Shown here piece after piece: positions 1 to 32,000 of a stretch of DNA of 32,000 bases. The stretch covers positions 299,459 through 331,458 of the forward strand of contig NZ_CP051185.1 of the NCBI RefSeq assembly GCF_012516315.1, given 5' to 3'. The notes under the pieces are model-generated. The model searched no databases. It saw only the letters and a list, made by a program, of their open reading frames with translations, and had not been told where the DNA came from. Both the position numbers and the translations under genes were made by a program. The DNA comes from Limnospira fusiformis SAG 85.79. GTDB taxonomy: Bacteria; Cyanobacteriota; Cyanobacteriia; Cyanobacteriales; Microcoleaceae. Positions within the stretch are counted from its first letter, which is position 1, and each line of letters opens with the position of its first letter.

Positions 1-269
1 GGAGTGAGCGGCTATTGAACTATCCGGGTGCGACCAATGCTATCGAAGTTTGACAGTAGATAATGTGATGGCAACTGATCACATTGATGGTAATTGAGCC
101 AATAACACACTGTCGAACTGAGAAGGATAATATACGGACACTGCCATGATATCACAGACGCTAGAGGTATCTATTGATGACTGAGTAACTGAGGAGCCGT
201 GTGAAGGGAAACTTTCACGCACGGTTCTGGAGCAGAGGTAGGAAAGGTGACTTTCTTATCGACTGTAAT
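1..269 (+). mobile_element. Group II intron, 3' terminal segment (domains V and VI; the 5' part lies off-window)
   Basis: A canonical 34-nt domain V lies at 194-227: GAGCCGUGUGAAGG-GAAA-CUUUCAC[GC]ACGGUUC, with AGC triad, GAAA tetraloop and 2-nt 3' bulge. A DVI-like hairpin follows at 237-260 (GGUAGGAAAG-GUGA-CUUUCUUAUC), and the intron ends ...GUAAU at 269. The last 33 nt align without gaps to the tail of the complete intron at 15586-16456(-). No ORF of 60 aa or more lies in this stretch. Confidence 0.8.
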
Positions 270-568
270 AGTCAGGAGCAGTAAAATGTCGATTACCGTT
301 AGCTGTTGATCGTCGTAGTCGCAATAGCGATAAACCAGACTGGTTTAATTTAGACATTTGGGATAAGACGGCTGAAGTTGCTGCCAACTATGTCCGTAAG
401 GGCAGTTTGATTGGAGTCAAGGGAAGATTAAGGATTGAGACATGGACTGACCGCAATACGGGTGTACCACGTTCGACTCCGGTGATTGTGGTTGATCAAC
501 TTGAACTACTAGGATCTCGTCAGGATAATCAGGCATCTGGTGTTCCTGAGAATTATGATGAGTTCTAG
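270..568 (+). CDS. ssb: Single-stranded DNA-binding protein, 3' exon only (N-terminal ~35 aa missing from the window)
   Basis: The frame-2 translation is (E)SGAVKCRLPLAVDRRSRNSDKPDWFNLDIWDKTAEVAANYVRKGSLIGVKGRLRIETWTDRNTGVPRSTPVIVVDQLELLGSRQDNQASGVPENYDEF*. This is the typical SSB OB-fold core plus an acidic C-terminal tip. The frame is closed by TAG at 269-271, exactly at the intron end. It was not in the ORF track because it has no start codon. Confidence 0.8.
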
Positions 569-665
569 GGGTATGCTCTGGTAGTCGGGTTGATAACATA
601 GTTAAAATCCGACTGCTAGGGGATACCACCCTTGATGTGTTGCACTATGAAAGTTCATTTTTGTT

Positions 666-1202
666 GTGAGTTCACCAGAATTAGATCAGATTTTGCATGA
701 GTACAGATCTGGACAAATAGCCTTTGAACAGGGTCGATACCGCCAATCGGTGGTACATTTGGAAACAGCCAGAGATGCAGTGGAGGCTAACTCTGGCTTG
801 GGTGGCGAGGTCCAGATTTGGCTGGTAACAGCCTATGAAGCCCTAGGGGAAAGACAAAAGGCGATCGCTCTTTGCAAAACCCTCAAATTTCATCCCAGCC
901 TACAAACCAGGAAACAGTCGCGCCGGTTGCTAGAAATTTTGGAAGCACCCAAACTCTATAAGGGTTCGGAAGGGTTAATCGAAATTCCCGATCTGAGTAA
1001 CTTAGGAGAAAACGCAGATAAATTTCCTGTAGCATCATCAAGCCGAGAAACTTCTGGGAAAGCAGCCCCAGTCAAATCTAAATCACCAGACCCAGAGGTT
1101 GATCTAACTCAGGTGAATACGAAGGATAATCAATTTTTGTGGGTGGCTCTGATTTTCCTGGGGTTGATAATGACTAGCTTACTCTTGCATAACATCGGGT
1201 AA
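666..1202 (+). CDS. Hypothetical protein, TPR-like N-terminus with one C-terminal transmembrane helix
   Basis: 178-aa ORF with a GTG start. The segment AFEQGRYRQSVVHLETA...AYEALGERQKAIALC resembles a TPR pair. The hydrophobic tail is FLWVALIFLGLIMTSLLL. Confidence 0.5.
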   Translation: MSSPELDQILHEYRSGQIAFEQGRYRQSVVHLETARDAVEANSGLGGEVQIWLVTAYEALGERQKAIALCKTLKFHPSLQTRKQSRRLLEILEAPKLYKGSEGLIEIPDLSNLGENADKFPVASSSRETSGKAAPVKSKSPDPEVDLTQVNTKDNQFLWVALIFLGLIMTSLLLHNIG

Positions 1203-1487
1203 TTTTCGGCAGGAGCCAGAAATTACTGATCATCAATGCAGGTAAAGGATTAGACCTAGGTTAAGGGGGTTATGACACCTAACAGGTGAACGCCAGCCGG
1301 TTGCTCTGTCGTCTATCTTTAAGGACATGACGGAGGCAAACATTACCCGATCTGGGAGATGGCTTAAATGCCAGATTACCAAAATTACGTTTTTGTGGTT
1401 GACACCAAGGGGCAACCGTTAAAGCAGCTAAAGCGATAATAGTCTAAATCCCCTAATGCACGGAATCACTCGTAGTGTAACAATAGT

Positions 1488-2435
1488 ATGGAAACGGAAA
1501 CTCCAGACCTAGAAAGCATTAAGCGCCAGTTAATGAGTATTAGACGACCTAAAAAACCAAAGATGCTGGTGGTAGACGATGAACCAGATAATTTGGATTT
1601 GCTATATCGTACCTTTCGGAGAGACTTTAGCGTTTTTAAAGCGGAAAGCGGGGTCCGCGCCCTAGAAATTCTCTCTCAGGAAGGGGAGGTAGCAGTGATC
1701 ATATCTGATCAACGGATGCCAGAAATGAAAGGGACTGAATTTCTCAGTAAAACTGTACCCCAGTTCCCTAACACGGTGCGGATTATTCTCACGGGTTTTA
1801 CGGATATTGAAGACTTGGTGGACGCGATTAATTCCGGCCAAGTTTATAAATACATTACTAAACCTTGGGACCCGAATGAGTTAAAAACGGTGGTTCAACG
1901 AGCGGCGGAAACCTATGAACTGCTGAAACTGCGGACAGAGCAACTATGCCGAGCCAACAGCCAAATCCAACTCTTGAGCGATATTATGGGAATGGCACTC
2001 AAGGCGACGGAGATAGAGGAAACTCTACAGGCGATCGCTAAGGCTATTGGAGAACAGATAGAAGCTGATGGGGTGATTCTGCAAGTGGTTTCCTCAGATA
2101 GTTTGGCTCCCACAGTCGGAGCCTATGGTATCGTGGAGGATGCGAAGGGTTGGCTGGCTGATGATCCGATTGTCAGTGAAGCGATCGCTACTCAAATCGC
2201 CCAGGGAGAAATAAATATCCCCAATAACTCAGATCTAGCGGAAAGCGATCGCTATAAAAGCGCCAATATCCAAGCTCACCTGTGTACCCCCATTATCGAT
2301 CGCAATCAAGTGGTCGCAGTGTTCTCCCTGCAATGGCAAAAACCCTGTCAACTGTCCCCAGATGACCTGTATACGGTTAAGTTGGTGGCTCAGGAAATGG
2401 CTCTAGTTTTATCTCGCTTACACCAATCAACTTAA
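1488..2435 (+). CDS. Two-component response regulator: CheY-like receiver plus C-terminal GAF-like domain
   Basis: Receiver motifs are MLVVDDEPDNL, ISDQRMPEMKGTEF and YKYITKPWD. The C-terminal ~150 aa is non-DNA-binding and has a GAF-like pattern. Confidence 0.75.
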   Translation: METETPDLESIKRQLMSIRRPKKPKMLVVDDEPDNLDLLYRTFRRDFSVFKAESGVRALEILSQEGEVAVIISDQRMPEMKGTEFLSKTVPQFPNTVRIILTGFTDIEDLVDAINSGQVYKYITKPWDPNELKTVVQRAAETYELLKLRTEQLCRANSQIQLLSDIMGMALKATEIEETLQAIAKAIGEQIEADGVILQVVSSDSLAPTVGAYGIVEDAKGWLADDPIVSEAIATQIAQGEINIPNNSDLAESDRYKSANIQAHLCTPIIDRNQVVAVFSLQWQKPCQLSPDDLYTVKLVAQEMALVLSRLHQST

Positions 2436-2438
2436 AAT

Positions 2439-3149
2439 ATGAAGCTAGATAGAACCGAAGAACATATCCAAGACCTGTTTAACCGTATTGCTCCGGTCTA
2501 TGACCAGATGAACGACTGGCTGAGTTTTGGGAGTCATCGCATTTGGAAACAAATGGCGGTTAACTGGAGTGGCGCTCGTCCCGGTCATATAGGGTTAGAT
2601 CTATGTTGCGGGACTGGTGACTTAACCAGACTTTTGGCTATCAAAGTCGGTAGCTCAGGAAAAGTTGTTGGGGTGGATTTTTCCCGTCAACTGCTGGCTA
2701 TTGCTGGCGATCGCCAACCACCCTTTACCCTATCCCCGGCTCCCATTACCTGGGTAGAAGCAGATGTACTGGATCTTCCCTTCCCGGATCATTACTTTGA
2801 CTGTGCTACCATGGGTTATGGTTTGCGTAATGTGGTAGACATTCCCCGCAGCCTGAAAGAACTCCATCGCGTCCTGAAACCCGGTGGGACGGCGGCGATT
2901 TTAGATTTTCACCGTCCCGAAAATGCCTTTAAAACCTTTCAACAATGGTATCTCGATCGCATTGTTGTTCCAGTAGCTAATACTTTCGGACTAGAGGCTG
3001 AGTACGCCTACCTTAACCCTAGCCTAGAAAAATTCCCCACGGGTCCCCAACAGGTCGCCCTAGCAGAGGCAGCGAATTTTAGTCGGGCTACTCACTATGC
3101 GATCGCAGGGGGTATGATGGGAGTATTGGTTCTCGAATCAGGGGGTTGA
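2439..3149 (+). CDS. menG: Demethylphylloquinone/menaquinone methyltransferase (UbiE/MenG family SAM methyltransferase)
   Basis: The N-terminal UbiE signature is FNRIAPVYDQMNDWLSFGSHRIWK. The SAM motif is LDLCCGTGD, and LKPGG is also present. Confidence 0.8.
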   Translation: MKLDRTEEHIQDLFNRIAPVYDQMNDWLSFGSHRIWKQMAVNWSGARPGHIGLDLCCGTGDLTRLLAIKVGSSGKVVGVDFSRQLLAIAGDRQPPFTLSPAPITWVEADVLDLPFPDHYFDCATMGYGLRNVVDIPRSLKELHRVLKPGGTAAILDFHRPENAFKTFQQWYLDRIVVPVANTFGLEAEYAYLNPSLEKFPTGPQQVALAEAANFSRATHYAIAGGMMGVLVLESGG

Positions 3150-3260
3150 TGAGCTGAAACATCCCGATCCCAACAACCACCCTAATTCACAAAGGCGAAT
3201 ATACAAGGCAATTCGTCAGTTGTCCTAGTTACCTGGGATTTGCAGAAATGTTGTGGCATA

Positions 3261-4493
3261 ATGGTCAATTTATCTCAAGTATCGATTTTTATCGTTCCCC
3301 CAATTTTGGGGGGAATTATCGGCTACTTTACCAACGACCTAGCCATCAAAATGCTATTCCGTCCCTATAAAGCCAAAAAGGTCGGAAAAATTCAACTTCC
3401 CTTTACTCCCGGTTTAATTCCCCGCAACCAAGAAAGGCTGGCGAAAAGGGTTTCTGATACTATTATGCAGTCCCTGCTGACACCAGAGGAACTCCAGAAA
3501 GTTGCGCGCCGCCTATTAAAAACCGAACGCATTGAAGCGACGATTTTATGGTTATTACAACTGGCGCTGGCTCAGGTAAAAGCTGATACAGAACAGAAAA
3601 CCGCAAAAATTTTGGCAGGTATTCTGAGGGACTTTTTGGGGGAATCTTTACCTAGGATATTGCGGGTTATGGCGCGGCGGGAAGATTTTTTAGAGCCGCA
3701 GCTAAATCAGATTTTTGATCAAGTGATGTTGGAGTTCCAACTAAGTGACCAACAGGCTCAAAAACTTTCGGAATGGCTATTAGACCGAGTAATTCCCCCA
3801 GAAATTATCCGACTGACTTTAATTGATTTTCTGACCGATCGCAATATTTCGATTATTGACGAAGGCTTCCGGGAACAAAGCACGGGAACCTATTGGGTAG
3901 TGGCTAATATTTTCGGTCTCCGCACGACTTTAACCCGGTTAAGAACTTTTTGTCTGGATGAAAAAGAAGAAACTAATCACCGACTGGAAAAACTGTTAAC
4001 TTCTCTGGGTGTTAGGGAGCGACTAAAGGAGTGGTTGCAGAATCTTTCGATGCAAAATTTGCCGCTGTCTACGGTGCGACAATTACGCAAAACTTTCCGG
4101 GATACTGTGCGAGAATATGTCCAAGAACAGGGTATAGATTTAATTCAGGAGTTGACTAAATCTATTGATTGGGAAAGGGTTTCCGCCTTAATTTTAAAGC
4201 GGCTGCAAACTTCCCCAGTGGTTAATAATTCCCTAGGATTAGTTAGTCAAGAGTTGGCGCTGGTTTTGGAACGCTACCTAGAAGAAGACTTAGAGAAATT
4301 GGTGGCTAAGGCGATTCCGATTTTGAATCTTGATGGAGTGATTATAGAACGGGTAATGGCTACTTCTCCACAACAGTTAGAAGTAGCAGTTAATGGAATT
4401 GTGAAAAGTGAATTACAAGGAATAGTTAATCTGGGGGGTATTTTGGGGGTAATAGTTGGCTCACTACAAACGGTGATTTTGCTATTGCGTTAA
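3261..4493 (+). CDS. DUF445 family membrane-associated protein
   Basis: The N-terminal motif [19 protein letters not shown] and a C-terminal TM helix fit DUF445. I prefer the ATG at 3261 over the TTG at 3240 given in the ORF track. Confidence 0.6.
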
Positions 4494-5722
4494 AGTAACA
4501 TACCCGCCACACAAGCGGTCATAAAACAAGCGAGAGAACCAGCAATCATGGCTCGGACTCCTAATTGGGCTAGGTCTGCTTGTCTTTCTGGTGCGATCGC
4601 GGAAATGCCACCGATTTGAATGGCGATCGAGCCAATATTAGCAAATCCACAAAGGGCGTATGTAGCAATTAAAATCCCCCGGGGAGTAATGGTGGGTTCA
4701 GTAGTACCTACAACATTGGCATTTTCCATGAGTTGTTTCAGGTCTAAATAAGCGATAAATTCATTAAGAATAATCTTCTTACCCAGTAACACGCCGACGG
4801 TGGCGCAGTCTGACCAAGGTACACCCATTAACCAAGCGACGGGAGCAAAGATAAAAGAAAATAGCCATTCCAAGGAAAGTTGAGGTAATCCTATCCCGGC
4901 TCCTAACCATCCTAACACGCCGTTAACTAGGGCTAATAATCCTAAAAAAGCAATCAGCATGGCGGCGACATTTAGGGCTAATTTCATGCCTTCAGTGGCT
5001 CCGGTGGCGGCGGCATCAATGGCATTAGCAGAAGTGGGTTTTACTTCGATTTTTACCTTTCCGGCGGTGGGGGAAGGCTCGGTTTCAGGATAGAATATTT
5101 TAGAAATAGCTAAACTAGCAGGGGCGGACATTACGGAAGCGGCAATTAAATGTTCTGCGGGAACACCAAAGGAAATATAAGCGGCTAACACTCCCCCGGC
5201 GACGGTGGCAAATCCCCCGGTCATCATGGCATGGATTTCCGATCGCGTCATGGTGGCAATATAGGGTTTAACTAATAAGGGAGCCTCGGTTTGTCCGACG
5301 AAAATATTGGCGGAACAGGAGAGGGTTTCTGAACCGGAAGTCTTGAGGGTTTTCATCATTAACCATGCTACCCATTCGACTACTTTCTGTAAGATGCCAT
5401 AGTGATATAAGATGGTGATGAATGAGGAAAAAAAGACAATGGTCGGCAAGACCTTAAAGGCGATGAAATGCTGCTCAAAATCGTCTCCAAATACAAATTG
5501 GGCTCCCGCATCGGAAAAGTTGAGAAACTGGGTGACAGCAGCGCCTAGGGCTTGGAAAATGGCGAATCCTATGGCGGTTTTCAGAATCACAATGGCAAAT
5601 AAAATTTGCAGGGCAATGCCCCAGAAAACGGTAGGCCAGCGAATCTGCTGACGATCGCCGGAAAATAAATAGGCGAGGACTACAAATACTACAAGTCCTA
5701 ATGCGGAAATTGCCCGTTCCAT
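4490..5722 (-). CDS. NupC/CNT-family concentrative nucleoside transporter
   Basis: 410-aa polytopic protein with the CNT signature [16 protein letters not shown]. It converges on and overlaps the DUF445 stop by 4 nt. Confidence 0.75.
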
Positions 5723-5858
5723 TTGCTGTTGTTAAGTTAGGGTGAGGTTGAGTTGAGCGATCGCTGGTCACAGGTCGCTGGTCACAGGTAGCGACGGTGA
5801 CGGAGTATGTAACAATAGAGGGTTAGCACTATCAACGCCTGGATAAGGCGAAAGTTCC

Positions 5859-7220
5859 ATGTCTCGACCCATAGTTGCCATTATCGGCCGCCCTAATGTC
5901 GGTAAGTCTACACTGGTAAACCGTCTTACACAAACCCAAGATGCGATCGTTCATGATCAACCGGGGATGACCCGCGATCGCACCTATCGTTCCGCCTATT
6001 GGCAGGATCGAGAGTTTACCGTAGTCGATACGGGAGGGTTAGTCTTTGATGATGATACCGAGTTTTTGCCACTAATTAGAGAACAGGCCTTGATGGCTTT
6101 GGCAGAAGCGACAGCGGCTATTTTGGTGGTGGATGGACAAACAGGACCGACGGGAGGGGATGAGGCGATCGCTAGTTGGCTACGACAACAAAAGGTTCCG
6201 ATCCTCTTAGCAGTTAATAAATGTGAATCTCCTACCCAGGGACTGACTCAGGCGGCGCAATTCTGGGAATTGGGTTTGGGAAACCCTTTTCCGATTTCTA
6301 GCATTCATGGTAGCGGTACGGGGGAACTGCTGGATGCTTTGATTGAAAATTTACCAGCTTCCACAGACAATGAGGACAGCGAAGAATTGCGAGTGGCAAT
6401 TGTGGGCCGTCCGAATGTGGGTAAGTCTAGCCTATTAAATACTTTTCTGGGTCAGGAAAGGGCGATCGTCAGTCCAATTTCCGGCACTACCCGTGATGCG
6501 ATCGATACCATCGTAGAACATAATGGCAATACCTATCGGCTAGTAGATACGGCGGGGATACGCCGGAAAAAGCACGTTGAGTATGGGGCGGAGTTTTTTG
6601 GGATTAACCGGGCTTTTAAGGCGATCCGACGGGCTGATGTGGTGTTGTTTGTCATTGATGCTGTGGAAGGAGTCACAGACCAAGATCAAAAATTGGCGGG
6701 TCGTATTTCTGATGACGGGCGCGCCTGTGTGATTGTGGTAAATAAATGGGATGCGGTGGAAAAGGATAGTTACACGATCCTAGAGTATGAAAAAGTAATG
6801 CGATCGCGATTGTATTTTCTCGATTGGGCAGATATGATTTTTGTCAGCGCTATGACCGGACAGCGGGTTGAGAAAATTTTTAAATTGGTGGACAAAGCCG
6901 CCGAAGAAAATCGCCGCCGAGTCTCTACATCGGTAATTAATGAAGTCATCGAAGAAGCAGTCCGTTGGCATTCTCCCCCCACCAGTCGCCAAGGACGACA
7001 GGGTAAAATCTACTATGGAACTCAAGTTACCTCCAGTCCGCCCACAATTGTCTTGTTTGTGAATGACCCAAAACGGTTTGGGGATAATTATCGGCGCTAC
7101 ATGGAAAGCCAGTTCCGTCAACAATTGGGATTTGCTGGGACTCCCATTAGACTATTATGGCGGGGTAAAGCTATGCGGGAAGTAGAGAGAAATTCCTCTA
7201 ACCGGGCGACTAAGGTTTGA
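5859..7220 (+). CDS. der: Ribosome-biogenesis GTPase Der (EngA)
   Basis: Two tandem GTPase domains, each with a GRPNVGKS P-loop, DTGG/DTAG and NKCE/NKWD motifs. A KH-like C-terminus follows. Confidence 0.95.
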
Positions 7221-7281
7221 TTACTGACCAGTTGCGCCCAGTTGGCATTGATCCCCCCAACTATAGTTAATTGTTGAGAAA

Positions 7282-8244
7282 ATGGACCTACTGCGATCGC
7301 TACCTATCGGTTTATACTTAGAACAACCGATTACTTGGCTTCATCGCCTTGATTCCCGGATTAAGCTAGTCTGGTTGATGAGCTTTCTCATTGCACCGAT
7401 CCTCTCTAATGCCCTTTGGCGGTTGGGGTTGGTGGTGCTATTGATGGTGATTACCCTAGTGGCAGCAATTCCGTTCCGGGTGTGGAAGCGACAAATGGGC
7501 TGGCTATTAACTTTCTGTAGCTTATTGTTGATAGTAAGTGCTATCCTACCTGATGGGTTGAGTGTTAGCCATCAACCTCGCCTCCCCAGAGATGAGATAG
7601 CCTTGGAAATGCAAAGTCTTGGGAGAGTGGGAGGACTGGGAGAAAATGCCACAACGGCCGCTGATTCGGTGACTGAGACTGAGGGTTTACCTCAACCAAC
7701 AGCCTATAGTTATATTCTGCTGGCAGCGGGTCCGTTAACTATTACCCGCTATTCCCTGGATCTGGGTGTTCGGATTAGTACCTTGCTGTTTACCCTGGTT
7801 TACAGCACTAATCTATATCTACTGACTACGGCTTCTGAGGAAATTGCTGTGGGGATCGAAAGCCTGATGAAACCATTGCGACGGCTGAAAATTCCGGTAA
7901 CAGAAATAGCCCTCACCCTCACTCTGTCCCTGCGTTTCTTTCCCCTGGTACTTGAGGAAATTCAGAACCTATATAGATCTGTGCGTACTAGGGCGATCGA
8001 CTGGAAAAAACTGGGCTGGCGAAGGGCGACTCAAATTTGGCTTTTGGTGGCAGAACGACTCCTAGAAAATTTATTATTGAGAGCAGAACAAATTGCTAAT
8101 GCCATGAAAGTCCGAGGCTTTACCAGTCCTAACCAACATCGAGTTGAGTGGCATCAACTTCAAATTAATTGGTGGGATTGGGTCGCCCTATTAGCCTTAA
8201 CTATATTTTGGGGTATGCGTTTGGTTTGGGGCTGGGAATCTTAA
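7282..8244 (+). CDS. ecfT: Energy-coupling factor transporter transmembrane subunit (EcfT/CbiQ family)
   Basis: Multi-TM protein with a coupling-helix Arg-Gly motif (ANAMKVRGF). A hydrophilic insert lies mid-protein. Confidence 0.65.
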   Translation: MDLLRSLPIGLYLEQPITWLHRLDSRIKLVWLMSFLIAPILSNALWRLGLVVLLMVITLVAAIPFRVWKRQMGWLLTFCSLLLIVSAILPDGLSVSHQPRLPRDEIALEMQSLGRVGGLGENATTAADSVTETEGLPQPTAYSYILLAAGPLTITRYSLDLGVRISTLLFTLVYSTNLYLLTTASEEIAVGIESLMKPLRRLKIPVTEIALTLTLSLRFFPLVLEEIQNLYRSVRTRAIDWKKLGWRRATQIWLLVAERLLENLLLRAEQIANAMKVRGFTSPNQHRVEWHQLQINWWDWVALLALTIFWGMRLVWGWES

Positions 8245-8432
8245 GACCAACACTCTTTCCCCGCTTCCCGGTGCGAGGCGCTATGACTTGAAAAGTGCGC
8301 CTGAGAGTGTCAAGATAAATCGGCTGATTATTTGATTCTGGGATATATCTCTGATAGACGGGCTCGAATAGCAGAGTAACACCAGGTAATTGCCTTTTTT
8401 CTAAGTTAGTGCTTGCTGATGCGTGAGGCGGA

Positions 8433-8702
8433 ATGACAACAGAAACTTACATGAACCATCCCAACTTTGGCTTACTTTTTAAAGTTTGCCCAGTTGAAGA
8501 TAATCAGGAATTATTTACTACCCTTTACGCCCAACGCCTATTTTTCTTGGTGACTCAATCACCGGCTGGCTTGAAGTTTGAACCGATAAGCCGCTCCGAT
8601 GCCAAGATGTTAGTGGAAATTCGTTTGCGAATGTTGCGACGCACTGGCCAAATGGAGCCTTATAAAAAACTGCAAATAATTCATCAGCAGACCTTTCTAT
8701 AG
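8433..8702 (+). CDS. pipX: PII-interacting protein PipX
   Basis: The 89-aa product matches PipX as I recall it from Synechococcus elongatus: NHPNFGLL...ELFTTLYAQRLFFLV...FEPISRSDAKMLVE.RL..LRR...QQTFL. Confidence 0.9.
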   Translation: MTTETYMNHPNFGLLFKVCPVEDNQELFTTLYAQRLFFLVTQSPAGLKFEPISRSDAKMLVEIRLRMLRRTGQMEPYKKLQIIHQQTFL

Positions 8703-8727
8703 CTTGACTAACCCACTATGACTGACT

Positions 8728-9399
8728 ATGACTGATTCGATCGCTGAAAGAATTGCCCAAATTCGGGCTGCTATTCCCCCAGAGGTGCGACTGGTCGCTG
8801 TGACCAAAACGGTTTCGGTGGAGGCTATACGCTTGGCTTATGAAGCCGGAGTGAGGGATTTTGGCGAAAATCGTGTTCAGGAAGCAGAGGCGAAACAACT
8901 TCAATTGCAAGATCTCAGGGATATTACTTGGCACTTGATTGGTCATCTACAAAGCAATAAGGCGGCGACGGCGATCGCTCATTTTGATTGGCTCCACTCG
9001 GTTGATAGTTGGAAATTAGCCCAAAGACTCGATCGCCTGGCTAGAGAACAGTCTCGCTGTCCCCGGATCTGCCTACAGGTGAAAATCCTCCCAGATCCTA
9101 ACAAATATGGTTGGACAGTCCCGGAGTTACTGGCTGATTTACCCCAGCTTAATGCCTGTGAGTCCCTAAATATTCAAGGTCTAATGACAATTCCCCCCCA
9201 AGGCTTGACCGAAACCCAAACGCGATCGGTTTTTGAAAAAACCCGTCAGTTAGCGGCTGAAATTGGGGCGCAAAACTGGTCTAATATCAAAATGGCAGAA
9301 TTATCTATGGGTATGTCAGGGGACTATTTACTAGCCGTAGAAGCAGGGGCTACTATGATTAGACCGGGACAAATTATATTCGGCCCAAGGAATATCTAA
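8728..9399 (+). CDS. pipY: YggS/COG0325 PLP-homeostasis protein (PipY)
   Basis: The PLP-lysine context is LVAVTKT. Other motifs are FGENRVQE, WHLIGHLQSNK and LSMGMSGDY. It lies immediately downstream of pipX, as in the known pipXY operon. Confidence 0.9.
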   Translation: MTDSIAERIAQIRAAIPPEVRLVAVTKTVSVEAIRLAYEAGVRDFGENRVQEAEAKQLQLQDLRDITWHLIGHLQSNKAATAIAHFDWLHSVDSWKLAQRLDRLAREQSRCPRICLQVKILPDPNKYGWTVPELLADLPQLNACESLNIQGLMTIPPQGLTETQTRSVFEKTRQLAAEIGAQNWSNIKMAELSMGMSGDYLLAVEAGATMIRPGQIIFGPRNI

Positions 9400-9412
9400 A
9401 GCGATCGGGTCG

Positions 9413-10751
9413 GAGCCAGAATTTAATCCAAGATTTGCTTTACATCTTAGGACAATAAGGTACAATACCCAAAAAGATTCGCAACTCAATAATGAATATA
9501 CGGTGAAACCCCAGACCATGCCAAATTTCCCTGACGACATACTCATCAAGTCGGATTCATGGTAAAATAAAATCATGGCTTACAAAGCTTTCCGAACCAA
9601 ACTAAAACTCAATGACCGTCATCGCACCTTGATGGCCAAACACGCGGGTTATGCTCGGTTCGTGTTTAATTGGGGATTACACTTATGGAGGTCAGCTTAT
9701 GAAGAGGGACTCAAGCCTAATATCAACTCCATTAAAAAGGTTTTTACTCATTATGTGAAACCTCAATATCCTTGGATATCTGAATTGTCTTCTAAAGTTG
9801 ATCAATATGCCTTCATTAATCTAGGGGATGCCTTTAAGCGCTTCTTCAAGGGAATAAGCAGTTATCCTAAATTTAAGAAGAAAGGCTACCATGATAGCTT
9901 TACCCTTGACAATTCGGGAAAGCCATTCAAGTTGTCAGGAACTCGCCATAAGCTGCCTTTTGTGGGCTGGGTTTCTACGTTTGAGGCTCTACCCGAAAGT
10001 GGGGTTAAGAAAGTCACTATAACGCGCCAAGCAGGTGACTGGTATATTAGCTTTTTCGTAGAAATCACGCCAGAAATTACACCGAAATATCGAGAGAGAA
10101 TCGGGGTAGACCTAGGAATTAACAATTGGGCGACTTGCTCCGATGGGACCCAATTCTCTAATCCCAAGGCTTATAAAGCAGCCACCCAAAAACTAGCTCG
10201 ATTACAACGTCATTTAAGTCGCAAAGTCAAAGGCTCAAAAAATCGGGCCAAATGTCTCTTAAAAGTTCAAAAGCTACATCAAAGAGTAGCTAATATTCGC
10301 CGTGACACGATTCATAAAATAACTACTTTTTTGGCTAAAAACCACAGCCAAGTAGTCATTGAAGATTTGAATGTGTCTGGAATGCTGAAAAATCATGGTT
10401 GGGCGGGTTCTATCGCTGATGCTTCATTTTATGAGTTCCGTCGGCAACTAGGTGACAAGGCAGAACGTTATGGTTCAAAGTTGATTATTGCCGATAGATT
10501 TTATCCATCCAGTCAACTGTGTTCTAATTGCGGTTATCGTCAAAAAATGCCCCTAGTCCGTCGGACTTTTGAATGTCCAAACTGTGGCCTGAAGATTGAT
10601 AGAGATTTGAACGCCAGTATAAATTTAGAAAAATCGCCTGGTTCAGACGATTACACTTGTGGACGGGGTGCTGCCGACAGTCCCGGACGAAGCCAGAAAT
10701 AAACGTCAATATCCGGCTATGTCCGGTTTTGTTTAAGTTTTATAGAGCAGT
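9413..10751 (+). mobile_element. IS200/IS605-family element, tnpB-only (no tnpA), copy 1
   Basis: Boundaries are set by where identity with the inverted copy 2 (14413-16624) begins and ends. The left end starts at GAGCCAGAATTT and the right end stops at ...TATAGAGCAGT. Boundaries are good to about 3 nt. Confidence 0.85.
9575..10702 (+). CDS. tnpB: RNA-guided endonuclease TnpB (IS1341/OrfB type)
   Basis: 375 aa. The RuvC-like triad contexts are intact: GVDLGINN, VVIEDLNV and IDRDLNASINL. A CxxC...CxxC zinc finger is present (CSNCG...CPNCG). Confidence 0.9.
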   Translation: MAYKAFRTKLKLNDRHRTLMAKHAGYARFVFNWGLHLWRSAYEEGLKPNINSIKKVFTHYVKPQYPWISELSSKVDQYAFINLGDAFKRFFKGISSYPKFKKKGYHDSFTLDNSGKPFKLSGTRHKLPFVGWVSTFEALPESGVKKVTITRQAGDWYISFFVEITPEITPKYRERIGVDLGINNWATCSDGTQFSNPKAYKAATQKLARLQRHLSRKVKGSKNRAKCLLKVQKLHQRVANIRRDTIHKITTFLAKNHSQVVIEDLNVSGMLKNHGWAGSIADASFYEFRRQLGDKAERYGSKLIIADRFYPSSQLCSNCGYRQKMPLVRRTFECPNCGLKIDRDLNASINLEKSPGSDDYTCGRGAADSPGRSQK

Positions 10752-11086
10752 CCACCTGATGAACTATCAATAGGGGGGATGAGGAACTTTCGGGTTAAAC
10801 TTTAATCATCTGCCTTTGTGTGAGGGGAGGAAATGTCTAAAAAAATGATGACAATCAGCCCCCACCAGGTCAGCTAGAGCGGTATCTTTAGAGCAGTTAC
10901 TCAACATATGAGATCTTTAAGGGTTGTTTCCTCAATTGGGGATCTCGTGTAAATTTAGTTGACCCTGTGCTTTAGGGTACAAGGCCTGTCTATCCGGGGA
11001 CTGGTTACAGTCTGGGTAATGCAGGCAGTAAATATCAAAATGTCAATGGTGACGTTTTGTGGCAGTTTTATGGAGCAGAGTGAGCC

Positions 11087-11701
11087 GTGAATACACTGTT
11101 TAGCAAACTTAGAGATTTCGTAGGACTCAATGAGTCAGTTGAGTACGATTACGAATACGATGAAATGGAAGGGGAACAATACCAGAATATGTATCAAGCC
11201 CCTCAACCACAGGCTGCTCCTCTCATGTCAGAGGAAGAACGTCGTGGGTCTCGTCGCCCCCGTGAACGTGCTGTGGCGGCGGTCGGAGGTGGTAATATGA
11301 CATCTGAATCAGTAACAATGGGTTCAACAGGAATGAATAATGTAATTGGAATGCCAGGAGCGATCAACGGAATTTCGGAAGTGATGGTTATGGAACCTCG
11401 CACTTTTGAAGAAATGCCGGCCGCTATCCGCGCCCTGAAGGAACGCAAGTCTGTAGTTCTGAATTTGACGATGATGGACCCAGACCAAGCTCAGAGAGCG
11501 GTAGATTTCGTGGCTGGTGGCACTTATGCCCTCGATGGTCATCAAGAACGCATTGGAGAAAGCATCTTTCTGTTTGCTCCTAGTTGTGTTCAGGTTAGAA
11601 CTCAAGGTGGGGTGGCTAATGAGGTTCCCGGTGTGCGTCCCCGCGTGAGTTCTAGTCCTTCCTCGGCTTGGCAACCAGAAAAGGTCCAGGCGATGCAGTA
11701 G
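11087..11701 (+). CDS. sepF: Cell division protein SepF
   Basis: GTG start. The N-terminus is [14 protein letters not shown], followed by a disordered linker. The conserved SepF core is [34 protein letters not shown]...[17 protein letters not shown]. Confidence 0.85.
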
Positions 11702-11802
11702 TTGCGGGTGATGCAGATACGATGGGACAAGGGGAGATGTTTGGCAGGTGATAGTTATGCTTCTCCCCTAATCCTTAGCCCAAATTTTGAGATAATGGAC
11801 GG

Positions 11803-12609
11803 ATGAGTGAGTTTAAATTGGGATTGATTGGTGGCGGGGTCATGGGAGAGGCTTTGCTGTCGGGTCTGTTGGCGAAGCAGATTTATGCCCCGGGAATGGT
11901 GATGGTTAGTGACCCTTCTGGCGATCGCCGTCAGTTTCTGTCTGACAAATATGGGGTTGGGGTAACATCTGATAATCGGGAAGTGGCGAAAGCTACTGAG
12001 GTGCTGTTGCTGGCTGTCAAGCCTCAGATTTTTGGCTGGGTGGCTGACGATTTAAAAGGACTGCTAAAGCCGGGTACTATCATCATCTCTATTTTGGCGG
12101 GTGTTACCCTGTTTAAGTTGGAGAGGGTTTTTTCAGACTCTCCAGTGATTAGGGTTATGCCAAATACTCCCGCTACAGTAGGAGCCGGAGTTAGCGCTTT
12201 GGCTGCTGGTAGTTCCGTGGAACCTGCACAGATTAAACGCGCTACGGAGATTTTAGCAGCAGTTGGGGATGTGGTGGAAGTTCCAGAATATTTGATGGAT
12301 GCGGTAACCGGTTTATCGGGTTCTGGTCCTGGATATGTGGCGATTATGATTGAGGCTTTGACTGATGGAGGAGTGGCGGCTGGACTTCCTAGAGCGATCG
12401 CCTCAAAGTTGGCTCTGGATACCGTTTGGGGAACCGCTCAACTCTTGCGGGAATCTCAATTACACCCAGCCGAATTAAAGGATCGCGTCACCAGTCCAGG
12501 GGGTACAACTATTGCGGGAATTGCGGAACTAGAGGCGGCGGGTTTTCGCTCGGCTTTAATTAAGGCGGTGAAAGCGGCTGGCGATCGCTCCCGGGAATTA
12601 GGGAATTAG
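11803..12609 (+). CDS. proC: Pyrroline-5-carboxylate reductase
   Basis: Rossmann motif GLIGGGVMGEAL, plus VMPNTPA and the C-terminal VTSPGGTTIAGI. Confidence 0.9.
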   Translation: MSEFKLGLIGGGVMGEALLSGLLAKQIYAPGMVMVSDPSGDRRQFLSDKYGVGVTSDNREVAKATEVLLLAVKPQIFGWVADDLKGLLKPGTIIISILAGVTLFKLERVFSDSPVIRVMPNTPATVGAGVSALAAGSSVEPAQIKRATEILAAVGDVVEVPEYLMDAVTGLSGSGPGYVAIMIEALTDGGVAAGLPRAIASKLALDTVWGTAQLLRESQLHPAELKDRVTSPGGTTIAGIAELEAAGFRSALIKAVKAAGDRSRELGN

Positions 12610-13286
12610 GGGGTAGGGTCTGCTGAGAGTTTTTGACCAATGCGGGGTTCTGTACCCTGCAAAATCCGCTCGATATTGCTACGATGTCGCCAAATCACAT
12701 AAGTTCCGGCGGCGATCGCAAAAATTTGGTAGGGGAGGGGTTGTCCGGTGATAATCATTAAAGCCGCGATGGTGATAGCCCCAGCAATAGAACTTAAAGA
12801 TACAATCCGGGAAACAGCTAAAACCACCCCAAATACAATCAATGTAGCCAAAGCCAGCAGCCAATTGAGAGCAAATAAGATCCCCAAACTGGTAGCCACA
12901 GATTTACCGCCCTTAAAGCCTATCCATATAGACATTGTATGCCCGAATACGGCGATTAAGCCAGATAATGTGGCTATCGAGTAAGCCAAAACTTGAGGGG
13001 AGTCAATCCCAGCCATAGTAGCAATTTGGCGGGTTTCATTGAGGGAATACACCCAGAAAACCATAGCAATAGCAGCGACACCCTTCAAAATATCGACTGC
13101 TAAAACCATGATCGCTGGCAGTTTACCACAGGTTCTTAATACATTAGTTGCGCCAGTTGAACCAGAACCCTCCGCCCGGATATCAATACCATAGAACCAA
13201 AGGGCGATCGCATATCCAGTAGGAATTGAGCCCAGCAGATAAGCCACCACCAACACCACCCCATTGAGAATGAACCAATTAACCAT
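12606..13286 (-). CDS. plsY: Glycerol-3-phosphate acyltransferase PlsY
   Basis: Polytopic 226-aa protein with the PlsY signature GSGSTGATNVLR and the motif FKGGKSVAT. Confidence 0.9.
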   Translation of the reverse strand: MVNWFILNGVVLVVAYLLGSIPTGYAIALWFYGIDIRAEGSGSTGATNVLRTCGKLPAIMVLAVDILKGVAAIAMVFWVYSLNETRQIATMAGIDSPQVLAYSIATLSGLIAVFGHTMSIWIGFKGGKSVATSLGILFALNWLLALATLIVFGVVLAVSRIVSLSSIAGAITIAALMIITGQPLPYQIFAIAAGTYVIWRHRSNIERILQGTEPRIGQKLSADPTP

Positions 13287-13355
13287 ATTTAATCAAATTT
13301 CCTGCATCCATCGACAATTTGCAAACCGAATCCGACTAGCCTATATCAACTGCCC

Positions 13356-14405
13356 TCAAAACCTATCGAAGGATGACTGAGCCGCCGCCTGTGGGTCAGG
13401 AGCAAAAGCCAACCAGAGGGGAAACTGGAGCAACGAGAGGCTAATTTTGTCCTCTGTATCATCAATAATAATAAACGGAAGCCGACCATCATTAACCAAC
13501 CTGTCCGCTTTTTGAGCCAATAACTCTGGGTCTTCAAATAATCCCAACCCTCGCTCAGGTCCAAAATCACGGCGGTCAATTCCTAAGCAGTCTTGAAGTC
13601 CCCGCCGCCACTCTCCCAGGCGTTCTGGACTATTCGCCAAAACCAAAGTCCCCAAACGTCTGTCATAGAGACTTCTGAGAATAGATATAGTCGCCGAAGC
13701 CACCAGAATATTTTGCAGACGGCTTCCCATAGTCCGCAACGCACCGCGTCCACCTTGGTTAAAGAACCAATTAGAAACCTGTTTAGCGTGGATAGGCTCA
13801 AAAGTGCGGCGGAACTGCCAAGGGGGGCCATAATAGTCAGGATTAGTGCGGTATTGGTCAATAATCCGACGAATTTGTTTGGTTTGTTCAGCAAAAGCCG
13901 ACTTCGTAAATTGAGTATTAGGGTCAGGTTCAGCCACGGACTCCGCCGACTGACCTGCGGGAGTGGAACTAGCAGCAGGGGGAGTGATGGGTTCTTCTGG
14001 GATTAACTCAAGCTGTTCTGCGGTAGCCGCCAGGTCTTGAAGACTACCAACCAAATAATCTTTAAAACCTTGGACTCGGATAGCCAAATCCTGAGAAACC
14101 CCTGCAAAAGTAGTTCGCATTTCTTGCTCAATGCGTTCTCGGCGACGTTCGAGTTTTTCTACTTCCACCTGTAGAGTCTGTCGCCTCGCCTCCAACTGGC
14201 TGAGGGCTTCAGAAACCAGGTTTCCCATAGATTGAGTGAGGGCGGTTTGTTCCTGCTGTAATTTTGCCTTAGTTATCTGAAGTTGGGCAATTTCCTGCCT
14301 CAAATCTTCAGCCTGACGCTTGAGGTAATCTATAGGCTCGTCGGGGGACTGAGAGCCTGTGGTTAAATTAGGTTCAAGTGGTGATGATTCAGGTTGAGAA
14401 TTCAA
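13356..14405 (-). CDS. Conserved coiled-coil protein of unknown function (possibly DUF3086-like; recalled, unverified)
   Basis: The ORF runs to an ATG at 14507, but codons 1-31 are encoded by the right end of IS copy 2. I therefore place the start at the TTG at 14405, 7 nt outside the IS. A long heptad-rich region (LRQEIAQLQITKAKLQQEQ...VEKLERRRERIEQE) precedes a globular C-terminus. Confidence 0.5.
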   Translation of the reverse strand: MNSQPESSPLEPNLTTGSQSPDEPIDYLKRQAEDLRQEIAQLQITKAKLQQEQTALTQSMGNLVSEALSQLEARRQTLQVEVEKLERRRERIEQEMRTTFAGVSQDLAIRVQGFKDYLVGSLQDLAATAEQLELIPEEPITPPAASSTPAGQSAESVAEPDPNTQFTKSAFAEQTKQIRRIIDQYRTNPDYYGPPWQFRRTFEPIHAKQVSNWFFNQGGRGALRTMGSRLQNILVASATISILRSLYDRRLGTLVLANSPERLGEWRRGLQDCLGIDRRDFGPERGLGLFEDPELLAQKADRLVNDGRLPFIIIDDTEDKISLSLLQFPLWLAFAPDPQAAAQSSFDRF

Positions 14406-14461
14406 TGGTTGTACTGCTCTATAAAACTTAAACAAAACCGGACATAGCCGGATATTGATGT

Positions 14462-15585
14462 TTATTTCTTGCTTCGTCCGGGACTGTCGGCAGCACCCCG
14501 TCCACAAGTGTAATCGTCGGAACCAGGCGATTTTTCTAAATTTATACTGGCGTTCAAATCTCTATCAATCTTCAAGCCACAGTTTGGACATTCAAAAGTC
14601 CGACGGACTAGGGGCATTTTTTGACGATAACCGCAATTAGAACACAGTTGACTGGATGGATAAAATCTATCGGCAATAATCAACTTTGAACCATAACGTT
14701 CTGCCTTGTAACCTAGTTGACGACGGAACTCATAAAATGAAGCATCAGCGATCGAACCCGCCAAACCATGATTTTTCAGCATACCTGACACATTCAAATC
14801 TTCAATGACTACTTGGCTGTGGTTTTTAGCCAAAAAAGTAGTTATTTTATGAATCGTGTCCCGCCGAATGTTTGCTACTCTTTGATGTAGCTTTTGAACT
14901 TTTAAGAGACATTTGGCCCAATTTTTCGAGCCTTTGACTTTGCGACTTAAATGACGTTGTAATTGAGCTAGTTTTTGGGTGGCTGCTTTATAAGCCTTGG
15001 GACTAGAGAATTGGGTCCCATCGGAGCAAGTCGCCAAATTGTTAATTCCTAGGTCAACCCCGATTCTCTCTCGATATTTCGGTGTAATTTCTGGCGTGAT
15101 TTCTACGAAAAAGCTCATATACCAGTCACCTGCTTGGCGCGTTATAGTGACTTTCTTAACCCAACTTTCGGGTAGAGCCTCAAATGTAGAAACCCAGCCC
15201 ACAAAAGGCAGCTTATGGCGAGTTCCTGACAGATTGAATGGCCTTCCGGAATTGTCAAGCGTAAAACTATCATGGTGGCCTTTATTCTTAAATTTAGGAT
15301 AACTGCTTATTCCTTTGAAGAATCGCTTAAAGGCATCCCCTAGATTAATGAAGGCATATTGATCAACTTTAGAAGACAATTCGGACATCCAAGGATATTG
15401 AGGTTTCACATAATGAGTAAAAACCTTTTTAATAGAGTTGATATTAGGCTTGAGTCCCTCTTCATAAGCTGACCTCCATAAGTGTAATCCCCAATTAAAC
15501 ACGAACCGAGCATAACCCGCGTGTTTGGCCATCAAGGTGCGATGACGGTCATTGAGTTTTAGTTTGGTTCGGAAAGCTTTGTAAG
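14462..15585 (-). CDS. tnpB: TnpB, copy 2, separated from its ATG (16458-16460) by the nested intron
   Basis: I count 14 aa substitutions relative to copy 1 over 357 shared residues, and the RuvC and zinc-finger motifs are intact. In-frame sequence continues upstream of the track ORF (15535) to 15585 (PYKAFRTKLKLNDRHRTL). There it meets a TAA contributed by the intron tail. Confidence 0.75.
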
Positions 15586-16456
15586 GTTATGGTCGAAAGG
15601 GAAGTCACCTTCCCCAACTCCACTTCCAAACCGTACTTGAGACTTTCACCTCATACGGCTCCTAATGTAGATACCCTTTTTGTCACTAGGAACAGGGTTA
15701 CGAACCCCCGCTTTATGATTCCAACTTTGGGAGCTTGGCATACAACTCGTAGTCTTTAAACTCGCTCTCGTCATATTACTCCTACTTGTCGCAGTCTCCA
15801 TATCTACACCGTGACTAGTGGGCATATCCTAATCATTACAATTAGGCATTGGCTTTCAGTCACATCCTTTCCCCTCAATGGTATACGCTTACACTTTTCG
15901 CTACTCCTTGTGAGTAATATTGCTCACTTTTTTGATAAGGAGAACCAATGAGGAGTTTAAACGTTCCGTTTATATGGGCATTCCATCTTTAGACTTGTCC
16001 TCTCCACCGGGGTACTTAAAAAGGTCTGTGTAGGTGTTTTATGCAAAACCCTACTTTTCCCCTTGCTCTTTTGAGCGCAGCGTGGCAACCTATTACGCTG
16101 CTAAATCATTACGATGGTTCAAGCCAGACATTCGGTTTCCCTAGTCATGGATGGTTGGCAGTGGTCGCATTTGGTAGTAGGTTCTACCTCACGCCTTCCG
16201 TTCCCCGCTTCAATCCCAGAATCGTGTATCCTGAAATTGGGGGTGGCTATCGCCTTTACTCTCTACTCCCTGATTTCTCAGTTTGTTTATGACCTTGAGT
16301 CCCCTGCCTTGCTCAGATTTCTCCAAGCGTCGGGACATATAAACAGTTATGGGATGGTCAGGATACGAGTCCCTTATATTCCACCAAGGGGTGGAAGTCC
16401 CACTAGGAGGCTATTTCGGGCATTGCAGCCTTATTTGACTCCTAAACGTCTCGCAC
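15586..16456 (-). mobile_element. Complete ORF-less group II intron (871 nt)
   Basis: On the minus strand it starts GUGCGAGACG (16456 downward). Domain V lies at 15628-15661: GAGCCGUAUGAGGU-GAAA-GUCUCA[AG]UACGGUUU. A DVI-like hairpin follows and the intron ends ...CGACCAUAAC at 15586. The block is absent from the otherwise collinear copy 1. It is too short to hold a reverse-transcriptase ORF. Confidence 0.85.
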
Positions 16457-16841
16457 CATGGTTTGATTTTACCATGAAGAATCCGACTTGATGAGTATGT
16501 CGTCAAGGAAATTTGGCATGGTCTGGGGTTTGACCGTATACTCATTATTGAGTTGCGAATCTTTGGGGTTATTGTACCTTATTGTCCTAAGATGTAAAGC
16601 AAATCTTGGATTAAATTCTGGCTCTGGGTTCAAACTAGGGTAAGGTAGGGTGCGTCAAACCTACTCAATATCGATCATAATTATGCGATCGCACCATACC
16701 CCTGCTATTTCAATCCCAATCGAATAATTTTCGCCAAAGAGTGCGATCGCCTCCCGTAGCCTCCGGTCGGGTGCGTCATAACCCGGCTATATAAATGCCT
16801 GGGGATAATTCCCTGCTGACGCACCATAGAGACTATATTTG

Positions 16842-18758
16842 TTATTGGGGAATGTTGACTGTTGAGGGTTCTTTGGTCAAGAACAATTCCCGGATTTTTT
16901 CAGCAATTTGGGAACTTGTCAGACCCAGATCAACTTTGGATTGATCCGGTGTAGCATGATCCACCAATTGGTCAGGAATGCCGAACCGCTTAACAGGTAC
17001 TAAGACATCGTGATCCAGTAGTGCTTCTGCTACTGCGGAACCAAATCCACCCATTATGCAGCCTTCTTCCAGGGTGACGACTTTACCGATTTTTTGGGCT
17101 AAGGGTACAATCAGCTCTGTGTCTAGGGGTTTGACAAATCTGGCATTAACCACAGTGGCATCAATGCCGTGTTCACCGAGAATCTCAGCCACCTGCATAG
17201 CGGTGTTAACCATTGTACCATAGCCGAGTAATAGGAGATCATCGCCCTGGCGGAGAATTTCACCTTTACCGATCGCAATAGGTTCCCAGCCTTCTTCCAT
17301 AAGTGGAACCCCATTACCGGAACCACGGGGGTAGCGCATAGCGATCGGTCCTGAAGTATGATTAATACCAGTCACCAGCATTTGCTGCAATTCGGCTTCA
17401 TCTTTAGGAGCCATAATGGTCATATTGGGGAGACAGCGGAGATAGGCGATATCATACATTCCCTGGTGAGTGGGACCATCTACCCCTACAATTCCGGCGC
17501 GGTCCAAACAGAAGAAAACGGGCAAGTTTTGGATACAGACATCATGGATAATCTGATCATAGGCTCGTTGTAGGAAGGTGGAGTAAATCGCCACTACCGG
17601 ACGCATTCCCTCACAGGCTAAACCCGCCGCCAGAGTAACCGCGTGTTGTTCAGCGATACCGACATCGATATACTGTTCGGGGAGTTTAGCTTGTAGTTTA
17701 TCCAACCCTGTACCTGTTGCCATAGCGGCGGTGATACCCAAAATTTGGGAATTATCTTCAGCCAGCTTGACTAAGGTATCTGCAAACACTTTGGAATAGC
17801 TGGGAGGCTTGGGTTTGTTGGAGGGAATAGCCTTCCCGGTAGCCAGGTTAAAGGGTGATTGAGCGTGATAGCCTACTTGGTCTTTTTCTGCGATCGCATA
17901 ACCCTTACCTTTGACGGTGGAGACATGAACCATAACCGGGCCTTTAATTTCATGAGCTTGTTGGAAGGTTTCGATCAAATCTTCCAAGTTGTGACCATCC
18001 ACCGGTCCGATATAGGTGAAGCCCAGCTCCTCAATAATAGCACCCAATTTAGGTACAGCCAACCGTTTCATCCCTTCTTTGAGGCGTTCCATCTCCGGGG
18101 TAAAATTCTCACCCACAAAGGGAATTTGTTTAAACTGTTCCCGCAGATTATCTTTCAAAAATTGCACGGGGGGGCTCAGACGCATTTTATTCAAATAACG
18201 AGGAATCGCGCCGACATTGGGGGAAATCGACATTTCGTTATCATTGAGAACCACCATCAAGTTAGTGTTAGGTAGATGACCCGCATGGTTAATAGCTTCC
18301 AAAGCCATCCCCCCAGTCATCGCGCCATCGCCAATAATTGCCACTACTTTATAATTATCCCCCTGCATATCCCTAGCCAAAGCCATCCCCAGGGCGGCTG
18401 ATATGCTTGTCGAGGCGTGTCCGGCTCCAAAATGGTCAAAACGACTCTCGCACCGTTTCAGGTAGCCTGCTACCCCATCTTTCTGGCGTAGGGTATTAAA
18501 ATTGTTATAGCGTCCAGTAATCATTTTGTGGGGATAGGCTTGGTGTCCGACATCCCAAATGACTTTATCTCGGTCTAGGTCTAGGGTTTGGTAAAGTCCT
18601 AGGGTTAACTCGACCACTCCCAAACCCGGTCCCAAATGACCGCCAGTAGCTGCTACTGTTTCCAGGTGCTTTTCACGGATTTGTTGAGCCACTGCTTCCA
18701 GTTCATGGATAGACAAACCGTGGAGTTGATTGGGATGGGTCAGTTCACTTAGATGCAT
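16842..18758 (-). CDS. dxs: 1-deoxy-D-xylulose-5-phosphate synthase
   Basis: 638 aa. Motifs are [24 protein letters not shown] and the TPP-binding [13 protein letters not shown]. Confidence 0.95.
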
Positions 18759-18885
18759 AGTTGAAAATACTGATGCTAAAAATAAATTAACAATCGGGCT
18801 TGTCTGAATATGATAGCCCAGTCTTGACGCTGACGCTGAACTTTGTGGGGAAGGGTTATCGGGAGTCCGCTACAGATAGACTTCC

Positions 18886-19779
18886 TCACCCCAAACCTTT
18901 CCCAGAAACTGAGGAAGTTTCATTGTCCATGGTCAATTGTGGGTGAGGTTGTGGGTCGCCAATAGGCATATTTTCGATTTCCCAGACTTTCAGGAGAATC
19001 AGATATTCATAAAAGGCTTGTAGAGTACACCAGGCGAGTCCAGGTTGACCGTCGAGGAACCCTCCCAGGATAAAATACATATAGACGAAGCGGATTAGGG
19101 GTCGAAATGGTAGACGCAGAGATAAATCCTTTAAGGCGTGTCGCCTTTCCACCTCTGTTTTGCCGAAAAATAGGTGATTCCAGTTTACCGTACCCGATCG
19201 CAATTGTTTGACTGTTTCGTGGGCTTCATCTGTAGAATAACGGTTGTGCTTTTCTATCCATCGCGCCATGCCTTTACTGTTGGTATAGTGGGGATAGGTT
19301 TCTTGGAGGAAACTGGTAAGACCCTCACAGACTTCTCTCTCCGTGTGACCATAATCGGTAAACCAGACCCGCTGCTTATCAAATAGACGCATCTGATAAC
19401 GGGGGTATTGGGTACTGCGGCGAATCCAGCGACCCATAAACATGACTCTTTCGGCTGCATAATAACCGATATAGCCGTCAGTGTTTTGGGTTTGTTTTTG
19501 ACACTCGGCGAATAGTTCCGGGGTCATGCGTTCATCAGATTCGAGAATATACGCCCACTGATATTTAGTGGTTACTTCTCGCAGCATCCAAGTCCGTTGG
19601 CGACCGTGGCTTTCAAACTTATGTTGCAGTACACGGACGGGGTACTGTTGAGCAATTTCTACGGTGCGATCGCTACTAAAGGAATCGACCACAATTATAT
19701 CATCACATTGACTGGCTGACTCAATGCAGGCGGCTATATCAACTTCATCATTACAAGTCAGGATATAAATTGATAACAT
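18886..19779 (-). CDS. Family 2 glycosyltransferase
   Basis: GT-A N-terminus MLSIYILTCNDEVDIAACIESA...IIVVDSFSSDRT. I prefer the internal ATG at 19779; the 36 upstream codons in the track ORF look non-coding. Confidence 0.7.
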   Translation of the reverse strand: MLSIYILTCNDEVDIAACIESASQCDDIIVVDSFSSDRTVEIAQQYPVRVLQHKFESHGRQRTWMLREVTTKYQWAYILESDERMTPELFAECQKQTQNTDGYIGYYAAERVMFMGRWIRRSTQYPRYQMRLFDKQRVWFTDYGHTEREVCEGLTSFLQETYPHYTNSKGMARWIEKHNRYSTDEAHETVKQLRSGTVNWNHLFFGKTEVERRHALKDLSLRLPFRPLIRFVYMYFILGGFLDGQPGLAWCTLQAFYEYLILLKVWEIENMPIGDPQPHPQLTMDNETSSVSGKGLG

Positions 19780-19946
19780 TATCGTGAGGTGGTGAATAAT
19801 ATAGATTGGGGAAAGGTTGTCATATTTTATGAACCATAAAACCAGATAATTGAGAGTACAAAAATAGGCTCCATCTTGGTGCAACATAACCCTTGATTGA
19901 GGTTTAATTTACAGGGGTGGAGCCAGTAATTCCTAGGGGGGGGGTT

Positions 19947-20783
19947 TTATCCGGGGTTAGAAGAGGGTTTACGACGACCTTTATTCAGGAGGCCTAAGCC
20001 TTTTAAACTCGTCCAACCCAAGACGATATAACCGATCGCCAATAGCAAACTACTCATCCCGGTTTGGAGACTAGATTTGAGCGATCGCGTTTTAGTTTCA
20101 TCTTCTAGTTGTTGTTGGCGTTGGCGAATTTGGGTAAGTAATTGAACGGGGAGGGAGTCGGCTTGCTGTTCCAAGAACTCATCAAGGACGGCTGGATTAG
20201 TTCTAGATTCTTCCAGGACTTGTTGAATTTGCGGGGGAAGGTTTCCTTCCGCAATCACCTGATCTAATTGTGCCTCGTCTTGTATTAAGCCAGTCAACTG
20301 CGCTCGGAGTTCAACTTTTCGCTGTTCAATCTCCTGTTGAAACTGGGGACTTCCTAACTGGCTTTCCAGTTGAGTTTCGGCTTGCGCGGCTTGCTGACCA
20401 ATCTCGGATAAAGCATCTCGTCGGGCTAACCGGGTATTATTTAGGTGCATGGGAAAAATCAGCAGGTAAAGTAACCCGAATAAGCTGGCGAGGATACCAA
20501 CCCACAATCTTAGGTCGGAGATTTTTTTACCAGACTTAGGAGCATTCCCGAGGACGCTATCCATCCAATACCCCATTAAAACCAGAGCCATTCCTACCAG
20601 GGGAACTACGCCTCGGTCAACTAAGCTACTAGCGGTTTGAATTAACCAACCCCTATCGGTTAAATTGGGGGGAAATAATAGAACCAAATAATCGACCAAG
20701 GCTGACAGAATCAGGATTAGCCCAACTAATTTGATGCTAGAAGAGGCTTGAAAGGAAAATTGACGGTTTGCTGTTGATGTCAT
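19947..20783 (-). CDS. Membrane protein of unknown function (N-terminal TM bundle, Q-rich coiled coil, C-terminal TM)
   Basis: 278-aa ORF with four hydrophobic helices, then QAAQAETQLESQLGSPQFQQEIEQRK... and a terminal TM helix. It may be related to hormogonium-polysaccharide (Hps) proteins, but I cannot verify this. Confidence 0.45.
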   Translation of the reverse strand: MTSTANRQFSFQASSSIKLVGLILILSALVDYLVLLFPPNLTDRGWLIQTASSLVDRGVVPLVGMALVLMGYWMDSVLGNAPKSGKKISDLRLWVGILASLFGLLYLLIFPMHLNNTRLARRDALSEIGQQAAQAETQLESQLGSPQFQQEIEQRKVELRAQLTGLIQDEAQLDQVIAEGNLPPQIQQVLEESRTNPAVLDEFLEQQADSLPVQLLTQIRQRQQQLEDETKTRSLKSSLQTGMSSLLLAIGYIVLGWTSLKGLGLLNKGRRKPSSNPG

Positions 20784-20937
20784 AGGACGGTTAAGGATAC
20801 TCTAGGTTGGTCTACAGCCAAGATAACAGTTTTGGCTAGTATATAACTACTTTCAGATTTGCCAAGATGTGGGAATTGTTTAATAATTAGCCGCGGCTGA
20901 GTAGTGGTCAATGATATCAAAGAAAGGAGAGATAATC

Positions 20938-21438
20938 ATGATTGAGGGCCTTTATTCTGTGGAACAACTACGGGAGGCGATCGCCTATAACCCTGAACAA
21001 TGGCGACCTCTAGTTTTTAGCAATGGCTGTTTTGACTTGATTCATGTTGGACATATTCGCTACCTGACCCAAGCCAAAAGTTTGGGGCGATCGCTGGTAG
21101 TGGGTCTCAATAGCGATCGCTCTGTTCGCCTGATTAAACCCCACTCGGCCGGATATCCTCCCCGTCCTATTATACCAGAATTACAGCGAGCCGAAGTTCT
21201 CAGCCAGTTAAAACCCGTAGATGCAGTGGTCATTTTTCCAGAAAGCACTGCTACGGCGATTATTGAACAGCTACAACCTGATATATATGTTAAGGGTGGT
21301 GATTACACCATTGACACCCTACCGGAGGCCCCCACGGTTCAAGCCTATAACGGTAAAATCGTCCTCATTGCCGTGGAAATGCCTACTTCTACCAGTGGCA
21401 TTATTAATCGGATTTTGCACGCCTCAACCCAACCCTAA
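20938..21438 (+). CDS. rfaE2: D-glycero-beta-D-manno-heptose 1-phosphate adenylyltransferase-like cytidylyltransferase (RfaE domain II type)
   Basis: Nucleotidyltransferase motif FSNGCFDLIHVGHIRYL, plus VVGLNSD. AGGAGA lies 5 nt upstream of the ATG at 20938. Confidence 0.75.
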   Translation: MIEGLYSVEQLREAIAYNPEQWRPLVFSNGCFDLIHVGHIRYLTQAKSLGRSLVVGLNSDRSVRLIKPHSAGYPPRPIIPELQRAEVLSQLKPVDAVVIFPESTATAIIEQLQPDIYVKGGDYTIDTLPEAPTVQAYNGKIVLIAVEMPTSTSGIINRILHASTQP

Positions 21439-21558
21439 CCCTTCTACACCCCCAACAAGTTTTATCCCCCAGACTCGTCTTTTTCCCCCCTCCCCAACTG
21501 CGAAATTACCCCGCCATGACACGACCTCAACCCTCACAACATCCACACACCACCGGGC

Positions 21559-24140
21559 GTTTCCCTCCCCTCATGGGGAATTTGTAGGGTTGCACACGGC
21601 TGCAGTCATTCATCACTAATGTCGGGGCTATTAGTCGGTTTCCGTCCCCTGACGGGGAATTGGTAGGGTTGGACGCTGTAAATATTACGAAGTCAAAGCA
21701 AACGCCACTCTCTGGTCGTTTCCGTCCCCTGACGGGGAATTGGTAGGGTTGGACACCCCCGAAACCTGCAGTAGTTCTACGGCAAAGAAATGCGCGTTTC
21801 CGTCCCCTGACGGGGAATTGGTAGGGTTGGACCGAGCGAGAAAAGGTTAATTTCTTGGCTAGAAAATTTAGCCCGGTTTCCGTCCCCTGACGGGGAATTG
21901 GTAGGGTTGGACCACATATGGTGGGAAAACCAGCGTTCGCGATGGGATTCTTTAAGGTTTCCGTCCCCTGACGGGGAATTGGTAGGGTTGGACCTCGAAG
22001 AGCGTTTATCATTTCCATTAGGGGGTATTTTCCCCATTCTTCTGTTTCCGTCCCCTGACGGGGAATTGGTAGGGTTGGACGAGTGTGAAGACTGGGATTT
22101 AGTCTCCCAGATCGAAGCCTACAAGGCGGAGAAGTTTCCGTCCCCTGACGGGGGAATTGGTAGGGTTGGACAGACACACAGAAGGCAAAACAAATGAAAA
22201 CACCGAACTATGAAGCAGTTTCCGTCCCCTGACGGGGGAATTGGTAGGGTTGGACACACCTATTGAAGATGTGTTAACTGCTTTAAATGAGTTTGTCTCT
22301 GGTTTCCGTCCCCTGACGGGGGAATTGGTAGGGTTGGACGTCAGGCAGTGGCTTGGGTGGGTTTTTCTGAAGTTGTATCAAGTTTCCGTCCCCTGACGGG
22401 GGAATTGGTAGGGTTGGACTTTCGTGCCAAACCATAGAGAAATCTAGTCTACTTGGATAGAGAGTTTCCGTCCCCTGACGGGGGAATTGGTAGGGTTGGA
22501 CGAGAATATCATGGTGACTGCCCGTGTCCAAGCACTGCGGAACAAAGTTGTTTCCGTCCCCTGACGGGGGAATTGGTAGGGTTGGACACGACAAAGGCTA
22601 ACAGTTTGAGATTAACCATCAGCACGGAAAGTTTCCGTCCCCTGACGGGGGAATTGGTAGGGTTGGACGAGTGCGAACCAATTGAACCAATTTCGGAACC
22701 GGAAATCAAGCCGGAGTTTCCGTCCCCTGACGGGGGAATTGGTAGGGTTGGACCTGATCCAGGCATGGGTGCTTGGTCGACAACAGGCAAAGAATAAACA
22801 GTTTCCGTCCCCTGACGGGGGAATTGGTAGGGTTGGACAGAAATGGGGAAGTTGCAGGAGTAAGAGGGCTGAGGCCTTAATGTTTCCGTCCCCTGACGGG
22901 GGAATTGGTAGGGTTGGACTTCGGAGCGTTCATGCGAGTGAACATCCCTGAAACAGGGCTAGTTTCCGTCCCCTGACGGGGGAATTGGTAGGGTTGGACC
23001 CATTGTCGGAAGTTTCATTAAACAGGAGACTGAAGAAATAAAATCCGTTTCCGTCCCCTGACGGGGGAATTGGTAGGGTTGGACGCGGTTTTAAGTAGTG
23101 GGGAAAAATTCACCCCCCACAACTACCCAATGTTTCCGTCCCCTGACGGGGGAATTGGTAGGGTTGGACCACAGATGCTAGATAAGGCCGATGAAAAGGG
23201 TCGAATCGTGTTTCCGTCCCCTGACGGGGGAATTGGTAGGGTTGGACTGGAGGTCTATCGGAGTACTAACTACTCCGGGTACGGCTTCAAGTTTCCGTCC
23301 CCTGACGGGGGAATTGGTAGGGTTGGACAGTTATAAACCATACCATGAAGATGAATATTTGGGAATATAGAGTGTTTCCGTCCCCTGACGGGGGAATTGG
23401 TAGGGTTGGACCTGAATTTGATGAGTTTATCACACCCACACCCCAACTAGGTGCGGTAAGTTTCCGTCCCCTGACGGGGGAATTGGTAGGGTTGGACTCA
23501 AAGAGAGGATCCGTAATGGACTGCGTCCTGAAGGGTGACTTGGTTTCCGTCCCCTGACGGGGGAATTGGTAGGGTTGGACATCGCGTATGCGATCTTCGT
23601 ATTTGGGGTGCTTCCTCGGCTGTTTCCGTCCCCTGACGGGGGAATTGGTAGGGTTGGACTAGCTGATTCAACCGATATCACTCTACGAGTTTCATTGATT
23701 TCAGAAGTTTCCGTCCCCTGACGGGGGAATTGGTAGGGTTGGACTCATTACAGAAAAACATGAACAGCGTGGACATTTCTCTAGTTTCCGTCCCCTGACG
23801 GGGGAATTGGTAGGGTTGGACCATCGAGGCACCGAAATTTTTTACCCTGTTTATTTTCTTAGTGGTTTCCGTCCCCTGACGGGGGAATTGGTAGGGTTGG
23901 ACGGGTAGTGAGTCAGTATTCTATTGCAAAAGGAGAAGACTATGGTTTCCGTCCCCTGACGGGGGAATTGGTAGGGTTGGACACTCGGGTAAAGGTTCAG
24001 GTCAAAATCCACGGCGAGTGGGTAGTTTCCGTCCCCTGACGGGGGAATTGGTAGGGTTGGACTTAGAACTTTAATTTTTTTAATAAAGGAATGTCTCCCT
24101 TGGTTTCCGTCCCCTGACGGGGGAATTGGTAGGGTTGGAC
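21559..24140 (-). CRISPR. CRISPR array of 32 repeats and 31 spacers, with no cas genes in the window
   Basis: On the plus strand the repeat is GTTTCCGTCCCCTGACGGGGGAATTGGTAGGGTTGGAC (38 nt, repeats 8-32). Repeats 2-7 are a 37-nt variant with one fewer G. A degenerate terminal copy with 5 mismatches lies at 21559-21595. Read on the minus strand the repeat is GTCCAACCCTACCAATTCCCCCGTCAGGGGACGGAAAC, giving a CCCC-GUCA-GGGG hairpin followed by an 8-nt ACGGAAAC tag. Spacers are unique and 39-53 nt long. Confidence 0.97.
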
Positions 24141-24271
24141 CCTATACCTTTGGAAACCTTACGGTATGCGGTTTTCAAGGTGCGATCGCGCGAGAGCACG
24201 TAGAAGGTGCTTAACAAAACTTTACAGCCCTTTTTTCGGGGAGCAAATTCGTTTGTTTTCGCTGGATTTAT

Positions 24272-24299
24272 ATTATCAGCCATAGTGCCAGACTGTCAA
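24272..24299 (-). promoter_or_regulatory. Candidate sigma70-type promoter in the CRISPR leader
   Basis: The minus strand reads TTGACA (24299-24294), 16 nt, then GATAAT (24277-24272). This is about 125-130 nt upstream of the leader-proximal repeat. Confidence 0.5.
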
Positions 24300-24725
24300 C
24301 CCCCCGAAACAAAAACTTTTCTTCGCGTGGCTAAAGTTTGCTTTAACTAGGGCAGGATTAGAAGTCGCGCGAGGTTATGAGAATCTGTAATATAACTTTA
24401 CACAAGCCGAAACCATTACCCTGCAACGAATCCATCGATTAAGTAGGCACGATCGCCCCAAAAAACGGAAATAATTATGAGAATGACCTCGCCAACCATA
24501 TCCGGGGGACAGGGGCGATGCCACAATTAAGCAAAACCGTAGCAGCCAGAGTCAAGTCCGAGGGGTAATTAAATATCCCGATTGTCCGTAGCGCGTTTAT
24601 CTGAATCCAATGCACCTGTACAATGGTGGATTAATCACCTTTTTATATTATTGGGCCAAACCAGCCCAGTTACTTTTCCGCCGCCAGTTAACCCTAGGCG
24701 GTTTCCAAGCTACCGGAGAAATTCA

Positions 24726-25448
24726 ATGACTGATTTGATCGCCTCCTCCGACCAAGACCTATCAATAGAGTTAAACCAACTGCGCTCACAACTAAACAGC
24801 GACAGCCAGACCCAGCAGTTAAAGGCGATCGCCTCATTAGCGACCCAGGGGGAACTTGGTTTAGATGTACTGATAGAATTTTTAATGTCCCAGCAGACCG
24901 AAACTCCCACCCCTGTCAGTGGTGAAGCCTATAGAGTCCTGTATCTAGCCAACCTCCCGAAAACCCAAGAGTTTTTGGAAACCCATTTTCCGACGGGAGT
25001 AGTTCCCCTAAACTCAGAGGTAGGGGCTGATTATTTTCCCCTCCAACAGGAATTGCTACAGCAAAACTTCCAAGCCGCCGACCTGCTGACCCTGAGAAAC
25101 CTGTGTGAGTTAGCCAGCGACGCAGCAGTTAAACGAAACTGGCTATATTTTTCGGAAGTCGATCGCTTTCCCGTCGCCGACTTACAAACCATTGACACCC
25201 TGTGGCGAGTCCATTCCCAAGGCAAATTTGGCTATACCGTCCAGCGGGAAGTTTGGTTAGGTGTCGGCAAAAATTGGGATAAATTGTGGCAGAAAATTGG
25301 CTGGAGAAGCGATCGCACTTGGACCCGCTATCCCCAAGGCTTCACTTGGGAACTAAGCGCCCCCAGGGGACACCTACCCCTTTCCAATCAATTACGCGGT
25401 AGAAGAGTCATTGAGGCTCTGTTCAATCATCCCGCCTTCAGTAACTAG
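24726..25448 (+). CDS. gun4: GUN4 domain protein (Mg-chelatase regulator, Ycf53-like)
   Basis: C-terminal GUN4 pattern: WLYFSEVDRFPVADLQTIDTLWRVHSQGKFGYTVQREVW...APRGHLP. I prefer the ATG at 24726, preceded by GGAGA, over the TTG at 24582. Confidence 0.8.
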   Translation: MTDLIASSDQDLSIELNQLRSQLNSDSQTQQLKAIASLATQGELGLDVLIEFLMSQQTETPTPVSGEAYRVLYLANLPKTQEFLETHFPTGVVPLNSEVGADYFPLQQELLQQNFQAADLLTLRNLCELASDAAVKRNWLYFSEVDRFPVADLQTIDTLWRVHSQGKFGYTVQREVWLGVGKNWDKLWQKIGWRSDRTWTRYPQGFTWELSAPRGHLPLSNQLRGRRVIEALFNHPAFSN

Positions 25449-25597
25449 GAAAACAGCCCCCCCTTGGTAATACCTAAAAGTCCTCCTCCCTAGAGGACCG
25501 GGGAAGCCCTTAATTACCGTGGTGATGGTAACACATTCTGGGCGGAAAAATGCTATGGTTAACCTAAGTCCTCCCTTAACTCATCCAAAAAAAATCT

Positions 25598-26692
25598 ATG
25601 GTTGGTTTCCTCAAAGGTATTTTTTCCAGTCGTAAGCCGGGAATGGGTATTGAACTAGCCGCCGAGCGAATTAATATTGTCGAAATTCGCAAAAAAGGCG
25701 ATAAGTTCAAGTTGTTAACCTTAGCCACTGCCGAGGTTCCCGAAAATGTGGTGCAGGATGGTCAAATAGTTGATACTCCTACCATGTCGGAGTTAATCGA
25801 ATCGACATTGGCGGACAATAATATCAAAACCAAAAACATCGCCACCGCTATTCCCGGAAGGGAAGCAGTCACTCGTTTAATCCCGGTTCCGGCGGAGTTA
25901 AATGAGGAGGAACTTAAAGAATATATGAACGCCGAAGCGGGTTTATATCTGCCTTTTCCCAGGGAAGAAGCCGACGTAGACTATCAGAAACTGGGAACAT
26001 TTGTTGATGAAGATGGCATCGAAAAAGTACAGGTTTTGTTAGTCGCTACCCGCAAAGAAGTTACCAACACTTACATAGAAACCTTTGAACAAGCTGGCTT
26101 ACAAATAGAGGTTTTAGAAATCAGTAACTTTGCCCTAATTCGGACTATGAAAAGTCAGTTAGAACACTTTTCTTCTAACGAGGCGGCGATTTTAGCTGAC
26201 ATCGAATTTGATAGCACCGAATTGGTGATTGTGGTCAATGGCGTTCCCCAATTTACCCGGACTATTCCCATTGGTTTGTATCAGGTACAATCGGGACTTA
26301 ATAATGCCATGAACCTACCACCCTCACGGGATTTTCAGGAATTGCAGGCGATGACCCTTCCCGTAACTGATACAATGGGAGCATTGAGCGAACCCAATCC
26401 GGGAGTTAATGCCATAATTAAGGTATTAGCAGAGTTAGCCGATGAACTCCGACGCTCTATTGATTTCTACATCAACCAAAATGATGGTTTGGAAATCGCC
26501 CAGTTACTTCTGGCTGGTCCTGGGGCGGCGATCGGACAACTGGATGAGTTCTTTATGCAACGCCTAGCCATGCCAGCCACCCAGGTAGACCCCATAGAAG
26601 CCCTGAACCTGTTAACAGATGATCAGGAAATTCCCCCGGAGCAGCGTGCTAGTTTAGGAGTGGTATTAGGTTTAGGATTGCGCGTTACCTAG
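25598..26692 (+). CDS. pilM: Type IV pilus assembly ATPase-like protein PilM
   Basis: Actin-like fold protein and first gene of the pilMNOQ order. It is 364 aa, a typical PilM length. Confidence 0.85.
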   Translation: MVGFLKGIFSSRKPGMGIELAAERINIVEIRKKGDKFKLLTLATAEVPENVVQDGQIVDTPTMSELIESTLADNNIKTKNIATAIPGREAVTRLIPVPAELNEEELKEYMNAEAGLYLPFPREEADVDYQKLGTFVDEDGIEKVQVLLVATRKEVTNTYIETFEQAGLQIEVLEISNFALIRTMKSQLEHFSSNEAAILADIEFDSTELVIVVNGVPQFTRTIPIGLYQVQSGLNNAMNLPPSRDFQELQAMTLPVTDTMGALSEPNPGVNAIIKVLAELADELRRSIDFYINQNDGLEIAQLLLAGPGAAIGQLDEFFMQRLAMPATQVDPIEALNLLTDDQEIPPEQRASLGVVLGLGLRVT

Positions 26693-26750
26693 TTCCGGGA
26701 ACTCTCACTGCTACCATGTCTATAAAAATACTACCAGAGGGTTTGTTAAT

Positions 26751-27551
26751 ATGTACAGCCTTGATATTAATTTTCTTAACGATCGCCCAGAGTATAAAAC
26801 CCGAGTTATCAAGCCCCCCAAAGGCGCTGCGGGGAAACCCGTTGACCAAACACCCATTTTAATCGGACTGGGGGTAGCTGTGGGACTCAATGCTTTAATG
26901 GGAGGCGGTTGGTTTGTGTTAACTAGGCAAAATGCCAGCCTTTCCAGAGAAGTCGATGCTTTAGAGGTGCAACTGGGCGAAAAAAATGTCCAAGTCCAAG
27001 CCCTCGATCGCATTTATGCAGAAGCGAAACAGACCAATGAGGAAGCCGATGCTTTGGCTTTGGTATTCAATGAGATTAAGCCCTGGTCAGCTTTAAGTCA
27101 AGAAATGGCTAAGATCATGCAAATTGCTGGGGTGAGAATTACCAACCTCCGACAAACCGAACCCACCAACGAAGCAACTACCGCCTCTGAGGAAGAGGGA
27201 CAGACCCCTGCTAGACAAACCGCACAAGTTACCATTGAAGGAAATGTTGGTTCTTTTGGGCAGCTTAATGATTTCATGTTGTTGGTCAACCAGTCGCCTT
27301 TCTTTAATGGCAGCACAACCCGGCTAGTTTCTGCTAGATTGCAAGATAACCCCACCCGTTTAGTGGTGGCTGACGGTTCCTCAGTGCCTGGGGGTCTGCC
27401 AGATTTACAGCCCATCGTGCAGTTTAGCATAGAAACCCGTCTGAGTTCTGCCACGGCTTCGGAACTGTTACCCCTATTAAAAGCTAATGACGCACTGGGT
27501 TTGGTTAATCGAATTGAAACCCTCACAGAACAAGGTGTAATTCGACCCTAG
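26751..27551 (+). CDS. pilN: Type IV pilus assembly protein PilN
   Basis: The N-terminus is MYSLDINFLNDR, followed by a single TM helix and a coiled coil. Its position between pilM and pilO supports the call. Confidence 0.8.
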   Translation: MYSLDINFLNDRPEYKTRVIKPPKGAAGKPVDQTPILIGLGVAVGLNALMGGGWFVLTRQNASLSREVDALEVQLGEKNVQVQALDRIYAEAKQTNEEADALALVFNEIKPWSALSQEMAKIMQIAGVRITNLRQTEPTNEATTASEEEGQTPARQTAQVTIEGNVGSFGQLNDFMLLVNQSPFFNGSTTRLVSARLQDNPTRLVVADGSSVPGGLPDLQPIVQFSIETRLSSATASELLPLLKANDALGLVNRIETLTEQGVIRP

Positions 27552-27601
27552 GCTTTTGGTCTCAGGGTTTTGATGTCAACAAAAAACGGAGGTTTTTTCC
27601 T

Positions 27602-28384
27602 ATGGTAGCAGCAAATGAGTATCTTCTTGATGATGAGGAACCGGAGGAGGAGGAGGAAGGTTCTGGCCCAGTGATATTGGGTTTGGCTATCACTTCTAAG
27701 GTCGTCGGTATTGCTATTGGAGCCCTAGGCGCGATTTTGTGTGGGGTGGGTGTGTTTTACCTGGCTTTGCCGACTTGGGAAGAACAGCAAATACTCAATT
27801 CCAACATTCAAATTAAGCAAAGGGAAATTGAACAGCAAAACGAAAAGTTGCAGCAGCAAGAGGAGGCGGAACGTCAACGAGAGGAAGCTAAACAGCGACT
27901 GGCTAGTGTAACGGCTTTGTTTGCTGATGAAGCAAATCTGGAAATGTTGATGTTTGATGTTAATGAACAATTAAATCAAATTAATGCGGGTATTTTGGAT
28001 GAAGAACTAAAAGCACGTTTGGTTAGGTTTCAACCCCAAAGTGATGGACCCATGCTAGTGACTGATGGTTCTCTCGGTTCCCAAGTTAACAATAAACTGA
28101 GACGACAAGAGTACGAGGTGGAGGTGGAAGGGAGTTTTGAGCAAATCCGCAAATTTATGATTTCTCTGGAGAGAATGCAGCCTATGCTAGTGGTTAGAGA
28201 CTTTAGTTCTCAGTTGCTGGATCGATCGCCAGAATTGAAGGGGGAAATTCGCCAGGGTCGCTTTGTTCCCATAGATAACCAGCCTCAACGCCGCCTCAGA
28301 AGTACGTTTAAGTTACACGCCTTAATGCCTTTGAGTGACGAGCAGCGTGAGCAACAACAGCAACCAGAAGCTGAAAAAAAATAA
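27602..28384 (+). CDS. pilO: Type IV pilus assembly protein PilO
   Basis: Single TM helix, coiled coil (QQNEKLQQQEEAERQREEAKQ) and a ferredoxin-like C-terminus. Operon position supports the call. Confidence 0.75.
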   Translation: MVAANEYLLDDEEPEEEEEGSGPVILGLAITSKVVGIAIGALGAILCGVGVFYLALPTWEEQQILNSNIQIKQREIEQQNEKLQQQEEAERQREEAKQRLASVTALFADEANLEMLMFDVNEQLNQINAGILDEELKARLVRFQPQSDGPMLVTDGSLGSQVNNKLRRQEYEVEVEGSFEQIRKFMISLERMQPMLVVRDFSSQLLDRSPELKGEIRQGRFVPIDNQPQRRLRSTFKLHALMPLSDEQREQQQQPEAEKK

Positions 28385-28405
28385 TGTTCTGGTTCACAGA
28401 TAATC

Positions 28406-28452
28406 GAGCGATCGCCTTATCAACCCCAAATCATGGCGATCGCTCATTTTTT
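28406..28452 (+). terminator. Putative intrinsic terminator after pilO
   Basis: An 11-bp stem, GAGCGATCGCC (28406-28416) with GGCGATCGCTC (28435-28445), is followed by A and TTTTTT (28447-28452). The 18-nt loop is large. Confidence 0.45.
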
Positions 28453-28632
28453 GGCAGAATGGGGGTTGACAAAATCGCTAAAATGTGATAGGTTGCCCAG
28501 ATAAAATGCCCGTGGGTGTAGATAATTTCCTATTGTCCTGTTGCCCCGGATGAATTATGATTTTTCCAGGCCTAAGCAAACAGAATATATAAACCAATAG
28601 CAACGGTTGCTTTCCAACTTTTAGGAGGAAAT

Positions 28633-30984
28633 GTGAGAGATATTTTAGGATTTGGTGGAGGAGTAGCGGGGGGAGTTGCAGCAGCCATGGTTGTGGCTGT
28701 GGCTCCCGCCCTGGCGTTTACAGTTGTCCGCGATATTCAATTATTCCAAGCTGACAACGGGGAAATTAACCTGGTGCTGGTCACTGACGGCGGCGAACGT
28801 CCAGCGGTGTTTGTGATTCGGCGGGGTAATGATTTTGTGGCGGATATTACTAACGCTCAATTGAGTTCTCCCAATGGCTCATTTCAGCAAAATAACCCGG
28901 CTCCTGGTATTGCTTCCATTGTGGTGAACCAGCTAGACCCGACCAGTATTCGGGTGATTGTGACCGGAACTACTGGCTCTCCTGAAGCGCGGATAATTCA
29001 GGGTGCGGGAGATGCTATTGCGATCGCGATCGCTCCAGAAGGGGCGATCGTAGATGCTCCGGCTTTTGCACCCCAACAACCTGGGAACGGTGCTTCTCAG
29101 GTAATGGTTCCCGACCCACCAGTTAGCATCACTGGTGATCCGACCGCCCAAAACGGCAATAATGATATGATGATGCCCGACCCAGCTTTAACTCCCCAAA
29201 TGGGTCAAGCGCCATTACAGCCAAGGCGTTCCTTAGACACAACGCCACCCTTCCAACCCCGTGCGGTTGCGCCACCTTTAGGAGATATTGCCGTTTCTAA
29301 TATCAATCCGGGTGTTTCCAATGTCAACCTAAACACCAACGAAATCATCCCCCGCCTAGTCTTGCGAGACGCATCAGTGCGGGAGGTATTATCATTGTTG
29401 GCGCGGGTTGCTGGCCTGAATGTTGCCTTCAGTAATTTAGAGAAAGATCTTACAACGGGACGTTTTCGACCGGGAAATGAAGAACAGGAATTTAGAATTT
29501 CCTTGGATATTGAAAATGAACCAGTCCAGGAAGTCTTTAACTATGTCCTGCGATTAACAGGATTACAAGCTAACAGGGTGGGAAATACTGTATTTGTAGG
29601 CTTTCAACTGCCTGAGTCCGCTCGAAATCTTGTCATGCGGACTCTGAGAATGAATCAGACCACAGCAGAAGGCGCAGCTAATTATCTCAGTAGCCAGGGT
29701 GCAGAAACCCAGATTCCCTTTGAGCAAGTTCAAATCCAGGTCGTAGGGCAGGGCATTAATCAGCGAATTGTAGAAACCAGGACCCCAAGTATTATAGCTG
29801 TGGGCGCAGCGGAAGGACAGGGACCTCTGTTGTTAAGGGGGCTGTCAGTAACTGCTGATTCTCGCTTAAATTCTGTGACTCTCGTTGGAACACCTGAACA
29901 GGTAGAGATCGCAACTGCTATGTTAATGCAGATTGATCTCCGTCAACGTCAGGTGGCGGTGAATGTGAAAATCATTGACGTGAACCTGACCGGGGAAGCC
30001 ACCCAGAGCAGTAGTTTCTCCTTTGGGATTAATGATACCTTCTTTGTGAATGATGGCGGTGCGGCTTCTATCAACTTCGGCGGCATCAATCCCCCAACCC
30101 GTGGTCAGGCTACAGGTGGTGTCACCTCTCGCCCAATTATTCCCAACCCCCTAAGCGATCAAGACCCATTTTTTGATCGCGATAGCACTATTAGGACTCC
30201 GTTAACGGCTCCTGGGGGTGGTATTGGCTTGAGACCGATTCCACCTGTCACCGAGAGACCGGGAGGGGTTGGGCTTTCTGACTACGCACCTTTGACGAGA
30301 GACTTAACTGATGGAAGTCTGACTGGCCTTGGTAGCACAACTGCTTCCGTGTTTCCCTTCTTCCAATATCCTCGGCGGTTCCTGTCTACTTTGCAAGCTC
30401 AAATCGTCAGCGGTAGAGCCAAAATCCTCACCGACCCCACCTTGGTGGTACAAGAGGGAGAAACCGCTTCAGTGGAACTGATACAAGAGGTATTGCAATC
30501 AAGCACAACAATTTTTACAGATACTATTTCTGGTACTAGGCAAACAGAGCAGGGTGAAGTTGTAGATGTGGGCTTGACTTTATCGGTCAATGTTGAGCGA
30601 ATTGATGATAATGGCTTTGTCACCATGAGGATTAACCCAGAAGTCAGTTCCCCAGGAACTCAGGTACCAGTCGGTAACAATAGTTCTTTCTTACGAGTCT
30701 TTCGGCGCAGTTTAGATTCAGGAAGGATTCGTCTGCGGGACGGTCAAACTCTGATTGTCTCTGGTATTATTCAAGATCAGGAACGGACTGACGTTAGCAA
30801 GATTCCCCTGTTGGGTGATTTGCCTATCCTGGGTTCTCTGTTCCGTAGAAGCACCACCAGCAGCGAGCGGGCTGAGGTAATTGTGTTGGTAACGCCCAAT
30901 ATCCTGGATGATTCCGATCGCTCTGGGTTTGGCTACCAGAACAATTTTAGCCCCGATGTCCGCCAGATGATGCAAGGGCGTTAA
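28633..30984 (+). CDS. pilQ: Type IV pilus secretin PilQ
   Basis: 783 aa with a GTG start after AGGAGG. It has an AMIN-like N-terminus. The secretin C-terminus reads ...LRDGQTLIVSGIIQD...VSKIPLLGDLPILGSLFR. Confidence 0.9.
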   Translation: MRDILGFGGGVAGGVAAAMVVAVAPALAFTVVRDIQLFQADNGEINLVLVTDGGERPAVFVIRRGNDFVADITNAQLSSPNGSFQQNNPAPGIASIVVNQLDPTSIRVIVTGTTGSPEARIIQGAGDAIAIAIAPEGAIVDAPAFAPQQPGNGASQVMVPDPPVSITGDPTAQNGNNDMMMPDPALTPQMGQAPLQPRRSLDTTPPFQPRAVAPPLGDIAVSNINPGVSNVNLNTNEIIPRLVLRDASVREVLSLLARVAGLNVAFSNLEKDLTTGRFRPGNEEQEFRISLDIENEPVQEVFNYVLRLTGLQANRVGNTVFVGFQLPESARNLVMRTLRMNQTTAEGAANYLSSQGAETQIPFEQVQIQVVGQGINQRIVETRTPSIIAVGAAEGQGPLLLRGLSVTADSRLNSVTLVGTPEQVEIATAMLMQIDLRQRQVAVNVKIIDVNLTGEATQSSSFSFGINDTFFVNDGGAASINFGGINPPTRGQATGGVTSRPIIPNPLSDQDPFFDRDSTIRTPLTAPGGGIGLRPIPPVTERPGGVGLSDYAPLTRDLTDGSLTGLGSTTASVFPFFQYPRRFLSTLQAQIVSGRAKILTDPTLVVQEGETASVELIQEVLQSSTTIFTDTISGTRQTEQGEVVDVGLTLSVNVERIDDNGFVTMRINPEVSSPGTQVPVGNNSSFLRVFRRSLDSGRIRLRDGQTLIVSGIIQDQERTDVSKIPLLGDLPILGSLFRRSTTSSERAEVIVLVTPNILDDSDRSGFGYQNNFSPDVRQMMQGR

Positions 30985-31015
30985 GATCTAGCGTTAAAAA
31001 CCCCTTCAGCCAAAA

Positions 31016-31040
31016 TCCCCCACCCCTGGGGGATATTTTT
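31016..31040 (+). terminator. Putative intrinsic terminator after pilQ
   Basis: The ATCCCC / GGGGAT stem around a C-rich loop is followed by ATTTTTAT. Confidence 0.5.
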
Positions 31041-31202
31041 ATCGGCTAATATCTTAAAAAAAGTGGAAAATTCCCCTAAATATATGACAATTTGGGGTTA
31101 AACCCTATCTATGTGGCGACAGAAACCTTAGAATAAGGCAGAAAAATCGTGCAAACCATTGGGGGTCATTGATTGGCCCCCAGTTCTCAAAAGGAGTAAT
31201 TG

Positions 31203-31481
31203 ATGAATAAGGGTGAATTAATAGATGCGGTGGCGGAAAAAGCAGGTGTCACCAAAAAACAGGCTGATGCGGTGTTGAGTGCGGCTCTCGAAAGTGTTAT
31301 CGATGCTGTTGCTACACAGGAAAAAGTCACCCTGGTGGGATTTGGTTCTTTTGAAGCCAGGAAACGTAAGGCGCGCGAAGGCCGTAACCCCCAGACCGGC
31401 GAAAAAATGGATATTCCTGAAACTTGGGTTCCGGCTTTCTCGGCAGGAAAACTGTTTAAGGAGAAGGTCGCTGATAAATAG
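31203..31481 (+). CDS. hup: HU family DNA-binding protein
   Basis: MNKGELIDAVAEKAGVTKKQADAVL...GFGSFEARKRKAREGRNPQTGEKMDIPE..VPAFSAGK. AAGGAG lies upstream of the ATG at 31203. Confidence 0.95.
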   Translation: MNKGELIDAVAEKAGVTKKQADAVLSAALESVIDAVATQEKVTLVGFGSFEARKRKAREGRNPQTGEKMDIPETWVPAFSAGKLFKEKVADK

Positions 31482-31544
31482 TCGTCCATAACCCACCACT
31501 AATCAGGATACCGATTTAGTGGGGGTCTGCACGGAGGGAGATTG

Positions 31545-32000
31545 ATGAACAGACCCAGCCACGGGGGAAATTTGATGTGGGCGGCTTCGATCGCTGATTG
31601 TCCGCCATCGGAAATTGTCGATTTCTCGGCTAGTATTAATCCCCTCGGCCCTCCGTTAACGGCGATCGCCGCTTTGAATACTCATCAGGGGCAGATTAAA
31701 ACCTATCCTCAGCCCGATTATATGGACCTGCGACAGGCTGTAAGTCGCTTTCATGAAGATTTACCGGTTGAATGGATTTTGCCGGGAAATGGGGCGGCTG
31801 AATTGCTGACTTGGGCGGGCCGGGAGTTGGCACAAATGGGGGCTACATATCTGCTGACTCCGGCTTTTGGGGACTATCGGCGATCGCTCAATGCTTTTAA
31901 TGCTAGGGTGATTGAATGCCCTATTAGTCTTGAGGGTGGCGATAAGGTCCAATTTGATGGGTTGGGGGAATTAGAGGAAAGGGCGGGACTATTGCTGAAT
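31545..32000 (+). CDS. cobD: Class I/II aminotransferase-fold protein, probably threonine-phosphate decarboxylase CobD (5' partial; runs off the window)
   Basis: I translated it by hand: MNRPSHGGNLMWAA...DFSASINPLGPP...YPQPDYMDLRQAV...ILPGNGAAELL. The HGGN and SASINPLGPP motifs are typical of CobD/HisC-like enzymes. The frame is open to the window end. Confidence 0.6.
   Translation, partial: MNRPSHGGNLMWAASIADCPPSEIVDFSASINPLGPPLTAIAALNTHQGQIKTYPQPDYMDLRQAVSRFHEDLPVEWILPGNGAAELLTWAGRELAQMGATYLLTPAFGDYRRSLNAFNARVIECPISLEGGDKVQFDGLGELEERAGLLLN

Follow-up and report, generated by a model that had tools for sequence, protein, structure and literature searches.

The window, i.e. the stretch of 32,000 nt analysed here (Limnospira fusiformis SAG 85.79, contig NZ_CP051185.1, positions 299,459 to 331,458 of the forward strand), opens within an intron and continues with the second exon of ssb, a gene encoding a single-stranded DNA-binding protein (SSB) (Table 1). 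The intron part, which comprises domains V and VI and the last part of domain IV, is very likely the 3′ end of a group II intron of the chloroplast-like (IIB) type, a class assignment that rests on the type of domain V and on the nearest solved intron-encoded protein (IEP), because a permissive Rfam search of the entire intron locus (E <= 1) gave no match of a D1–D4 group II model to domains I–IV.

Table 1. Features of the split ssb locus, in window positions (L001–L006 are Limnospira loci)
Feature	Position	Strand	Evidence
Group II intron, 3′ end (last 269 nt of 2325)	1..269	+	Window aligned to L001–L006 from position 9336; RF00029
IEP ORF end, last 17 codons and TGA stop	1..53	+	Called gene 7880–9388 in L001–L006
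Domain V, 34-nt catalytic hairpin (GAGCCGUGUGAAGGGAAACUUUCACGCACGGUUC)	194..227	+	RF00029, 65.4 bits; RF04357, 56.6 bits
Domain VI hairpin	about 232..266	+	RF00029 alignment
3′ splice site 269/270 (last intron base U, first exon-2 base A)	268..271	+	RF00029 match end at 269; in-frame junction
ssb exon 2 (299 nt)	270..568	+	Translation; Pfam SSB match; spliced product alignment
Exon-2 hypervariable, mosaic stretch	277..477	+	= L00x 9612–9812; Limnospira strain comparison

Intron boundaries and the spliced gene

The full RF00029 (Intron_gpII) model matches positions 192–269 of the forward strand with E 6.5e-11, its score being well above the gathering score of 40, and RF04357, a plastid-type domain V model, matches positions 191–231. 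The ssb introns of 11 other loci all gave the same domain V match. An initial annotation of this DNA had proposed a domain V, a domain VI-like hairpin and a 3′ splice site; this search with the Rfam group II models recovers domain V at the coordinates claimed and the hairpin with a bulged A, and the match stops at the proposed splice site, where the exons join in frame. In the RF00029 alignment, the bulged A of domain VI is A262, 8 nt upstream of the 3′ splice site, which makes it the putative branch-point adenosine. The intron ends in ...AAU, and 11 out of 11 ssb site-A introns share the motif CGACU(G/C)UAA(U/C) at their 3′ end. Scans of window positions 1–1300 for promoter and terminator consensus sequences gave nothing informative.

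Exon 2 contains 2 nt of a split codon, E22, then codons 23–120 and a TAG stop at 566–568. Translation from 269 gives TAG, which spans the intron/exon junction (269–271), and then SGAVKCRL...ENYDEF up to the stop. The frame has no ATG or GTG start, and the only listed ORF start is an internal TTG at 407. The match of this exon to the Pfam SSB family (PF00436, E 5e-18) begins at profile position 22. The coding part had been thought to start at about residue 35, a figure to be corrected to residue 22/23 (E22 = G/AG, then S23).

Exon 1 lies outside the window. This exon, the 5′ splice site and the exon-binding sites (EBS) were read from near-identical assemblies, the nearest of which differs at 8 of 11,202 bases. 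Six Limnospira assemblies and that of Arthrospira platensis PCC 7345 contain exon 1 (ATG...GTC AAA TAT TTT G, including ATGAGTCTAAATGTTGTTACC...) 2.3 kb upstream, and its length is exactly 64 nt in all lineages. GTGCGA directly follows ...TATTTTG in L001–L006, in L010 and in other ssb loci. The initial annotation had predicted an upstream exon ending in TAT TTT G and followed by GUGYG, and GTGCG is indeed found there in the seven assemblies. In L001–L006, the intron occupies positions 7280–9604, i.e. 2325 nt from 5′ GTGCGA to AAU 3′.

Joining exon 1 (...TTTG) to position 270 (AG TCA GGA...) creates an in-frame GAG codon, E22. The predicted spliced junction reads ...GTCAAATATTTTG/AGTCAGGAGCAGT..., and the predicted Limnospira exon junction ...AAATATTTTG/AGTCAGG...; the split GAG codon expected in ...YFE/SG... 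is present, as G/AG, in the seven Arthrospira/Limnospira assemblies. All seven spliced ORFs encode an intact 120-aa SSB. This product matches PF00436 over positions 1–104 (E 6.5e-26) and is 68–78% identical, with 100% coverage, to many uninterrupted cyanobacterial SSBs (119–122 aa, aligned end to end). Residues Y20, F21, E22, S23 and G24, which lie over the junction, are invariant in the SSB alignment. According to the homologue search, most cyanobacterial ssb genes are uninterrupted. One of them, the syntenic ssb of Lyngbya sp. CCY1209, is an empty-site orthologue that reads ...AAATATTTTG/AGTCGGG at the junction point and aligns without a single indel (363 versus 363 nt). The claim that ssb is split by a group II intron thus holds, the spliced frame being intact and colinear with this empty site.

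Exon recognition also fits these boundaries. EBS1 (CGAAAU, intron 347–352) pairs with the intron-binding site IBS1 (AUUUUG, positions −6 to −1) and EBS2 (UUGAUG, intron 285–290) pairs with IBS2 (UGUCAA, positions −14 to −9). Over 11 sequences, 93.9% of the EBS-IBS cells are paired (100% for EBS1/IBS1), versus 32–49% in a slid control in which the partners were shifted by 1–3 columns. Compensatory changes occur in four of the six EBS2/IBS2 pairs and in no EBS1/IBS1 pair; a covariation score as high as the observed one was obtained in 0 of 500 shuffles. Two other candidates were rejected: CAAAA (intron 318–322), considered as EBS1, shows no variation either across the lineage or in a divergent intron, which points to a structural role, and an AUUUGAC/GUCAAAU pairing, although paired in 91% of cells, shows zero compensatory change and overlaps EBS1.

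The explanation that we hold with high confidence is that a group II intron is excised from a short ssb and that it is most likely immobilised and vertically inherited in Arthrospira/Limnospira. The transcript would comprise exon 1 (64 nt), the intron and exon 2. The folded intron would recognise exon 1 through EBS1-IBS1 and EBS2-IBS2 and would leave by branching at the bulged adenosine of domain VI, assisted by its own maturase; exon ligation within codon Glu22 would then restore an OB-fold SSB. From the sequences compared, we infer splicing in vivo, the use of this branch point and the dependence on the maturase.

An intron lineage at one codon of ssb

The IEP has 502 aa and carries RVT_N, RVT_1 and GIIM (maturase) domains (Pfam, E 1e-20 to 1e-25); its best PDB match is the TeI4h maturase/reverse transcriptase (RT) (6ME0, E 9e-70). 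Neither Pfam nor the alignment reveals an HNH endonuclease domain in the Limnospira protein. Indeed, the IEPs from Limnospira and from PCC 7345 (498 aa) end before the HNH module of their relatives of 563–583 aa. Furthermore, motif A reads LDAHI..CCE (LDAHIEKCCE); TeI4h and the consensus of the relatives have LDADI..CFD there, and GsI-IIC has VDMDL..FFD. The RT catalytic triad is thus incomplete, the Asp of motif A being replaced by His, though YADD is kept. The RT of the Limnospira IEP is probably inactive, judging from one motif substitution and the missing endonuclease domain, with YADD retained. For the same two reasons, the Arthrospira/Limnospira intron is probably immobile, and it probably depends on its own maturase; the IEP would survive as the splicing factor of an immobilised intron. 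Loss of the endonuclease is not decisive by itself, since endonuclease-minus introns can still be mobile.

Related introns were mapped by exact-protein look-ups; a contig scan with the IEP as query found only two loci, one in PCC 7345 and one in an unrelated Firmicute. All 11 IEP relatives tested (55–99% identity) are encoded at the identical ssb codon, and at least nine further cyanobacterial lineages have a relative at this codon. The carriers include Coleofasciculus, Laspinema, Tolypothrix, Xenococcus and an Aerosakkonema-type contig, among others. The spliced products of these relatives are uninterrupted, nine being complete (118–125 aa) and two running off the contig end. Four of these ssb genes have an additional intron, which lies at either E50 or E57. 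The 5′ 600 nt of the intron are strongly conserved across 11 lineages, and most members of the lineage keep the HNH endonuclease domain.

The identities of the IEPs and of the SSBs are uncorrelated (Spearman −0.16), a case for horizontal spread that is built on a noisy host protein of 120 aa and on 10 lineages. For example, the IEPs of L015 and L016 are 88% identical and their SSBs 65%; the corresponding values for L014 and L019 are 85% and 61%. As IEP similarity does not track SSB similarity, the lineage probably spreads by homing into an invariant ssb site. A broader reading, which we put forward only tentatively, is that a horizontally moving intron lineage of filamentous and pleurocapsalean cyanobacteria is dedicated to ssb, always inserting inside the invariant ...YF-E/SG codon, that insertions at E50 or E57 can give this 360-nt gene two introns, and that the intron has been domesticated in Arthrospira/Limnospira (endonuclease lost, RT probably lost, intron fixed). 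If so, SSB production in Arthrospira/Limnospira would be dependent on, and possibly regulated by, maturase-assisted splicing.

Instead of horizontal homing, a single ancient insertion could have been inherited vertically and lost many times. This scenario, which appears rather unlikely, would account for the identical site and the 64-nt exon 1 of 11 out of 11 loci, for the mreBCD-ssb-SIMPL neighbourhood, which is conserved in several carriers, and for the clear co-divergence within Arthrospira/Limnospira. However, it fits poorly with the lack of correlation between IEP and SSB identities, including the two pairs cited above, with the endonuclease domain kept by most members and with the uninterrupted ssb of most cyanobacteria.

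Within Arthrospira/Limnospira, a comparison of Limnospira with PCC 7345 shows that intron and flanks have diverged jointly. Between these two, the 5′ RNA of the intron is 97.2% identical versus 93–94% for the flanks, and the estimated dN/dS is below 1 for both proteins (IEP, 0.42; SSB, 0.28). Introns devoid of an endonuclease domain can retrohome by using primers of the replication fork, as do other such group II introns. The intron could therefore still be a mobile retroelement whose presence in every strain reflects ongoing retrohoming, as the retained YADD, TeI4h being the nearest solved relative, and an intron that is nearly identical between all strains, in contrast with the exons, would suggest. 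We consider this improbable: motif A has changed (Asp to His, FD to CE), this IEP type forms a single Limnospira cluster in the protein database and lies at the ssb locus in six out of six Limnospira assemblies, its next relative (87% identical, PCC 7345) is likewise in ssb, and intron and flanks co-diverge. Furthermore, protein homologue searches found no intron-less Limnospira ssb allele. An immobilised, vertically inherited intron is thus the most likely state, given the absence of the endonuclease domain, the His in motif A and the divergence in step with the flanks.

State and identity of the split gene

Comparison of strains reveals 67 variable sites in 2.9 kb, 45 of them in exon 2 (nearly all in the hypervariable stretch) and 14 in the 2325-nt intron. 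The spliced frame is still intact with up to 43 exon substitutions among seven Arthrospira/Limnospira assemblies, and the dN/dS of the ssb exons is 0.2–0.4 in the more divergent strain pairs. By inspection, the substitutions affect all four bases and form mosaic blocks, so that a cause of the DGR type was rejected. A further possibility is that the intron affects how the gene recombines: conversion by imported foreign, intron-less ssb alleles would act on one exon at a time and go no further than the intron, and this would account for mosaic hypervariable exons beside a nearly invariant intron. A search for an intron-less ssb paralogue or for a donor of the variable patch yielded no full-length protein with over 82% identity to any of the Limnospira alleles.

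These data bear on whether the locus is dead, i.e. whether the insertion inactivated an ssb copy, leaving exon 2 as a truncated pseudogene and SSB function to another gene, e.g. of the All4779 type. Such a reading would agree with the IEP showing signs of degeneration, with the annotation pipelines, which call just a 53-aa or 91-aa exon-2 ORF or nothing, and with the second, typical SSB found in all cyanobacterial genomes (PMC3976300). Nevertheless, it is very improbable. Indeed, the spliced frame survives the exon substitutions described above, with the dN/dS values given there, and it is uninterrupted in 10 out of 10 other intron-bearing lineages, including the genes with two introns (eight complete, two off the contig end). 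The 5′ RNA of the ribozyme is also better conserved than the flanks, the IEP ORF is intact in six out of six Limnospira loci (502 aa), and the EBS-IBS pairs covary.

That exon 2 would be translated alone from an internal TTG start into an N-terminally truncated SSB-like protein of 53–91 aa is scarcely credible: GenBank holds 91-aa entries named ‘single-stranded DNA-binding protein’ for Arthrospira (P0241–P0243), and 91-aa and 53-aa genes are called in L001, L002 and L005, but the 91-aa start is not conserved, the window having TTA instead of TTG at this codon, the product would lack residues 1–29, including the invariant N4, V6, L8–R11, G13, D15, P16 and Y20–G24, and exon 1 is kept at exactly the same length in all lineages.

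The intact gene split by an intron is, with much the same high confidence as above, the short ssb of the Alr0088 type (120 aa) of the Arthrospira/Limnospira chromosome. Its closest known counterpart is Alr0088, the short SSB of Anabaena sp. PCC 7120, and its spliced product is about 70% identical to SSBs of 119–120 aa from Nostocales. The Alr0088-type ssb adjoins mreBCD in other genera, and ssb likewise lies next to mreBCD in several intron carriers; in Anabaena sp. PCC 7120, alr0088 presumably sits next to all0087–all0085. Unlike the Limnospira ssb, alr0088 is uninterrupted. The Limnospira SSB ends in ...NYDEF, a tail with an acidic and aromatic tip; Alr0088 stops directly past the OB fold, with no counterpart of the P/G spacer or of the acidic tail (PMC3976300). 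According to PMC3976300, every cyanobacterial genome harbours homologues of both All4779 and Alr0088, and the role of major typical SSB in Anabaena belongs to the All4779-type protein rather than to Alr0088. The initial annotation had stated that cell viability would depend on splicing. As the split gene is of the Alr0088 type and not of the All4779 type, this statement is unsupported in that form (PMC3976300).

Relation to known introns

In bacteria, conserved genes are mostly free of group II introns, and the rare exceptions (e.g. Trichodesmium dnaN/nrdJ, Geobacillus recA, Azotobacter groEL) are used for studying intron tolerance, fixation and regulation. Arthrospira is known to hold 100–150 group II introns. 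A literature search for a cyanobacterial ssb intron found no report, and no host-gene list that mentions ssb. Like the ssb introns, the Avi.groEL-type introns are a monophyletic bacterial lineage specialised for conserved positions of housekeeping genes. However, they lie at initiation/termination codons and their domain I has a large 5′ insertion, whereas the ssb intron lies inside the ORF, at codon 22, and no such insertion was seen in its domain I. Organellar group II introns whose maturase has degenerated, e.g. plastid trnK/MatK, are likewise positionally fixed, with an IEP that has lost its mobility functions and apparently retains only a splicing role; the match of domain V to the plastid-type model is a further likeness. 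In contrast with them, the ssb intron is bacterial and chromosomal, its IEP has recognisable RT motifs, including YADD, and it has close endonuclease-bearing relatives in other cyanobacteria.

TeI4h, a group IIB intron, belongs to a mobile, proliferating intron family. It shares with the ssb intron a cyanobacterial origin and an IEP with RT and maturase (X) domains but no endonuclease domain (Thermosynechococcus elongatus, PDB 6ME0). The ssb IEP differs from it by the His at the motif A Asp and by the location of this IEP type, for which the Limnospira assemblies examined show no locus other than ssb.

The introns of Trichodesmium erythraeum (dnaN, nrdJ, thyX, etc.) are likewise cyanobacterial and located in conserved genes of DNA metabolism (PMC4143802, PMC4649490, PMC12584367). 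Genes with several introns occur in both cases, and splicing restores an intact ORF (a prediction in the case of ssb); some Trichodesmium introns rely on a maturase (PMC4143802, PMC4649490, PMC12584367). However, ssb is absent from the ten Trichodesmium host genes of Table 2 in PMC4143802, and the Trichodesmium twintron was reported as confined to this genus (PMC4649490), whereas the ssb intron lies at the same codon in several orders.

The ssb introns make one lineage comparable at the same codon over about ten cyanobacterial lineages, where some copies, with their endonuclease domain present, look mobile and at least one, that of Arthrospira/Limnospira, looks immobilised. They may thus offer a natural series for the passage from retroelement to host-dependent intron, which has been invoked in the case of organellar and spliceosomal introns. 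Industry also grows Limnospira (‘spirulina’), and its exon mosaicism from strain to strain merits a population-genomic look. As for the databases, annotation mislabels the locus as an SSB fragment of 91 or 53 aa, or misses it.

The split ssb gene of Limnospira

The window begins within a group II intron followed by the second exon of ssb, and both the intron end and this exon are real. Indeed, RF00029, the Rfam model for domains V and VI of group II introns, matches positions 192-269 of the forward strand over its full length with 65.4 bits (gathering score, 40), which bears out the two domains proposed in the initial annotation, and the plastid-type domain V model RF04357 matches positions 191-231. 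The intron ends in ...AAU, its last base being position 269. Translation from this base gives TAG, then SGAVKCRLPLAVDRRSRNSDKPDWF...ENYDEF*, i.e. a frame closed at the junction and devoid of any usable start codon (an ORF finder gives only an internal TTG at 407), as had been noticed. The translation matches the Pfam SSB profile (E 5e-18) from profile position 22; the SSB fragment announced from position 270 therefore stands, but it starts at residue 22/23 and not around residue 35.

The first exon was found in the matching loci of six Limnospira/Arthrospira assemblies (L001-L006), located through a neighbouring 178-aa ORF that is identical, residue for residue, in Arthrospira/Limnospira assemblies. 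Window position 1 corresponds to position 9336 of these loci, the closest of which (L004) differs from the window at 8 of 11,202 bases. In all six, an ATG lies 2.39 kb 5' of the 3' splice site and exon 1 (ATG AGT CTA AAT GTT GTT ACC ... GAT GTC AAA TAT TTT G) is directly followed by GTGCGA, as predicted for an upstream exon ending in TAT TTT G before GUGYG. The joined exons encode a 120-aa protein in every strain compared. This product covers the whole SSB profile (E 6.5e-26) and, at 100% coverage and 68-78% identity, aligns with uninterrupted cyanobacterial SSBs of 119-122 aa. This alignment shows no variation at Y20 F21 E22 S23 G24, and the junction lies within codon E22 (G|AG), so that exon joining and comparison with uninterrupted SSBs confirm the anticipated split GAG codon (...YFE|SG...). 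Lyngbya sp. CCY1209 provides the best full-length homologue. Its gene, 363 nt long and uninterrupted, reads ...GACGTGAAATATTTTG|AGTCGGG..., is colinear, free of indels, with the joined exons of Limnospira and shares the downstream neighbours found in the window (178-aa ORF, response regulator, UbiE methyltransferase and DUF445 protein). It is a classical empty site. Globally, the interpretation of ssb as an intron-split gene is supported. A local rearrangement surrounds the ssb-178aa-RR-UbiE-DUF445 block, which is itself syntenic: the genes for the nucleoside transporter, the Der/EngA GTPase and CbiQ, located 3' of ssb in the window, lie 5' of ssb and inverted in Lyngbya.

What the intron splits is the gene of the short, Alr0088-type SSB. 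The major typical SSB of Anabaena is reported to be All4779, a 182-aa protein with both an acidic tail and a P/G linker, and homologues of both types are present in all cyanobacterial genomes (PMC3976300). The proposal that cell viability depends on splicing is not supported and needs correcting. Arthrospira platensis carries 101-150 group II introns, the most reported for any prokaryote (PMC2853384, PMC8919778); an intron is therefore, by itself, unsurprising here. Conserved bacterial genes seldom carry introns, but cases are documented in Trichodesmium dnaN, nrdJ, thyX and others by RNA-seq (PMC4143802), and in Geobacillus recA and the Avi.groEL lineage (PMC12584367). The gene ssb is absent from the list of Trichodesmium host genes and full-text searches retrieved no report of an ssb intron. 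The element is of an ordinary kind, its host gene being unusual and apparently unreported so far. In the GenBank entry of one Arthrospira strain, the exon-2 ORF is labelled as a 91-aa SSB, indicating that the split gene escapes current annotation.

Coordinates of the features in the window and in the compared loci
Feature	Position	Strand	Remarks
Domain V	window 194-227	+	RF00029 match
Domain VI	window ~232-266	+	bulged A at 262
ssb exon 1	L001-L006 7216-7279		64 nt
ssb intron	L001-L006, between exons		2325 nt
IEP ORF	within ssb intron		502 aa; RVT_N, RVT_1, GIIM
ssb exon 2	L001-L006 9605-9903		299 nt
Hypervariable mosaic exon stretch	window 277-477; L001-L006 7216-7279 and 9605-9903
178-aa ORF	window 666-1202
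Transporter, Der/EngA, CbiQ genes	window 4490-8244; Lyngbya (L021) 1-2863
Second ssb introns	L008 4875-7232; L015 5386-7743; L016 5365-6832; L019 4676-7281
Uninterrupted IS605-family tnpB	window 9575-10702	+	375 aa; 96% nucleotide identity to intron-bearing copy
Second group II intron of the window	window 15586-16456	-	871 nt; RF00029, 60.6 bits
tnpB exons around this intron	window ~16475-16457 and 15585-14462	-
125-aa ORF	window 16114-16491	+	antisense, wholly inside tnpB intron

An intron lineage specific to ssb

The main new result is that this intron belongs to an ssb-specific lineage, which makes the case more interesting than a lone insertion. [quoted passage not shown] The carriers are Arthrospira platensis PCC 7345, Coleofasciculus sp., Laspinema olomoucense, Tolypothrix sp., Xenococcus sp., an Aerosakkonema-type contig and several metagenomic contigs. 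Exon 1 measures exactly 64 nt at all 11 loci where it is complete (the contig of L009 begins within it). At every locus, it ends in ...(K/R)YF+G followed by GTGCGA, exon 2 begins with A(G/A/T)TC...SG, and RF00029 matches the intron. Several of these genes are flanked by mreBCD and a SIMPL-domain gene, the neighbourhood of alr0088 in Anabaena. Four ssb genes harbour a second group II intron, inside E57 (Coleofasciculus, L008, and L015) or E50 (Laspinema, L016, and Xenococcus, L019), all three intron positions known in ssb, E22 included, being phase 1 in a Glu codon. All the spliced products are uninterrupted frames, nine of them complete (118-125 aa) and two (L012, L019) running off the contig end. 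The second intron of Laspinema, only 1468 nt long, contains an RT gene fragment. With both introns removed, the Coleofasciculus SSB reads KIDPLTTRDGHNYHKPVIRV at residues ~78-90 versus KIDTWSDRNTGxxRSxPVIRV in relatives; as W80 and R89-S90, invariant elsewhere, are missing from it, this two-intron copy may be degenerating.

The Trichodesmium twintron arrangement is reported to be absent outside that genus (PMC4649490); the ssb intron position, common to several orders, is thus the less ordinary aspect of the finding. Pairwise identities of IEPs and SSBs are uncorrelated (Spearman -0.16; for instance, L015 and L016 share 88% identity for the IEP and 65% for SSB), and most lineage members keep the endonuclease domain. 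Therefore, horizontal homing into an invariant ssb site is favoured over purely vertical descent, although a host protein of 120 aa makes a noisy reference. Within Arthrospira/Limnospira, comparison of L004 with A. platensis PCC 7345 argues for vertical inheritance and against a dead locus: flanks and ssb exons both show 93-94% identity, the intron diverges in step with its flanks, its 5' RNA (97.2%) is better conserved than the surrounding DNA, and the estimated dN/dS is 0.42 for the IEP ORF (91.8% identity) and 0.28 for SSB, values below 1 that fit purifying selection on both frames. Splicing of the ssb intron is inferred from sequence.

Exon recognition and the intron-encoded protein

Exon pairings were sought in an alignment of the exon 1 tail and first 450 intron bases of 11 ssb introns. 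Bases 285-290 of the intron (UUGAUG in Limnospira) and exon positions -14 to -9 form six pairs, four of which show compensatory changes, and intron positions 347-352 (CGAAAU) pair with -6 to -1 in 100% of alignment cells. Together, 93.9% of cells are paired, versus 32-49% when partners are slid by 1-3 columns, and the observed covariation score exceeded those of all 500 shuffles. The first of these pairings is the EBS2/IBS2 contact of a IIB-type intron, and the second is its EBS1/IBS1 contact. Another complementarity, AUUUGAC/GUCAAAU, displays no covariation and overlaps EBS1, and was dropped as an exon pairing. The ssb intron was not assigned to a curated class because the Rfam D1-D4 models gave no match to it.

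The catalytic triad of RTs consists of the motif A Asp and both Asp residues of YADD. Motif A, which reads LDADI..CFD in TeI4h and VDMDL..FFD in the GsI-IIC RT, is YVLDADIEKCFDRINH in the IEP relatives versus YVLDAHIEKCCEGIYH in Limnospira and PCC 7345, whose IEPs keep YADD and an intact maturase domain. Furthermore, these two IEPs (502 and 498 aa) terminate before the HNH endonuclease module (C..C...HH.D.NR.NN...H.HCHD..H) that ends the 563-583 aa relatives. The Limnospira type forms a single Limnospira cluster in the protein database and occupies the ssb locus in the six Limnospira assemblies examined. Most likely, the ssb intron of Limnospira has been immobilised, its IEP persisting as a splicing factor. 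The nearest solved IEP is the Thermosynechococcus TeI4h maturase/RT (PDB 6ME0, E 9e-70).

Mosaic ssb exons and the tnpB intron

Variation within Limnospira is strongly concentrated in the ssb exons, the intron and flanking DNA being almost invariant: the 2.9 kb compared contain 67 variable sites, 49 of which fall in the 363 exon nt and 14 in the 2325-nt intron. Strains differ at up to 43 of the 363 exon positions, a count reached between L002 and L004 (dS 0.35, dN/dS 0.21) against 7 intron positions, exceeding the exon divergence between L004 and PCC 7345 (dS 0.16). The differences form mosaic blocks, the ORF is intact in all strains and dN/dS is 0.2-0.4 in the more divergent pairs. This mosaicism resembles the outcome of recombination over short tracts with diverged ssb donors; a donor of the patches was not found, all full-length proteins being at most 82% identical to any Limnospira allele.

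The second group II intron of the window, homologous to the ssb intron yet divergent, starts with GTGCGAG, is ORF-less and splits a tnpB gene (IS605 OrfB/Cas12f-like) at its 5' end. Its predicted splicing would restore an intact ORF from an upstream ATG (MVKSNH|AYKAF...), the junction being one G short compared with the uninterrupted copy. Its exon complementarity to EBS1 looks weak, hence it may be an ectopic insertion. The 125-aa antisense ORF has no Pfam match and is most likely spurious. Gene calling breaks the uninterrupted tnpB into two to four ORFs in L001, L003 and L005, which suggests decay of the gene in some strains.

Follow-up and report, generated by a model that had tools for sequence, protein, structure and literature searches.

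A tnpB gene of the cyanobacterium Limnospira fusiformis SAG 85.79 is interrupted directly after its ATG by an 871-nt group II intron that carries no open reading frame. Comparison with sister copies of the host element suggests that this IIB-type intron is a recombinant of two related introns, referred to as X and W, which insert 1 nt apart. In the exchange a 1-nt exon would have been lost, and the affected tnpB copy has most likely been inactivated recently. To this reading as a whole we assign a probability of about 80%.

Host element and insertion site

The analysed window, a stretch of 32,000 nt from the chromosome of L. fusiformis SAG 85.79, contains two copies of an insertion sequence (IS) as inverted repeats with 96% identity (9579–10770 versus 14394–15585 and 9413–9558 versus 16479–16624). 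Copy 1, on the plus strand at 9413–10751, is an element of about 1.34 kb with an empty site; its similarity to copy 2 extends to 10770. The sole open reading frame of the element is tnpB, without tnpA, and copy 1 holds an intact gene of 375 aa (9575–10702, plus strand) whose protein starts with MAYKAFRT... and matches HTH_OrfB_IS605 (PF12323), OrfB_IS605 (PF01385) and Cas12f1-like_TNB (PF07282) in Pfam. Since the HTH match begins at residue 1, the ATG at 9575 is regarded as the true start of the gene.

Copy 2 (14413–16624, minus strand) was recognized by the inverted repeat, the comparison of right ends and the Pfam matches as an intron-interrupted, tnpB-only element of the IS200/IS605 family. 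On its right side the similarity to copy 1 continues to 14394, while the end that is conserved across loci stops with ...TTTTATAGAGCAGT at about 14413. The left end of the IS, aligned to copy 1 and to the sister copies, forms a 5' exon of 168 nt (16457–16624, minus strand), the final bases of which are the tnpB ATG at 16459–16457. The 3' exon (14462–15585, minus strand) is the tnpB body, which is out of frame with this ATG once the exons are ligated but contains an internal ATG at 15532 that opens an intact frame of 356 aa. Between the left ends of the two copies a 3-nt indel (TTC) is found 20 nt upstream of the insertion point.

At the equivalent position copy 1 reads ...AAAATCATGG|CTTACAAAGC, i.e. 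CATGG|CTTAC, and copy 2 reads CCATG|GTGCGA...ATAAC|CTTAC. The first-pass annotation had placed an insertion at the tnpB initiation codon, and this location holds, as does the statement that copy 1 is empty at the equivalent place; in the junction itself, however, one G had been counted twice. The net insertion relative to copy 1 amounts to 870 nt, and the exons around the 871-nt intron lack one base in comparison to the copy 1 sequence CATGGCTTAC. Empty copies of the IS, represented by copy 1 in the window and by a relative in Oscillatoria, rule out that the 871 nt are an integral part of the element, and the survey of further IS copies revealed occupied as well as empty sites.

The IS is multicopy, with conserved ends at unrelated loci: besides the two copies in the window it was met in three other chromosomal contexts of Limnospira. 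A BLAST search of the IS against a plasmid collection returned distant tnpB fragments only, and the 25 nt that follow the insertion site had 0 matches in a scan of metagenomes. At 97% identity the TnpB homologues form a cluster of 441 members from Limnospira and Arthrospira, the annotated members of which are mostly 346 or 356 aa long and thus N-terminally truncated. Exact-protein look-ups with both TnpB forms of the window returned no record. The flanking genes are cyanobacterial housekeeping genes (yggS-like, sepF, proC, plsY, DUF3086, dxs). The inverted IS repeats at 9413–10770 and 14394–16624 bracket the genes sepF-proC-plsY-DUF3086 (about 3.6 kb), a layout conserved in the other Limnospira genomes examined; homologous recombination between both repeats could invert this segment.

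Two further repeat-associated features of the window are mentioned for completeness. At 1–269 on the plus strand the 3' end of a second group II intron is located, with domains V and VI at 192–269 (Rfam RF00029, 65.4 bits) and a body that runs past the start of the window; beyond these two domains it shows only a remote relationship to the tnpB intron, and its last 190 nt before domain V are without coding sequence. A CRISPR-like array occupies 22112–24156; its repeat of 38 nt (GTTTCCGTCCCCTGACGGGGGAATTGGTAGGGTTGGAC) occurs about 25 times, separated by spacers of about 45 nt. Since the window contains no cas genes in its vicinity and GUN4 and genes of pilM/N/Q type follow downstream, the array seems to be orphaned or to lie far from its cas operon.

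Identity and fold of the intron

The intron (15586–16456, minus strand) lies in sense orientation to tnpB. It starts with GUGCGAGACG at 16456 and ends with CGACCAUAAC at 15586, and both termini are those conserved in group II introns, with GUGCG at 16456–16452 (consensus GUGYG) and ...AUAAC at 15586 (consensus AY). The Rfam model RF00029, which describes domains V and VI, matches 15663–15586 on the minus strand over its full length (model positions 1–77) with 60.6 bits and E=1e-9 at a gathering score of 40, and this match terminates exactly at the 3' end of the intron. When contigs of one genome per species were scanned with the domain V of the window intron, Arthrospira platensis PCC 7345 yielded about 40 loci. 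From this strain BLAST identified ten full-length relatives without open reading frame and with 74–86% identity, all ten of which start with GTGCGA; eight of the ten end with CGACCATAAC, the remaining two with the variants CGATCATAAC and CGACCCCTAC. By comparison with these ten relatives, the limits at 16456 and 15586 are fixed. A BLAST search of the intron against the plasmid collection yielded fragments of domain V size only.

On the sense strand of the intron no stop-free stretch exceeds 66 codons, and no coding sequence resembling a reverse transcriptase (RT) or an intron-encoded protein occurs in the whole window. In a relative with 75% identity (L005) the homology is lost from intron nt 704 to nt 791, where an insert of about 1.7 kb encodes an RT/maturase. 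The best homologue of solved structure for this reading frame (L005:2495–3964) is the T.el4h maturase/RT of Thermosynechococcus (6ME0_C, E=6.9e-74). Because the RT of the ORF-containing relative is closest to T.el4h, which belongs to the chloroplast-like (CL)/IIB class, the family is placed among the cyanobacterial CL/IIB introns. For the ORF-less window intron the maturase/RT would presumably be supplied in trans.

A consensus structure of 200 pairs was calculated with RNAalifold from 12 family members. In this consensus 97.2% of the cells are paired, in comparison to 38–45% when the partners are slid, and compensatory changes on both sides were observed for 42 pairs, compared to 24.3±2.7 in shuffled alignments (0 of 500 reach 42) and 3–8 after sliding. 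The covariation thus supports a complete group II fold of six domains. From the consensus and its pair counts, domain I extends over 15961–16449 (intron nt 8–496), domain II over 15871–15955 and domain III over 15811–15863, all on the minus strand. Domain IV (15664–15810, minus strand) is a stub without open reading frame at the place where ORF-containing relatives carry the RT/maturase gene. Domain V, the catalytic hairpin (15628–15661, minus strand), is defined by the RF00029 alignment and by four compensatory pairs. Domain VI and the 3' end follow at 15586–15627 on the minus strand, with domain VI at 15615–15598 in the RNAalifold layout, and the RF00029 alignment places a candidate bulged branch-point A at 15593, with a distance of 8 nt to the 3' splice site.

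The first-pass annotation had described the 871-nt block as an ORF-less group II intron with a canonical domain V at 15628–15661, and both descriptions are borne out by the RF00029 score, the six-domain fold and the short open stretches. Covariance models, which it had proposed as a check, recognize domains V and VI, but the Rfam families for domains I–IV gave no match to the window intron even at E≤5. We attribute this silence to the particular subclasses covered by those models, as covariation supports the domains themselves.

Exon recognition

Stretches complementary to the own 5' exon of each copy were mapped onto the family alignment. The scan located EBS2 (UGAUUU, 16103–16108, intron nt 349–354, minus strand) in an internal loop, from where it pairs with IBS2 (AAAUCA, 16464–16469, minus strand, exon positions −13 to −8). 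The EBS2 columns pair with the own exon of the respective copy, at about −14 to −8, in 8 of the 11 family members compared. EBS1 was assigned to a 15-nt loop, GUUUUGCAUAAAACA, at 16035–16049 (intron nt 408–422, minus strand), which is closed by GUAGG/CCUAC. Its core GCAU (16041–16044) is of W type and expects an exon that ends with AUGC|. The register, with loop position 6 opposite exon position −1, is common to X, W and two other members of the family (L066_4848 and L026). With its own 5' exon ...AACCAUG|, the EBS1 of the window intron shows no in-register pairing, and 3 bp are obtained only if the helix is slipped by 1 nt. Of the exon pairings that the first-pass annotation had suggested looking for in domain I, the one with EBS2 is therefore present and the in-register one with EBS1 is not. 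The mismatch is a defect of the window copy rather than evidence against its group II family, and it finds its explanation in the parental X and W copies described below.

To locate EBS3, 12 copies were scanned column by column for covariation with the +1 base of the 3' exon, and no column stood out convincingly. Intron nt 7 (G/A in GUGCGA[G/A]ACG) forms a standard pair with this +1 base in 10 of the 12 copies, the three copies with A each facing a T; shared ancestry of those three introns may simply account for this.

Sister loci with introns X, W and Y

The genomic places of members of the TnpB cluster were fetched and the intron junctions compared. In L. fusiformis PMC 851.14 (L081) intron X occurs alone, in the arrangement left end...AATCATG|X|CCTTAC; it comprises 883 nt and is 84% identical to the window intron. 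In A. platensis C1 (L076) intron W occurs alone, as left end...AATCATGC|W|CAATC, with 871 nt and 99% identity to the window intron. Both are found in tandem at a third locus (L082 2327–4947, CP162027.1), which reads left end...AAACCATG|X|C|W|CTTAC. Here the exon between X and W consists of a single nucleotide, the C at 3210, and a further intron Y of 866 nt is nested in W between nt 575 and 576, so that the first four bases of tnpB accommodate three group II introns.

X inserts at ATG|CCTTAC and W at ATGC|CTTAC, i.e. the two lineages use sites 1 nt apart, and each EBS1 fits its own site. In the X loop (...UCAUGAC...) the stretch CAUGA forms 5 bp with UCAUG|, and in the W loop (...UGCAUAA...) GCAU pairs with AUGC|; the loop register is identical and EBS2 is common to both (UGAUUU : AAAUC(A)). 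In-silico splicing restores a TnpB of 375 aa, starting with MPYK... or MPIK..., in all three sister copies (L076, L081 and L082), and the ligated sequence so predicted is found unchanged in the uninterrupted Oscillatoria relative, ...ATCATGCCTTACAAAGC. The fit of each EBS1, the restored reading frame and the matching empty site lead us to regard the start-codon region of tnpB as a genuine homing site for X and W. At the tandem locus an obligatory order of splicing is implied, since the IBS1 of W (AUGC) forms only once X has been removed.

Copy 1 of the window carries the site ATGG, and its IBS2 region is AAAUAA instead of AAAUCA. It matches both introns poorly, because the G at +4 removes the −1 pair of W and the +1 C, and the altered IBS2 weakens the pairing with EBS2; judged from these bases, copy 1 is plausibly a resistant allele. 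Across loci the W introns are 99.0–99.7% identical, whereas the bodies of their host IS differ by about 4%. With introns at about 99% and IS at about 96% identity, the introns either entered IS copies that had already diverged or were homogenized among them, and this pattern disfavours co-transposition of IS and intron as the main mode of spread.

Several other arrangements were encountered in the same survey. Two of the sister IS copies are surrounded by remnants of introns. In A. platensis C1 (L076 930–1381) the IS left end abuts nt 1–407 of another group II intron. Past the right end of the IS in L. fusiformis PMC 851.14 (L081 3625–5540) a fragmented RT/maturase-HNH gene (RVT_N, GIIM, HNH) with a domain V is located. 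ORF-less members of the family also occur nested or in tandem at many places in A. platensis PCC 7345 (L006, L017, L062, L067, L071); one of them is inserted in domain III of another copy (L067, ...AATGATTAGGA|).

Conservation in Limnospira

All six Limnospira genomes compared at the orthologous dxs-DUF3086 locus share the 5' junction of the window intron (CP146095.1, CP060212.1, FO818640.1, CP162027.1 and two with scaffold gaps), and both junctions are present in the four ungapped ones, in which the intron is 99.9–100% identical. The left end of the IS, i.e. the 5' exon, is 100% identical at this locus in the six genomes. A homopolymer or assembly error as the source of the missing base is excluded by the occurrence of the same junction in six independent genomes, which identifies it as a real inherited allele. 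Two apparent alleles with internal deletions (L086 and L090) proved to be scaffold gaps, i.e. runs of N. The orthologue of copy 1 is uninterrupted in the genomes checked (L085, L087–L091).

Short-read assemblies (L001–L004, L078–L080, L086, L090) break or leave N-gaps at the IS with its intron. Annotation pipelines call the interrupted tnpB genes "partial" or N-truncated proteins of 346 or 356 aa.

Reading frame of the window copy

Canonical ligation of the exons in the window joins CATG to CTTAC and results in ATG CTT ACA AAG CTT TCC GAA CCA AAC TAA, a peptide of 9 aa. The same 9 aa are obtained by in-silico splicing of the window copy and four orthologues, and with one C added back the frame extends to 375 aa; the spliced tnpB is out of frame because the 1-nt exon has been lost. 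The proposal of the first-pass annotation that TnpB expression depends on splicing consequently fails for the window copy, where canonical splicing gives the short peptide and EBS1 is out of register. For the sister copies in L076, L081 and L082 such a dependence would hold, judging from their predicted ligated exons.

The tnpB body, read from the internal ATG, is fully open (356 aa) in all five strains. The window gene is most likely a recently disabled tnpB whose body is still intact, although an open body would also fit continued function by some route. The differences among orthologues of copy 2 are mostly nonsynonymous (about 10 versus 6), without any sign of constraint.

Origin of the window intron

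The window intron combines the 5' junction of X (ATG|) with the 3' junction of W (|CTTAC), and its interior follows the same division. At intron nt 20, 26 and 29 the bases C, A and C are shared by the window intron and X, in place of G, G and A in both independent W copies; from nt 39 onward the window intron is of W type. The X-derived 5' segment is located at 16419–16456 on the minus strand, is defined by only these three diagnostic sites, and ends in a crossover between nt 29 and 39. When the crossover was simulated with X and W of the tandem locus, the best position was k=29–38 with 3 mismatches, compared to 6 for pure W. The pair 26–39 in the first hairpin of domain I is A-U in X and G-C in W and appears as an A.C mismatch in the window, which fits a crossover between those two positions. 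Further, the last 81 nt of the left end do not differ between the tandem locus (extra TTC, AAACCATG) and the window copy, and the tandem X-C-W structure exists in the same species.

In the body of copy 2 at about 15198–15250 (IS body nt 336–388), 10 of about 12 differences from the four orthologues are concentrated in one patch of 53 nt, in which the window matches other IS copies and L085/L087/L088/L089 share a different block (8037–8089). This patch looks like a gene-conversion tract from its distribution of differences, and shows that exchange of this kind takes place among these repeats.

Taken together, these observations are best explained by homologous recombination or gene conversion between X and W, arranged in tandem in one IS or located in different IS copies. 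The first 29–38 nt or so of X together with its 5' junction would have been fused to the rest of W with its 3' junction, and the exchange would have deleted the single C, i.e. the 1-nt exon, that separates the X and W sites. The same end state would be reached if a plain W had inserted at its normal site and the last C of the exon had been removed later by a 1-nt deletion, the X-like nt 20–29 being ancestral to W or an unrelated conversion patch. The X ancestry is supported by just 3 diagnostic sites, short conversion tracts do occur in these repeats, and the two W reference copies may share a derived 5' patch. Such a course is nevertheless very unlikely, as it demands two independent events, namely the deletion and a three-site patch within 10 nt of 871, where one X/W exchange suffices, and a tandem X-C-W parent with a left end identical over at least 81 nt is present in the same species.

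Two further explanations would leave the window gene functional. The EBS1–IBS1 helix contributes to the choice of the 5' splice site in group II introns, and if the first G of the intron is counted as exon position −1, C7, A8 and U9 of the EBS1 loop pair with A, U and G. Cleavage shifted to a site after this G (AUGG|UGCGAG) would give AUGG+CUUAC, in frame (MAYK...), and thereby a full-length TnpB with an mRNA reading exactly like that of the intact copy 1; the tnpB body kept open in five strains would agree with this. The shift would have to tolerate a G.G mismatch opposite loop G6, the loss of the conserved intron G1 and a displacement of all tertiary contacts of the 5' end by one base, and the roughly 10 nonsynonymous versus 6 other orthologue differences give no sign of constraint, so we consider it quite unlikely. 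Simple retrohoming of one intron, with precise splicing that restores tnpB and gates TnpB at the window copy, appears highly improbable: the ligated exons encode 9 aa, EBS1 is not in register with the exon, and the junction is identical in six genomes, which excludes a sequencing error. That the intron is structurally intact, sense-oriented and placed at the start codon, and that sister copies regain the 375-aa frame on in-silico splicing, would be expected under simple retrohoming as well. Recombination between X and W with loss of the 1-nt exon is therefore the reading that we prefer.

Relation to known systems

Group II introns are abundant in this group of cyanobacteria. For A. platensis NIES-39 at least 150 were reported, 79 of them without RT (PMC2853384), and a later survey lists 101 (PMC8919778). 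The window intron resembles the proliferated cyanobacterial CL/IIB introns (NIES-39; T.el, 6ME0) in its 5' GUGCG, its domains I–VI and the consensus of domains V and VI, and also in the occurrence of ORF-less copies beside RT-encoding relatives, the colonization of new sites by EBS divergence and the nesting of introns. In contrast to those examples, two sister lineages have here hit one IS 1 nt apart, with the window copy as their recombinant.

From Anabaena cylindrica and Nostoc, introns with RT-HNH that reside in IS605 elements were described by Kapitonov et al. (2016, PMC4810608). As in that case, a mobile group II intron resides in a cyanobacterial element of the IS200/IS605 family, and bacterial group II introns tend in general to inhabit other mobile DNA. 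Unlike the Anabaena and Nostoc introns with their own RT-HNH, the window intron is ORF-less; its position is precisely that of the tnpB start codon, and this site is occupied in several IS copies.

IStrons are chimeras of a group I intron and IS200/605/607 elements, i.e. TnpB transposons (PMC4227781; PMC10690162). Similar to these, a ribozyme of the self-splicing type is joined to a TnpB transposon, which raises the question of how splicing relates to the expression of TnpB and guide RNA. The window copy does not belong to the IStrons. Its ribozyme is of group II and is situated inside the IS, where 168 nt separate it from the left end and the 3' guide-RNA region is distant. Splicing would excise nothing but the intron, whereas the boundaries of an IStron allow the whole IS to be removed from a host transcript.

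In Trichodesmium, bacterial group II twintrons are spliced in sequence (PMC4649490). The nesting of Y in W at the tandem locus and the implied removal of X before W are comparable, whereas X and W themselves form a tandem with a 1-nt exon instead of a nest, and the window copy is a single intron. Neither elements nor hosts of this kind are hence new. Repeated homing to the tnpB start codon by a pair such as X and W, offset by 1 nt, a tandem with a 1-nt exon and its collapse into a frame-destroying recombinant were not found described in our incomplete search of the literature.

Conclusion

These findings indicate that a mobile ribozyme can repeatedly colonize the first codons of the gene of an RNA-guided-nuclease transposon. 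In several Limnospira IS copies TnpB would, as predicted from the exon junctions, be made only after the removal of one to three introns. It is conceivable, although rather unlikely, that the tnpB start codon is a maintained docking site for the pair of ORF-less introns. TnpB would then be gated by a splicing cascade in which Y and X precede W, driven by a maturase acting in trans, as a group II counterpart of the IStrons that tunes the balance of nuclease and guide RNA, with the collapse of the tandem as an off switch for single copies. The offset of 1 nt between X and W, each with its own EBS1, provides a clean natural example of how a few loop bases retarget an intron to a new homing site. 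The window copy represents a simple route of decay, in which recombination between sister introns deletes a micro-exon and silently kills the gene while the intron continues to look perfect. Nature has also provided a test here: a 5' splice site chosen by the EBS1 register and one chosen by the intron's own 5' end would lead to different reading frames.
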